The translations under genes were made by a program, and so were the position numbers. Shown here one piece after another: positions 1 through 64,000 of a stretch of 64,000 nucleotides of DNA; the first letter of the stretch is position 1; every line of letters begins with the position of its first letter. The DNA is from Squalus acanthias (lineage: Eukaryota), in NCBI GenBank assembly GCA_030390025.1, contig CM059431.1, positions 105,650,001-105,714,000 of the forward strand, in the 5' to 3' direction. The notes beneath the pieces are model-generated. The model saw nothing but the letters and a program-made list of their open reading frames with translations, did not search any database and was not told the origin of the DNA.

Positions 1-1742
1 GCAGACCAATTAACTACATACTTTGGTTCTGTCTTCACAAAGGAGGACAAAAATGAACTCCCAGAGATGTCGGGGAACATAGGCTCTAATGAGAGTGAGG
101 AACTGAATGAAATCAGTATTTGTAGGGAAATGCTGTTAGGGAAATTGATGGGATTGAAGACTGATAAATCCCCAGGGCCTGATAATCTACATCCTAGGGT
201 ACTTAAGGAAGTGGCCCTAGAAATAGTAGATGCATTGCTGGTCATCTTCCAAAATTCTATAGACTCTGGAACAGTTCCCATGGATTGGAGGGTAGCTAAT
301 GTAACCCCACTATTTAAAAAAGGTGGTAGAGAGAAAACAGGGAATTATAGACCGGTAAGCCGGACATCAGTAGTGGGGAAAATACTAGGGTCCATTATAA
401 AAGATGTAATTGCAGAGCACTTGGAAAACAGTGACAGGATCGGACAAAGTCAACATGGATTTACAAAAGGTAAATCATGCTTGACTAATCTACTGGAATT
501 TTTTGAGGATGTAACTGGTAGAATAGATAAGGGAGAACCAGTGGATGTGGTGTATTTGGACTTTCAGAAGGCTTTCGATAAGGTCTCGCATAAGAGATTA
601 ACGTGCAAAGTTAAAGCACATGGGATTGTGGGTAAGGTACTGACTTGGATAGAAAACGGTTTGGCAGACAGGAAGCAAAGAGTTGGAATAAACTGGTCTT
701 TTTCAGAGTGGCAGGCAGTGACTAGTGGGGTACCGCAGGGATCGGTGCTAGGACCCCAGTTATTCACAATATATATTAATGATCTAGATGAGGGATGTAG
801 ATGTAATATCTCTAAGTTTGCAGATGACACAAAGCTGGGTGGGCGTGTTGCTGTGAGGAGGATGCAGAGAAACTCCAATATGATTTGGACAGGTTGGGTG
901 ATTGGGCAGATGCATGGCAGATGCAGTATAATGTGGATAAATGCGAGGTTATCCACTTTGGTGGCAAAAACAGGAAGGCAGATTATTATCTGAACGGCAA
1001 TAGATTGGGAAAAGGGGAAGTGCAATGAGACCTGGGTGTCCTTGTGCACCAGTCGCTGAAGGTAAGCATGCAGGTGCAGCAGGCGGTTAAGAAGGCAAAT
1101 GGTATGTTGGCCTTCATAGCGAGAGGATTCGAGTACAGGAGCAAGCATGTCTTGCTGCAGTTGTACAGGGCCTTGGTGAGACCCCACCTTGACTATTGTG
1201 TGCAGTTTTGGTCGCCTTATCTGAGGAAGGATGTTCTTGCCATGGAGGGAGTGCAGCGAGGATTCACCAGACTGATACCTGAGATGGCAGGAATGACGTA
1301 TGGAGAGAGATTGGGTCGATTAGGCTAGAGTTTAGAAGAATGAGAGGGGATCTCATTGAAACTAATAAAATTCTAACAGGACTAGACAGACTTGATGCAG
1401 GAAGGCTGTTCCCGATGGCGGGGGAGTCCAGAACCAGGGGTCACAGTCTAAGGATAAGGGGTAAGCCATTTAGGACAGAGATGAGGAGGAGTTTCTTCAC
1501 CCAGAGAGTGGTGAACCTGTGGAATTCTCTACCACAGAAGGCAGTTGAGGCCAATTCATTAAATATATTCAAGAAGGAGTTAGATATATTTCTTAAGGCT
1601 AAGGGGATCAAGGGATATGGGGAGAAAGCAGGGACAGGGTACTGAATTTGGATGATCAGCCATGATCGCATTGAATGGCGGAGCAGGCTCGAGGGGCCAA
1701 ATGACCTACTCCTGCTCCTATCTTCTATGTTCTATGTTTCTA
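1..1742 (+). mobile_element. CR1 LINE, 3' part (RT domain, C-terminus, 3' UTR); 5' part outside window; frameshifted
   Basis: ORF 67..993 has [33 protein letters not shown]; 1044..1645 give the CR1 C-terminus (RPHLDYCVQFWSPY, RTRGH); 3' UTR stem GGAGCAGG...CCTGCTCC and CTATGTT-type tail. Confidence 0.97.
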
Positions 1743-1745
1743 TTA

Positions 1746-2014
1746 GCCTGGTAAAAGCAGGCCTTGCGCCTGCTTTTCTCGGCGCAGCTGTTCCCTACTT
1801 ACCTGGACTCAAGCAACTGTGAAAAAAACGGAAGTTTCTGCCGTACGCGCTGCCTATCCGGCGCAGGCGATTGACCAGTCAAGCCCTTTATGCAAAGAAC
1901 GGAAGTTCCGGTTTCCAGCGCATGCGCAGTGCATGCGGAAAACCGGCTCTTCCGTTGGCCCTACTGGTGAGTACACAGCGCGTACACACCCATAGGGAAC
2001 GGAATTTCTGGGCC
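1746..2014. mobile_element. Right part of a MITE (GGCCCAGAAATT terminus), cut by the upstream CR1
   Basis: Shares GCCTGGTAAAAGCAGGC and GCGCATGCGC...AAACCGGC with 33389..35007; ends AATTTCTGGGCC like the element ending at 39563. Confidence 0.6.
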
Positions 2015-2199
2015 ACTGTGATCCAATAATAATTTTTTTTTAAATAGCAGCTTTCACAGCCCCTTGAAATCTACATTTTTCAATCCACTATTTTTAGGTC
2101 ACTGCCGTTCTTCAATGCCCTCACAAGCACTTTAGTTCTAACATCGTGGTTTAATGTCTTCTGGTAGAGCAGCAGTTAACATGCAATCATTAACCATGT

Positions 2200-2720
2200 T
2201 TAAAATACATGGGTTAACGATTGCATTAAAATGGTACAAAGTGAAATTCTACACAGATGTGGTAAGCAAGGCACTATTAGAGCAAATTAAACCCCATTAC
2301 GATCACAGAATACTTAATGATCTCCTACTGCTACCTTACATCGCATAACGATCATTACAAAAGATTAGATTGAGATGGCTCCTGGACAAACAGCCTTGCA
2401 ACAGATCTGCGAACATGCACTTCCCTGCTTTCCATTCAAAATCTGGTTAATTGAAGTTCCCAATGATGAACAATCTGCCCTTTTTACGGACATTCCGGAT
2501 CAGCAAAAGACATTTCCCTGTCTATCCTCTCGTCCGTCCAGGAGATCTGTAACAACAGCCAATAATTATCTTCATTCCTCTTCCATCCTTGACCTCAATC
2601 CAATGTCCATTAGCCAAGGCACTTACATCAGTCTCCCAACTTAGCCCATTGTCCTTGATCTGTTTTGTTCCGCACGAACCTACTGTAGGCTCTAGATCCT
2701 AGGATTTTAACCTCCCAATC
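2200..2720 (-). pseudogene. Old degraded CR1-type APE endonuclease fragment
   Basis: Minus-strand reading gives HWIEVK..IIIGCCYRSP..FIIGNFN*PDFEW and LNLIFCND, matching APE motifs, with stops. Confidence 0.6.
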
Positions 2721-2828
2721 ACTGTCCAGTTTTAAACAAATCGTTGATATTGTTATCACACATATGTTTCAAATTCTTTAAACTTTTTGTAATATGAAGA
2801 TAATTACCTCCGTTATCCATCCTTTTAG

Positions 2829-3300
2829 AGTCAGCTGTGGCTCAGTTGGTAGCACCCTTTGCCTCGGAGTCAGAAGGTTGTGGGTTCGTAGTCCCACTCC
2901 AGAGACTAGACCACAAAAATCTAGGCTGACACTCCAGTGCAGTACTGAGAGAGCACTGCACTGTCAGAGGTGCCGTCTTTCAGATGAGATGTTAAACCGA
3001 GGCCCCGTCTGCCCTCTCAGGTGGACGTAAAAGATCCTATGGCACTATTTCGAAGAAGAGATGGGGAGTTATCCCTGGTGTCCTGGCCCAATATTTATCC
3101 CTCAATCAACGTCACTAAAACAGATGATCTGGTCATTATCACATTGCGGTTTGTGGGAGCTTGCTTTGCGCAAATTGGCTGCCACTTTTCCCACATTACA
3201 ACAGTGACTGCACTTAAAAAATGTACTTCTTTGGCTCTGAAGCGCTGTCAGACGTCCGATGGTCATGAAAGGCGCTATATAAATGCAAGTCTTTCTTTCA
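2829..3300 (+). mobile_element. tRNA-derived DeuSINE-type SINE (SacSINE1/AmnSINE1-like)
   Basis: A box TGGCTCAGTTGG, B-box-like GGTTCGTAGTCC, Deu-like core GGTGCCGTCTTTCAGATGAGATGTTAAACCGAGG, L2-like tail AAAGGCGCTATATAAATGCAAG. Confidence 0.88.
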
Positions 3301-4369
3301 TTCCTGCATTTTTGATTCTTTTCCCCCCAACATTTACTTGTAAGCACTCTCCCTTAGAGTTCTTTAGTATTACTGTACCCATTAACAATATTAAAAAAAC
3401 TGGACAGGTAATTTTCTATCTTGGTACCTAATCTACCTGCTGCTGTCTGTAAAAAAAAAAAAGAAATACAGTCTTTCACTGCTGTACCACTCTGCTTTGT
3501 CCCAAAACAGTCCCGCATCTCTTCTGAATACCTGCAACTATTAGCCTCTTTACATAAAACAAAAAAGGTAAAAGACATGAGAGAATAAAAGGAAACAATT
3601 TCTTTTTTAACCTCTGCTAGTTTTGTTTTAATCTTGAAATGTTTCTTCGTGACGGATTTTCTACAGCAAAAGATGAAAAACAACCTCATGCATTTTAGGA
3701 TCTGTACATAACAAGCAGCCTCATTTTCAATACAATGTCACTTTAGGACAAACTGCACAAAAAATTCTATTTCTGCATCTTAACAACCACTTTTTTTTGA
3801 AAGTCAGGCACAATATTAAAAGTAATTCTAAGAATCATTTGGCACAGAGACTGCCGTACTGCATCTATGCAGCCAAAAGGAACAAAGAGATATTCTGCAA
3901 GATTAGTATTACAAAAACAACCACCATTTGCATTTATATAGCACCTTTAACCTAGTAAAACATCCCACAGTGCTTAACAGGAGGGTTATCAAACAAAATT
4001 TGACACAGAGCCACATCAGGAAAAACTAGGACAGTTGACCAAAAGGTTGGTCAAAGAAGTTTTAAGGAGCGATTTAAAGGAGCAGAGGGAGGCAGCGAGA
4101 GGTAGGCCACGATTTTGCTGGCAGTGGCAGGTCCCAACCCCACTGCTGTCTCTATCCCAGCCTCTGAGATGAATTTCCTTAAATTGGGCTTGTTAAGCCC
4201 GCCCAGCACGTTTGTCGGCCAATTAGAGGAAGCGGCTCTGGTGATGTCATTTGATGATGCATCATCAGCCGGTATCCTTAAAGGGACCATGGCCAACTTT
4301 AATTTGACAGTTGTGCTGTCAGTGTTCCACAGCATTGAGGTGCTGCAAACACTGACAAGCACTGCACAG

Positions 4370-4585
4370 ATGTGCAGGGCTGCACCAAGGCTCTCCCATG
4401 ACTCCCTCCATATGTTTATGGAGGGAGTCATAGCATGCAGGGAGGTCCTCTTCCCTTCCCATGGGCAGAAGAGACCTCCCCAGGAGATCAACGCAGCCTG
4501 GTTGTACATTGCCGAGGAGGGCACAAGCAGGGATGTGGGCAGCAGAACCTGGGTGCAGTGGCACAAACATTTCAATGATCTCAGT
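4370..4585 (+). pseudogene. Harbinger Myb/SANT-like DNA-binding protein remnant
   Basis: Within ORF 4115..4822; W..VA..RT..QxxKxFNDL pattern; homologous to 60933..61167. Confidence 0.7.
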
Positions 4586-5795
4586 AGATCACAAAACATT
4601 AGTACAAAGCCACACTCAACCTCATCCTGCTGTGCCTCTCATCACATCCCCATCACTCTGCTTTCCCAACCCTACTCCTGCACATCCTTACTCACACCAA
4701 CTTACCTTGCACCTCTACCCATCCCTCTCTATCTACATTATCACTTCCCCATCTCACTAGCCACCCCTCACACTCACCCTCATCCTCGTGCAATCATACC
4801 AACTAACAACATACAAGGGTAGGCACTTGGGTGTTTTATGTAATGTTCATGTAAAGTTTCTGGTTATTGTGATGTCAAAGATTGAAACCTTTATTTTCAA
4901 CACTTTGCATTCTTGGACAGTTTTGTGTGCACCTTTGGAAGTGGCTTAGTGAGTTGCAGTGAATGTTGAGACATAACAGTACCTACCGCAATGGTGATGA
5001 GTGTGAAAGGCTTGGGCATTGTAGGGATGCTTTATTGTGTTGGTGTGGGGTGGTGCCAACCTGGCACATCATGTGGCAGCCAGGGTGTTCAGTGTCAAGT
5101 GAAGTAAATCTGGCCATGCTGAAACCACCCCTAGTCTCCCGGGCAGCAATGTGGTCGGGTGCTGATGCCCTCTGTCTTGTGCAGCATCAGGTGATTGCGG
5201 AGAAGGGTGGTGTTGTTGTTGGTGCTGCTGGTGTTGGGGCTGATCGTGGTGGGATTCTGAGGACCAAGGTGAGAGAGTATAAAGGGCACCCATGCTGATG
5301 GAATAGATGGCAGGTGAAGTAGAGTTGACAGAAGTGATCTGAGGCTTCTGTAAAGACTTGCAGCATGGTGAATCTGTTGTGGAAATGCAGTGAGGAAGAG
5401 TTTGTGGCTGAGGGAAGACATCTCTGTAAGGTGGGAGCTTTTACTTTACATTCGAAGCTGTCAACTCAGCAGCTGATTCAATGGCCACTGAACTCCCGCC
5501 TCAGCTTGACAGACGTGGTCCACGACCAGCGAGGACCCTGTGGACGAGCTGTCAAATGCAGCAGGTAAGCTGAAAATCATTCTCAAGTGGCTCTAAACAA
5601 GCCATTAATTACCTGAATTGGGTCCCCCACCGCTGTGAGTCGGGTCTACTCAGTGCTGACAGACCCGACATCGGGAAAGGCGCAAGGCAGCGGGTTCACA
5701 GCGGGGTCCTGACCCGCTGGGAGGAAAAAAACACGTTTCCACCTGACCAGCCACCGATCGCGCCCGCTGACCCGCCCCCCCCTGCCCCCAAAATC

Positions 5796-6263
5796 ATAGA
5801 AACATAGAAGATAGGAGCAGGAGTAGGCCATTCGGCCCCTCGAGCCTGCTCCGCCATTCAATGAGATCATGGCTGATCATTCAAATTCAGTACCCTGTAC
5901 CTGCTTTCTCCCCATATCCCTTGATCCCTTTAGCCTTAAGAAATATATCTAACTCCTTCTTGAATATATTTAATGAATTGGCCTCAACTGCCTTCTGTGG
6001 TAGAGAATTCCACAGGTTCACCACTCTCTGGGTGAAGAAATTCTTCCTCATTTCTGTCCTAAATGGATTACCCCTTATCCTTAGATTATGACCTCTGGTT
6101 CTGGACTCTCCGACCATTGGGAACATTCTTCCTGCATCTAGTTTGTCCAGACCTGTCAGAACGTTATATGTTTCGATGAGATCCCCTCTCATTCTTCTAT
6201 ACTCCACTGAGTATAAGCCCAATCGACCCAATCTCTCCTCATATGTCATTCCTGCCATCCCAG
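5796..6263 (-). mobile_element. 5'-truncated CR1 inserted in the right TIR of the Harbinger element
   Basis: ORF 5887..6258 is nearly identical to the C-terminus encoded at 1340..1645 and 28482..29477. Confidence 0.95.
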
Positions 6264-6483
6264 CCCATGGAGAGGTTTAGGCAGGGAATTCCAGAGCTTA
6301 GGGCTTAGACAGCTGAAGGCACGGCCACCAATGGTGGAGCAAGAAAAATCGGGGATGCGCAAGGGGTCAGAGGTAAGCATTCAGAAATAAATGTTGGGCC
6401 ATGCCCCCACAAACAAAACAAACCAGGAGCACAAAAATCAGTCCACTGGGTGAAAGTCAATTCTTATTTCATTTTTATAGGGA

Positions 6484-6918
6484 ACGGTAGCCTAGATATC
6501 ATCTTAATAAGAACATAAGAAATAGGAGCAGGAATAGGCCACTTGGCCCCTCGAGCCTGCTCTTCCATTCAATAAGATCATGGCTGATCTTGGGCTCAAA
6601 GCCACTTCCCTGCCCACTCCCCATAATCCTTCACTCCCTTCATTTGCAAAAATCTGTCTATTAATGGACTACCAATCCCCAAGCTCATGAGTTCAAATCC
6701 CAAACGTGGGAATTTGCAAAACTGAGTTCAATAAAACTGAGGGCTGGCACCAGAAAAAAAAAGATGAAAAACCCAACGAGTTGATTAATGTGCCACCCCT
6801 ACCCAATCTGGCCTGCACATGTCTCCAGTCCCACAATCAATGGTTGACTTAGGGCAGCTAGGGATGGGCAATAAATGCAGCGTTCTCCGTGTCGCACACA
6901 TCCCACAAAGAAATAAAA
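6484..6918 (+). mobile_element. tRNA-headed SINE related to the 13732..21381 LINE, interrupted by a CR1 3' tail (about 6509..6660, minus)
   Basis: B box GAGTTCAAATCC; core TCTGGCCTGCACATGTCTCCAG..TGGTTGACT; tail TAGGGATGGGCAATAAATGC..CACATCCC. Confidence 0.75.
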
Positions 6919-7117
6919 ATCTAATAACAATCATTTATCTTTTTGTAATGTATACAGACTCTTACTTCACTGTAACCAACTGGTGATGATAATTCGAGAA
7001 GCTGAGTGATTGGACTTGAAGGGGGTGGTGGTTTGTGTCAGCTTTACCTCTGACTTCTGAGCGGTTCAAATCGCTCCCACTCCCTTGGTTCTAGATTTTG
7101 GACTTATTTGGGGGTTG

Positions 7118-8712
7118 TGATACAAAAGGTGCAACAGACAACTGAGTTTGATGAAAGAACTTCAATCTTTATTAAAAGGTAAGACAAATAATAACACTCT
7201 TATCACTCTAAAGGTGGGGGAACACTTCGGTACAAGCGAGGGAAATGACAGTAGAACAATACTTCACCCCTCCCAACGAAACTTTACTAGCTAAGTTAGG
7301 TTTTGAAGGACCAGGGAGAATGCTCACCAATTCTTTGACAGTTGGGCTAAATCGCGGTTTTGGGGTTCGCTGTTTATGGCGGTTAGTGTCTGCCGTACCC
7401 CGTACGCGGTAGAGGACTTCACCTGGGTCTCCGGTCAGTCTTCGCGAGTCCGCTGATGCGGTAGGATGTCGTTATGGATTTATCTGGTGAGTACCCAATT
7501 TCTTTAGTTGAGCAGTAGGTTTTAGAGTCTTTGGGGAAAATCTTACCCAGGGGTAAGTCAGGAGTAGTTCGTAGTGTGGAAACTTTGCGATTCTTCGGGT
7601 TTTCTTCCCTGGAGTTGGTCTTTGTTGGTCACGGTGGCCTGCTATTACCTGGTCAGTTGGGGGTAATGCGCGGTTGTTGGTTTCGTGAGGCCTTTGGTTT
7701 CCGCGATGGCTTTAGGCCTTGTTTTGTGTGTCGGTCGACCTCATGGAGCCGTCGGTGACTTGTTGCTGCTTGTTGCTCCGGGTGACTGTGTTAGGACCGT
7801 TGTTGGAGGTCCGTCGAGGTGGTATCTTCACGAGCTGGACTCAGGTGTGTCTGAGTGGTGAGCGATGCCGACTCGCTTCCAGCTCAGGCCTTCTTCTTCT
7901 TGGTCTCTTCTCCTTCTGATGACCACCGGTTGCGACTGACTGCTCAACCCAACAACCTTGAACTGTGGTGTCTCTCTCTTGTGTGCTTGGTGGGCCTTCA
8001 ATTATACAGAATTGAAGTGGCCTTATCTTCCCGCCAAATCTACTCAGTTCATTGTCTAGTTTTGGCGGGCTCGTAAATCGGTAACGACTTACTAGCACGT
8101 TAACTGGGATTTTAACAGGCCTTCAATCTCACCCATTGAACATGGCCTTATCTACCCGCCAAATTTGCTCAGTTCATTGTCTGAATTTGGCGGGCCTGTT
8201 ACCAGTAACTGCTCTGTAAGTGTCAAATGGGTTTTGGGATGGTTTGCATCCTGTCGATCTCCTTGGCTGATTGCTGGTGATTGGTTTCGTGTTTTGGGTT
8301 TCTAGGCTGGACTCAGTCTTTTCTATAGCCTAGTCCTGGGTGCTCTGTATTATGCATGTTTCCTGATGGGCGCTGTAATCGGTTTGATGGGACCTGTTGT
8401 TTTGGGTGGGACTGTCTTCTCCTAGGGTCTATTGTCAAAATGTTGATGCTTGCTGGGGCTTTGAGTGAGGTCATCCCGGCTCCCCAGACATTGCAATTAA
8501 CTGCAATACCCAAAACTGCTTTTACAGATGTTTATCCCACCTCTTGTTCCTTTATAGGCCCAGACATAGTTTTAAAATGCCAAAACTTGGTTTTTGGTCT
8601 TACAGTCCCTTAGGTTAGGCTCAAATACTATATTATCACTCTGAGGTAGTTCCAAAGTCCTTTTTCCTTAGGTTTTGGGGATCTGTAAATTTTGGAAACC
8701 TTACAAACTACA
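7118..8712 (-). mobile_element. Solo LTR (1595 bp)
   Basis: TG...CA ends, exact 4-bp TSD GTTG (7114..7117 and 8713..8716); minus-strand TATAAA near 8551 and AATAAA near 7168. Confidence 0.85.
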
Positions 8713-8837
8713 GTTGCTAATACCTCAAAGTGAAAATGGTGCATCAGCTACATCATGCACACTGGTCATTAAGAATGACTTCCACCACAAGTAAATGAAC
8801 CACCCCACACAAATCCAACAGTATATCATAATTGTGG

Positions 8838-9405
8838 GTACTGGAGTACTGTGTACAATTTTGGTCTCCTTACCTAAGGAAGGATATACTTGCCATAGTG
8901 GGAGTGCAACGAAGGTTCACGAGATTGATTCCTGGAATGGCGGGACTGTCGTATGAGAAGAGATTGAGTAAACTAGGCCTGTATTCTCTTGAATTCAGAA
9001 GAATGAGAGGGGATCTCATTGAAGCATACAAAATTATTACAGGGCTTGATAGGGTGGATGCTGGGCAATGTTTCCCCTTGGCTGGGGAGTCTAGAACCAG
9101 GGGCCACAGCCTCAGGATAAAGGGTAGGCCATTTAGGACTGAGATGAGAAGAAATTTCTTCACACAGAGGGTGGTGAATCTGTGGAATTCTCTACCCCAG
9201 AGGGCTGTGGAGGCTCACTCATTGTGTATATTCAAATTAAGTCGATAGATTTCTGACTAGTAAGGGCATCAAGGGACATGGCGATAGAGCCGGTGAATGG
9301 AGTTGAGGCAGAAGATCAGCCATGATCTCATTGAATGGCGGAGCAGGCTCAAAGGGCCGAATGGCCTACTCCTGCTCCTATTTCTTATGTTCCTATGTTC
9401 TTATG
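8838..9405 (+). mobile_element. 5'-truncated CR1
   Basis: ORF 8832..9248 LEYCVQFWSPYLRKD..RTRGH; CR1 3' UTR hairpin and TATGTTC tail. Confidence 0.95.
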
Positions 9406-9554
9406 TGGGAGGGGCGGGGGAGAAATAGTGGTCGTTCAGGAGGGATTTCAAGGCTGTTAATGCTTAGCTAACAGTTACAGGGCAGTGCACGCATCATCTG
9501 AGCTCCTTGATCAGATTACTGCCTCGTGGCCCATCCCTCGCAGCAATTATTCCA

Positions 9555-9677
9555 CGGCATAGATTTTCGAGTTGCTACTTGCTGCAAGTGCAGATGGGAA
9601 GATGTGAGCAGACTGCGACTCCCATCTCGAAGCGGGCCGGATCCATGCCGTGACCGCACACTCGGAAAATCTACCCG
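9555..9677. mobile_element. Small MITE-like inverted-repeat element
   Basis: Imperfect TIRs CGGCATAGATTTTCGAGT / ACTCGGAAAATCTACCCG. Confidence 0.45.
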
Positions 9678-9964
9678 GATATACTTATTTCGTGCTTTTT
9701 TCTGCTAGGGTTCCATTTATTTGAAAAGACTGATTTGGAGGGAGTGTGTTTTTTGAAACATAGTTGGAGAAATTTTAGCCCCATTTACTTCACTGCTGAA
9801 AACTGAAAAACAAATTCAAATGTTAAAGTGCAAAGGTAATGCAAGTAAAACACTGAAAATCTGCAGAAAATATGGCTTGCAATGACATACAAATTATGGA
9901 ATAAGCAAAATTCTATTCATCTTGAATTTTGCTTATAGTTACAGCATTGCTCTCATTCTATGCA

Positions 9965-11116
9965 TCAGCCGTGGCTCAGTGGGTAGCGCTCTTGCCTCTG
10001 AGTCAGAAGGTCGTGGGTTCAAGTCCCACTCCAGAGACTTGAGCACAAAATCCAGGATGGCACTGCAGTGCAGTACTGAGGGAGTGCTGCACTGCCGGAG
10101 GTGCCCTCTTTTGAGTGAGGTATTAAACCGAGGCCCCGTCTACTCTCTCAAGTGGATGTAAACAATCCTACGGCACTACTTCGAAGAAGAGCAGGGGAGT
10201 TATCCCCGGTGCCTTGGCCAGTATTTATTCCTCAATCAACATCATTAAGAAACATATTATCTGGTCATTATCATAAGAACATAAGAACATCAGGAGCAGG
10301 AGTAGGCCAATCGGCCCCTCGAGCCTGCTCCGTCATTCAACAAGATCATGGCTGATCCAATCTTGGCCTCAACGCCACTTTCCCACTCTTTCTCCATACC
10401 CCTTGATTCCCTTGTAGTTCAAATGTCTGTCAATCTCCGCCTTGAATATATTCAATGACTCAGCCTCCACAGCTCTCTGGGGTAGAGAATTCCAAAGATT
10501 CACGACCCTCTGAGAGAAGAAATTCCTCCTCATCTCCGTCTTAAATGGGCGACCCCTTATTCTGAAACTATGCCCCCTAGCTCTGGATATCCCCTAGTTC
10601 TGGATACTCCCACTAGGGGAAAAATCCTCTCAGCATCCACCCTGTCAATCCCCCTCAGAATCTTATATGTTTCAATAAGATCGCCTCTCATTCTTCTAAA
10701 CTCCCATGAGTATAGGCTCAACCTTTCATCATACGTCAACCCCTTCATCCCAGGAATCAACCTAGTGAACCTTCTCTGTACTGCCTCCAATGCCAGTATA
10801 TCCTTCCTTAAATATGGAGACCAAAACTGTACGCAATACTCCAGGTGTGGTCTCACCAGCGCCCTGTACAGTTGTAGCAGGACTTCCCTACTTTTATACG
10901 CCATACCCCTTGCAATAAAGGCCAACATTCCATTAGCCTTCCTAATTACTTGCTGTACCTGCATGCTAACTTTTTGTCTTTCATGTACTAGGACCCCCAG
11001 ATCCCTTTGTACGGCAGCATTTTGCAGTCTCACTCCATTTAAATAATAATTTGCTTTTTCATTCTTCCTTCCAAAGTGGATAACCTCACATTCTGCTCTA
11101 TCACATTGCTGTTCGT
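9965..11116 (+). mobile_element. DeuSINE-type SINE split by a CR1 (SINE at about 9965..10272 and 11098..11116)
   Basis: TGGCTCAGTGGG / GGTTCAAGTCCC boxes, Deu-like core; resumes with TATCACATTGCTGTT after the CR1. Confidence 0.85.
10273..11092 (-). mobile_element. 5'-truncated CR1 nested in the SINE
   Basis: ORF 10557..11237 CEVIHFG..QRDLGV..RPHLEYCVQFWSPY; CR1 tail. Confidence 0.93.
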
Positions 11117-11404
11117 AGCCTTCATTGCCACGTATGGAAGGGTCATCCCATGTGTCAACCACACTTGGTGTGAAGAACTTCCTGGCATCACTGCTAAATT
11201 TTCCTTTGATTAGATTGAATCTGTATTCACTTGTCATACCATTAGTTTAATTTCAGGTAGAATTCCAGATTTCAAAGAACCGCACAGGCATGATGGACCG
11301 AATTACCTCCTTCTGTGCCGTCAGATTCTCTGATTTAACTTTTCGATACAGGTCACTATTTTACATACCATTCGGTCGCCTCATTTCTTGGTTGAAAAGC
11401 TCAA

Positions 11405-12023
11405 GGCTCAAATATTCGGGTGCGGCCAACTTTGGGCCGTGCGTGGGGGCGCAGGTAACATTCCCTGTGCCTGAATGGTGGGGGCCGAGGCTCCCCAGAT
11501 ATTGGGCCATGGACCTCATTATAATGGAGTCGGTGTGGTCTCAGAGACTGCTGTGGAGTAGTGGAAAATCTGCCCGCTGCTAGCGTGCGTGTCCAGGGGC
11601 TGGCGGAGTCGGGAGGCCAGTTGGGGCTGAGCGTAGAGGAGATCGGGGGTGAGGGCCGCGGGAGACTGAGGAAGGGGGCTGGGAGCGCCACTGCTCCTGC
11701 TCCTCCCGGCTCCACATTCAGGTAACTTACTTACCTTCTTTGTTGCAAGCGATCCCCAGGCTTGGTTTCAGATTGCAGCCAGGGATGGTGCTGGCTGCCT
11801 GAAGGCAGACCAGTCTTGGAGAGAGGGGGCCTCAAACAGGAGTTAGGCCCCTAATTTGCAAAAGAAAAGGGACTAACGCCTTCTTCAGGCATGGGTAAAG
11901 GCTTCCTCTTGTTTGTCCTTTCCCAATAATGCCAACGGCACACTTCCTGCTCGCCATATTGGGACCTTAGTCGTCCAAGTAGCGCCTGGAAAAACAAGTA
12001 CTGCATTGACCAATTTCTAGGCC
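11405..12023. mobile_element. GC-rich MITE (Harbinger-like)
   Basis: Degenerate TIRs GGCTCAAATATT / AATTTCTAGGCC with 3-bp TSD CAA (11402..11404, 12024..12026). Confidence 0.5.
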
Positions 12024-12029
12024 CAAGTT

Positions 12030-12270
12030 TTTCCAGTCTTACCCGAAGAGTCAATTCCCTAACGCCAGAGATAGGTATCAAGGTTCTTTCTCTGCATTTC
12101 CTTCAAGGCTTGAATGTCCCCTTTGTGTCTGAGTGACTGGGACTGGGTGCAGGGCTTAAAATGCAATGCCACCAGTGACCGGCACAGTTTAAGCATGACT
12201 TGTTGCCGACTTGAATTTGCTATTAGGGCTTTGTAGTTCAGCATTTTTATTTGCTTTGTTTATCACTCTG
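12030..12270 (-). mobile_element. Old CR1 C-terminal fragment
   Basis: ORF 12059..12244 SRQQVMLKLCRSLV..DIQALKEMQRK resembles SREVLLQLYRALV..DILALEAVQRR. Confidence 0.6.
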
Positions 12271-13221
12271 CCACAGTACATGGGACGGTAAAGTGCCGAG
12301 TCTGGCAGTACATGTGGGTGGAAAATCACGGTCTCTGCAGGTCCAATTTGCCAATATCCACTCCGGGCAGGAGTGTACAAGTGGAAGGTTTACCCTATAG
12401 TTAATTTTGACTCGATAGTGTGCGGGAGATAGCCGATCGGCAGCCCAATTTGCATCTCTCCCGATTGTGGAAATAAAAATAACCTGTTTTGTAGCATCAC
12501 AGAGAGTCTAATTTACCCTCGCTGTCTTTTCTTGTCCCTGCTTTCTAATATGAAGTCCCCGCTTGCGCCTGCTCGCATATCACGTTCTCATCGCTAAATA
12601 TTGAATAAATGATCATACTCGTATGCACATCTCCCATCTCCAACCGTGACAAGTGATGGAAAAGTGTTGCTGATAAGATGTTACGAAGAGCAATTTTTCT
12701 TTAATTGGTGTTCCATATTCAATTACATTTTTTTTTAAATAACGTGGAAGTAATTTTCCTCTAAAATGATAACATTGGCCCAACTCTATCGACGTTGCAA
12801 AGGTCAGGTCACCTTCCTGACCCAGATCCACATTCATTCATACTCAATCGCTCATGTTGACAGGTTGCATAGCGTCAGAATTAAATGTTACTTGGCTAGG
12901 TTTTAAATACTATTCAAATCTAATCAAACAAAGGGATTATTGAAAGGGTTTTGAATATTTAACAGAACAAGAATTCTAAGGTTATGTTTTACATTTGCAG
13001 AAACAGTACAATGATGTAAATGTCACGCATGCAACTGCCTGAGGAACTGGTGTAGCATTTTAATTCACATTTATCACTGTGGCTCTCGGTACTTTTTTTT
13101 TAATATATACCAAGCAAACTCTTCCAGCTTTTTTCTGAAGCGAAACCATTACATTATTAAAATCACTGCAAAGTAAATGTTCTTTTTACTTTTTCATATA
13201 GGCAGAGTTATCTTTTATTTT

Positions 13222-13685
13222 GGTGGCTCAGTGGGTAGCACACTCACCTCTGAGTCAGGTCCCACTCTAGGGACTGGAGCACAAAAATCGAGGCTGACAC
13301 TCCAGGTGCAGTGCTGAGGGAGTGCTGCACTGTCTGAGGTGCCGTCTTTCGGATGAGATGTTAAACCAAGGCCCTGGCTGCTCTCTCAGGTGGACATAAA
13401 AGATCCCATGGCACTATTTTGAAGAAGAGCAGGGGGGGGGGGGGGGAGTTCTCCCCGGTGTCCTGGGGCAAATATGTATCCCTCAATCAACATCACAAAA
13501 AAAACCAGATGATCTGGTCATTATCACATTGCTGTTTCTGGGAGCTTGCTGTGCGCAAATTTCCTGCCACGTTTCCTACATTACAACAGTGACTACACTT
13601 CAAAAGTGCTTCACTGGCTGTAAAGCGCTTTGGGATGTCCTGAGGTTGTGAAAGGCGCTATAGAAATGCAAGTTTTTCTTTCTTT
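13222..13685 (+). mobile_element. DeuSINE-type SINE
   Basis: Collinear with 2829..3300; internal poly-G run. Confidence 0.88.
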
Positions 13686-14184
13686 TATCTTTTTTTAAGT
13701 TACGATTCAGATCACTAAGATACCAGTTTCAGTAGCATGGTGGTTATATTAACATACTAGTAATCCAGTAGGCCTGGACTAATGATCCAGAGACATGAGT
13801 TCAAATCCCACCATGGCAGCTGGGGAATTTAAATTCAGTTAATTAAATAAATCTGGAATAAAAAAAGCTAGTATCAGTAATGGTGACCATGAAACTATCG
13901 GATTGTCGTAAAAACACATCTGGTTCACTAATGTCCTTTAGGGAAGGAAATCTGCCGTCCTTACCTGGTCTGGTCTATATGTGACTCCAGACCCACAGCA
14001 ATGTGGTTGACTCTTAACTGCCCCTCTGAAATGGCCTAGCAAGCCACTCAGTTGTAACAAACCGCTACGAAACACAATAATAAGAATAAAACCGGACGGA
14101 CCACCCGGCATCGACCTTGGCACCGGCTACGGACACGGCAACGGCACACCCAGTCCAGTCCTCCTCACCAACATCTGGGAACTT

Positions 14185-15706
14185 GTGCCAAAATTGGGAG
14201 AGCTGTCCCACAGACTAGTCAAGCAACAGCCTAACATAGTCATACTCACAGAATCATACCTTTCAGCCAATGTCCCAAACTCCTCCATCACCATCCCTGG
14301 GTATGTCCTGTCCCACCGTGGGGAAGGAGTGGCCCTGGGAGTCCTCAACATGGACTCCGGACACCATGAAGTCTCATGGCTTCAGGTCAAGCATGGGCAA
14401 GGAAACCTCCTGCTGATTACCACCTACCGCCCTCCCTCAGCTGATGAATCAGTACTCCTGTATGTTGAACACCACTTGGAAGAAGCACTGAGAGTAGCAA
14501 GGGCACAGAATGTACTCTGGGTGGGGGACTTCAATGTCCATCACCAAGAGTGGCTCGGTAGCACCACTACTGACCGAGCTGGCCAAATCCTGAAGGATAT
14601 ACCTGCCAGTCTGAGCCTGCGACAGGTGGTGAGAGAAACAACACAAGGGAAAAACCTACTTGACCTCGTCATCACCAATCTACCTGTCGCAGATGCATCT
14701 GTCCATGACAGTATTGGTAGCAGTGACCACCGCACAGTCATTGTGGAGACGAAGTCCCATCTTCACACTGAGGATGCCCTCCATTGTGTTGTGTGGCACT
14801 ACCACCGTGCTAAATGGGATAGATTCAGAACAGATCTAGCAGCTCAAAATTGGGCATCCATGAGGCACTGTGGGCCATCAGCAGCAGCAGAATTGTATTC
14901 CACCACAATCTGTAACCTCATGGCTCAGCTTATCCCTCACTCTACCATTACCATCAAGCCAGGGGACCAACACTGGTTCAATAAGGAGTGTAGAAGAGCA
15001 TGCCAGGAGCAGCACCAGATGTACCTAAAAATGAGGTGCCAACCTGGGGAAGGTGCAACACAGGACTACATGCATGCTAAAAAGTGGAAGCAGCATGCTA
15101 TAGACAGGGCTAAGCGATCCCACAATCAATGGATCAGATCAAAGCTCTGCAGTCCTGCCACATCCAGTCACGAATGGTGGTGGACCATTAAAAAACTAAC
15201 TGGAGGAGGGGGCTCCATGAACATCCCTATCCTCAATGATGGTGGAGCCCATACGTGAGTGCAAAAGATGAGGCTGAAGCATTTGCAACTATCTCCAGAC
15301 AGAAGTGCCGAGTGGATGATTCATATCGGCCTCCTCCTGAGGTCCCTACTACCACAGAAGCCAGTCTTCAGTCAATTCGAATCACTCCACGTGATATCAA
15401 GCAACGGCCAAGCGCACTGGATACAGCAAAGTCTATGGGCCCCATAAACATCCTGGCTGTCGTGCGGAAGACTTGTGCTCCAGAACTAGCCACGCATCTA
15501 GCCAAGCTGTTCCAGTACAGCTTCAATAATAGCATCTACCCGACAATGTGGAAAATTGCCAGGGTATGTCCTGTCCACAAAAAGCAGGACAAATTCAACC
15601 CGGCCAATTACCGCCTTATCAGTCTACCCTCAATTATCAGCAAAGTGATGGAAGGTGTCTTCGACAGTGCTATCAAGTGGCACTTACTCACCAATAACCT
15701 GCTCAC
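14185..15706 (+). pseudogene. APE endonuclease and RT N-terminus of the tRNA-headed LINE (frameshift near 15255)
   Basis: ORFs 14185..15258 and 15255..15731. Confidence 0.88.
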
Positions 15707-16088
15707 AAGTGCAGCTCGGAACAGAGTGTAAAGCTGCGAGTTTGGTGAGTGAGGGAGTTCGGGGAGGGTGGTGTTCCTTTCTTTTTCTATCTTTGTCAGC
15801 TTCCAGGAGAGCAGGAGTTAAAAAGCTGCACAAGAGGGGACAGAGAACCAGCGGGAGTTCAGCTCTGTGACACCCCCCAACCGCATTTGGAGAGAAATAA
15901 AAGGTGACATCACAGGGAAAAGGGTAAGTGATTGGTTGGTGACTATTTTGCTCACTTCCCTTATATTTTAAAGCCCAGGAAATTTATTAGTAATTGTAAG
16001 GTTTCATTAGTACTAGTTTACTAGCAGTAATAAATCTTATTAGGTGTAGTAGGGTTAATAAAAATAAATTAATTAAGAATCAATAAAG

Positions 16089-17024
16089 GTGGCAGGGCAG
16101 GTGATGTGTTGCGACTGCAGTATGTGGGAGCTCCCGGACGCCAGTGTGATCCAGGACGAACACGTCTGCGGCTTGAGGAGCTTCGGCTCAGAGTTGATGA
16201 GCTGGAGGCCGAGCTGCGGACACTGCGATGCATCAGGGAGGGGGAAAGTTACCTGGACACTTTATTCCAGGAGGCAGTCACACCCCTTAGGATAGGGTCT
16301 TCAGATTTGGTCAGTGGTCAGGGACAGGAGGATGTGACTGCGAGTGAGGCAGGTATGGGGACCCAGGAGGTGGAGGAGCCTCAGCCTTTGCAATTGTCCA
16401 ACAGGTTTGAGGTTCTTGTGGCCTGTATGGACGAAAGTGGTGGCTGCAGGGTGGATGAGCAAACTGACCATGGCACCGAGGTACAGGAAGCCATTCAAGC
16501 GGGGGGAGTTAATAGGAATGTAGTGGTAATTGGGGACAGCATAGTCAGGGGGATAGATACAGTTCTCTGCGGCCAAGAGCGAGAGTCCAGACGGCTGTGT
16601 TGCCTGCCCGGTGCCAGGGTTTGGGACCTGCTCTGGGCTGGAGAGGAACTTGTAGTGGGAGGGGAAGGAGCCAGTGGTCGTGGTCCATGTAGGTACCAAC
16701 GACATAGGTAGAACTAGGAAAGAGTTTCTGCTAAGAGAGTATGAGCAGCTAGGGGCTAAATTAAAAAGCAGAACCTCAAGGGCAATAATGTCTGCATTAT
16801 TACCTGAGCCACGAGCAAATTGGCATAGGGTAAATAAAATTAGAGAGATGAATGCGTGGCTCAAAGACTGGTGCGGGAGAAATGGGTTTCAATTCCTGGG
16901 GCACTGGTACCGGTACTGGGGAAAGTGGGATCTGTATCGTTGGGACGGTCTTCACCTGAACCGTGCTGGGACCAGTGTTCTAGCGAGTCGTATAACTAGG
17001 GCGGTAGAGAGGGCTTTAAACTAA
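16089..17024 (+). pseudogene. CR1 ORF1 (Cys-rich/leucine zipper plus SGNH esterase), frameshifted
   Basis: CCDCSMWE, LEELRLRVDELEAEL, VVIGDSIVRG, CLPGA, HVGTND, DGLHLN. Confidence 0.93.
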
Positions 17025-17204
17025 ATATTGGGGGCATGGGATCAAATTTGGGAAGATGTGCTAATTCTAAGATTAGAGACAAGGCAATAGAGAAAGGTAT
17101 TAATATGGGAAATGATAAACAGACCGTGACAGGAAGGGATAGATAGTACAAATCTAAGAGTAAATCAACAGATAAGGCGAGAGGTTAAAAAAATAATAAA
17201 AGGA

Positions 17205-19995
17205 CAAAACTAAAGGCTCTGCATCTGAATGCACGTAGCATTCGAAACAAAACAGATGAACTGAAAGCGCAAATAGAAATAAATAAATATGATCTGATAG
17301 CCATTACAGAAACATGGCTGCAGGGTGACATAGATTGGGACCTGAATATTGAAGGGTACATGACATTTAGGAAGGACAGGAAGGTGGGAAAAGGTGGAGG
17401 GGTGGCTCTGTTATTTAATGATGGTATTAGCACAATAGAGAGGGATGACCTAAGTTCAGGAAACCAGGATATAGAAGCGGTTTGGGTAGAGATGAGAAAT
17501 AATAAAGGCAAGAAGTCACCTGTGGGAGTGGTGTACAGGCCCCCTAACAGTAACCACATGGTAGGATGGAGTATAAAGGAAGAAATAATGGGAGCTTGTC
17601 AGAAGGGTACGGCAATAATCACGGGGGAATTTTAATCTGCATATAGACTGGAAAAATCAGATGGGCAAAGGTAGCATAGATCAGGAGTTCATAGAATGTT
17701 TTTGGGATAGTTCCTTACAACAGCACGTTCTGGAGCCAACCAGAGAGCAGGCTATATTAGACCTGGTATTGTGCAACGAGATAGGATTAATTAATGACCT
17801 CATAGTGAAGGCGCCCCTAGGTAGCAGCGATCATAATATGATTGAATTTTACATTCAGTTTGAGAGAGAGAAGAGTGGGTCCAAGACTAGTATTTTAAAC
17901 TTAAATAAAAGCAATTATGAGGGTATGAAAGCAGAGCTAGCTAAAGTGAACTGGCAAATTAGGTTAAAGGATAGGTCAATAGAGTTTTAGTGGCAGGCAT
18001 TTAAGGGGATATTTCAAAATACACAGAATATATACATTCCAACAAGAAAGAAAAATTCCAAGGGGAGGACCCACCATCCGTGGTTAACTAAAAAAGTTAA
18101 AGATAGTATTAAACTTAAAGAAAAAGCATATAATTGTGCAAAGATGGGTGGCAGGTCAGAAGATTGGACAGAATATAAAAAACAGCAAAGAATGACTAAA
18201 AGATTAATAAGGAGAGAAAAATTAGAGTACGAGAGAAAGCTAGCTAGAAATATAAAAACAGATAGTAAGAGTTTCTATAGATATTTTAAAAAGGAAAGAG
18301 TTAACAAAGTGAGCGTTGGTCCTATAAAAAGTGAGTCTGGGGAATTAATAATGGAAAATAAGGAGATGGCAGTTGAATTGAACAGGTATTTTGCATCGGT
18401 CTTCACTATAGAGGATACAAGTAACATCCCAGAAATAGCTGTAAATCAGGAAATGGAAGGGAGGGAGGAACTCAAGAAAATTATAATCACCAGGGAAGTG
18501 GTACTGAGCAAATTGTTGGAGCTGCGGGCTGACAAGTCCTCGGGTCTTGATGGACTTCATCCTAGGGTCTTAAAAGAAGTGGCTAGTGAGATAGTTGATG
18601 CGTTGGTTTTAATTTTCCAAAATTCCCTAGATTCGGTGAAGGTTCCATTAGATTTGAAAATAGCGAATGTAACTCCTTTATTCAAAAAAGGAGGGAGACA
18701 GAAAGCAGGAAACTACAGGCCAGTTAGCTTAACATCTGTCATAGGGAAGATGTTAGAAGCTATTATTAAAGACGTTATAGCAGGGCACTTAGAAAAGTTC
18801 AAAGTAATCAGGCAGAGTCAACATGGTTTTGTGCAAGGGAAATCATGTTTAACCAATTTATTGGAGTTCTTTGAGGAAGTAACATGTGCTGTGGAACTGG
18901 TGGATGTACTGTACTTAGATTTCCAGAAGGCATTTGATAAGGTGCCACATCAAAGGTTATTGCGGAAAATAAAAGCTCATGGGGTAGGGGATAATATATT
19001 GGCATGGATAGAAGATTGGCTAGCTAACAGGAAACAGAGAGTAGGCATAAATGGGTCATTTTCTGATTGGCAGGATGTGATGAGTGGTGTGCCACAGGGA
19101 TCAGTGCTGGGGCCTCAACTTTTGACAATTTATATAAATGACTTGGATGAAGGGACTGAAGGTATGGTTGCTAAATTTGCTGATGACACAAAGATAGGTA
19201 GGAAAGTAAATTGTGAAGAGGACATAAGGAGGCTACAAAGGGATATAGATAGGTTAAGTGAGTGGGCAAAGATCTGGCAAATGGAGTATAATGTGGGAAA
19301 ATGTGAAGTTGTCCATTTTGTCAGGAAGAATAAAAAAGAAGCATATTATCTAAATGGTGAGAGATTGCAGAGCTCTGAGATGCAGAGGGATCTGGGTGTC
19401 CTAGTGCATGAATCGCAAAAGGTTACTATGCAGGTACAGCAACTAATTAGGAAAGCTAATAGAATGTTATCGTTTATTGCGAGGGGAATTGAATAAAAAA
19501 GTAGGGAGGTTATGCTTCAGTTATACAGGACATTGGTGAGACCACATCTGGAGTACTGTGTACAGTATTGGTCTCCTTATTTAAGGAAGGATGTAAATGC
19601 GTTGGAAGCAGTTCAGAGAAGGTTTACTAGACTAATACCTGGAATGGGCGGGTTGTCTTATGAGGAAAGGTTGGACAGGCTGGGCTTGTATCCGCTGGAG
19701 TTTAGAAGAGTAAGAGGTGACTTGATTGAAATATGTAAGATCCTGAGGGGTCTGGACAGGGTGGATGTGGAGAGGATGTTTCCTCTTGTGGGAGAATCTA
19801 GAACTAGGGGTCACTGTTTAAAAATAAGGGGTCACCCATTTAAGACAGAGATGAGGAGAAATTTTTTCTCAGAGGGTCGTGAGTCTTTGGAACTCTCTTC
19901 CTCAGAGGGCGGTGGAAGCAGAGTCTTTGAATATTTTTAAGGCAGAGGTAGATAGATTCTTGGTAAGCAAGGGGGTAAAAAGTTATCGGGGGTAG
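17205..19995 (+). pseudogene. CR1 ORF2 (APE endonuclease + reverse transcriptase), with stops and frameshifts
   Basis: ORFs 17360..17635, 17661..17990, 18144..19496 ([15 protein letters not shown]), 19512..19940. Confidence 0.95.
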
Positions 19996-20100
19996 GCGGG
20001 AATGTGGAGTAATCGGATCAGCCATGATCTTATTGAATGGCGGAGCAGGCTCGAAGGGCTGAGTGGCTTACTCCTGCTCCTAATTCGTATGTTCGTATGT

Positions 20101-21250
20101 TCACCGATGCTCAGGTTGGGTTCTGCCAGGACCACTCAGCTCCAGACCGCATTACAGCCTTGGTTCAAACATGGACAAAAGAACTGAATTCCAGAAGTGA
20201 GGTGAGACCGACTGCCCTTAACATCAAGGCAGCATTTGACCGAGTGTGGCATCAAGGAGCCCTAGTAAAATTGAAGTCAATGGAAATCAGGGGGAAAACT
20301 CTTCACTGGCTGTTGTTATAAGTAACACAAAGGAAGATGGTTGTGGTTGTTGGAGGCCAATCATCTCAGCCCCAGGAAATCACTGCAGGAGTTCCTCAGG
20401 GCAGTGTCCTCAACCCAACCATCTTCAGCTGCTTCATCAATGATTTTCCATCAATCATATTTTCAGAAGTGGGGGATAATTGATGATGATTGCACAATGT
20501 TCAGTTCCATTCACAAATCCTCAGATAATGAAGGAGTCCGTGACCTCATGCAGCAAGACCTGGACGACATTCAGGCTTGGGCTGATAAGTGGCAAGTAAC
20601 ATTCGCGCCACACAAGTGCCAGGCAATGACTATCTCCAACAAGCGAGAGTCTAACCACCGCCCCTTGACATTCAACGGCATTACCATCACTGAATCCCCC
20701 ACCATCAACATCCTGGGGGTCACCATTGACCAAAAATTTAACTGGACCAGCCACATAAATATTGTGGCTACAACAGCAGGTCAGAGACTGAGTATTCTAC
20801 ATCCAGTGTCTCATCTCCTGATTCCCCAAAGCCTTTCCACCATCTACAAGGCACAAGTCAGGAGTGTGATGGAATACTCTCCACTTGCCTGGATGAGTGC
20901 AGCTCCAACAATGCTCAAGAAGCTCGACACCATCCAGGACAAAACTACCCGCTTGCTAAGCACCCCATCGACCACCTTAAACATTCACCCCCTCCACCAC
21001 CGGCGCACCCTGTGTCTGCAGTGTGTACCATCTACAAGATGCACTGCAGCAACTCGCCAAAGCTTCGCCGATAGCACCTCCCAAACCCGTGACCTCTAAC
21101 ACTTAGAAGGACAAGGGCAGCAGGCGCATGGGAACACCATCACCTCCAAGTTCCCCTCCAAGTCACACACTATCCTGACTTGGAAGTATATCGCCCATCC
21201 TTCATCGTTGCTGGGTCAAAATCCTGGAACTCTCTCCCTAACAGCACTGT
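20101..21250 (+). pseudogene. RT C-terminal half of the tRNA-headed LINE
   Basis: ALNIKAAFDRVWHQG, IIDDDCT, INILGVTID, IYKAQVRSVMEY. Confidence 0.85.
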
Positions 21251-22350
21251 GGGAGTACCTTCACCACACGGACTGCAGCGGTTCAAGAGGGCGGCTCACC
21301 ACCACCTTCTCAAGGGTAATTAGGGATGGGCAATAAATGCTGGCCTTGCCAGCGACGCTCACATCCCAGGAATTAATTTTAAAAATATCAGTTTCACCAA
21401 AATGCATTTCTACTTTCCTGACATAGAAAAGTGAGAGTTTTGCAAACATCCTTTTAATGGAACTTTCACCATTAATTTCTTATCAGGCTCTACTAATTCT
21501 TCTGTCACGTCTGATAGACATGATTTATGTCAGCCTTTTAGTCCCCTTGTTAAACTGCTTTCTAGGACAGCGGTGTTTTCCATTTGTCTGCTTCTTTGAT
21601 TAAATTGGGCATCATTTCACCATTTGTGACTTTGTGTCGCTTACTGTTGACAGCCTTTGATAATGGGGACAGACCAGTGTCCTTGTGGAAGTGCTGAATC
21701 CATTGATTGGCTGGGTTGCATAATCCAGTCCCTTGGAATGAAGAGCGGAGTTAGCATTGTGCAGTTGAAAGAGAGCCAGCAAAAATCTTACTGAATGCAA
21801 GTAACAAACCACAACTGCTATCCACTGACAAAGTCACTTCTCGTCAAACAAAGAATAGTTAAGAAAATATGTTTGGGTTGCCATTCCTACTTATTCTGGA
21901 GACATTGATGAAATATATTGTAAGGAGGTGCTGACTTGACTCTTGGCAAAGGATCTGGCATGGAGATCTGCAATCTGAAGACATCTGATATGCCCTCCAG
22001 ATAAAATGAGTTACTCTTAGCAAGTGCATGGGCTGGCAACAATGTCTAATAAATGGACCAGTTCCAATAAAAGTGAACTCTTATTGAAAAGGTCAGAATG
22101 TTACTCAAGTGCCCTAATCAAAGAGCCTTTAATCCCCCTCTAAGCTCGTTGACTTTGTTGAAGAGACTTCAGAACATCATTGTTACTTTTAATAGTGATA
22201 AGCTACTGACACATGAGCCATTGACAGTGAATGGAATATATAACAACCTTTCCATCCTTTCTATCCTGAATCTTACTCCCAGTACTCAAGCTATTAAATA
22301 AAATTTACAGCACAGAAACAGACCCTTTTGGCCCAACTAGTCTATGCTGG

Positions 22351-22500
22351 TAATAAAAACAGAAAATGCTGGAAATACGCAGCAGGTCAGGCAGCATCTG
22401 TGGAGAGAGAAACAGAGTTAACGTTTCAGGTCGATGACCCTTCGTCAGAACTGGAAAAAGTTGGAGATGGAACAGGTTTTTAAGCAAGTGTAGGGGCAGG
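22351..22500 (-). mobile_element. Penelope-type terminal repeat fragment with hammerhead motif
   Basis: Same repeat as at 27275, 28100, 33340 and 47650; contains CTGACGA..GAAA on the minus strand. Confidence 0.75.
22416..22452 (-). ncRNA. Minimal type I hammerhead ribozyme motif
   Basis: AGTT-CTGACGA-A-GGGTC-ATC-GACCT-GAAA-CGT-T-AACT: stem I 4 bp, stem II 5 bp, intact core. Confidence 0.75.
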
Positions 22501-22870
22501 TGGTTTATGCTCCATATGAGCCTCCTCCCACCCTACTTCATCTCACCCTATCAGCATAACCTTCTACTCCTTTCTCACTCACGTGTTTATCTAGCTTCCC
22601 CTTAAATTCATGAATGCTATTCGCCTCGACTACTCCCTGTGGTAGCGAGTCCCACGTTCTAACCACTCTGTGGGTAAAGAAGTTCCTCTCGAATTCCTCA
22701 TTGGATTTATTAGTAACTCGCTTATATTTGTGACCTCTGGTTTTGAACTCCACCAGAAGTTGAAACACCTTCTCTACGTCTAACCTATCAAAATCTTTCA
22801 TAATTTTAACTACCTCTGTTAGGTCACCCCTCAGCCCTTTCTTTTTCTAAAGAAAAGAGCCGCAACCTGT

Positions 22871-23765
22871 TATTAGAAATTAGCGGTGCCTAAAAATGTA
22901 TATGGCTACACGAATAATACTGTGTTGAAATGGTTGTATGTTTCAGCTCGAGACAAGTAAGAGGATTGCATAAGTTTTGCTTTAATCAGTTAGATTAGGT
23001 GAGGCATAAACATTCCACACGGGGGCCCATAGGATGGCCCTGCCAGGCTAGTTATCTGTTGTTTGTAAGTTAGGGTTTTGACTTTGTTAATGTATCTTTA
23101 ATTTGGCCAGTGAAGGCCCAACCTATGTTTCTTCCATTATTACTAATAACCATATTATAATCTCTACAGATAGAATTTGGAGTTTGTTTAGCAGAACTGC
23201 TTGCGAAGATAATTAAAAGTTAATTAGGAAAAGACATAGAATGAAATGAATTTGAACAGGCTAAGGTATCCATCTTAGAATGGGCCATTTTCTAGATTTG
23301 CTAGATGAAGGTGAGATAGCGACTGGCTAACGTGCGACAGCTCTGGCTGGGGCCATGATTAAGAGGGACAGGGTCGGGCCTTGTACTTGCTGGGTCAAGG
23401 AGGGTAGAGTCAAGAGAGATAAGACACGAATTCCAAAGGAAGAACCTTCAGAAAGATTAAACAATAAGACAAATTGGATGAAGTAATGAGACCCCTTTTG
23501 GGGAGGGGGGCTTTCATCCAAGAACCAAGACAAAAGACTCGAGGTGTCATTGGGTGATGAGGTTTTAGAGGAACCTCTATAGATTAAATGGTCTTGTCAA
23601 TAACTTGGCCTCAGGCCCACCCCTAAAAAGAGAATAAAAAAGTGACACCCCAAGTGCTTATCGACACAGACGGTGGAGGGGAGAGCCGAGCAGAAGTTGC
23701 AAAGAGAAGTTGGGCTGGTCGAATGCTCTTTTGAGAGTGATCCCATGCTCACCATCGGAGGTTCT

Positions 23766-23798
<33 letters not shown>

Positions 23799-24002
23799 CC
23801 GGAAGCCAGGGATCTGTTCGCGCATGCCAACCGTCTGTCCAATTGGGTCCGGTACCAGCTACTTGTCATTTGTCATTTGATCGTATGTTTTTGCTGTATT
23901 ACTGGTGTGTTATATTCCATCCTAAACTCCGATTAAACACAATATACCCACCATATTGGTTTGTGCTCGATCCTGTTTACCAGAGATACGCGAATCTCTA
24001 CA
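22871..24002 (+). mobile_element. Solo LTR (1132 bp)
   Basis: TA(TG-derived)...CA ends, exact TSD CTGT (22867..22870, 24003..24006) inside CR1; ATTAAA near 23932; internal (GA)n at about 23769..23796. Confidence 0.82.
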
Positions 24003-25923
24003 CTGTTCAGTCTTTTCTGAAAGTTAGAACCTCAGTTCTGGTATCATCCTTGTAAATATATTTGCATCTTCTCCAGTGCCTCTATATCCGTTTTGTAATA
24101 TGGAGAGCAGAACTGTGCACAGTACTCCAAGTGTGGTCTAACCAAGATTTTATATAAGTTTAACATAACTATGTGGATGTTAAAAGTGTAACAACGTGTT
24201 TTCCTCTGTAGACCTATTTCAAGATCTCATACTTGGGCCAAGATTGCAGTTACTAAATAGCCACTATTTAACCTCTTCCTTTCAATAGTGCCAACACTAA
24301 TTTTGACAAACCCAAGGGAAATACTTTGCAAATGTTGTCTGGAGGAATAACTGAATCCTATAGAAAATTAATTTATCAAAAAATGTAAAGTTGTAAATTC
24401 AATATCTCGAGAGACGCTCACTAACGTATTGTTTGATTTCTATTTATCTAAGCTATTTCTAACCCTTCTGATGCCACACTACACATCTAAAGAAGAAGTG
24501 TAGAAAACACATGGAACAAAAATATATTCCCCTAAAACCTGATTGCGGAACTCTCAAGGAACAGAGCCATAGGCAATTGTATCACCATGGGATATTTTCT
24601 GTGCTCTTACGGTCACCTGTTTATATTTTGGAAGTCAAAGCTTTTGTCACTTTTAAAATTTCTATTTGGTAATCAACAGCTCTATAAAAGGAGCGATATT
24701 TGAAATTGATAACATGTTAATCCATTTCTGGGTATCATATAGTACTGCATGCTATCACATTTAGTGGATATCAGTTCATAGGTTACTTGTTTATAGAGTA
24801 GGAATGTACAATTTAAGATCAAGATTGTCGCTGCACAGCATTTATTTCATGATTATGTCATAAAATCACGACAATAGTTTCGACATACCTTTTAAAATTC
24901 GGTGATATATTGCTTTTTCAGTCATATAATTCTCCAATAAGATCAGGCTTCACTTCAAAAACAAATTGGTTCTGTTCAGGTAGGATACTCGACTCCTCAA
25001 AAATACCTCTCTTGGAGGAAGTAGCACTTTACTAAGAAACCCTATTCGCTCCACAAGGAGCCAAGAACTAGTGACATTTAAGTGGCTACATAACAATGAT
25101 AAATATATGTTTATCATTGTCAATGCATTTTTTGCACTCAAATAAACTAATGTTATGACTGCAGCTATTCATGGGACTGCACTCAGCTTTACATAGTGAT
25201 GCTTTCTGTAATTCTGACAATATATTCCAGTGTGAACATTTATGGTTATGTGACTGATAAAGAACAGCATCGTATAACATCTCCAATGATGCGTTGGCTA
25301 CAACCTTGCTGTAAATAATATATCACACTCATTTTAGTACCTTCATTTGAAACAGTGTTAGTGTGCATTGATTTATTGCAGAATGACTAGACTGCATTTC
25401 AAAATCTTACCTGCTGTTACCACCAACACACTCCACAACAGATCATCGTTAAAGAACATGAATGACCAGAATTTTGCTGGTACAATCACCTTCAATAATT
25501 TAAAGAGGGTGTTTGCACCGTGTCATGGTGTTCTTAGAACAGCCACAAATAGCTCACTCTGAAAATGTTATCCAAGGAGCACCATAGTATCTGTTATACA
25601 GGCCACAGCAGAATCCTCCACAAAATATACTTTACACCCGTATCTTAAGTTATTATTACCACTGCAGGGTAAACACAATGATGCCTCATCCTCAATGGAA
25701 ATTTGCGCTCAAGTGGAGCAAGTGTCAGAGAAAGGCTACAAGAGTGTGGCACCAATTCTAAGTGCTGGATCACTGAATTTATTCATGATAAAATCTAGAA
25801 AAATAAAATAGCTCATCCTAAATGGCCTGGACTTCCTTGCTTCCCATCTCTAACCCCTTCCCTCCAGCAGTTTCTCTCAGCTGCACATACAGATCTATTA
25901 CAAGATAACAAATACAGCATAAT

Positions 25924-26248
25924 TTCGGATGAGACGTTAAACCGAGGCCCTGTCTGCTCTCACAGCTGGATGTAAAAGATCCCACAGCACTATTTCAAAG
26001 AAGAGCAGGGGGAGTTAGCCCCGGAGTCCTGGGGCCAATATTTATCCCTCAATCATCATCATTAAAATAGATTATCTGCTCATTATAACATTGCTGTTTG
26101 TGGGAGCTTGCTGTGCACAAATTGGCTGTCGCGTTTCCTACATTGCAACAGTGACTACACTTCAAAAAGTACTTCATTGGCTGTAAAGCGCTTTGGGACA
26201 TCCGGTGGTCATGAAAGGCGCTGTATAAATGCAAGGCTTTCTTTCTTT
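25924..26248 (+). mobile_element. 5'-truncated DeuSINE-type SINE
   Basis: TTTCGGATGAGACGTTAAACCGAGG core through to the L2-like tail. Confidence 0.88.
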
Positions 26249-26444
26249 ATAACCAAAATGTCAACCATTGAACCTCGTCGACATAGACAGTTAGCGTATC
26301 TTATCTAGTCTCTGCTTGTCAGCATATGCTGCAAAAATCAGCACAGGATACATGTATAGGAAAATCTCAAGGACATTACATTATAACAGATGCGAGGCTC
26401 CATCTTGAATCATATCCGAGTATATTTCCACATCATATCTTTCT

Positions 26445-26670
26445 ACATAGAATCATGGAGCACAGAAGGAGGCCATTCAGCCCATTGTGCCTGTGCTGGC
26501 TCTTTGAAAGAGCTATCCAATCAGTTCTATTACCCTGCCCTTTCCTGATAGCCCTGCAATTGTTTCCCCTTGAAGTATTTATCCAGTTCCCTTTTCAAAG
26601 TTACGATTGAATCTGCTTCCACCACCCTCTCGGGTAGTGTGTTCCAGATCATAACAACTCGCTGCATAAA
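26445..26670 (-). mobile_element. CR1 3' tail fragment
   Basis: CATAGAATCATG..GGAGGCCATTCAGCCC..AATCTGCTTCCACCACCCT. Confidence 0.75.
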
Positions 26671-27274
26671 AATAATTCCCTCTGGGTTTCTTAAGCTAGG
26701 CCAAATATTTCAAATTCAAAAAGCGATTCTGTTGGCTACTTTCTATGGACTCCCATCGTCTTTGTGCGGAAAGCCAAATAGAGAAATCACTGTCTGAAGA
26801 CATTACTCGTTCCCAGCTGTGAAACTTCAAATACATTCTAGCTGGCAAATATTTTTTTTTTTTTGCTATTTCGAGCGGCCAAATCATCAAAAAACATGCT
26901 TTGTTCCACAAAATAAGGCGAGCAGCCCCTTGAGGCTTCCTGGGTAACAGAGAGGACGGAAGTCAGTGCTCAATGACAAGGATTGCGAGCATCTCCCAGC
27001 ACGGAGTCTTTGATCTGATTCAGTTTGACAGTTTTCTATCCAAATGTCTGGGAATGATGGAACATGGCAAGTGATTCCACGGTCCTGGATCACTGGCAAC
27101 AGGACCACTCCTCCTTCCATGCAGCATAAGCCAATCAGGACCGCACCAATGATTTAAAAGACCTTGGCTTCACAAATATTAAAATGATCTACTTGCGTAA
27201 ATTGGCCCAGATGCAGGGAGTACACTGCAGGGGGGGGCTGGACAACTGCTGCCCCAGCAACCCTTAGGGGAATA

Positions 27275-27412
27275 CAATAGCAAAATCCTGCGGATGCTGG
27301 AAATCCGAAATAACAACAGAAAACGCTGGAAAAACTCAGCAGGCCAGGCAGCATCCGTGGAGAGAGAAACAGAGTTAACGTTTCAGGTCGAAGACCTTTC
27401 GTCAGAACTCTT
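27275..27412 (-). mobile_element. Penelope-type terminal repeat fragment with hammerhead motif
   Basis: Collinear with 22351..22500. Confidence 0.75.
27371..27411 (-). ncRNA. Minimal type I hammerhead ribozyme motif (best-paired copy)
   Basis: AGAGTT-CTGACGA-A-AGGTC-TTC-GACCT-GAAA-CGT-T-AACTCT: stem I 6 bp, stem II 5 Watson-Crick bp. Confidence 0.8.
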
Positions 27413-27446
27413 AAGGGAATGTGGACATACTTAAAGAATGATGGCC

Positions 27447-27653
27447 ATGATGCGGAGATGCCGGTGTTGGACTGGGGTGGACAAAAGTGAGAAGTCGCAC
27501 AACACCAGGTTATAGTCCAACAGTTTTATTTGAAATCACAAGCATTCGGAGCTGCTGCCCCTTCACCTGACGAAGGGGCAGCAGCTCCGAAAGCTTGTGA
27601 TTTCAAATAAAACTGTTGGACTATAACCTGGTGTTGTGCGACTTCTCACTTTT
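27447..27653. mobile_element. Second Penelope-type family: short insertion forming an 82-bp inverted repeat
   Basis: Arms 27483..27564 / 27572..27653 (81/82), 7-nt spacer; flanking duplication AAAGAATGATGGCC / AAAAAATGATGGCC. Confidence 0.8.
27563..27600 (+). ncRNA. Minimal type I hammerhead ribozyme motif (second family)
   Basis: TCAC-CTGACGA-A-GGGGC-AGCA-GCTCC-GAAA-GCT-T-GTGA. Confidence 0.75.
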
Positions 27654-28099
27654 AAAAAATGATGGCCCACAGACAAGACAAGGAGCAAAAAAAATTCCAA
27701 CCATTACAAAAAGGTTGAAAATAGTTTTTAAATATTTGTCAGACTTTCCAAAAGCCCGCATGGAGGACAGGAAGTGGTAGCGAGAGAAGAAAAAACCACT
27801 ATCAATGGCATAAAGCACAGCCATGCAGCCCCAGTTATAGGCCTGGCAAATTAGATGTGCTGCTTGCCTCGATTCACAATTCAAGACACCTCCCCTCGAG
27901 ATGACAATGTGTCATGCCTTGTAGGAGGTAATGAGAAGGCTCAATCAACAATGTGCAGACCCAAATGCAGAAGAAGATAGCATACTTTAAGGAAAGCAAG
28001 ACTATCCACGTATGAGGCAAATGGGCCCAAGACTGCACACCACAACATTTTTGCTCGTCAAACTGTTCTACATTTACTGTGCCAAGCCTTCAAACAACC

Positions 28100-28195
28100 T
28101 TACCGTTCTGACAAAAGGTCATCGACCTGAAACGTTAACTCTGTTTCTCTCTCCACAGATGCTGCCTGACCAGTTTCCAGCATTTTCGGTTTTCT
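28100..28195 (+). mobile_element. Penelope-type fragment with mutated hammerhead core (CTGACAA)
   Basis: GTT-CTGACAA-A-AGGTC-ATC-GACCT-GAAACGTTAACT at 28105..28140. Confidence 0.7.
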
Positions 28196-28481
28196 TACAC
28201 ATCTTTCTTTGCATTCCATTCACACCTGTACACATTCAAGTCACAGCGTAGAATTGAAAGCTTTCGAAAGACTTGCATTGTGCACGAGCTTTACACATAG
28301 CCACTTGGCTGCAGGTGGCCCCTGTTCCATATGGCAAATCTCCATCTGGCTCTACATTGACTCTGAGCAGTTACCCTGGGTCATAGAATCATAGAAACAT
28401 AGAAGATAGGAGCAGGAGTAGGCCATTCGGCCCCTCGAGCCAGCTCCGCCATTCAATGCGATCATGGCTGATCATCCAAAT

Positions 28482-31330
28482 TCAGTACCCTGTCCCTGCT
28501 TTCTCCCCATATCCCTTGATCCCTTTAGTCTTAAGAAATATATCTAACTCCTTCTTGAATATATTTAATGAATTGGCCTCTACTGCCTTCTGTGGCAGAG
28601 AATTCCACAGGTTCACCACTCTCTGGGTGAAGAAATTCCTCCTCATTTCTATCCTAAATGGCTTACCCCTTATCCTTAGACTGTGACCCCTGGTTCTGGA
28701 CTCCCCGACCATCGGGAACATCCTTCCTGCATCTAGTTTGTCCTGTCCTGTCAGAATTTTATAAGTTTCAATGAGATCCCCTCTCATTCTTCTAAACTCC
28801 AGTGAGTATAAGCCCAATCGACCCAATCTCTCTTCATACGTCATTCCTGCCATCCCAGGTATCAGCCTTGTGAATCTTCGCTGAACTCCTTCCATGACAA
28901 GAACATCCTTCCTCAGATAAGGTGACCAAAACTGCACACAGTACTCAAGGTGTGGTCTCACCAAGGCCCTGTACAACTGCAGCAAGACATCCTTGTTCCT
29001 GTACTCAAACCCTCTTGCTATGAAGGCCAACATACCATTTGCCTTCTTAACCGCCTGCTGCACCTGCATGCTTACCTTCAGCGACTGGTGCACAAGGACA
29101 CCCAGGTCTCGTTGCACTTCCCCTTCTCCCAATCTATTGCCATTCAGATAATAGTCTGCCTTTCTATTTTTGACACCAAAGTAGATAACCTCGCATTTAT
29201 CCACGTTATATTGCATCTGCCACGCTTCTGCCCAATCACCCAACCTGTCCAAATCATCCTGGAGTTTCTTGGCATCCTCCTCGCAGCACACACACCCACC
29301 CAGCTTTGTGTCGTCTGCAAACTTGGAGATATTACATCTAGTTCCCTTGTCTAGATCATTAATATATATTGTGAATAGCTGGGGTCCAAGGACCGATCCC
29401 TGCGGTACCCCACTAGTCACTGCCTGCCACTCGAAAAAAGACCCGTTTATTCCAACTCTTTGCTTTCTGTCTGCCAATTAGTTCTCTAGCCAAGTCAATA
29501 CCTTGCCCCCATTCCCATGTGCCTTAACTTTACACGCTAATCTCTTATGCGGGACCTTATCAAAAGCCTTTTGGAAGTCCAAATACACCACATCCACTGG
29601 TTCTCCCTTATCTATTTTACCAGTTACATCCTCAAAAAATTCCAGTAGATTAGTCAAGCATGATTTACCTTTTGTAAATCCATGTTGACTTTGTCCGATC
29701 CTGTCACTGTTTTCCAAGTGCTCAGCTATTACATCTTTTATAATGGACTCTAGCATTTGCCCCACTACTGATGTCAGGCTCACCGGTCTGTAATTCCCCG
29801 TTTTCTCGCTACCACCCTTTTTGAACAGTGGGGTAACATTAGCTACCCTCCAATCCATGGGTACTGTTCCAGATTCCATCGAATGTTGGAAGATGATCAT
29901 CAATGCATCTGCTATTTCTAGGGCCACTTCCTGAAGTACCCTAGGATGTAGATTATCAGGCCTTGGGGATTTATCGGCCTTCAATCCCTTCAATTTCCCT
30001 AACACCATTTCCCTACAAATACTGATTTCTTTCAGTTTCTCCCTTTCATCAGACCCTATGTTCCCCAACATCTCTGGGAGGTTATTTGTGTCCTTTGTGA
30101 AGACAGAACCAAAGTATGTATATAATTGGCCTGACATTTTTTGTTCCCCATTATAAGTTCCCTGATTCTGACTGCAAGGGACCTATGCTTGATTTCACTA
30201 ATCTTTTTCTCTTCACATATCTATAAAAGCTTTTACAGTCAGTTTTTATGTTCCCTGCAAGATTACTCTCGTATTCTATTTTCCCCTTCTTAATTAATCC
30301 CTTTGTCCTCCTTTGTTGAATCTTAAACTGCTCCCAATCCTCAGGGTTACTGCTTTTTCTGGCCAATTTATATGCCCTCTCCTTGGATCTTATGCTATCC
30401 CTAATTTCCCTTGTTAGCCATGGTTGAGTCACCCTTTTTGTTTTATTCTTATGCCAAACTGGGATGAACAAATTCTGTAGTTTGTCCATGCGGTCTTTGA
30501 ATGTTTGCCATTGCCTATCCACCGTCAACCCTTTGAGTGACAGTCCCCAATCAATCCTACCCAACTCGCACCTCATACCATCATAGTTTCCTTTATTTAA
30601 ATTCAGGACCCTAGTCTCTGATTCAACTACTTCACTCTCCATCCTAATGAAGAATTCTATCATATTATGATCGCTCCGACCCAAGGGGCCTCGCACAACA
30701 AGATTGCTAATTAATCCTTTGTCATTGCATAATATCCAATCTAAGATGGCCTGATCTCTGGTTGGTTCCTCGACATATTGGTCCAGGAAACCATCCCGTA
30801 AACACTCCAGGAATTCCTCCTCCATAGTGTTGTTACTAATTTGGTTAGCCCAATCTATATGTAGATTAAAGTCACCCATGATGACTGCTGTGCCCTTATT
30901 GCACACTTCTCTAATTTCCCTTTTAATGCCATCCCCAACCTCCGCATTACTTTTTGGAGGTCTATATATCACTCCCACTAACGTTTTCTGCCCCTTGTTA
31001 TTTCTCAGTTCAACCCATACAGATTCCACATCATCAGAGCTAATATCCTTCCTTTCAATTGTGTGAATCCCTCTTTAACCAGCAATGCTACCCCACCTCC
31101 CTTTCCTTTTTGCCTATCTTTCCTGAATATTGAATACCCCTGGATGTTGAGTTCCCACCCTGGAGCCATGTTTCAGTAATCCCAATCAAATCATATTTGT
31201 TTACCTCTATTTGCGCAGCTAATTCATCCACCTTGTTCCGAATGCTCCTTGCATTAAGACACAAAGCCTTCAGGCTTGTTTTTTTAATGCTCTTAGACCT
31301 ATTAGAATTAGTATTTACTGTGGCCATGTT
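28482..31330 (-). pseudogene. CR1 ORF2 (APE + RT) with frameshifts and an in-frame stop at 29478..29480
   Basis: ORFs 31088..31447 (CLNARSI, ITETWL), 30151..31029, 29478..30137, 28482..29477 (KFADD). Confidence 0.95.
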
Positions 31331-31449
31331 TGATTTAAACCGTTGTTTTCTCTGACTGCCACTTTTGTTTTTCTCCTTCCTATCTTTTGCTTTTATCCTT
31401 GTTTCCCTTTCTCTGTCTCCCTGCTCAGGTTCCCAACCCCCTGCCATTT

Positions 31450-32399
31450 TAGTTTAAACCCTCCCCCAGAGCACTAGCAAACACTCCCCCTAGGACATTG
31501 GTCCCGGCCCTGCCCAGGTGTAGACCGTCCGGTTTGTACTGGTCCCACCTCCCCCAGAACCGGTTCCAATGCCCCAGGAATTTGAATCCCTCCCCCTTGC
31601 ACCATTCCTCTAGCCACGTATTCATTTAAAATATCCTTCTATTTCTACACTGACTAGCACGTGGCACTGGTAGCAATCCTGAGATTACTACCTTTGAGGT
31701 CTTATTTTTTAATTTACCTCCTAACTCCCTATATTCTGCTTTTAGGACCTCATCCCGTTTTTTACCTATATCGTTGGTACCTATATGCACCACGACAACT
31801 GGCTGTTCACCCTCCCCTTCCAAAATGCTCTGTAGCCACTCTGAGACATCCTTGACCCTTGCACCAGGGAGGCTACATACCATCCTGGAGTCTTGTTTGC
31901 GGCCGCAGAAAAGCCTATCTGTTCCCCTTACAATAGAATCCCATATCACTATAGCTCTCCCACTCTTTTTCCTCCCATCCTGTGCAGCAGAACTACCTAC
32001 GGTGCTAGGAAGTTGGCTGCTGCTGTCTTCCCCTGATAAGCCATCTCCCTCAACAATCTCCAAAGCAGTATATCTGTTTGAGAGGGGGATGGCCACAGGG
32101 GACCCCTGCACTACCTACCTGCGCCTATTACTCTGCCTGGTGGTCACCCATTCCCTTCCTGCCTGTACACCCTTTACCTGCGGTGTGACCAACTCCTTAA
32201 ACGTGCTATCCACGATGTCCTCAGCATCGCAAATGCTCCAGTATGCATCCCAGCGCAGCTCCAGCGCCGCAATGCGGTCTGTCAGTAGCTGCAGCTGGAT
32301 ACACCTCCCGCACACATGGTTGTCAGGGACACAGGAAGTGTCCCTGATTTCCCACATAGTGCAGGAAGAGCATGTCACAGCACCGAGCTGTCCTGCCAT
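31450..32399 (-). pseudogene. CR1 ORF1 (zinc finger/leucine zipper plus SGNH esterase) with premature stops
   Basis: CSSCTMWE..HVCGRC, WDSIVRG, HIGTND; in-frame TAG at 32115..32117. Confidence 0.93.
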
Positions 32400-33388
32400 G
32401 ACTTACCCTTTAATTAATTAATTAATTAATTAAAATTAAATGGATCCCACCAATTACACTGGAATTAAGTGATATACTCAAGGGCCCCTGCTTAACAGTA
32501 GTCCCCGCTACACAAAGAGACCGTAGAAACCACTAAATTTAAGTTTAGAAAAATTGAGAAAGAAAACACTCACCAACCAATCACTTACCTGCTTTTTGGT
32601 GACGTTACACTATGAATACTTTTTGCTTCCCTCTCCCAGAACCTGGATTTCTGAGCTGCCTCGGGGCTCACCTTAAGTACCGCCGCTCGCCGCCTCTGTT
32701 CCCTCGCAGGTCCGCCGCCTCTGCCGCCTCGCCGCTCTAGCTCTTTGCCAGATAGGTGTACTGAGGGCAGCAAATATGGCAGAGCGCGTGCTAATCTCTC
32801 TGGAATTCCTCCTCTCATCTTGCACCCGCTAATATCAAGAAGCACTGGAGGGGTTTTGTGTCATTTTAAAAAGCAAACTTACCGTAAAGGAGCAAAAAAA
32901 AAAGGCATCCAAACAGCCTCACAAAGAAAATTAATTGAAAAAGATGGAAAAAAGTCCCTCATTAAAACAGAGTTCTAAAAAGCCACAACACATCAAGGTT
33001 CCCGTCCTTCCATTTTAATGGGCACCGAAGGATAAGAAGAAAAAACCTGGAGAAAATCTTGCAGAATTGGGACTAGCTGTTCAATTAAATATTTTTGCAT
33101 CAAATCTGAGTCTATGAACGAGGCTAAGGCGCAAAATAACAAGCAGCATTCTAACACACAAAATGAACCAGGCTTCAGAATTACAGCCCATTGGAAAATT
33201 AGCAGAGCCTTCTCCTGCCCCCACCCCCACCCCCACCCCGCCCCCCTGCCCCAGCCCCACTGTCCCCAATCGTTTTAATCCCTCGGTGCCTGTAACAGTG
33301 CAGCTCAGCATCCTAGAATCAGCTCTGTACTCTGCAGACTGTTGGTCATTTCTTCGGTTCCGATCAAAGATCATCGACCTGAAACAAT

Positions 33389-35007
33389 GGGCCGGATTTT
33401 GCGACCACCCCCCCCCGCCACCCCACACGGGTGCGTACGAGGTGAGCACGCGCCCTTAAGGGCCGCGCAAGTTCCGGGTTTAGGCAGGCGAAGCGCATGC
33501 GCTGAAACCCGGCACTTGCGATCTGCCAAGAATTGTCTTGACAGATCCTCCGCATGCCCGGGAGACGGGCCTCTGCGGGTGGAGATTTGCGCTATTTGCT
33601 CAACTTCCGCCGGCTGAATACCTGTCAAATTCTTACGCCTGGTAAAAGCAGGCATAAGAGTTTTTTAAAAATAGAAAAATAAAATTTTATCACTCATTTA
33701 TAAATTAAAAATACTCTTCAAAAAGGTAAGTTTATTTTTAGCCCCATAAAAACATTTAATTATTTTTTCAAAATATTAAGGGGGAGAAATTCGGTATGCC
33801 CCGTTTGGGGCGCAATTATTGGCCGGGCGCAAAGTTTAGCGCCTGCCGCTAATTATCGCCTCCGACTACAAACTTGGCTTCTATCGCCCCTGGAGGTGAT
33901 TGGAGCGCTAAATCTGGCGCTACACACCTCTCTTAAGGCACTAACGCCGAGGAGCGAGGCGCTACCTCATATGATGTCAGTCAGCAATGGAACACAGACA
34001 CACTGGCACCGGCCAGTTCTTAAAGGGGAGGGTCGATCTTGCTCTCCATCCACACCCTGCTCATTGCAGCCTTGAATCTCAGCCTAGAGAGACCTGTACA
34101 TCAAATCTGCTGCAAAGAACAATGGAGAGGGCCAGGGAAAGAGCTCAGAGTGCAGCGCCCATAGTCACTTCTCAATCGATGCAAGGAAGGTCAAATCAAA
34201 ATGAACCTGCAAAGTGCTGCTCAGTAGTCAAAACTCCTTCACACAGCGTTGAATCTCTCCAGAAGTCTCTCTCTCTCAGAATGGGTGGTGCAAAAGTGTC
34301 GCCGACAAAAAAGGCAGTAAGCGGCCGCCTTTAAATAGTGCTCTCCCAGTCCCTTCCCAACTGCAAAACGCTCTCCTCAACCTGTCGTTGCTAGCAGCAG
34401 GCAGTAAGGCAGGGGGCGCCACTCAATATCCGCTCCGGGGCGTTGCACACTCGACTGACGTCACGATCTGCAGGCGTAGGAGATCGTGGCGGTAGTGTTT
34501 AGCGCCGCCGCAAAATGTCTGGTCAATTTCGCGAGCGGCGCAAACATCGCCGCGCCCGGGTGCTAGTTACTTTGCGCACCATTAGCGCCCTCTTAGGGTG
34601 CTAACGGGAGGTGCAAAGCAACCGAATTTTTCCCCCTAAATTTTTGTTTAAAATATTTAATTAAATGGCATTTTAATTAATTTTAAATATGTAATTAAAA
34701 AATGTTTTTATTTCATCGGTTTTTTAAGTGATTCCCATTCATACTTATGACAGTTCCGTATATACAGAACTGTCAAATGTATGAATGGGGATTCCTTCTT
34801 TTATTGGTTGGGCCGACCTACGTGAGCCCAGGAGCGCCTACGAACCGCAGTTGCCCCGGGGGATACGTGGGGCTCTGCCCGCGCAGACCCGGAGAGGACC
34901 AGGATCGCCAGCCTCTGTACCTCCCGGGCCACCAGGTACTTCCGTAGATATTTTTGCAGGCCGGAGGCGTCCGCCTGCGGGAAGGCTCCGATCGCAAGTG
35001 TTGGCCC
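33389..35007. mobile_element. MITE with GC-rich arms and AT-rich centre, hosting a nested Harbinger element
   Basis: TIRs GGGCCGGATTTTGCGA / TCGCAAGTGTTGGCCC (11/16); homologous to 38868..39563. Confidence 0.72.
33780..34636. mobile_element. Non-autonomous PIF/Harbinger element (857 bp)
   Basis: TIRs GGGGGAGAAATTCGGT / ACCGAATTTTTCCCCC (15/16), TSD TAA/TAA; shares GCGTTGCACACTC..TGAYGTCACGATCT with 60620..62233. Confidence 0.88.
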
Positions 35008-35801
35008 GTTAACTCCGTCTTCTCTCTCACCACAGATGCTGCTGAGCGCTTCCAGCATTTTTCTGCTTTTATTTCAGATTTCCAGCACCCGCAGTGTTTT
35101 GCTTTTGAATTTTGTCAGTTCTCTTGTTTTAACCACAGTTTCACATCACAGTGGTGAAATGAAACACTGCAGCCGAGGCGTGATCAATGTAACGAATCAT
35201 GAAAAGACTCTGTTTCAAAGGACGCCAGAATGGGCAAGAAAAATGTAAACTATTTGCTGTTTTAGTTTCAAAAACAGTTTGAAGTATCAATGCAAGTTAA
35301 GTACTGTATAGCTGTTTATCTACAAATGAATGATGTGTGTTTTATTCATGTGGAAATTTATTTCTGGCAATAAAACTAATTTGTAATTTAGCCTGAATTC
35401 TATGGTCTGACAGTGTGGTGCTTTTTTACCTAACAAAGAGAGCAGGAGTCTATACTAAACATGAATACAACTTAGCAAGAATAGTCCAGCAGTGCCAGGG
35501 TATAGTGCTGTCAGCCATGGCTCAGTTGGTAGCACTCTTGCCTCTGAGTCAAGAAGGTTGTGGGTTCAAGTCCCACTCTAGGGACTTGAGCACAAAAATC
35601 TAGGCTGTCACTCCCAGTGCAGTATTGAAGGAGCGCTGCACTGTCGGAGGTGCCGTCTTTCGGATGAGACGTTAAACCGAGGCCCCGTCTGCTCTCTCAG
35701 GTGGATGTAAAAGATCCTGTGGCACTATATCAAAGAAGAGCAGGGGATGTTCTCTCCGGTGTCCTGGCCAATATTTATCCCTCAATCAACATCACTAAAA
35801 C

Positions 35802-35918
35802 AGAACAAGTAGTCACACAGGCTTTGTACCTTAAAACTGTAGATCTATTCACCATTGGTTCACTTGTATTGGGGGAGGATAAAACATAAGTACACGGAAG
35901 CCTTAAGAGGAAATCCAA
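35802..35918 (+). repeat. 117-bp direct copy of 37570..37686
   Basis: 114/117 identical by eye. Confidence 0.92.
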
Positions 35919-36300
35919 CATTCACTCCCTCCACCACCAGCGCACCATGGCTGCAGTGTGTACCATCTACAAGATGCACTGCAGCAACTCACCAAGGCTT
36001 CTTCGGCAGCACCTCCCAAACCCACGACCTCTTCCACCTAGAAGGACAAGGGCAGCAGGCGCATGGGAACACCTTTCCCTCCAAGTCACACACCATCCTG
36101 ACTTAGAAGTATATCGCCGATCCTTCATCGTCGCTGGGTCAAAATCCTGGAACTCCCTCCCTAACAGCACCGTGGGAGTACCCTCACCACACAGACTGCA
36201 GCGGTTCAAGAAGGCTGCTCACCACCACCTTCTCAAGGGCAATTAGGGATGGGCAATAAATGCTGGCCTTGCCAGTGACGCCCACATCCCATAAACAAAT
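35917..36300 (+). mobile_element. 5'-truncated copy of the tRNA-headed LINE family
   Basis: Collinear with 20981..21367, including the TAGGGATGGGCAATAAATGCTGGCC tail. Confidence 0.9.
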
Positions 36301-37715
36301 CTAAAAAAACAGATTATCTGGTCATATTCACATTGCTGTATGTGGGAGCTTGCTGTGTGCAAATTGGCTGCAGCATTTCTTACATTACAACAGTGACTAC
36401 ACTTCAAAGAGTACTTCATTGGCTGTAAAGCGCTTTGGAACGTCCTGCGGTCGTGAAAGGAGCTATATAAATGCAAGCCTTTCTTTCTTTTTTACTCTGA
36501 TGCTGTGCTCCAGGAGAGCTGTTCTATTACATGCACGGGAGGATTTTTTCCGACTGGACTGTAATTTTGCATGCTAGATTGCTTGTGGTTATTTTAACTG
36601 CAGGCTTTCGATTGAAATTTTACTTCACAGGAATTGCAGGTCCACGCGTTGTGAGTAATTTAGATTAGATTCAGTCGTTGGTACTCAAGAGATTAAAGGG
36701 AGCTATGGTCCAAAGAATATATGTTTTATCACAGTTATAAAATAAGCTACAATACAAGTAAAGATGTTAAAATACAAAGATTACACTCATAGCATTCTAA
36801 ATAAGACGTTGAGGTACAACCTGCTTAGCATCAACAGGGTTGCAAAGTGATCAAACTCAAGTTGCCTTACAGCTACTTGAGCATGTCCAGAAATGCTCTA
36901 ACATCTATATTTTAAGTCCAGCTTGTATACATTAATCATTCATTAGATTATGAGCCCGCTTTGGGCCCGTACGTCAATCAAACTCAATGTTTCTCAAGCT
37001 AAGCAGTTACCTGCCAACACCCGCACATCCCATAGTAAGCAGAAACAGGCAACTGACCATTTCCCATGTTGTGATCCCATGAAGAATAGGTAACCCCTGG
37101 AGACGTTGTGGGTTCATCAAGGACAACAACAACTTGTATTTATACAGTGCCTTTAACACAGTAAAACGTCTCAAACGTTCTGGGAGCCTTACACCTCATA
37201 CTTTTATACAACTTCCCACACCATGTAAAATTTTGTAACCTATCTTAATACAACATTGAGGAAAATACATGCAACACGTCTCTATCTTTAGTCAAAATGG
37301 CTGCCTTCAGCTGAGCACCTGATGCTGTTTATATATCAGTCCCGCCTCTGACCTCTAGATGGCTTTATGTGACTTTTTACAGATCCTGACAAGAAGGAAC
37401 AGAGTAATGGACCTTTTTGAATGTTTTCCAAGAGGCGTTTGTCAACAAGTCTACATGTCTAATCCATCTCTGTATTTCACACATTATGTATATATGCCAA
37501 CCTAGAAAACTAGCAAAAGCTGACACACACCCCAAAAGGTTGGCAACTGAAGAACGACCTTGACATGTGAGAACAAGTAGTCACACAGGCTTTGTACCTT
37601 AAAACTGTAGATATATTCACCATTGCTTCACTTGTATTGGGGGAGGATAAAACATAAGTACATGGAAGCCTTAAGAGGAAATCCAAGCATTGAAGGCATA
37701 AAATGTGTTCAATAT

Positions 37716-38240
37716 CAACAACTTGTATTTATCTAGCGCCTTTAACATAGTAAAATGTCCGAAGGCGCTTCACAGGAGCATTATAAAACAAAAATATGAC
37801 ACCGAGCCACATAAGAAATTAGGGCAGATGTTCAAAGAGGTAGGTTATAAGGAGCGTCTTAAATGAGGGGTTGAGAGGCGGAGAGCTTAGGGCCTAAGCA
37901 GATGAAGGCACGGCCACCAATGGTTGAGCGATTATAATCAGGGATGCTCAAGAGGGCAGAATTAGAGGAGCACAAATATCTCGGGAGGGGCGGGGTTGTG
38001 GGGCTGGAGGAGATTACAGAGATAGGGAGGGGCGAGGCAATGGAGGGATTTGAAAACAAGGATGAGAATTTTGAAATCGAGGTGTTGCTTAACTGGTAGC
38101 CAAAGTAGGTCAGCGAGCACAGGGGTGATGGGTTAACGGGACTTGGTGCGAGTTAGGGCACGGGCAGCAGAGTTTTGGATGACCTCAAGTTTGCGTAGGG
38201 TAGAATGTGGGAAGCCAGCCAGGAGTGCGTTGGAATAGTC
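37716..38240 (-). mobile_element. L2 LINE 3' fragment
   Basis: ORF 37859..38059 LLSIP..RSTIGGRAF..LGPKL; tail shared with the SINE 3' ends; a shorter tail at about 37125..37185. Confidence 0.85.
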
Positions 38241-38867
38241 GTTGAAAGGACGTACAAACTAAACAAGGTTCTGCAGTCTTCAAACAAGGCCTGTTGACGC
38301 TTTTAACACTTTTCAATAGAAAGGCCTATTCTACAGCAAAGCCGAAGTAAAATTATTTTCTTACACCCATAGAAAGTGCAAATTGCCTTGAATATGAAAG
38401 AAGAAACACCTCAGCAAATTTAGAGACTCACATATTTATAAATACACTCATATTAATTCCTTACAAGAGAAGGCTAGCCAAGAAGATCAGTGAAAGCAAC
38501 AATCCAGGATTGAAATTACTAATGCCCAAAATAAAACCAAAAAGGTTGACAAATTTCACAATAACAGGCTTAAATTTAACCATAGAATTATCATTGGAAT
38601 TTTTTAAAATCTTCATTAAAACTTTTACTTTCAGGTCTCAAAATCTTGCGCTTCAAGTCAATAGTCTTTCCCCATAACAGTTAATGGGGGTTACCAACCA
38701 TATTTACAGTTTTTAGAGTGTCACTACATGCATTACCACATTTTTGGATTTTACAAGAGCAAGCTGTATCTCCTCATTATTTAAGAGAATTTTTTTTTTG
38801 ATTCATTCACGGGATGTGGGTGTAGCTGGCAAGGCCAGCATTTATTGCCCATCCCTAATTGCCCTCG

Positions 38868-39563
38868 CGTATTCTGTCTCCAATTGCCAGTTTTCTGCGT
38901 GCACTGCGCATGCGCTGAAAACCGGCACTTGGTGATTTCAAAAGGGGGCGGTTCCTAGGTGAACTGCGTGCGCGCTACAGGCTGCGCGCACGCAGTGCAC
39001 TTAGTGCTTTGAACGCGCAGGTAAGCATGGAAGATTTTACACATAAAGAAAGGAGGCATAAGACCCTCTTTTAACAAGGTAAGTAGTTAATTAAGCATTT
39101 TTTTGAATTTTTTTTCAACAGGTATATCTTTTTTAGAGACTTTAAAGAAAGGTAAGTTTATTTTTATAACTTTTTAAAAGATTTAAAAAATTTTCAAAAA
39201 TTTAATTTTTTGTTTAAAGTGGTTAATTTATTTAACTATACTTATTTTATTAATGTGATGGTTTTTAAAAAAAATTTAATTGAGGTTTAGCTGTTCTTTT
39301 GAGGGGGTATAGATTCATAGCTTTCACAGCACTTGCTGTGAAAACTATGAATGAAAGATGGTGTGCTGCCATTGGCTCTAACTGAATCACGTGATCCCAC
39401 AGCTCGCACGAATTAACTGCGCCTGTGGGATACGGAAGCACTGCACAGCTGCTGTCTAGAAAATCAAGTTCGTGCGAGCTCGGAATGAAAAGGCAGGCGC
39501 GCAGTGAGATATCGCGGGGAAGCCTTACCCCCGCACGTAGGCTCCGTCATTAATTTCTGGGCC
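38868..39563. mobile_element. MITE lacking its left end, abutting a LINE tail (about 38800..38866, minus)
   Basis: GCGCATGCGCTGAAAACCGGCACTTG and AAAGGTAAGTTTATTTTT shared with 33389..35007; ends AATTTCTGGGCC. Confidence 0.65.
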
Positions 39564-40523
39564 AATAAGTGGCTCCACTTAACTCTGGCTCTGGTCCAGT
39601 TCATGTTAGTTTTGTGGCTTGGCCATTTACAGGCACTCAGGTCTATTGTGATGAATACAGAGATAAAAAGAGAGAGCGCAGATGGGTAGGGAGAAGGAAA
39701 GAGAATCTTCACTAGCTTCTGCACCTCTTCTGCTTTTATCTCAATAAAAATGTGGGAAGGTGGGATTTCTGTAATTTGCTTTTGAGTGGGGATACTTCAA
39801 GTCGGAAAGCCTACTGGCAACCCTTGAAATTCCTCACAGCTATGACTGGTATAGTTGGGCTTTGATTAGAGAAGTGTAAAAGAAATGCTGTTAATAAGTA
39901 GCTGGGATGCTTAATCTTTTAGTGATTTAACAGAAGAAGAGGGGTGACCTATTGAAAGAAAGCAGTAATATGTTAAAGGAGAAGATTAAAAACAAAAAAG
40001 TTTTAGATTGTGACTCAAATGCACACCAGAAGGCATCAGACTCATTACTTTCATCATTTCCCTCTCACAGGGGCCCTGTGGGGATAAAGATATTTGCTTT
40101 TTTGGCAGGGAGATTTAACTTTTGATGAGAAAAAGTGTTCAGGTGCCATTACTAATTTTGTAATCAAGACTCTTATGCTGACAGATGGCACATTTTCTGT
40201 CATTGGCCTGTCTTGGCTTGACTACCTGATACAGCTATGATGACACGTCACATCCCAGTGCCACTTTCAGCTGCCCATGGAGATTAAAATAATCTTCTAC
40301 AAAAGGGTAGAAGTACAAATAAATCAGGCAACCCGATGAATTTTTCGGTGGGTCTTCTCCAATATTGTTCTTTGACTTCTTGCTTGGGTTTATTAATGAG
40401 CTTTAATGAACAGGCAAAAAATGAAACAAGTGTACAGAAACCTCGTAATTTTGTGCAGGGCCTTCTCCTAAGTAAGCTTATTTCTCAAAGGACGTCGATA
40501 ACTAACATTATAAATGTTGCTGC

Positions 40524-40595
40524 TCAGTTTAGATTGATCATACAGAAATGCCTTTTTCAGTTTAGATTGATCATACAGAAATGCCTTTTTCAGTT
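40524..40595. repeat. 33-bp tandem duplication
   Basis: TCAGTTTAGATTGATCATACAGAAATGCCTTTT x2.2. Confidence 0.9.
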
Positions 40596-40609
40596 AGAGA
40601 TGCAAGCAG

Positions 40610-40705
40610 TCAATGAAGTACTTTATCAAGTACAGTCACAGTTGTAATACAGGAAATACAGCAGCCAATTTGCACACAGCAAGCTCCCACAAACAGCAAT
40701 GAGAT
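40610..40705 (-). mobile_element. DeuSINE 3' fragment
   Basis: GCAGCCAATTTGCACACAGCAAGCTCCCACAAACAGCAATG is the reverse complement of the SINE body. Confidence 0.75.
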
Positions 40706-41112
40706 TGTAGTGTCAACTAACTACAGGTGGTTCTCAGTACTATTCTCAGAATCAGCTCAGTTATTTTTTTCAAACCCTCCTTTTTTTTTTGACTTTCCTT
40801 GTGGGGCCAGGATGAGCAGTCGTGTTCCTCCAGGCCTTATAAGGAAAGTTTTAGGCTCCCTTTCCCCAAGCTCCCTCTCCCACCCGATCGACATACTGCA
40901 CTGCCAGGGATCATTCCTTCAAACCCTGCTGGGAGCCAGCCACCCGAAGTTGCTTTCCTGCAAAGTTTCGGGCAAAGCATCTGTTAGTCGGCAGGCAGAC
41001 GCTCAGCATAGAAACATGGGAACAGGAATAGGCCATTCAGCCCCGTGAGTGCCACTCAATCGGATCATAACTGATCTCTGTCACTCAATTTCATTTACCC
41101 ACCAATGAAATC

Positions 41113-41310
41113 CTTCAACCAACAGATATTAACAGATTATCTGGTCATTATCATATTGCTGTTTGTGGGAGCTTGCTGTGCACAATTTGGCTGCCGCGTT
41201 TCCTACATTACAACAGTGACTACACTTCAAAAAGTACTTCATTGGCTGAAAAGCACTTTGGGACGTCCTGAGGTGGTGAAAGGCGCTATATAAATGCAAG
41301 CCTTTCCTCT
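41113..41310 (+). mobile_element. DeuSINE 3' part
   Basis: ACAGATTATCTGGTCATT through to the L2-like tail. Confidence 0.85.
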
Positions 41311-42143
41311 TTTTTTTTTCCTTTTAAAATCCATATGAACGAGATAACAGATTTGGCTTTTCAGAGATAGGGTGCGAACTGGAAGGAGCAGTGCTCACCT
41401 ACAAGAGGAGATGAGAGCAGGAAGGTGTGGATCCAGCTGAAGAGAGATGCTGGGAGCTAAAAGGAGAGCCCTATCCTCCAATTGTTTGGATCTGGAAGGA
41501 GAGTTGTCGGTAGTCGAGAGGCTGGATGCTGAACAAAAGGAGGTGAAGACCTACAAAAGAAGCTTGAAGAGGTTCTGGGTTGGGACGCGCACTTCAGAAT
41601 GCAAGACGCGAGGAGTCACTGCAAAACATACTTATTTCTGAACACATACAAAAAAAGAAACTTTTTTTTATCCCGATAATTTGTGGGAATTCCATGCACA
41701 ATATAATCGTAACTCACTATCTATCTCTAGGCAAGATGCACAAGGACTAGCAAAGAGAAAAATAGAACAGATACTGGCAGGCTTATATAAAATAGATGAG
41801 AAGATGGTATTCATACTCTGAAGACACGCAAAAATGCTCGGCAAGATCAGAACGTTAGGCATAATCAACATTTGAGAATTTATCTTTAGTTTTCATTTCC
41901 ATTAAGATCACTTTGCACTCAATTTTTTTTAAATTAAAAACTTCACTGTGGCAAAGGTTGATTATTGTCCAACTGTCACAGCACATAAATATATTTCGAG
42001 AGGCGACAACCTTTTAACTGTGTATCCTACTGACCTCAGAAGGGCTAATTAATGTCTTCAAAATCTTGGCCTGAACACCAACACAAGGAAGATTTCAGCA
42101 GTTCATTGTTTATAGTAAACTCCTAAACTAGTCCACACAGAAC

Positions 42144-44243
42144 GGCCTAGAGTTTGCAGGAGCGAGGGCATCTCGTGGTGTACCCAGTTAGTTAGATTTT
42201 TTTCCCGCACCCTTGAGCTCGAAAAAAATTTTCAGCCGCAATTGGCTGGAAGTGTGAGCTGATAACAGGGCATCAGGAACCTTGGTGAATGATGGGACCA
42301 ACAGTCTATCACCTTAATCAATGAGATTTAAGGATAGAGAAAGGAACGACAAAGATGGAAATAGTGTCAAATCAGGTACAGAAAACATTTTCTTTTGTGA
42401 TCTGAAATGCACTGCCTGAAAGGGCGGTGGAAGCAGATTCAATAGTAACATTCAAAAGAGAATTGAATAAATACTTGAAGTGGAAAATTTGCAGGGCTAC
42501 GGGAAAAGAGCAGGGGAGTGGGGCTAATTGGAAAGCTCTTTCAAAGAGGTGTGATGGTCTGAATGGCCTCCTTCTGAGCTGTACGATTCTATGATTTAAA
42601 GACTGATTACAAGAGAGAGAAAAAAATTGACAAAAGGAAAAGTAAGAAAAAAGTTAAAATTTGAAATTTTTTAATCTGTTAAGAACAGTTTACTACCTGC
42701 AGGAATGAGATTCCACAGTTTCAATTGTTCCCTTTCTGGGCCTCCGAGGTCGAGTGGCATTGCAGGCACATAAATCTCGTCATTAATAGGGTCATTGCAT
42801 AGTTAAATACCAGCCTTAACTTTCTGTGGTGAGTTTAATGGGTAATTAATGCGCAAATGCAGCAATTTCTTGAAACTGTAAGTGGTTTTCTCAGGCGCAC
42901 CGAAAACACACCACTTACTACAAGTTCTGGACGATAGGGATTATATGGACAGATCAGACTCAGACACCCATTTGAGCTCAAACATATTGTGTTTAATAGG
43001 ATTTAACAATAACACTCGTAACAGTACAAAACAATACAACCCTGGCTTGTCCAACAAGCCATACAGTGCTAATTTACCACGGTCTAATAAAAGAACCCTG
43101 CCGTGAAATAAACTAATGCAGGACCCCAGCACTAAACCCCTCTAAAGTTTGGTTGGGACTTACAATCACCCCCTCACACAGCTAAGTGGTCTTGTGGATG
43201 TGGCGCAGGCAATATGCTCACCCCGATTGCCCGTTGTCTTGCTTGCAGCTTCTTCCTGTACGTCTCGCTCCTGGTTCCGTACCGCCGACGTAGTATCCAA
43301 GTTCCAGTTTGAGTCAAGGTCCATTGATGAGGGATGAAGAGCAGCGCTCAGCTTCTGGCGGTGTTCCGTTGAGCCGAGCCCCACTCGGGAGACTCGCTGT
43401 AGATTGATGCCGAGGAGAAGAGAGAGAGAGAGCAGCCCCCGAATGGCTCCTGATATACCCAAAACCCATCGCCTTTTTCTACCGCCAATACTGATTGATG
43501 TATTGACTCAGGTGATCTGTCTGGACCCCCCTGTGGACTGGAGTGGCTCATGACCTTTGAAATCTTTGTGAAAAATGATATTCCGTTTCCCCGCTCCCAG
43601 GCCTGGCACCTGGAGAGACAATGAGTGCTGATTACTGGATGTCTGTCGTTTCCTGAGTTGATGGCCCCCATTAGCAAGTAATGGGTTTCAATCTCAAACC
43701 GAACTTGCTTAACTGGCTTATCTCCTGGAAGACAATGGCCTGGCCATCTCCTGCCTTCCACCAGTTTCGGTTGGGACTGTGCTTTATTGATGTGTCTCTG
43801 AATTACCTCTCGGGGTATTGTTCCCAGTAATCATGTTAGATGATGATGACGTCAATCGGCCTGGGTTCCCTTCCACCCAGCCTGTCAGTGTCAGATGGCC
43901 GTTTGCATATGAATGCACCTTAGTCAGGTTAGCCTGGCTTGCAATCCGATTCCCTAAGCCACTCCCACAAGCTTGCCCAACAGTACAGTTCATTTCTTGG
44001 GGTTTTGGATATAAAATATGATTCATAAAAATGGCCAGAAAGCTGGTGCTACAAAACTCACGGGGAGGTTGAGCTGCCGGTTTCGCGAGGCTAACGGCAG
44101 AGTGACGCAAATCATTCAGCAACTTGTGGCGATTCGCAACTCACCGGGGTATCTCTTCCTCCTCACAAGTTGCTGGGTGACTTAAACATTAATAACGGCG
44201 AGCCCATTAAACTTCGAGTCATTTTCCCAGCAAATTCTGGGCC
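42144..44243. mobile_element. MITE hosting a CR1 tail (about 42396..42597, +) and a solo LTR
   Basis: TIRs GGCCTAGAGTTTGC / GCAAATTCTGGGCC (12/14); flanks AAC / AAT. Confidence 0.65.
42877..44053 (-). mobile_element. Solo LTR (1177 bp)
   Basis: TGTA...TACA ends, exact TSD AAAC (42873..42876, 44054..44057); minus-strand ATTAAA near 42991. Confidence 0.85.
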
Positions 44244-44384
44244 AATGTATTGCAATTCTGCTATGAAGAAGAAATGGCAGAAGTTCTCTTCTTTCCACCA
44301 CCACTGCCCCCATGCCCAAAACATGGTATCAGAAGAATACAGTGATTATTTGTACTCTTTCTTTCTCAGGAGGTTGGCGGGGGG

Positions 44385-44712
44385 GAGTGGGGCTCAATGC
44401 TGAAGAGACCACATTTATTGCCCATCCTTAAGTTGTCCTCAGAGAGTGGTGGTCGACCACCTTCTTTGAACCGCTATCAATCAGAGGTCATTAAGAGTCA
44501 CCCACATGGTGTGGGACTAGAGTCGCATGCTAGCCAGACCAGGTTAGGATGGCAGGCTCCCGGCTCTGATGGACATCAGTGAACCAGTTGGGTTTTTACA
44601 ACAATCCAACAGGTTTCTGGTGCACAAATTACCAGAATTATTGAATTCAATTTCAAAATTATCCTCGGTAGGATTTCAATTCACGGCCACTGGGTGGCTT
44701 GTCCAGCACCAT
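44385..44712 (-). mobile_element. Diverged tRNA-headed SINE related to 6484..6918 and 13732..21381
   Basis: CATTTATTGCCCATCC tail, TTAAGAGTCA..CCAGACCAGGT core and degraded head, all reverse-complemented. Confidence 0.7.
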
Positions 44713-44974
44713 AATTTATTGAACATTATTTAATTTATTTAAATTTAAGAAGCAAAAAGAAAAAGATTTATGGAACCTTGCTCTGATGCTAATCTGCAAT
44801 TTGGAAAGTGATTAATCCTGATGCTGCCTAAAAAACAAATGTCACACATTTAGCACAATAAATGTCATGGCTCTAAGGGCTAAATTGCAGCAGTGATTAT
44901 AACAGTCTGCAAGTGAAACAGTGAAGAAAGCAAAGTCTAAAATAATGAACACATTAATGGATCGAGTAGAATGT

Positions 44975-45372
44975 GCCTGTATTCTCTGGAGTTTAGAAGA
45001 ATGAGACGTTATTTCATTGAAACGTATAAAATTATTAGAGGGCTTGACAGGGTAGAAGCCGAGAGGTTGTTTCCCCTGGCTGGAGAGTCCAGAATAAGGG
45101 GTCGGCCATTTGGGACTGAGATGAGGAGGAATTTCTTCACTCAGAGGGTTGTGAATCTTTGGAATTCCCCACCCCAGAGGGCTGTGGATGCTCAGTTATT
45201 GAGTATATTCAAGGCTGAGATCGATAGATTTTTGGATTCTAAGGGAATCAAAGGCTATGGGGATCGGGCGGGAAAGTGGAGTTGAGGTCGAAGGTCAGCC
45301 ATGATCTTCAGAATGGGGGAGCAGGCTCAAGGGGCCGTACGGTCTACTCCTGCTCCTATTACTTATGTTCCT
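44975..45372 (+). mobile_element. 5'-truncated CR1
   Basis: ORF 44971..45285 LYSLEFRRMR..NFFTQRVVNLWNS; CR1 3' UTR. Confidence 0.92.
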
Positions 45373-45944
45373 GTCCACATATTAAAAGAAAAAGTTAATG
45401 TTCACAATGTAGCGTAGGATGACAAGAGGAACTCAATTAATGGAGACTGTCCATGTAAATATAATTCTAAAACATTGGATGCTGCCTGTGCCCCAATTGA
45501 AGGGAACTGCCCTGAACTGGCATCCGAGACCAAATCCTTATTGAATGCACTCATTAACACTGTATTCTGAACGAGGTATCCTACACACAAACTGATCAGG
45601 AGAGATATCCTTTTCATAGTTTAGAGCCAATCCCTGCTGAATTTCATTCAACAAGAAAAAAGAATTTAAAATTTCAAAAGCCAGACCCAGCTCATAATGA
45701 ATGCCAGCTAATGGATATGCTTTGTAAGAATCGACATTCTTCACCTCAATGAGCATAAAATACGCATTTGAATTTATTTTCAAAAAGCACATCCCCCCCT
45801 CCCCCCCCCACCCCCCCGTCACACACACTGACATTCCCTATTAAATGTATGATAAACTTTTTAAAAATTATATACAAGACCTCTCGGGTCAATCATTCTG
45901 TATCTTCCATCTCATTACCACTATTAGACCAGTACAAAGTCTTT

Positions 45945-46180
45945 CCCGAGAGAGTGGTGCGAATGTGGAACTCGCTACCACAGGGAGTGGTTGAGGCGAA
46001 AAGTATAGATGCATTTAAGGGGAAGCGAGATAAGCAGAGGAGGGAGAAGGGAATAGAGGGTTATGCTGATAGATTTAGATGAGGAAAGACGGGAGGAGGC
46101 TCGAGTGGAGCATAAACGCTGGCATGGACTGCTTGGGCCGAATGGCCTTTTTCTGTGCTGAATATTCTATGTAATATGTA
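45945..46180 (+). mobile_element. CR1 3' fragment
   Basis: ERVVRMWNSLPQGVVEA..GYADR; tail TTCTATGTAATATGT. Confidence 0.85.
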
Positions 46181-46265
46181 AAGTCGGACTTGGATTCACG
46201 CCTGTTTGGCAGCCGTGAACACTACAGTCCTGACCAGGAGTTTTTGAACTTTTATCTTAAACATT

Positions 46266-47115
46266 GGGCTGGATTTTACCAGCCCTGAGGAGGTGGGTTT
46301 GGAGGCGGGACTGCTGGGAAAGTCGAAAAGAATGGGAGCAGGTCTCGAACCCGCTCCCCACCCACCTCCAACCAATCTTCCCGAGAGTCGGGTCCCCGAT
46401 TCCTAGCGGCAGGAAGAGGATTATAGCCACTTAACTGCTAGTTAACAGGTAGATAACAAACAGTTAAGAGGCTTTATCCAATTTTTAGACTTCATTTGCG
46501 GGCTTCCTGATGTTGGGGAACCCCGCCAGGGTAAGTGAGGCGTGCTGTGGGTCTGTTGTACTGTTGGTGTACAGATGACAGCTGCAGAAGTGGTGTGAAG
46601 GATGCAATGGGACACTGGTAAGTATCAGAGGTAAGGAAATGTTAGGAAAATCATTTTTAATGTGTTTAGATTTTTCTTTATGTGACAAGCTTTGAAGTGT
46701 TTGTGTGGCCTCAGCTCAATGGGAGAAGTGACAGATCGCTTCTGTACCCTCACTTGCAGCTGCCATCTGTTTCATCCTAAGGAGAGAGTCATTGGAGAGC
46801 CTCGGTGCAAGGGCTCACCTTTGTACAGTGATTGTCAGTGTTTGACAGCACCTCAATGCTGTCAAACACTGTCAAATCATCTGTCAAAAATTTATGGTTC
46901 ATGTGCCTTTAAGAAAACTGGCAGACGAAGCGTCATCAACTGACATCATCTGACACCGGCTTTCCCTTAATTGGCCGGCAAGCCCGCAGGGCGGGCTTAA
47001 CAAGGCCAATCAGGGGAAAATAGCGTCTGTGCGTCAGACGTTGATGGGGGCGGGACTAGAACCCGGAAGGCAGCAGTCCCGCCCCCAACTTGTCTCGGTG
47101 AGTAAAATCCAGCCC
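46266..47115. mobile_element. Harbinger-derived MITE (850 bp)
   Basis: Perfect 14-bp TIR GGGCTGGATTTTAC; about 46920..47020 is a reverse-complement homolog of about 4172..4268; 3-bp flanks do not match. Confidence 0.82.
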
Positions 47116-47649
47116 TAGGACACTATTATTAGCACAGTTGTACCAGTGGATAATGAACAGAAAAGTATTGGATGAGATCAGGCCTACAAGTGTTGATACA
47201 GATAACCTCTAAGTAATATGCAGAGCAATCTCAGCTTGTAAATGAATAATGCCATTCAGCACATAAAACTGCTTTGTATAGGCATTTTACATTAAACAAT
47301 TTTTCACATTATTGGTTTAGGGTTCAATTATTGTCTTCAAGTAGACATAGTGCAAGTATAAATAGCTACCCACACAATCAATAAATTGTTTTTCAGATTC
47401 ATTTATAAGCCAGAACATGATAAATTGCCCCTAATTCAAAATTAACATGTTAATGCAATTTTACTGCAAAGCAACATGCTCACGTCTTTGTACTTCCAGG
47501 TTTGAGTTTCAGTAAAGCCAGTTCAATCTGCCTGCCACGTAAAGGATGAGTGAGTACTGACAAGCGTTGCTCTCCAAGTCAAAAGTAGGAAAACTCTTAA
47601 GAGTCAGGGGCTGGCAAAGGTTCTGCTATAACCACATACACCTTCCCTG

Positions 47650-48742
47650 GACCCAACTTTTGTTTCTCTACTTGTCCTGTTAGCACCTCCATTTGCCTTG
47701 CACCATCATCCCTTTTGTCATTTAATCACTCCTGCCCTCCACCCTATCACAGACCTTCCCTTTTGTTCTTTCCTCCCCTCTCCCACTCCCTCCATTTTCC
47801 CTGGCACTGTACTTGCTTAAAACTGTTAAATCTCTAACTTCTTCCAGTCCTGATGAAAGATCATCGACCTGAAATGTTGGGGGCGATTTTGCCAGCCCTG
47901 GGGAGGTGGGTTTGGAGGCAGGAATGCCGGGAAAATGGCATCCCGCCCCCAACCCGCCTCCGTGCCATCTTCCCAGGAGGCGGGTTGCCGACCTGCGCTG
48001 GGCCCCGTCTCCTGGAGGCGGCAAGGGGATTACAGCAACTGAACTGCCTGTTAACTGGTAGTTAACAGGCAGTTAAGAGGATTATCCCCATTTTTCCACC
48101 AGAGGTGCGGGCTTCCCGACGTCGGGAAACCCTGCCAGGGTCACCAAAGCGAGCAGTGGGTCTGTGGGTGTTGGAGGGGTGCAAAAGTGCACTTTGGAGG
48201 TAAGTGTTGGGTGCAAGTGTGGAGAGGTAAGTATGTGAGGTGAGTGTAAAGTGTTAGAAATTGTTTACTTACCTTTGTTTCTTCCTGCAGGCCTCAACAG
48301 TTGGGGAACCGGAGACTCCTCATCTCACCGGCGGAGATGACAGATGGCTGCTGCATTCTCCGATGCAACAACCATCTAATTTCTGCTCAGCAGATAGGTT
48401 TGATGAGTCTTGAATACAAGGACTCATTAAACAACAGAGAATGTCAGTGTTTGACAGCTTCACAGAGCTGTCAAACGATGACAATTCATCTGTCAAAATT
48501 TTTTGACAGATGAAACATCATACGCTGACGTTCTCTGTAATCGGCTTCCGCTGGGCGGTCTTAACAAGGTCAATCAAGGGAAAATATCGTGGGTTGGCCA
48601 CAAGTCAATGGAGGTGGGACTAAAACCCGACAAGCAGCAGTCCCACCTCCAACACGCCCCCATTGGCAAAATCACCCCCGTTAACTCTGTTTCTCTCTCC
48701 ACAGATGCTGCCTGACCTGCTGAGTATTTCCAACATTTTAAG
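47650..48742 (+). mobile_element. Penelope-type fragment split at its hammerhead by a MITE (47650..47878 and 48680..48742)
   Basis: CTGATGAAAGATCATCGACCTGAAATGTT | GTTAACTCTGTTTCTCTCTCCACAGATGCTGCC. Confidence 0.8.
47879..48679. mobile_element. Harbinger-derived MITE (801 bp)
   Basis: TIRs GGGGGCGATTTTGCCA / TGGCAAAATCACCCCC (15/16), TSD GTT/GTT; collinear with 46266..47115. Confidence 0.87.
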
Positions 48743-49259
48743 GTGTTATTTCTTAACAGAGTCAGTTTGGATAACCCAAGTCTATTTAATATGCAATATA
48801 TTTCAGAGCTAAATTTAGACAACTTGAATGAATGCATCTTTAATGTAATAACCCATTGATTGGAGAGGAACAGACAAGAGCAGTAAAGGAGTGGTAAATA
48901 ATTTAGCAAAGTTGGCTGAAGGCGGAGTCAAAGTAGGTCAGTTTTGAGGAGGTTTCTTTAAATGGGGGAAACGGGAGGTAGCAAGGCTAAGAAGTTCAAG
49001 GGGGAGGTGTTCCAAAGTGCGGGGCTGAAGGCTCTGCTACTAAGTGAGGAATGCCAGGGGAGATGTACGAGAGCCCAGAGTCAAAGGTCAGTTGGGCAGG
49101 AAGCTGGGATGAAGGGGTGAAGAAAGTTGCAAATTAGAGTGGGGCAAGGCTGTGAATGGATCCATAAATGAGCATAAGGATTTCAAATGGGGTGCACTGA
49201 GACACAGATGACTACTGGAGTCAATGCGGATTAGGAACGATCACTTGAGAGAAAGGTAT

Positions 49260-51000
49260 TTCATAAAATTTCTACAGACTCATAAATCATGAGAGAAATC
49301 AGGATAGGGATAGGGTCACTAAGAGATACATACGATAACCTCACAAGAAATGACGGCAAAATGGCAGAAATATTAAATAATTACTTTGCCTCTGTATTTA
49401 CCAGGGAGACTAACATGGTGGACATGACATTAGAAGAAGAGAACAAAAAAGATAGAAAGATATTTAAGATAGAAAGGGGAGAGATAATTGATAATCTAAT
49501 CAAATTTAGAGATTATAAAACCCCTGGTTTAGAGGGATTGCATCCAGGCATATTAAAAGTTAGGGAAGAGATAGCAGAGGCACGTATACATATCTTTAAA
49601 ATTCATTAGAAAAGGGAATAGTGCCAGAGGACTGACCGACAGCTAATGTGATTCTTATATATAAAAAGGGAGATAGAACAAGTCCAGGGAACTATAGACC
49701 ATTTAGCTTAATGTTGGTGATAGGAAAGATAATGGAATCCTTACTCAAAGACGTAATAGAAAAACATCTATAAGCTGAAAATATAATGAAGAGTAGTCAG
49801 CATGGATTCCAAAAGGGAAGGTCATGCTTGACCAACCTTATTCAATTCTTTGCAGATAAGGGTAATGTAGTAGATGGAATATATTTGGATTTCCAAAAAG
49901 CCTTTGATAAGGTACCGCATAGTAGACTTATGACTAAGGTCATAACACATGGAGTCAGAGGACAAGTAGCAGAATGGATACAAGCTGGCTACAAAACAGA
50001 AAACAGAGAGTAGGGGGTTAAAGGTAGTTACTCAGATTAGCAAATGATGTGAAGTGCTGTTCCACAAGGATCTGTTTTGGGACCACTGTTGTTCACCATT
50101 TACATAAACGATTTGGACTCGGGAATCGGAGGTACAATTTCAAAATTTGCGGATGACACCAAGTTGTGGTGGGGGGGGGAGAAATACATTAACAAACTTG
50201 CAGAATGGGTGTGTAATTGGCAAATGAACTTCAACATAGACAAGTGTGAGGTAGTATATTTTGGAAGGAAGAATAACGAGGTCACATACTTCTTGGAAAA
50301 TAAGTGTCTAAGTGAAGTAGAGGAACAAAGGGATCTGGGGGTACTGATGCACAAATCACTAAAAATAGCGATGCAGGTTAATAAACCAATTTTTTAAAAA
50401 AGCACCAGAGTTCATTTCTAGAGGGATAGAATTGAAAAGCAAAAAAATTGTTAAACTTGTATAGAACCTTGGTTAGACCACATTAGAGAGTACTGTGCAC
50501 AGCTCTGGTCTCCATATTATAAAAAAAAGGATATAGAGACGGTGCAAAAGAGATTTACTAGAATGATACCAGAACTGAGAAGTTATACCTATCAGGAAAG
50601 ATTGAACAGGCTGGGGCTCTGTTCTCTAGAAAAGAGAAGACTACGGGGTGACCTGATAGATGTCTTCAAAATTATGAAAGGGTTTGATAGGGTAGACGTA
50701 GAGACGATGATTCCACTTGCGGGTGAGACAAGAACTAAGGGCCATAAATACAAGATAGTCACTATTAAATCCAATTTGGAATTCAGGTGAAACTTCTTTA
50801 CCCAGAGAGTGGTTAGAATGTGGAACCCGCTATCACAGGGAATAGCATAGATGCATTTAAGGGGAAGCTAGATAAGCACATGAGGGGAAAAAGGAATAGA
50901 AGGCTATGCTGATCGGGTTAGAAGAGGGGCAGGAAGAGGCTCGTGGAGAGTAAGCATTGAGTCGAATGGCCTGTTTCTGTGCTGTAAATACTGCATAATT
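49260..51000 (+). mobile_element. Older CR1 ORF2 3' half, many lesions
   Basis: [42 protein letters not shown] across broken ORFs. Confidence 0.92.
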
Positions 51001-51518
51001 TTGTAAGATCGCAAGAGTAATGTCGATGAGGCCCATTTTGGTTCTGGGCTGGCTGAGGACAGAACTATAATTTTTGCAAGTCTTCCTGGAGTATTTCTTT
51101 GAAGTTTGTCAAATTTTAGCATTATTATTTAGTTTGATATATGCTTGTAAAGAAAACTGCCTGCTGGCTTTAGTGCAGTAGAATATTTATGGAAGGATGT
51201 TAGTGCAGGATGATCAAGAAATAAATTCTATTTGTTAGGAGTTATTTTACAACCTGTGTACACCATCCATAAAATACAAATCCATCTGAGGTATGTTTGG
51301 AGTCTAGAAGCTAATTAAAGAGCACACAAGATGTGATAAATCGCAAGTGCAAAGCTCTAACAATATGATAGGGAGCTGATCTTGCTTCGCCACCATATCT
51401 TCACCTTAAGTGTGGTGTAAAACCCCGTTTATGTGCATACATGGGGTTTCTTGTTGTCCTTGTGAGCAGCTCCATGGAAACTCCTGGCCTATAGGGAAGA
51501 CATTTTTACAGCCCATGG

Positions 51519-51975
51519 TATCGGCAGTGGCTCAGTGGGCAGCACTCTCACCTCTGAGTCAAGAAGGTAGGGGCTTCAAGTCCCACTCCAGAGACCTGAG
51601 CCCATAATCCAGGCTGACACTCCCAGTGCAGTACTGAGGGAGTGCAGCACTGTTGGCGATGCCATCCTGCAGATGTTAAATCGAGGTCCCGTCTGTCCTC
51701 TCAGGTGGATGTAAAATATCCCACGCCACTAATACAAAGAAGTGCGGGGAGTTTTCTCTTCGGTGTCCTGGCTAATATTTATCCCTCAACCAACACGTAA
51801 AAACAGATTATCCGATCATTATCTCATTGCTGAGAGCGGGATCTTGCTGTGTGCAGATTGGCTGCTGTGTTTCCTACATTACAACAGTACTCAAAAAGTA
51901 CTCTCATTGGCTGTAAAGTGCTTTGGGACGTCCTGAGGTCATGAAAGGTGCTATAAAAATGCAAGTCTTTATTTA
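51519..51975 (+). mobile_element. DeuSINE-type SINE
   Basis: Collinear with the other copies. Confidence 0.85.
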
Positions 51976-52953
51976 TTTTTCCAAATGTTAAATATATTAC
52001 TTAAGAGTGGTAATACTGCTCGAACAGGCTCTGTAGTTCAGATGTCAGGTGTTGGATTATGGCAGTTGTTGCAATGTTACATGACAGGCTGAGGGGATAT
52101 ATCGGTTTTCATAGCAAAAGGACATGAAGATGTCTGTGATGTACGAATAATTTTGCTGCTGCAATACTGATCAAACATTGACATTAAAAATTACTGCTGC
52201 ATGTAGCCTGTATTACTCACGATTACTACATTCGGCATTCTAACGAACCAGGACAACTTCTTTAAATGCATCAAGCATTATTTTAATGCCGGGAAAATAA
52301 TCTGTTCTTTGAGATGCCCTCAGGGGTGTTAACTTGCACAAAAGATTGGGGGAAGCAAGATTCTCTTAATGTCCTTCTCTCTATCCATGCAAGGATGTAT
52401 CATCTTCCTTTCCTCTCCTCCTTCCACCCTCCCCCACCAACCCCAATCACGTGCTCATTCATGCTCCTCATTCATTTTACTCATACTTGTCAGTTTTCTG
52501 GCCAACATTGTCCCATCTTGCCCCGGCACTTCAATCTCATTAGCCCATATTTCCATCAACTCAGCAACTACAGGCAGTAGAAGCCTGCCAAGATTTTAGA
52601 CTGAGAGCATTGCTTTGATCAAACTCCAGCTGTACAGATTAAGATGATAAAACAATGAGAGTCCTCAATAACTTCCAAACACATTCAGATCGTTGAGGTT
52701 TCACGGTGGCCATCCGAATTTGGTGGGCACTTGCCTTCTAAAACCTGACACTGGCGCTTAGGGGTTGCAGCCCCTCAGTAACTTGGCGCTATGGGTTATT
52801 TTGGTGAAAGCAAAATGGAGAGCCATTGGAAAGAGCATCATCAGGGAAGAGAGGTTGAATGGGGCTCTTCATTAGGTCTCTGACAAGCAGCAGTGCACAA
52901 ACATTAAAATCAACCAATTCAAGCTTCCCGTGGCGACTCGTGGGGCAACCACC

Positions 52954-53055
52954 CAGAGCAAAGGAAGTGGGTGTGATGCATGATGGGACATCTGCGCAGA
53001 GCAAAGGAAGTGGGTGCGGTGCATGATGGGACATCTGTGTCGAGCAGCAGGAAGT
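52954..53055. repeat. 43-bp tandem repeat (about 2.3 copies)
   Basis: CAGAGCAAAGGAAGTGGGTGYGRTGCATGATGGGACATCTGYG. Confidence 0.85.
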
Positions 53056-53067
53056 TGTCACACCATC

Positions 53068-53256
53068 ATTTGGAATTCTCTACCCCAAAGGGCTGTGGAT
53101 GCTGAGCCGTTGAGTATATTCGAAGCCGAGATAGATAGATTCCTGGACTTGAGGGGAATCAAGGGATATGGGGATTAGGCAGGAAAGTGGAGTTGAGGTT
53201 GAAGATCAGCCGTATGGCCTACTCCTGCTCCTAATTCTTATGTTCTTACATTCTTA
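53068..53256 (+). mobile_element. CR1 3' fragment
   Basis: TTGGAATTCTCTACCCCAAAGGGCTGTGG..CTACTCCTGCTCCTAATTCTTATGTTC. Confidence 0.85.
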
Positions 53257-53312
53257 TCATCTGGTTGGGTCTTGTGAGATAAAGGAGACGGTGTTAGCAG
53301 TGCGAACATAAG

Positions 53313-53715
53313 GGGCTGGATTTTCTCAGCCCCGAGGAGGCGGGTATGGAGGCGGGACTGCCGGGAAAGTTACAGAATTTGGCGGCGGGTGGCAAACCCA
53401 CCCCCCAACCCGCCCTCCGTGTCCTGAACACAAGGACTCATTAAACTACACAGAATGTCAGTGTTTGACAGCTTCACAGAGCTGTCAAACGCTGACATTT
53501 CTTCTTTCAAAAATTCTTGACAGATGACACGTCATACGTTGACGTTCTCGGTCACTGACTTCCCCCTAATTGGCCTGCTGAGCCCGCCGGGCGGGCTGAA
53601 CAAGGTCAATCAGGGGAAGATCCCGCTGGTTGGCCAGAGGCTGATGGAGGCGGGACTGAAACCCGGCAATCAGCAGTCCCGCCTCCAACACATCTCCATT
53701 CATAAAATCCAGCCC
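53313..53715. mobile_element. Harbinger-derived MITE (403 bp, internally deleted)
   Basis: Perfect 12-bp TIR GGGCTGGATTTT, TSD AAG/AAG; same family as 46266 and 47879. Confidence 0.87.
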
Positions 53716-54894
53716 AAGGAGTCAGCACAAGAGTACCTGTTCCACAATTTGAGTGAGAGAAGTGTTGAATATGAAAGTACTTTACTTGTCCAAGGGACCG
53801 GATTCACACCGTTAGGTACACCTATGGACTGCTTCAACAAGTCATTACATGCATTGTTTCTGCCGTGTTGCGTTAGACCCAGCTAGTTCACTCGACTTGA
53901 CAAGATCAAATCACCAACGTTACATAGAATTACATCAACTGGGATAGTGCTCAGTGGAAGCTGGACAACTGGAGTGCAGTGAGATTTGGCAGTTTCACAC
54001 TTCGATGTTCCGAGTGCACCTGTGCTCCTACATGTGTAAATTTGGCAGGAAAGTGCCACAATATAGCAGAGGTGTCAATAGCACAATGGGAAATTTTCCC
54101 TCCCTTAAATGTGTGGTAATTTTACGTGCAAGATACTCAAATTATCTACGTTCACTTAATATGGCATTATTAAGGAAAGCTGATTTTCTAATTAACTCTG
54201 TTCTAATGCCGAAGTTAAACAGCTTGTATTATGTTTCACATAATTAACTGTAACAGTATTATAGGAAACATCAATTTAAAATTCTTGAAATGGGACTAAT
54301 ATTTTTAAATATAAAAGTTATTTTCTAACGGAAAATGTTTTGCTTCAGAATCAAAGGTAATTAGCATAACTAATTGAGAAATTATCTCTAATAGGATAAT
54401 AATTATATTCCTCATGTTCAAATAGATAGGACTCGCAATTTTTTGAGTTCTGGAAAATCTCTTCTGACTAATCTAATTTACACATCAAGCCTAATTGGTA
54501 GTTAATATTATCCCTAATTATAAAATGTTTAGATTCCTCACATTTCCTAGAGATAAGATTTGCTTTTTTTTGATTTTTAGAGGATTTATTAAATACAGGA
54601 AACTTTCGTTTATCCGGCACCCAAATAACCGGAATTCTCGCTTAACCGGCAAAAATCATCCTCCGAAAACTCCTCTCAAATAACCGGCAATGTTGCCGAG
54701 TCGCAGTCGAGTCTCCGCGAACGCCGAGTGCTCCGAAAACTCCTCTCAAATAACCGGCAATGTTGCCGATCCCGAGTCCGAGTCCGAGTCCGCGAACGCC
54801 GATTTAGTCAGTAGGGGTACTTTTCAAAAGTGCCACTACTCGGCCTCCTGGCGCTGTCGCAAGTCCGAAACATTGCAGTAGCATGAGTAGATTC

Positions 54895-55250
54895 TCCCGC
54901 GCTGCCTGGAGTCTCTTCGGATCGGCCATTTTGCTGGGTGTCTCCCACGATGCTGGTAGTCTCTTCTGATCCACCATTTTGCTGGGTGTCTCCCACGCTG
55001 CTGGTACTGTAGTCTCTTCTGATCCACCATTTTACTGTGTGTCTGCCACGCTGCTGGTACTGTAGTCTCTTCTGATCCACCATTTTGCTGTGTGTCTCCC
55101 ACGCTGCTGGTACTGTAGTCTCTTCTGATACACCATTTTACTGTGTGTCTGCCACGCTGCTGGTACTGTAGTCTCTTCTGATCCACCATTTTGCTGTGTG
55201 TCTGCCACGCTGCTGGTAGTCTCTTCCTAGCCACCATTGTTCTGTGTGTC
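54895..55250. repeat. Minisatellite inside the Tigger 5' region (47/53-bp units, about 7 copies)
   Basis: CCACGCTGCTGGTACTGTAGTCTCTTCTGATCCACCATTTT(A/G)CTGTGTGTCT(G/C). Confidence 0.92.
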
Positions 55251-55290
55251 TTTCCATCTTCATCGGCAATTATCTCCTCCATCTTGCATT

Positions 55291-57045
55291 ATGGAATTCC
55301 CAAAAGCTGGTCCAAGCAAAAGGAAGAGAGTGGTCTTAACTTTAAAACAGAAAATCGAGATATGCCAACGACTAGAAAGGGGAGAGAAGCGTATCAACAT
55401 TATGAATGAATTCAAAATCGGTTCGTCAACAATCTACGACATCAAATCGCAGAAGGATAAGCTGCTCAAGTTTTATTCAAGCTCGGAGACATGCAAGAGT
55501 GTAGAGAAACGGCGTACGCTTCGTAAGCCTAAGCTTGAAGAGCTGGATACCGTGCTTTATGAATGGTTTTCTCTTAAGCGTTCAGAGGGTGTTCCAATTT
55601 CCGGACCCATGCTCATCGAGAAAGCGAAGGAATTCTACGATAGGATGGAGCTCACTGACAAGTGTGCTTTCTCCGATGGATGGCTAACGTGCTTCAAGTT
55701 ACGGCACGGGATACGACGACTCGATATTTCCGGGGAGAAGAAATCAGCTGATCACGAAGCCGCAGAAGAATACTGCAATTATTTCAATCGGATTGTGCAG
55801 CAACATGATTTGTCGCCAGCACAGATCTACAATGCCGATGAAACTGGCTTGTTTTGGAGGTTTTGGCCAGAATCAACGCTTGCTGGGGCTAGTGAGGCTA
55901 ATGCTTCAGGTTACAAGAAAAATAAAGATCGTGTAACCGTGCTAACATGTGCGAACGCTGCTGGATCACACCGGGTTAAACTTCTTGTTATCGGGAAGTA
56001 TAAAAATCCCCGTGCATTTAAAAATGTGAGGCACTTACCTGTTGAGTACAAAGCTCAAAAAAATGCTTGGATGGATAAGGAAATCTCCGATTGGTTCCAT
56101 CATATTTTTGTTCCATCTGTGAAGGAACATTTCCGCAGAATAGGGAAACCTGAAGATAGCAAATGCATTTTATTGCTTGATAATTGCAGAGCCCATCCGC
56201 ATGAATCCCAGTTGGTTTCGGGAAATATTTTCACCATTTATTTGCCACCAAATGTAACTTCTCTCATCCAACCCATGGACCAGGGCGTTATCCAAAATCT
56301 GAAGTGTCATTACAAGAAAGACTTCCTACGTAAACTGCTAAGCCAAGATGAGAATATTCAAGATTTGCAGAAGGAATACAATATTAAAGATGCCATCTAT
56401 AATGTTGCATGTTCCTGGAAATTGGTGAAAGGTCACACTCTGAGGCAAGCCTGGCGCAAATTGTGGCCTTCTGTAATGTTTGCTGAAGGTTCTTCTTCAG
56501 AGGAGGAATTTAATGTGTTCAGTGTTCGTCCCAAGAAGAGTACAATAATGGAAATGGCTGGAATGGTGAAAAATGCAGGCCCAGCAAACCCTCTACGTCA
56601 CCTCAGTGAAAGTGATATCGAGCAGTGGGTTGATGCAGATAGAGAAGTTGGTGTTGTGCATATGCTAAGTGATGATGAAATAATTCAGAATGTTTTGAAT
56701 CCAAAGAAAGAAAAGGAAAGCGAGATGGAAAGTGAAGAGGATGAGATTTCTGAAGAAGAGAAGATTTCTTGGGCTAAAGCTGCAGAAGGATTTTCTACAA
56801 TCCTCAAATTTGCTGAAAGGCAGAATTGCTACACTGCACAAGAAGTTATGCAACTCCATATTCTGCATTCCACCTTTCTACAGAAAAGGCAAGAGTCCAC
56901 TAAGCAAACCGACATCCGCAACATGTTTAAGAAAGCTTCCAAAAGAGTCGCAGCAGCGGAAGTGCCTGAAGAATCGGTGGAACTGCGTGAACCTGATGAC
57001 CCAGCTGGCACGGATATTTCTGATGAACCAGATGACTCGGAATAA
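55291..57045 (+). CDS. pogo/Tigger-family transposase (CENP-B-type HTH domains + DD32D catalytic domain), 584 aa
   Basis: [45 protein letters not shown] with 32 residues between the last two Asp; uninterrupted frame. Confidence 0.92.
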
Positions 57046-57435
57046 GTGTACAGTCAACTACAGTACTGTAGACAGTCGTTTATAAGTTTTGTTTTACTGT
57101 TAAGTAATTAAAGAGTTATGGATTACCCTCAACTGGCAGTACTGTACTTAATCAAGCATCTTCCACCATCCATTTAACACAACATTCTGTAGGTGAGTAC
57201 CCAAATACTGTATACTGCACATTTCTTGATTTTTTTAGGTTAAAAATAGCCTCTGTAGATATAACTCTCCGTTATCCGGTACTTTCGATAAACCGGCACC
57301 ACGCCGGTCCCGTCGATGCCGGATAAACGAAAGTTTCCTGTACATATGTAAATTAAAATGAGCATGAATGGTCTAATTCATGGATACGCCAATAGTAAAT
57401 GAAATTTACTGTACACAATTTATTTAGGCAATTAT

Positions 57436-57920
57436 GAACATAGGAACAGGAGGAGGCCATTCAGCCCCTCGAGCCTGTACCTCCATTCAGTGAGATCATG
57501 GCTGATCTGGATCTTAATTCAGGAGTGAAATTAGGAAACACTTCTACATACAAAGGGTGGTAGAAGTTTGGAACACACTTCCGCAAACGGCAATTGATGC
57601 TCGATTAATTGTTCATTTTAAATCTGAGATTGATAGCTTTCTGTTAACCAAAGGTATTAAGGGATATGGGCCAAAGGCGGGTATATGGAGTTAGGTCGCA
57701 TATCAGCCATGATCTCACTGAATGGCGGAGCAGGCTCAAGGGGGCTGAATGGCCTCCTCCTGTTCCGATGTTGAATCCATTTACCCGCCTTGGTTCCGTA
57801 ACCCTTAATACCCTTACCTAACAAAAATCTATCAACCTCAATTTTGAAATTTTTAATTGACCCCCAGCCTCAACAGCTTTCTGAGGGAAGTTCCAGATTT
57901 CTACTAACCTTGTGTGAATT
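57436..57920 (-). mobile_element. CR1 3' tail with an opposite-strand CR1 tail nested at about 57520..57772
   Basis: GAACATAGGAACAGGAGGAGGCCATTCAGCCCCTCGAGCC; inner FYIQRVVEVWN-coding piece with 3' hairpin. Confidence 0.8.
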
Positions 57921-59904
57921 CGGTGAAAAGTGAAAATGTTTAGGACAAGGCTAGCACTACAAGCATTCCTGACACCCATTTGCTCTTTGTTTAGTTACAC
58001 AAGGAAAGCAATAAGCAAGCGAACAAAGTTCTGTGTTTGGAGCACTAATAAATCATCTTCAAACTGTGATTTTTGGGAAACAGATTAACAAAGGACAGAA
58101 ATAAAGCCACCACTTTAGTGTGAAGGCAGACTGACTCTTAAGGGAACTGTACAAGACTACACTGCCACGGACAGAACCACACTTTATTCAACCAGATGAG
58201 AGTCTGGACTAAAGACTTGACATCATATGTTATACGGGCAGGCAGTTGCTGACAGCCTCATACAACAATTATTTTTCCATTAAATGAACTTTAGCTGATT
58301 GTGATGGATTAATCAATTATAATTTTATTTTGAATGATTGCACTTGTAACATCTGGGTTTAGAGTCGCTTTAGACGTGTCAGATCTTACAGTGGATTTAG
58401 ATCCCAATCAATTAAGTAATTTTGTGAATGTGGTCAAGTCCTCTTACTGCTGGTGCTGGTGGGTCATTTACAGCTTTAACGTTAGCAATGAACACGCCAT
58501 TAATCAATTCAGGGGTTACGTCCGTGACGCACCTGTGACTTTCTATCGAATTTACCTGACCTAGAATGAAAAGAAGGTTCACTCGGTGCACAGCTATCTG
58601 TGCAGAGTCTCCTGTCATCCAATCAATTCAGAAAGCAGCTAAAAGCCATTTTATTTTACCGAAGATTGTTTGGATGCACTCTTACATTAGAAAAAACAGT
58701 AGAGGCAAAAAGTTTGCGTTGCAGTACTTATGCTGTAGCCCAGATTGAATAAGAGTTGCTTTTGCTTTAAAGAAATACAGGATTTTTAAAACCAGGTTCA
58801 CCATGTCAAAATCAATCCTGCTTATGTGTAGTCAATCAATAGTGCCACTGTTAGGTTGATCTGTGACTGTATTCCCCAGGTACTGGCTTCTCCATACTCA
58901 ACCACTGAATGACCTTGTCCTACAGAAAAACAAGAACAGCACAGAAGATGGTTGATTGCTTAACGTTGCACAATACCATCTTTTGCTTCAAGAGGGAATT
59001 AAAAATATATATATAATTAAAAAAAAGACTTTTCAGTGCGATTAAAAACAAGCACATTGAGGTGCAGTCAAATTATGGTTGGACGATAAATTTATAAAAC
59101 ACAATTTTTCTGGTAATTATAGTCTGTTGCTTTACTCACATGTACACCTGCAAGATCTTGAAATCTACTATTAACTGGTCTTCATTTTAAACTTCAGTAT
59201 GCATTCTGTTGAAATATCATAGCGTTGAATTAACCCTGAATTGTGGGTAAAGCTACATTTGAATCACCCATCGAGTCTATCCGTTCTTTGAGTGAATACA
59301 ACCCTGTGTAATCCTGCAACTGAACACTTAAACCCGTTAAAGCAGACATAGCTGTTTCTCCAAAATGTGTATTCCTGTTAAGGGTTTAGTTGTAAAAAAA
59401 AATTATATCGTTGCCTTTCCTTCTGAGGTTTATTTTTCCCCCTGTTTGGACTTTGAACACCTTCCTCTTATTGCACTTGGGCACAATGGACTGCCTGAGC
59501 CCAGCGCAGAGAGAAACTGAAGCAGGAAGGATCATGCAATTTCTCATCCATTTAAATGAATGGGTGGAAAAATCATGTATGCTCCATTACATGCGTGCCA
59601 TCCTTCTCCGCCAACCCCGATTTTCCAATGTGCGTTGTGTCCAGGTGATATTTCAGGCCCAAGCACAGCAAGAGGGATATCCTTATTTGTCCACATTAGG
59701 CGAGTGCTGGGATTCGTGTTGCGATCGGTAATATTCTAAGCTGTCGATGCAAAGCTCATGGCACCCTCGAGTGAAGTGAGCTTAGCCAAAGTTCCTCCCC
59801 TCAATGTCCAGCAAAAATTTACATTAAATTGGCAATCTTACTTAGACATGCCATGGGGAATGTTGATAATGGAAAAAAAAAATCAGACTGGAATCAGATT
59901 CCAC

Positions 59905-60075
59905 GGTAACTTTCAAAAAGCAATTGGACACATTACTTGAAGAGTACTAATTTGAAGGGTTATGGGGAACAAACTGGGGTGTGGGACTAAATTGGATAGC
60001 TCTTTCAAAGAGCCGGCATGGGCACAATGGGCCAAGTGGCCTCCTTCCGCGTTGTAAGATTCTATGATTCTATGT
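59905..60075 (+). mobile_element. CR1 3' tail fragment
   Basis: GGATAGCTCTTTCAAAGAGCCGGCA..GGCCTCCTTC..GATTCTATGATTCTATG. Confidence 0.75.
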
Positions 60076-60932
60076 AATATCCATCTTCCGTACTCATTGC
60101 CTTGTTACAGCGTGTAATTAGTTATACTTGATCACTAAAATTACTGATTGCCACCATGTTGGTTGTCTTCTCAAACTGATCTGCAATACTTAGTGCCAAA
60201 TGTTGAAGGAAGTTCAAACCCTTCCCCAGTAATAGTATCCATGCATGCTACCTCCAGATACAGTGGTCCAAAACCTTTGAAATCCAGACTTTGGATTGGA
60301 ATTGGATTCCTACTGACATGCTGAAAACTAGTTAAGTACTTGTCTCATTTTTCAGCTTACACTCCCATAACCATGCTCTGTCACGAATACAGATCTGCTG
60401 GTTGGCTTGATTGCAGCCACACTGAATAACATATTTCAGACAGTTCAAATTTTTCTTATTCTTGTAAAGAAGCTGCATGATTCCAGTAAATCTGTTTTGA
60501 TATGACAGTTTATTTATCCACTTAAGATGAGCAAATATTATGCTTGTGCAGTGATTTTGTTTTTGGACTTGTCAAGGTGATGGATGATATTGCAAGGGCA
60601 AAGAAAGAACTTACTGCAACATCACACACTGGTGTTTAGCCTAAAAATGGTTAAGTAGCGCCAGTTGAAAATCGTCTCGGCTGCACGCAAAATTCGTCCT
60701 CCCTCCTCCTTAAAATGATTGCAGCCATGATTCTAGTCTAAAAGCCCAAGCTCATTGGCGTTACACTGAAAAGATGGACAAATATCGGGTGTAGTCTCAA
60801 CGCAAGTAATGACTGCTACAGGCTTTTTTCACTACTTCAAGGGGAGGTTCGTTGATGCTGCAGCATTGTTGGGTGTGCAGCTGCCTCATAAGAAGAAGGA
60901 CAAAGAGAAGGAGCACTTATTTACAAATCCTG

Positions 60933-61167
60933 ATGGCAGATCGCCGCCCTAGGAAGAGCGCCCGGAGGTTTTCCGATGAAGCTTTGGAGGCATTGGTTTT
61001 AGCGGTGCAGAGAAGGCGGGAGCTCCTGTACCTGTCAACTAGCAGGAGGCCCTCACCACAAGTCTGTGGAGGGAGGTGGCACAACACGTCACAGACAGCA
61101 CTGTGGTCCCCAAGACCCACACACAGTGCAGGAAGAAGTTTAACGAGCTCACACGGGTGGTCAGGGT
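60933..61167 (+). pseudogene. Harbinger Myb/SANT-like protein first exon, frameshifted
   Basis: MADRRPRKSARRFSDEALEALV..RRELLY / WREVAQHV..KTHTQCRKKFNELTRVVR followed by donor GTGAGT. Confidence 0.82.
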
Positions 61168-61508
61168 GAGTGAAGTTTTCAACGAATGCTACATACCACC
61201 ATCTGTACCACAAGCATCACACACTGCTCAATGCACCATGCCCCCAGCACTCACCCACCAACAATCTCTACCTAGCAACACTCACACCCACTTCACACAC
61301 ATTGACAGCTATTCAACTATGGCAGGCACAAGGGTCATTAGTTATTAGAATTCATGTGATATGTTTATCGATAAATGTATTAATTATGTTTGGAATATTT
61401 TGCGCTTTCTTTCATTTTACCTTTGCGCCCAGGAGGATGCTGTGATATGGTTTGAGACAGGGACGTTATGGTGGGTATGTGGTGAGCTACAGGGATCTGG
61501 GGTTTCAT

Positions 61509-61650
61509 TCATGTGAATCGGAGTCTGATGAGCCGGTCACGGACAACCCATCCAAAAGGCATATTGTCTTGCTGCCTCCGCCCTCCCTCCTGTTCCTCGT
61601 CCTCATTGTCCTCATCATCCTCCTCATCCTCCTCCTGAGGTAGTCCAACA
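61509..61650 (-). pseudogene. Harbinger transposase C-terminal remnant
   Basis: GLPQEEDEEDDEDNEDEE..GWVVRDRLIRLRFT*, an acidic tract plus RDxLIxxxF ending. Confidence 0.68.
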
Positions 61651-62510
61651 ATCCTGCAATCCTGCAGACCCCATGACTGTGAGGATGTGGTGTGAGCAAA
61701 AGCCTTTAACAAATAATGAGTGACTTCTGCACTTGAATGAACACTCCCTGTCACCAAAAAAAACTTGAAATAACTAAAGAGAGCTGTTTCAGTTGCAGGA
61801 AGTAGCAAACAGGCACTGAAACTGCAGAACCATGTTAGTTGCAGCTGATTGGGGATGGTAGCTTTAAACATCGCTGCTGCAGCCTGCTTCCTGCTGGTAG
61901 ATGCCAGCTCTCCCTGTCGTCGTTCTGCGCTGCCGTTAAGGTAAGTGGCTATAACGAAGTTGGGAGATCAGACGTCCACTGTGCGTTGCACACTCACTGA
62001 TGTCACGATCTCTGTGATGGCGAGATCCCCGGTGATCGAGTTTACCGGCAGTATGGCGTGATGTCACGATCTCTGTGATGGCGAGGTCCCCGGTGATCGA
62101 GTTTACCGGCAGTGCTACCGGCAATATGGCGTGCGGTGCTGGAAACGGCATCAGCTGTCATTACAGCTGTCAACGGCATTTTAGCACCATCTTGTGCTGC
62201 TAACATGTGGCGCAAACCACACGAATTTCTCCCTGAGTATCTACATCTAGCACGACCAGGCCATGAACCAAATGCAAAGGAATACACTTTCTAATCTTTC
62301 CCAACACTGTACTTCAACCCCAACTGAAAACATCACATACTATCACACAAGTCTGATTTTTTCTGTATCCTTCATCAACACTCCCCATGGCATGTCGAAG
62401 TGAGATCGTTAACTTAATGCCAATTTTTGGTGAACTTGAGAAAAAAATGCTCAACTAAGACTTGCCAAGCTCATTTCACTCATACCCTTAAAAACCAACA
62501 GAGACAGGAG

Positions 62511-63752
62511 CAGGGCCGGCCTTAGGGAACATGGCGCACTGGGTGATCTTGTATTTTGGTGCCCTTTCTTTGAGTTTAAGTATGTAGTAGTATTAGCAAA
62601 AGTTTCAGAAATAAAGCTGTAATCTCAAAAGATTTTTGTAATTTAAATAATAAGCGTAAAAATTAACATTATAGCTAATTGACAAATTAAACATTAAATT
62701 AAACACTAAACTTAATAAATAACAATAACAAATAGAAAACTTTGTTCACCAAGATATTTTGGCCCATATCATTCTCGATAGACAGGAGGGCCAGCGAAGA
62801 TAGCTTCTCATCTACATGGTGGATCACAAATATGTTTTTATGAGCTTCAACTTCGAGAACATAGATCGTGGATGTGCAGTTACATGCCGCCATGAGGAAG
62901 GTGTCAGGGACGCTCAAGTCCACTCTAACTGAGTGGCTCCCAGTGCTGTCCCACATTGCCCCTGCCTGCCTTTTGCCACCACGCCACTGTGCTCCGTGAG
63001 ATGAAAAAAATCATGAGCAACGTCGACCTTCCCATTCACGAAAACTTGAAAAACCCAACCACGAAAGCCCTTAATATCACGCCGGCCATTCTGGGAGACA
63101 GAAACCAATATTCACGCAGCTGGTATCGACCCACTATCCAGATGGACGGAATCATGGGACGCAGGCAACATAAAGAACCGACACCTCATCACTGACCCAA
63201 CAGCAGAAATCCCTGGCTTCGACCTCCCTCGAAGACAGTGGGCAGCGCTCAACCCAATCTGCACAGGGCCTGGACGATGCAGGCCGCCTGCTGCACAAGT
63301 GGAAGATGAGGGACGACCCGATGAGGGCGACTGTGGCCGTGAGCCCCAGACCACGGAACACATCACATCAACCTGCCCACACAAATTTGTTGTGGGAGGC
63401 AACTCATCTCTCCACTCGGCATCTCAGGTGGCCATCGAATGGAGAGCCAAACTAGACATCCCATTATAAGCTTTTCCCGTCATACGAAACAACAACTTTG
63501 AGAAGCTCCGTTCCGTGCTCGCCACCGATGCCGGCATGGTTAATAGGATCCTGAGTGCTGTCCATGTGTTTGGGAACTTGAAGTTCGCTCTTCCTGAGGA
63601 GCACTATAGTCCGTTGGAAGCAGAATTTGGAGACAGCCAAGTTCTTCGCAAAGGTCGATGCCGTTAATGTCAGACCCTCTTGACCATGGCAATCCCCTGA
63701 CCACGGTGACCTGGGCGGTCGCCCACGTCACTCACCCATAGGGCCAGCCTTG
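62511..63752 (-). mobile_element. Internally deleted hAT transposon (1242 bp)
   Basis: TIRs CAGGGCCGGCCTTAGGG / CCATAGGGCCAGCCTTG (13/17), 8-bp TSD GACAGGAG / GAGAGGAG; DEKLSSLALLSIEND resembles the hAT dimerisation domain. Confidence 0.85.
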
Positions 63753-64000
63753 GAGAGGAGGTTCCATGGTGTGCAATGAAATATTACTCACTGCGCAGAA
63801 TGATTCAGAGCTGGGAGCACAACTACATTATATCCGTTTAACAGAACCTCTATAATCATTATATACATGTAAACATATGACAAAGGCCAATACAAGACCA
63901 TGAGGCCTATCAATGTTCACCCTTTCTATTAGATAATGCAACCTCGTATTCCACTCTTCCCAGTCACTAGTAACATTAACTTTGGAGGCAGACAAATAAA

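Follow-up and report, generated by a model that had tools for sequence, protein, structure and literature searches.

In the window analysed here, a stretch of 64,000 nucleotides from Squalus acanthias (contig CM059431.1, positions 105,650,001 to 105,714,000), the element at 13732-21381 is, judged from its sequence, a decayed copy of the Zenon LINE of sharks and rays, a retrotransposon with a single ORF, and is interrupted by a CR1. Because full-length Zenons of sharks and rays begin with tRNA-like promoter boxes, Pol III likely makes the RNA of this coding element, and the best explanation, which we put at about an even chance, is that the A/B-box head may act as an internal Pol III promoter from which all 3.3 kb of the RNA are transcribed. 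The features of the element are as follows.

13717-13731, no strand: left target-site duplication, 15 bp
13732-13810, plus strand: head of tRNA type carrying the A box (13733-13743) and the B box (13798-13808), the family's first 7 nt missing
13811-14057, plus strand: conserved non-coding body (5' UTR), common to SINE-type short forms
14031-14039, plus strand: start-stop mini-ORF of two codons at the body end, present in six of seven consensuses
14058-14156, plus strand: basic leader rich in Arg, Lys and His, the probable true N-terminal part of ORF2
14086-14088, plus strand: ATA where the family has a conserved AUG that opens a short overlapping frame
14157-15706, plus strand: 5' part of ORF2, with APE endonuclease (about 14158-14740), linker and start of the RT
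15707-20100, plus strand: nested full-length canonical CR1 of 4.4 kb, a later insertion, with esterase ORF1 and APE-RT ORF2
20105-21323, plus strand: 3' part of ORF2, RT and C-terminal region, terminal TAG at 21321-21323
21323-21381, plus strand: short 3' UTR, hairpin (about 21323-21367) followed by a decayed poly(A) tail
21382-21396, no strand: right target-site duplication

Assignment to Zenon is based on a sequence match to a named consensus, a single APE-RT ORF without ORF1 and a poly(A) tail, all of which were found. Some 393 positions between 13732 and 14130 were compared by eye with the first 400 nt of SquAca_Zenon-1 and showed 17 substitutions and 4 small indels; the head is about 95% identical, also by eye, and the first 7 nt of this nearest published consensus are absent. 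The APE domain was recognised by Pfam (PF14529, E=3e-14; PF03372, E=9e-6) in agreement with tblastn against full-length relatives, and the nearest relative, P0185, shows 40-47% identity to the RT of the element (tblastn; 43-47% for the 3' part of ORF2 over the RT region) as against 26-29% for the window's three long CR1s. The hallmarks of a canonical (HER1-like) CR1, an esterase ORF1 and a short tandem-repeat tail, occur solely in the nested insert. As for SINE2 elements, the 5' A and B boxes are present but at 3.25 kb with APE and RT the element is neither short nor non-coding, properties found solely in the forms at 6480-6920 and 44383-44737. The earlier note on this DNA left open whether the element had been catalogued; both the Zenon family and the fact that it lacks ORF1 are already published (PMC13343379). 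The elasmobranch Zenon LINEs described there (Stuart et al. 2026) are the same family, about 3.3 kb long, without ORF1 and with a poly(A) tail, from which the window copy differs structurally just by its decay and the nested CR1. Absence of ORF1 is a stated trait of all Zenons in that work (PMC13343379), so what had been taken as a surprise is the normal state of these LINEs.

The copy has been damaged at several places. The 5' part of ORF2 lacks 14 codons near 14320 and carries a frameshift near 15251, while stops and frameshifts lie near 20320, 20450-20485, 21010 and 21097 in the 3' part. The nested CR1 (Lipase_GDSL_2, E=9e-11; RVT_1, E=2e-31) is flanked by a 4-bp duplication (15703-15706 and 20101-20104), and the joint from 15702 to 20101 was found in contigs of all four runs (11, 21, 20 and 3 contigs). 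Without it the element measures 3,252 nt, in line with the 3.25 kb estimated before, as a one-ORF LINE with an A-rich tail. The hairpin of the 3' UTR has a folding z-score of -1.94, with 6 of 200 shuffles equally stable; the A-rich end at 21368-21381 is decayed, and in three of four runs, as listed, other copies run on as poly(A) from 21366-21372. The 15-bp target-site duplication reported earlier was found again, with 13 of 15 positions matching between 13717-13731 and 21382-21396, and it encloses the head together with the LINE body; a match of at least 13 was reached by 6 of 5,000 random partners, a draw that could include the true site.

The head and ORF had been proposed to form a SINE-LINE chimera that moved as a unit. 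Joint mobility is borne out by the target-site duplication and by the linkage of head and ORF in other copies, yet a chimera peculiar to this locus is not: on sequence evidence the head-ORF unit is an old architecture of the family. By eye, within the first 400 nt, the head opens all seven elasmobranch Zenon consensuses from five species including a ray (SquAca_Zenon-1, -2 and -3, and Zenon-1 of CarCar, ScyCan, RhiTyp and HypSab), and none of three coelacanth and hagfish Zenons carries it in the same stretch. Among the 150 matches listed of 357, at least five predicted proteins from other loci (P0026, P0031, P0033, P0043, P0174) contain body sequence upstream of the APE domain and at least three more (P0034, P0040, P0075) contain the linker. 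Insertion of a SINE at a 5'-truncated LINE in this place, or a template switch joining the two, would be compatible with the same-head SINE-type forms in the window, but such a one-off event is very improbable and is refuted by the head-linker-APE order, which recurs in the seven consensuses and in predicted proteins at other loci and in another species. Residues 1-130 matched nothing in a word-based search of proteins, and no related locus turned up among contigs from metagenomes, prokaryotes and viruses. Six of the seven elasmobranch rows of Table S3 (PMC13343379) list between 59 and 2,313 near-full-length copies per family, with 0-3 intact ORF2s per family in the same six rows; the elasmobranch Zenon family looks mostly dead.

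The A box lies where the earlier note placed it, as an A-box-like 11-mer at 13733-13743 with one mismatch to the type-2 consensus, and the B box is likewise present, its core (13799-13807) exact, although it starts at 13798 and not one base earlier as noted before. By pattern the window holds three A/B pairs against 0.39 expected per 64 kb (100 block shuffles). The first APE motif, at about 14158, follows the B box after only about 360 nt (some 370 in the earlier estimate) and the APE domain starts some 425 nt into the element (Pfam, tblastn), leaving no room for ORF1. ARAGORN found no tRNA in the head and Rfam gave a chance snoRNA match only; folding of the head was no better than that of shuffles (z=0.15 and 0.38) and neither head nor body has a stable fold. 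Across the seven consensuses the A box is intact and starts at +6 to +11, the core of the B box is intact in six (that of HypSab being one base short) and the two boxes are separated by a spacer of variable length and sequence.

These features bear on whether the head promotes transcription or is carried along. The head could be a retained passenger or helper, with a Pol II promoter in or beside the body, as in other LINEs of the CR1 group, and boxes that persist through TFIIIC binding or exchange with the abundant SINE forms, an account that we regard as possible but rather doubtful. It would agree with the transcription of LINEs by Pol II as the norm (Kojima 2018, PMC5786205), and with the poly(A) end of the element and its AATAAA at 21332. 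However, a 5' end lying 6-11 nt before the A box in all seven consensuses has the start geometry of type-2 Pol III promoters, both boxes are retained while the spacer drifts, and an AATAAA inside the first 150 nt in four of five species is awkward for a Pol II mRNA.

Runs of T on the sense strand argue partly in each direction. Runs of at least three T number 9, against 25.1 expected from mononucleotide composition (0 of 1,000 shuffles reaching so low a count) and 16.1 from dinucleotide shuffles (P=0.018), and the three CR1 controls have no TTT deficit in these tests. Under synonymous shuffling the coding blocks contain 6 TTT against 14.8 (P=0.001); one of two CR1 controls is also TTT-poor in this test (13 against 18.2, P=0.018). 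This depletion of TTT counts against Pol II transcription. In favour of it, the TTTT deficit is non-significant in the window copy, with two internal runs, near 20444 and 20460, against 5.3 (P=0.08) or 2.9 (P=0.41) expected, and a single TTTT in the coding blocks against 2.4 under synonymous shuffling (P=0.26).

The start of ORF2 was said to have no in-frame ATG before the APE motifs, with GTG at 14185 as the first possible start. This holds in the window copy, where the open frame 14011-15258 has its GTG at 14185 and its first ATG at 14350, but the frame upstream of about 14156 is a product of deletion: 14 nt are missing near 14156, which both opens that frame and puts the basic leader out of frame with APE. 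In P0033 the leader frame runs straight into APE with 14 extra nt, the HypSab consensus does likewise, and the invertebrate relatives P0001, P0036, P0039 and P0100 have basic leaders with a Met start. Where the window has ATA at 14086, six of seven consensuses as well as P0033, P0034 and P0040 have an AUG. The possibility raised before, that the consensus has an AUG which was lost here, is thus right as to its presence in six of seven, yet this AUG lies out of the APE frame where that could be checked, namely in the one consensus showing both and in three of four whale-shark gene models; in the fourth, P0026, its frame is continuous with APE. Since the 14086 AUG is out of frame where checkable, the APE frame is left without a conserved in-frame AUG, and non-AUG initiation of the APE-RT protein is plausible from these alignments. 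Read-through of the stop from the 14031 AUG was rejected as a general explanation of initiation: only three of five species have that AUG in register with APE, the other two having it in another frame (counted by eye). For a -1 frameshift from the 14086 AUG no canonical slippery heptamer was seen by eye in the one consensus readable that far. The relative P0007 has a 2A-type motif at its start; no such motif occurs in any of the three frames of the linker.

Were the head a working promoter, as we think about as probable as the reverse, an ancestral Zenon would have acquired a SINE-type head before the split of sharks and rays, probably via template switching. Pol III would start about 6-11 nt upstream of the A box and transcribe through a sense strand poor in T runs, translation of the APE-RT protein would begin in the frame of the basic leader and need no in-frame AUG, and the conserved out-of-frame AUG would form a damping upstream ORF. 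The protein would bind the 3' hairpin and poly(A), with insertion via target-primed reverse transcription, and internal deletions retaining head and tail would yield SINEs directly. RNAs made by Pol III usually lack a cap and are translated poorly, which counts against this reading. That difficulty would be eased by a mixed use in which Pol III supplies the RNA that is copied while capped Pol II read-through transcripts of intragenic copies supply the protein, mobilisation being partly in trans. Such a division fits the Pol III geometry and still allows for translation, and 39% of whale shark CR1-Zenon-like LINEs are intronic according to a preprint (bioRxiv 10.1101/443036), but supply in trans weakens selection for the linkage of ORF2 and head, which is nevertheless retained in five species, and we hold it to be unlikely. 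The Pol III promoter reading in its full form, in which elasmobranch Zenon is an autonomous coding retrotransposon that switched to a Pol III promoter before the shark-ray divergence, with an uncapped RNA avoiding T runs, non-AUG translation and SINEs arising by internal deletion, is put forward tentatively, at somewhat less than an even chance.

Three further copies in the window are relevant to the origin of the SINEs.

6480-6920, plus strand: SINE-type short form with the same 5' start and head, the body shortened, and the tail
44383-44737, minus strand: SINE-type short form with head and body fused to the last 90 or so nt of the LINE
35917-36308, plus strand: further copy of the LINE, truncated at its 5' end and 88% identical

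The first 12 nt of the form at 6480-6920 are identical to the start of SquAca_Zenon-1, and a 3' fragment of a CR1 interrupts it at about 6507-6660. The body of the element matches the window copies at 44737-44481 (194 of 249 positions) and about 6665-6850. Joints from 14023-14122 to 21237-21321 make up at least 8 of the 15 listed, with differing breakpoints. If Pol III was indeed adopted by the LINE, the SINEs would arise by plain internal deletion, so that LINE and SINE would have one shared promoter.

Short forms of LINEs are known from other systems. The lepidopteran Zenon and its short, internally deleted element Persaeus (PMC6740152) are of the same clade, with short forms made of 5' and 3' ends and poly(A); Persaeus is presented there as lacking both tRNA homology and a Pol III promoter, whereas the shark short forms share the tRNA-type head. 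In Bov-tA/Bov-B and SINE2-1_ACar/Vingi-2_ACar the SINE combines a tRNA head with 5' and 3' parts of a LINE, but there, according to Kojima 2018 (PMC5786205), the deletion came first and the head was then added, the autonomous LINE being headless, unlike the headed coding LINE seen here. The same source gives bipartite LINE-derived SINEs as found only for RTE and Vingi, Zenon being of the CR1 group, and describes RTE-1_DAn and relatives as LINEs containing tRNA-like sequence, but of the RTE clade. Zenon would offer a direct birth of SINEs by deletion alone, with no capture of a head, and would extend the bipartite model past RTE and Vingi. The divide between LINEs and SINEs is one of Pol II coding and Pol III non-coding elements; a coding LINE with Pol III boxes retained at its extreme 5' end, as in five shark and ray species, would test whether translation of a long uncapped Pol III RNA is sufficient for retrotransposition to continue. 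The main text of PMC13343379 has no occurrence of 'tRNA', 'polymerase III' or 'start codon', the head being present in its data, and the literature searched (outside Repbase, Dfam, SINEBase and most subscription papers) gave no description of the head, the frame layout at the start of ORF2 or the related short forms.

SacSINE1 and the DeuSINEs of cartilaginous fish (PMC5499810) also occur in shark genomes and have A and B boxes in a head derived from a tRNA, but SacSINE1 carries a Deu domain and an L2-2_CM tail, unlike the body and tail of Zenon. The Deu-bearing SINE family of the window (e.g. 13220-13690) gave no blast match to the Zenon head. The body was rejected as a Deu domain, differing by eye from the Deu sequence and giving no blast match to the Deu-bearing SINE upstream, and as a Meta domain, having no likeness by eye to Meta sequences of bivalves. 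By eye, the published Deu sequence matches the separate SINE at 13220-13690 and not the body of the element.

The LINE at 13732..15706 and 20105..21381 (+) opens with an A box-like 11-mer starting at 13733, followed by a B box (13798-13808), both located by a pattern search based on the A/B box consensus. Such pairs occur three times in the window against 0.39 expected, and the remaining two are the heads of another SINE family. A 15-bp duplication (13717-13731 / 21382-21396) with 13 matching positions, equalled by 6 of 5,000 random partners, encloses tRNA-type head and ORF together. The interruption at 15707-20100 is a full CR1 with an esterase ORF1, flanked by a 4-bp duplication; the joint 15702>20101 is present in contigs of all four runs (11, 21, 20 and 3 contigs) and the element without this insert measures 3,252 nt. 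The boxes, the 13/15 duplication around head and body and the length of about 3.25 kb proposed in the earlier note are borne out, with the B box one base later than given there. APE homology begins near 14158. The copy is dead, with several stops and frameshifts. AATAAA motifs lie at 13846 and 13857 (+), inside the first 150 nt of the element, and AATAAA occurs in the head of consensuses from four of five species.

In order to place the element we used the first 400 nt of each of the 10 Zenon consensuses in Table S2 of PMC13343379. Compared by eye with the published consensus SquAca_Zenon-1 over ~393 positions, window 13732-14130 shows 17 substitutions and 4 small indels. Of the substitutions, 10 fall within the first 37 nt; three indels recur as window-specific letters in run contigs, and the window copy is without the first 7 nt of the consensus. 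Zenons are described in PMC13343379 as having no ORF1 and a poly(A) tail, and the covered text states that no elasmobranch Zenon was formally annotated in a repeat repository before it. Poly(A) also ends further copies of the element in run contigs. The absence of ORF1 claimed at first reading therefore stands, though not as a novelty, as the consensus match and the Zenon traits stated there mean that both the family and its missing ORF1 were already published.

The head opens all seven elasmobranch consensuses in this set (great white shark, catshark, whale shark, three from spiny dogfish and one stingray, species being taken from name codes), with the A box intact in every one, starting at +6 to +11, and the B-box core intact in six behind a variable spacer. 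It was not seen in the first 400 nt of three coelacanth/hagfish consensuses, the coelacanth start being of low confidence. Independently of PMC13343379, among the 150 protein matches listed of 357, at least five carry translated body upstream of APE and at least three carry linker. Whale-shark gene models, which may be spliced so that they show order and not exact spacing, make up five of the eight, and two come from Logan contigs. One contig piece among the 32 listed (750,802 further) covers 13868-14091 with 29 differences. The link between head and ORF recurs beyond this locus, in line with the earlier note's inference that the two moved as a unit, and it is a real and old feature of a catalogued LINE family, not a chimera of this locus.

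Pieces of the LINE also occur in P0003, a storkhead-box-like protein model of Heterodontus, and in P0031, an unnamed shark gene model that we take to resemble the CAND1 N-terminus; both are probably annotation artefacts from intronic copies.

Two SINE-type short forms, in which head and body are joined to the LINE 3' end, were found by window comparison:

44737-44383, - strand, head and body joined to LINE 3' end
6480-6920, + strand, head and body joined to LINE 3' end

The first 12 nt of the latter are identical to the consensus start. At least 8 of the 15 joints listed (8,275 further) link 14023-14122 to 21237-21321 with differing breakpoints, and some retain linker or coding sequence, a pattern consistent with the headed LINE having undergone internal deletion more than once. 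Together these data show a single-ORF LINE family that bears the head, is inserted as one piece and also occurs as short forms made of head and tail. In the 6480-6920 (+) copy an inserted CR1 3' fragment separates the A box from the B box and, as CR1 is nested in the LINE too, CR1 activity was later than these Zenon-family insertions. A lone 73-nt LINE tail with poly(A) lies at 38793-38865 (-), at 86% identity.

Published work describes Zenons as drivers of SINEs in bivalves and as an abundant group in whale shark (PMC4824008, PMC2746220, PMC3747384, PMC11481361, PMC10468316, bioRxiv 10.1101/443036); the covered parts of these sources contain no headed LINE. The short element from a lepidopteran Zenon has neither tRNA homology nor a Pol III promoter (PMC6740152, covered text). 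The words 'tRNA' and 'polymerase III' do not occur in the main text of PMC13343379, and searches of the open literature turned up no account of a coding Zenon with a Pol III head.

The frame open from 14011 upstream of APE is present as first described but is a decay product of this copy. In P0033, a related protein, the basic frame (window 14130-14156) continues into APE and is 14 nt longer than in the window. The stingray consensus has the same layout, and invertebrate relatives open with Met-led basic leaders. An AUG stands at the position of window 14086 (here ATA) in six of seven consensuses. Relative to this AUG, APE lies in the -1 frame in the only consensus reaching that far and, by parsimony, in three of four whale-shark models, P0026 being the exception. 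The AUG at 14031 meets a stop after two codons in six of seven consensuses, and it shares the APE frame in three of five species only. As no conserved in-frame AUG is left, our preferred reading is that translation starts at a non-AUG codon of the basic frame and that the AUG frame is a putative upstream ORF. P0007, a distant relative, begins with what is presumably a 2A-like motif; the shark element is without one.

Pol III would start just before the A box and make a 3.3-kb RNA, ORF2 would be started without an AUG, and its protein would recognise the 3' hairpin (fold z=-1.94) and poly(A), with insertion proceeding by target-primed reverse transcription, which is established for LINEs. We give this whole mechanism roughly even chances. 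Runs of three or more T number 9. The mononucleotide expectation is 25.1 (none of 1,000 shuffles that low) and the dinucleotide expectation 16.1 (P=0.018), and in this test three CR1 controls show no depletion; under synonymous shuffling they number 6 against 14.8 (P=0.001), with one of two CR1 controls low too (P=0.018). TTTT is the actual Pol III terminator, and is not significantly low in this copy under shuffling (2 against 5.3 and 2.9, one copy having little power) or synonymous shuffling (1 against 2.4). The T-run deficit is no more than suggestive of terminator avoidance. Pol II transcription with the head as a passenger is a reading we hold to be possible but distinctly less probable than a Pol III start, and mixed use of both appears unlikely.

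A reading of the body as a Deu domain is rejected; Deu in Kojima's supplement instead matches a separate SINE at 13220-13690, and blast gave no match between this upstream SINE and the element. Bivalve Meta sequences are likewise unlike the body, which is none of the named SINE domains compared (Deu, bivalve Meta). The Deu-domain SINE (+), of SacSINE1 type, is a separate insertion that precedes the left TSD by ~30 nt and has at least 9 more matches in the window; SacSINE1 has been tied to L2-2_CM (Luchetti 2017, covered text).

ORF1 of the nested CR1 ends in a slippery-type heptamer right before its stop (17015-17024, +), and the -1 frame past this stop continues into the ORF2 frame, with two stops in this copy. 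Other long CR1 copies lie at 28390-31934 (-), 93-1738 (+) and 49641-50744 (+), with 64-70% identity to the nested one. A minisatellite at 54906-55218 has six copies of a 53-bp unit with 91% matches.

Follow-up and report, generated by a model that had tools for sequence, protein, structure and literature searches.

Recurrent Harbinger insertion at the predicted cleavage triplet of a Penelope-like hammerhead motif in Squalus acanthias, and its relation to a loose palindromic target

Introduction

Why should two different transposons lie at exactly the same position of two separate copies of a ribozyme motif? The question is raised by a 64,000-nucleotide stretch of the 3.71-Gb genome of Squalus acanthias (contig CM059431.1, positions 105650001-105714000), referred to here as the window, where both inserts resemble Tourist-like MITEs, i.e., short non-coding elements mobilised by PIF/Harbinger transposases, and both interrupt the hammerhead at the end of a Penelope repeat. 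A first-pass annotation had proposed that the ribozyme sequence is a preferred Harbinger target and that insertion destroys the ribozyme. We use the window together with genome-wide counts to ask how strong the hot spot is, what the inserts are, and whether the ribozyme or merely its DNA sequence accounts for the position.

Results

Two composites in the window

The first composite begins with the 5'-truncated 3' end of a Penelope-like element (47602..47878, + strand), which runs from the untranslated tail into the hammerhead and, across 244-277 bp, shows 78-84% identity to the corresponding part of other copies; those copies connect to an open reading frame with reverse transcriptase (RT) and GIY-YIG. 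From sequence and family pattern, the 5' part of a minimal type I hammerhead motif is recognised at 47846..47878 (+ strand): the 5' strand of helix I at 47846-47849, CTGATGA at 47850-47856 followed by a bulged A, helix II at 47858-47870, and GAAA at 47871-47874 followed by T, where most copies have C. Substitutions at 47849 and 47860 each break one pair, leaving helix I with 3/4 and helix II with 4/5 positions paired. After the left target-site duplication (TSD) GTT at 47876-47878 comes element 1, a non-autonomous Harbinger of 801 bp (47879..48679) with 16-bp imperfect terminal inverted repeats (TIRs), GGGGGCGATTTTGCCA and TGGCAAAATCACCCCC. GTT flanks it on both sides, and the right copy (48680-48682) leads into the helix I 3' strand AACT and a short Penelope tail (48680..48739, + strand). 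The insertion is thus as the first-pass annotation had it, an 801-bp MITE with TSD GTT breaking a hammerhead motif.

In the second composite, a decayed hammerhead copy with the core CCGATCA (5' part, 33350..33388, + strand) ends in the left TSD copy AAT at 33386-33388 and is followed by element 2, an older non-autonomous Harbinger (33389..35007) of 1,619 bp in total, or approximately 759 bp without a nested element. Its TIRs are GGGCCGGATTTTGCGA and TCGCAAGTGTTGGCCC, its flanks are AAT on the left and GTT on the right, and the right GTT (35008-35010) opens the Penelope tail of this second copy (35008..35117, + strand). The insertion point is the same repeat position as for element 1. At another locus (L292) a member of the element 2 family, 79% identical over 752 bp, occupies the same site in the opposite orientation with a clean GTT/GTT duplication, so the flawed left duplication of element 2 casts no doubt on the position. 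The earlier description, of a second and different MITE at the equivalent position of another copy, was accurate, except that it missed a GGG-ended MITE nested within element 2 (element 3, 33780..34636, 857 bp, TSD TAA), which has further copies at L274, L277 and L293.

The only stretch shared by the interiors of elements 1 and 2 is a 14-bp chance match, and 12 of 16 bases agree between their left TIRs when the sequences are read side by side. Like termini with unlike interiors argue that the two elements belong to different families of one superfamily. Within 6 kb, the window has two further relatives of element 1, more diverged in sequence, at 46272-47089 (65% identity) and 53312-53709 (78%), neither of them in a hammerhead copy.

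The remaining copies of the host repeat in the window are empty. Two have an intact hammerhead core (22352..22500 and 27271..27409, both on the - strand) and the third has the mutated core CTGACAA (28099..28186, + strand), which bears out the earlier count of two filled copies out of five. Given genome-wide fill rates of 1.7-6.7%, depending on the variant, at least 2/5 filled copies are expected with a probability of 0.003-0.04, so that the window is unusually rich in them. In RNA from related organisms (reads of two runs and contigs of two others), the unique flanks of the locus are present. Next to the empty copy at 27271-27409, the window also holds a near-perfect 63-base hairpin (27538-27600), which has a weak Rfam match to mir-2208 below threshold (E 0.15) and is probably the end of a further repeat. 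A tandem array at 54858-55251 has a unit of 48-53 bp in approximately seven copies.

The hot spot is genome-wide

The pattern CTGAAAYGTTGGG occurs 1,325 times in the genome, against 61 occurrences of a reversed-pattern control, and 28 of 30 loci read consist of the repeat followed by a GGG-ended element (two chance matches, L003 and L024, were left out). TIR starts within 0-30 bases of a hammerhead core number 848, compared with 0 for the control. Among the first 100 of these 848, listed and scored by eye, 93 are at GTT, four at +6, one at +8 and two elsewhere. Counted with exact 16-base anchors, 1,297 hammerhead sites of three variants together are filled and 76,946 are empty. Since the TIR pattern starts at 154,622 places in the genome (14,057 for the control), the intact hammerhead site is enriched approximately 515-fold over the genome average, and the three variants jointly receive, as a lower bound from exact anchors, approximately 1.5% of all insertions. 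The strong enrichment at the hammerhead GTT that the first-pass annotation predicted is therefore found.

The host is a Penelope-like element with a terminal hammerhead

Filled loci with long upstream sequence extend into a coding region, and a genome search with that coding frame gave 82,499 candidates. In a 672-aa frame at L131 we find RVT_1 (E 2e-4) and GIY-YIG (E 1e-3), both under the Pfam curated cut-offs; RVT_1 appears additionally at L132 and L134, and GIY-YIG at L097. A Pfam scan of the frame at L016 gave no match, and the domains came from longer copies. In 9 of 13 loci examined the hammerhead motif lies 3' of the coding match. This layout, RT and GIY-YIG followed by a hammerhead, fits an endonuclease-bearing Penelope-like element and supports the earlier assignment of the motif to the Penelope type. 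Many empty hammerhead copies on contig C1 form opposite-strand pairs 30-800 bases apart, which is the inverted-end pattern of Penelope insertions.

The motif itself was examined in 31 empty copies, collected with at most one mismatch per core box. CUGANGA is exact in 20 of them and GAAACGUU in 17; helix I positions are paired in 25-30 copies and helix II positions in 25-31. One helix pair alternates between A-U and G-U, and two-sided compensatory change was seen in none of the 31. All have a bulged A after CUGANGA, and GAAAC joins GUU directly, the loop being absent. At 10.1-11.1, 16 of the 31 have an A-U pair and 14 a G-U pair, not G-C, so that the motif here is a variant, and the Rfam hammerhead models gave no family in a scan of the window at E up to 1. 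From the known geometry, cleavage is predicted after GUU, in agreement with the first-pass reading of GTT as the predicted cleavage triplet.

The inserts are Harbingers that arrived independently

Three long inserts at the hammerhead site, at L265, L276 and L278, contain transposase remnants that exceed the Pfam cut-off for DDE_Tnp_4 (E 1e-17, 1e-15 and 2e-22, respectively), and they share the same kind of TIR and an exact TSD. Most resolved loci have matching TSD triplets. These features uphold the earlier identification of the inserts as Harbingers. The window MITEs encode no DDE_Tnp_4, and their link to Harbingers is through TIRs and short subterminal matches: the end type of element 1 clusters with the transposase-bearing L265 and L276, and element 2 resembles, over short subterminal stretches (69-80%), the DNA next to intact DDE_Tnp_4 transposases. 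A candidate frame for a Myb/SANT-like protein on the opposite strand of L265, the single frame scanned, had no Pfam match. Genome-wide, a first look gave 63,885 DDE_Tnp_4 candidates, among them many intact transposase frames. Two apparently intact Harbingers of 2.9 kb (L289:3312-6215 and L291:3272-6216) carry a 390-aa transposase frame, TIRs starting with GGGCCARAAATTG and the TSD AAT or ATT. Harbingers at the hammerhead site are often broken by LINE fragments or further Harbingers (L265, L267, L269, L274), and such stacked insertions can be used to order insertion waves.

A hot spot of this kind could also arise if the composites had spread as units, retrotransposition or segmental duplication having multiplied one original insertion, or a few. 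Two observations favour this: L018 and L019 are segmental duplicates, 98.8% identical over the flank, and in 11 pairs the heads of the inserts are at least 93% alike. However, 60 inserts fall into 19 end types, range from 0.2 to 5.9 kb and are found in both orientations, also within the element 1 family, whose members elsewhere enter the same site both ways round. Only L018/L019 among the 60 share a flank, no other pair having a long common sequence past the Penelope end. The TSD, moreover, tracks the local variant of the site (GTT or ATT), and elements 1 and 2 of the window have no common interior, so the two composites do not descend from one ancestral insertion. Insert diversity rules out a single ancestral insertion as the general cause, and spreading of composites as units is hardly credible as the source of the hot spot. 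The 19 end types, the two orientations and the clean TSD at L292 instead mean that the insertions are independent Harbinger events.

A loose palindromic target predicts the insertion point

A target read off the hammerhead site alone was replaced by a logo from unconditioned flanks. The logo comprises 203 ends in 174 clusters, all within the initial 85 Mb of contig C1, taken from the first 30 loci of two TIR-pattern listings plus 20 and 56 of their respective other 70 (the hammerhead end in the second listing being L016). Its consensus is the palindrome GASWC-WWW-GWSTC, with weaker outer positions, and it is loose, at approximately 6 bits. GTT is a disfavoured TSD, seen in 1 of 174 half-sites, and in the element 2 family the TSD is ATT/AAT in 16/28.

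We then scored the hammerhead with a matrix trained on 171 or 173 non-hammerhead half-sites. By its score, the intact site ranks among the best 0.03% of positions in the window, and the matrix predicts that this site is used 361-380 times more than background (bootstrap 5-95%: 135-924), compared with the approximately 515-fold observed. It also captures where in the motif the elements land: the predicted shares are 90% at GTT, 6.5% at +6 and 2.4% at +8, against 93, 4 and 1 among the 100 insertions listed, with +6 and +8 ranked second and third as observed. The fit is poorer elsewhere. For a site in a LINE, described below, the matrix gives 316-749-fold against approximately 12,000-fold seen, about 15- to 40-fold too low, and for the TGTT variant 124-fold against approximately 1,350-fold, about 10-fold too low. 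Likely causes of the shortfall are copy age, post-insertion decay and position dependence, and because the matrix omits all three, the agreement at the intact site could be partly luck. It should also be noted that a fill rate mixes preference with time, since young Penelope copies dilute it; if many Penelope copies postdate the Harbinger bursts, the per-site preference is greater than the fill rate suggests.

The decay of the CpG in the motif perturbs the target by single bases. The intact CGTT is filled in 693 and empty in 65,272 copies (693/65,965, 1.05%), TGTT in 154 and 5,444 (154/5,598, 2.75%), and CATT in 450 and 6,230 (450/6,680, 6.7%). CATT and TGTT arise by decay of the same CpG on its two strands and are therefore age-matched, and CATT is nevertheless filled more often, with an odds ratio of 2.55 (p 2e-25). 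From the weakness of GTT as a core, the matrix predicts a gain from CG-to-CA, which gives ATT, and none from CG-to-TG. The TSDs further indicate that the mutation mostly preceded the insertion: the right TSD is ATT in 18 of the 27 resolved loci with ATT on the left (30 read), but in only 2 of the 21 resolved loci with GTT on the left (28 read; p 8e-5). The family with TIRs matching the intact 2.9-kb elements accounts for 7/30 of the ATT-left loci and 0/28 of the GTT-left loci. As ATT breaks the 15.2-16.2 pair of the ribozyme, the copies that suit the transposon better are those with lower predicted ribozyme activity.

The hammerhead is one target among many

How special is the hammerhead among all Harbinger targets? 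For three TIR patterns, the listed element ends have hammerhead flanks in 0/100, 1/100 and 1/100 cases. In a LINE, whose frame matches RVT_1 and which we take to be CR1-type, a site in the reverse-transcriptase region is followed by a GGG end in 1,639 of 7,092 exact copies (23%), whereas the intact hammerhead counted for this comparison is filled in 693 of 72,700 (0.95%), approximately 24 times less often. The LINE site is the strongest hot spot measured here (L281-L285 are empty examples; L039, L041, L048, L052 and L062 are filled). At least eight more recurrent landing sites lie in other repeats, L046, L050, L058, L063, L136 and L208 among them, each with varied inserts; that other repeats have hot spots of their own with varied inserts also counts for sequence preference. 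Early in contig C1, the same 20-base flank accompanies a TIR start many times (L031-L035, L044, L045, L053, L054), making up 17 of 100 ends listed when counted by eye, one of them with a last-base change; some copies are spaced at 4.2 kb, which suggests a composite that was amplified as a whole.

These counts bear on whether Harbingers evolved to target the Penelope hammerhead, either to gain a safe haven or to put a rival element out of action. Evolved targeting would account for the approximately 500-fold enrichment per site, for the 93 of 100 listed insertions at a single position and for the use of the site by many families. Set against this, the hammerhead takes only approximately 1.5% of insertions and 2 of the 300 ends listed, 99% of intact sites are empty, the intact site is the least filled of the variants, and the LINE site is filled far more often. 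We therefore consider evolved targeting highly improbable, and the variant and LINE counts reject direction by the ribozyme as the main cause. For the same reason the proposal that the hammerhead is a preferred Harbinger target does not hold.

A more likely explanation for the repeated entry of Harbinger families into the hammerhead GTT is that GAAAC-GTT-AACTC resembles the loose target GASWC-WWW-GWSTC and that the motif occurs over 75,000 times in the genome; judged from sequence comparison, this is very probably the main reason. The left half-site would be supplied by the conserved hammerhead word GAAAC and the right half-site by the helix I strand of this family, with the symmetry axis of the target falling on the middle T of GTT, unlike the axis of the ribozyme palindrome AACGTT. 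CpG decay from CG to CA would then convert the poor GTT core to ATT, a better target. We infer that the pattern results from recognition of DNA sequence by a transposase, the overlap with the ribozyme being coincidental.

Effect of insertion on the ribozyme

Destruction of the ribozyme by insertion is unproven. The two filled copies in the window bear damaging substitutions in any case, in one case the broken pairs of helices I and II and in the other the core CCGATCA. The opposite outcome, in which insertion completes the ribozyme, can be modelled: the TSD repeats GUU, so that a second GUU-AACU follows the insert, and paired TIRs would supply a helix III made up of two pairs, then a 3-nt bulge, then the TIR stem, turning the minimal motif into a monomeric hammerhead. 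We folded 13 composites, five of which have an intact core and intact helices I and II. In these five the TIR stem forms with a probability of 0.86-1.0, and the three-helix fold lies 4.8-6.7 kcal/mol above the minimum, compared with 7.4-21.4 for shuffled inserts. With the core held unpaired the cost is 6.9-7.9 kcal/mol, similar to the 6.7-9.3 per core of a tandem dimer (4 loci). The predicted probability of helix III is nevertheless at most 0.07 in all 13 composites, the window copy, with its broken pairs, costs 13.0 kcal/mol, and ATT-type composites lack the 15.2-16.2 pair. A bulge two pairs from the core and a GUU triplet, both present here, are in general unfavourable for a hammerhead. Experimentally, addition of a helix III to a single minimal motif did give cleavage, although the activity was low and mostly at non-physiological Mg2+ (PMC4209133, accessible part).

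Completion of the ribozyme by insertion is thus unlikely on the folding models, and it is similarly doubtful that some hundreds of composites self-cleave as monomers just after the MITE in read-through transcripts. In the RNA data from related organisms, no pile-up of ends was listed at 47878 or 48682; the reads come from many copies, and ordinary RNA-seq is ill-suited to detecting cleavage, so that this result weighs neither for nor against it.

Discussion

The closest precedent for the hot spot is Harbinger3_DR, a zebrafish PIF/Harbinger with the long palindromic target AAACACCWGGTCTTT (PMC3016246, accessible part). As there, the 3-bp TSD is central in a palindromic target, the transposase is of the DDE_Tnp_4 type, and the half-site ACAC/GAC beside the TSD resembles GASWC. 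The system here differs in its A/T-rich core, WWW instead of CWG, and its looseness (approximately 6 bits), in TIRs that begin with GGG, and in a target common to many families.

Like Tourist-like MITEs as a class, the elements here are short and non-coding, with TIRs in common with autonomous Harbingers and A/T-rich 3-bp TSDs, but they are larger, at 650-900 bp, and use a wide range of TSD triplets, not mainly TAA/TTA. The TIR and TSD features of the PIF/Harbinger superfamily are treated in PMC9179366, which, in the part accessible, reports Harbingers as undetected in elephant shark and urges checks in other cartilaginous fish; the present genome, in contrast, has many intact transposase frames.

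Metazoan Penelope-like elements are known to carry minimal hammerheads in their terminal repeats (Cervera and De la Pena, 2014, PMC4209133; see also PMC6155905). In common with those, the motif here is a type I hammerhead without helix III, with a palindromic 15.2-16.2 region, a short helix I and a bulged base before helix II; it is terminal to an element with RT and GIY-YIG, and occurs mostly in dispersed truncated copies. The window family fits the dimer-dependent class, save that the 10.1-11.1 pair is A-U or G-U (30/31) instead of the usual G-C. Helix II, unlike in PMC4209133, has five pairs, and the copy number greatly exceeds the 4,000-9,000 of coelacanth and Xenopus. The accessible part of that paper does not mention insertion of a transposon into the motif, and a search of titles and abstract openings, a weak one covering few subscription journals, found no report of Harbinger insertion into Penelope hammerheads.

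If composite RNA does cleave as a monomer, a DNA transposon would make active ribozymes by position alone. The hot spot is real and exists across the genome, and a sequence preference meeting a repeat of very high copy number explains it well; it does not show that a transposon has been directed at a ribozyme. The rule at work is a known one, namely that abundant repeats become hot spots for any DNA transposon whose long palindromic target they spell, and the case yields a target consensus for the Harbingers of this genome. The tens of thousands of near-identical sites amount to a natural experiment, in which the hit rate rises with one CpG decay but not with another. Finally, elements nested at fixed positions can order the bursts of Penelope, LINE and Harbinger elements in time.
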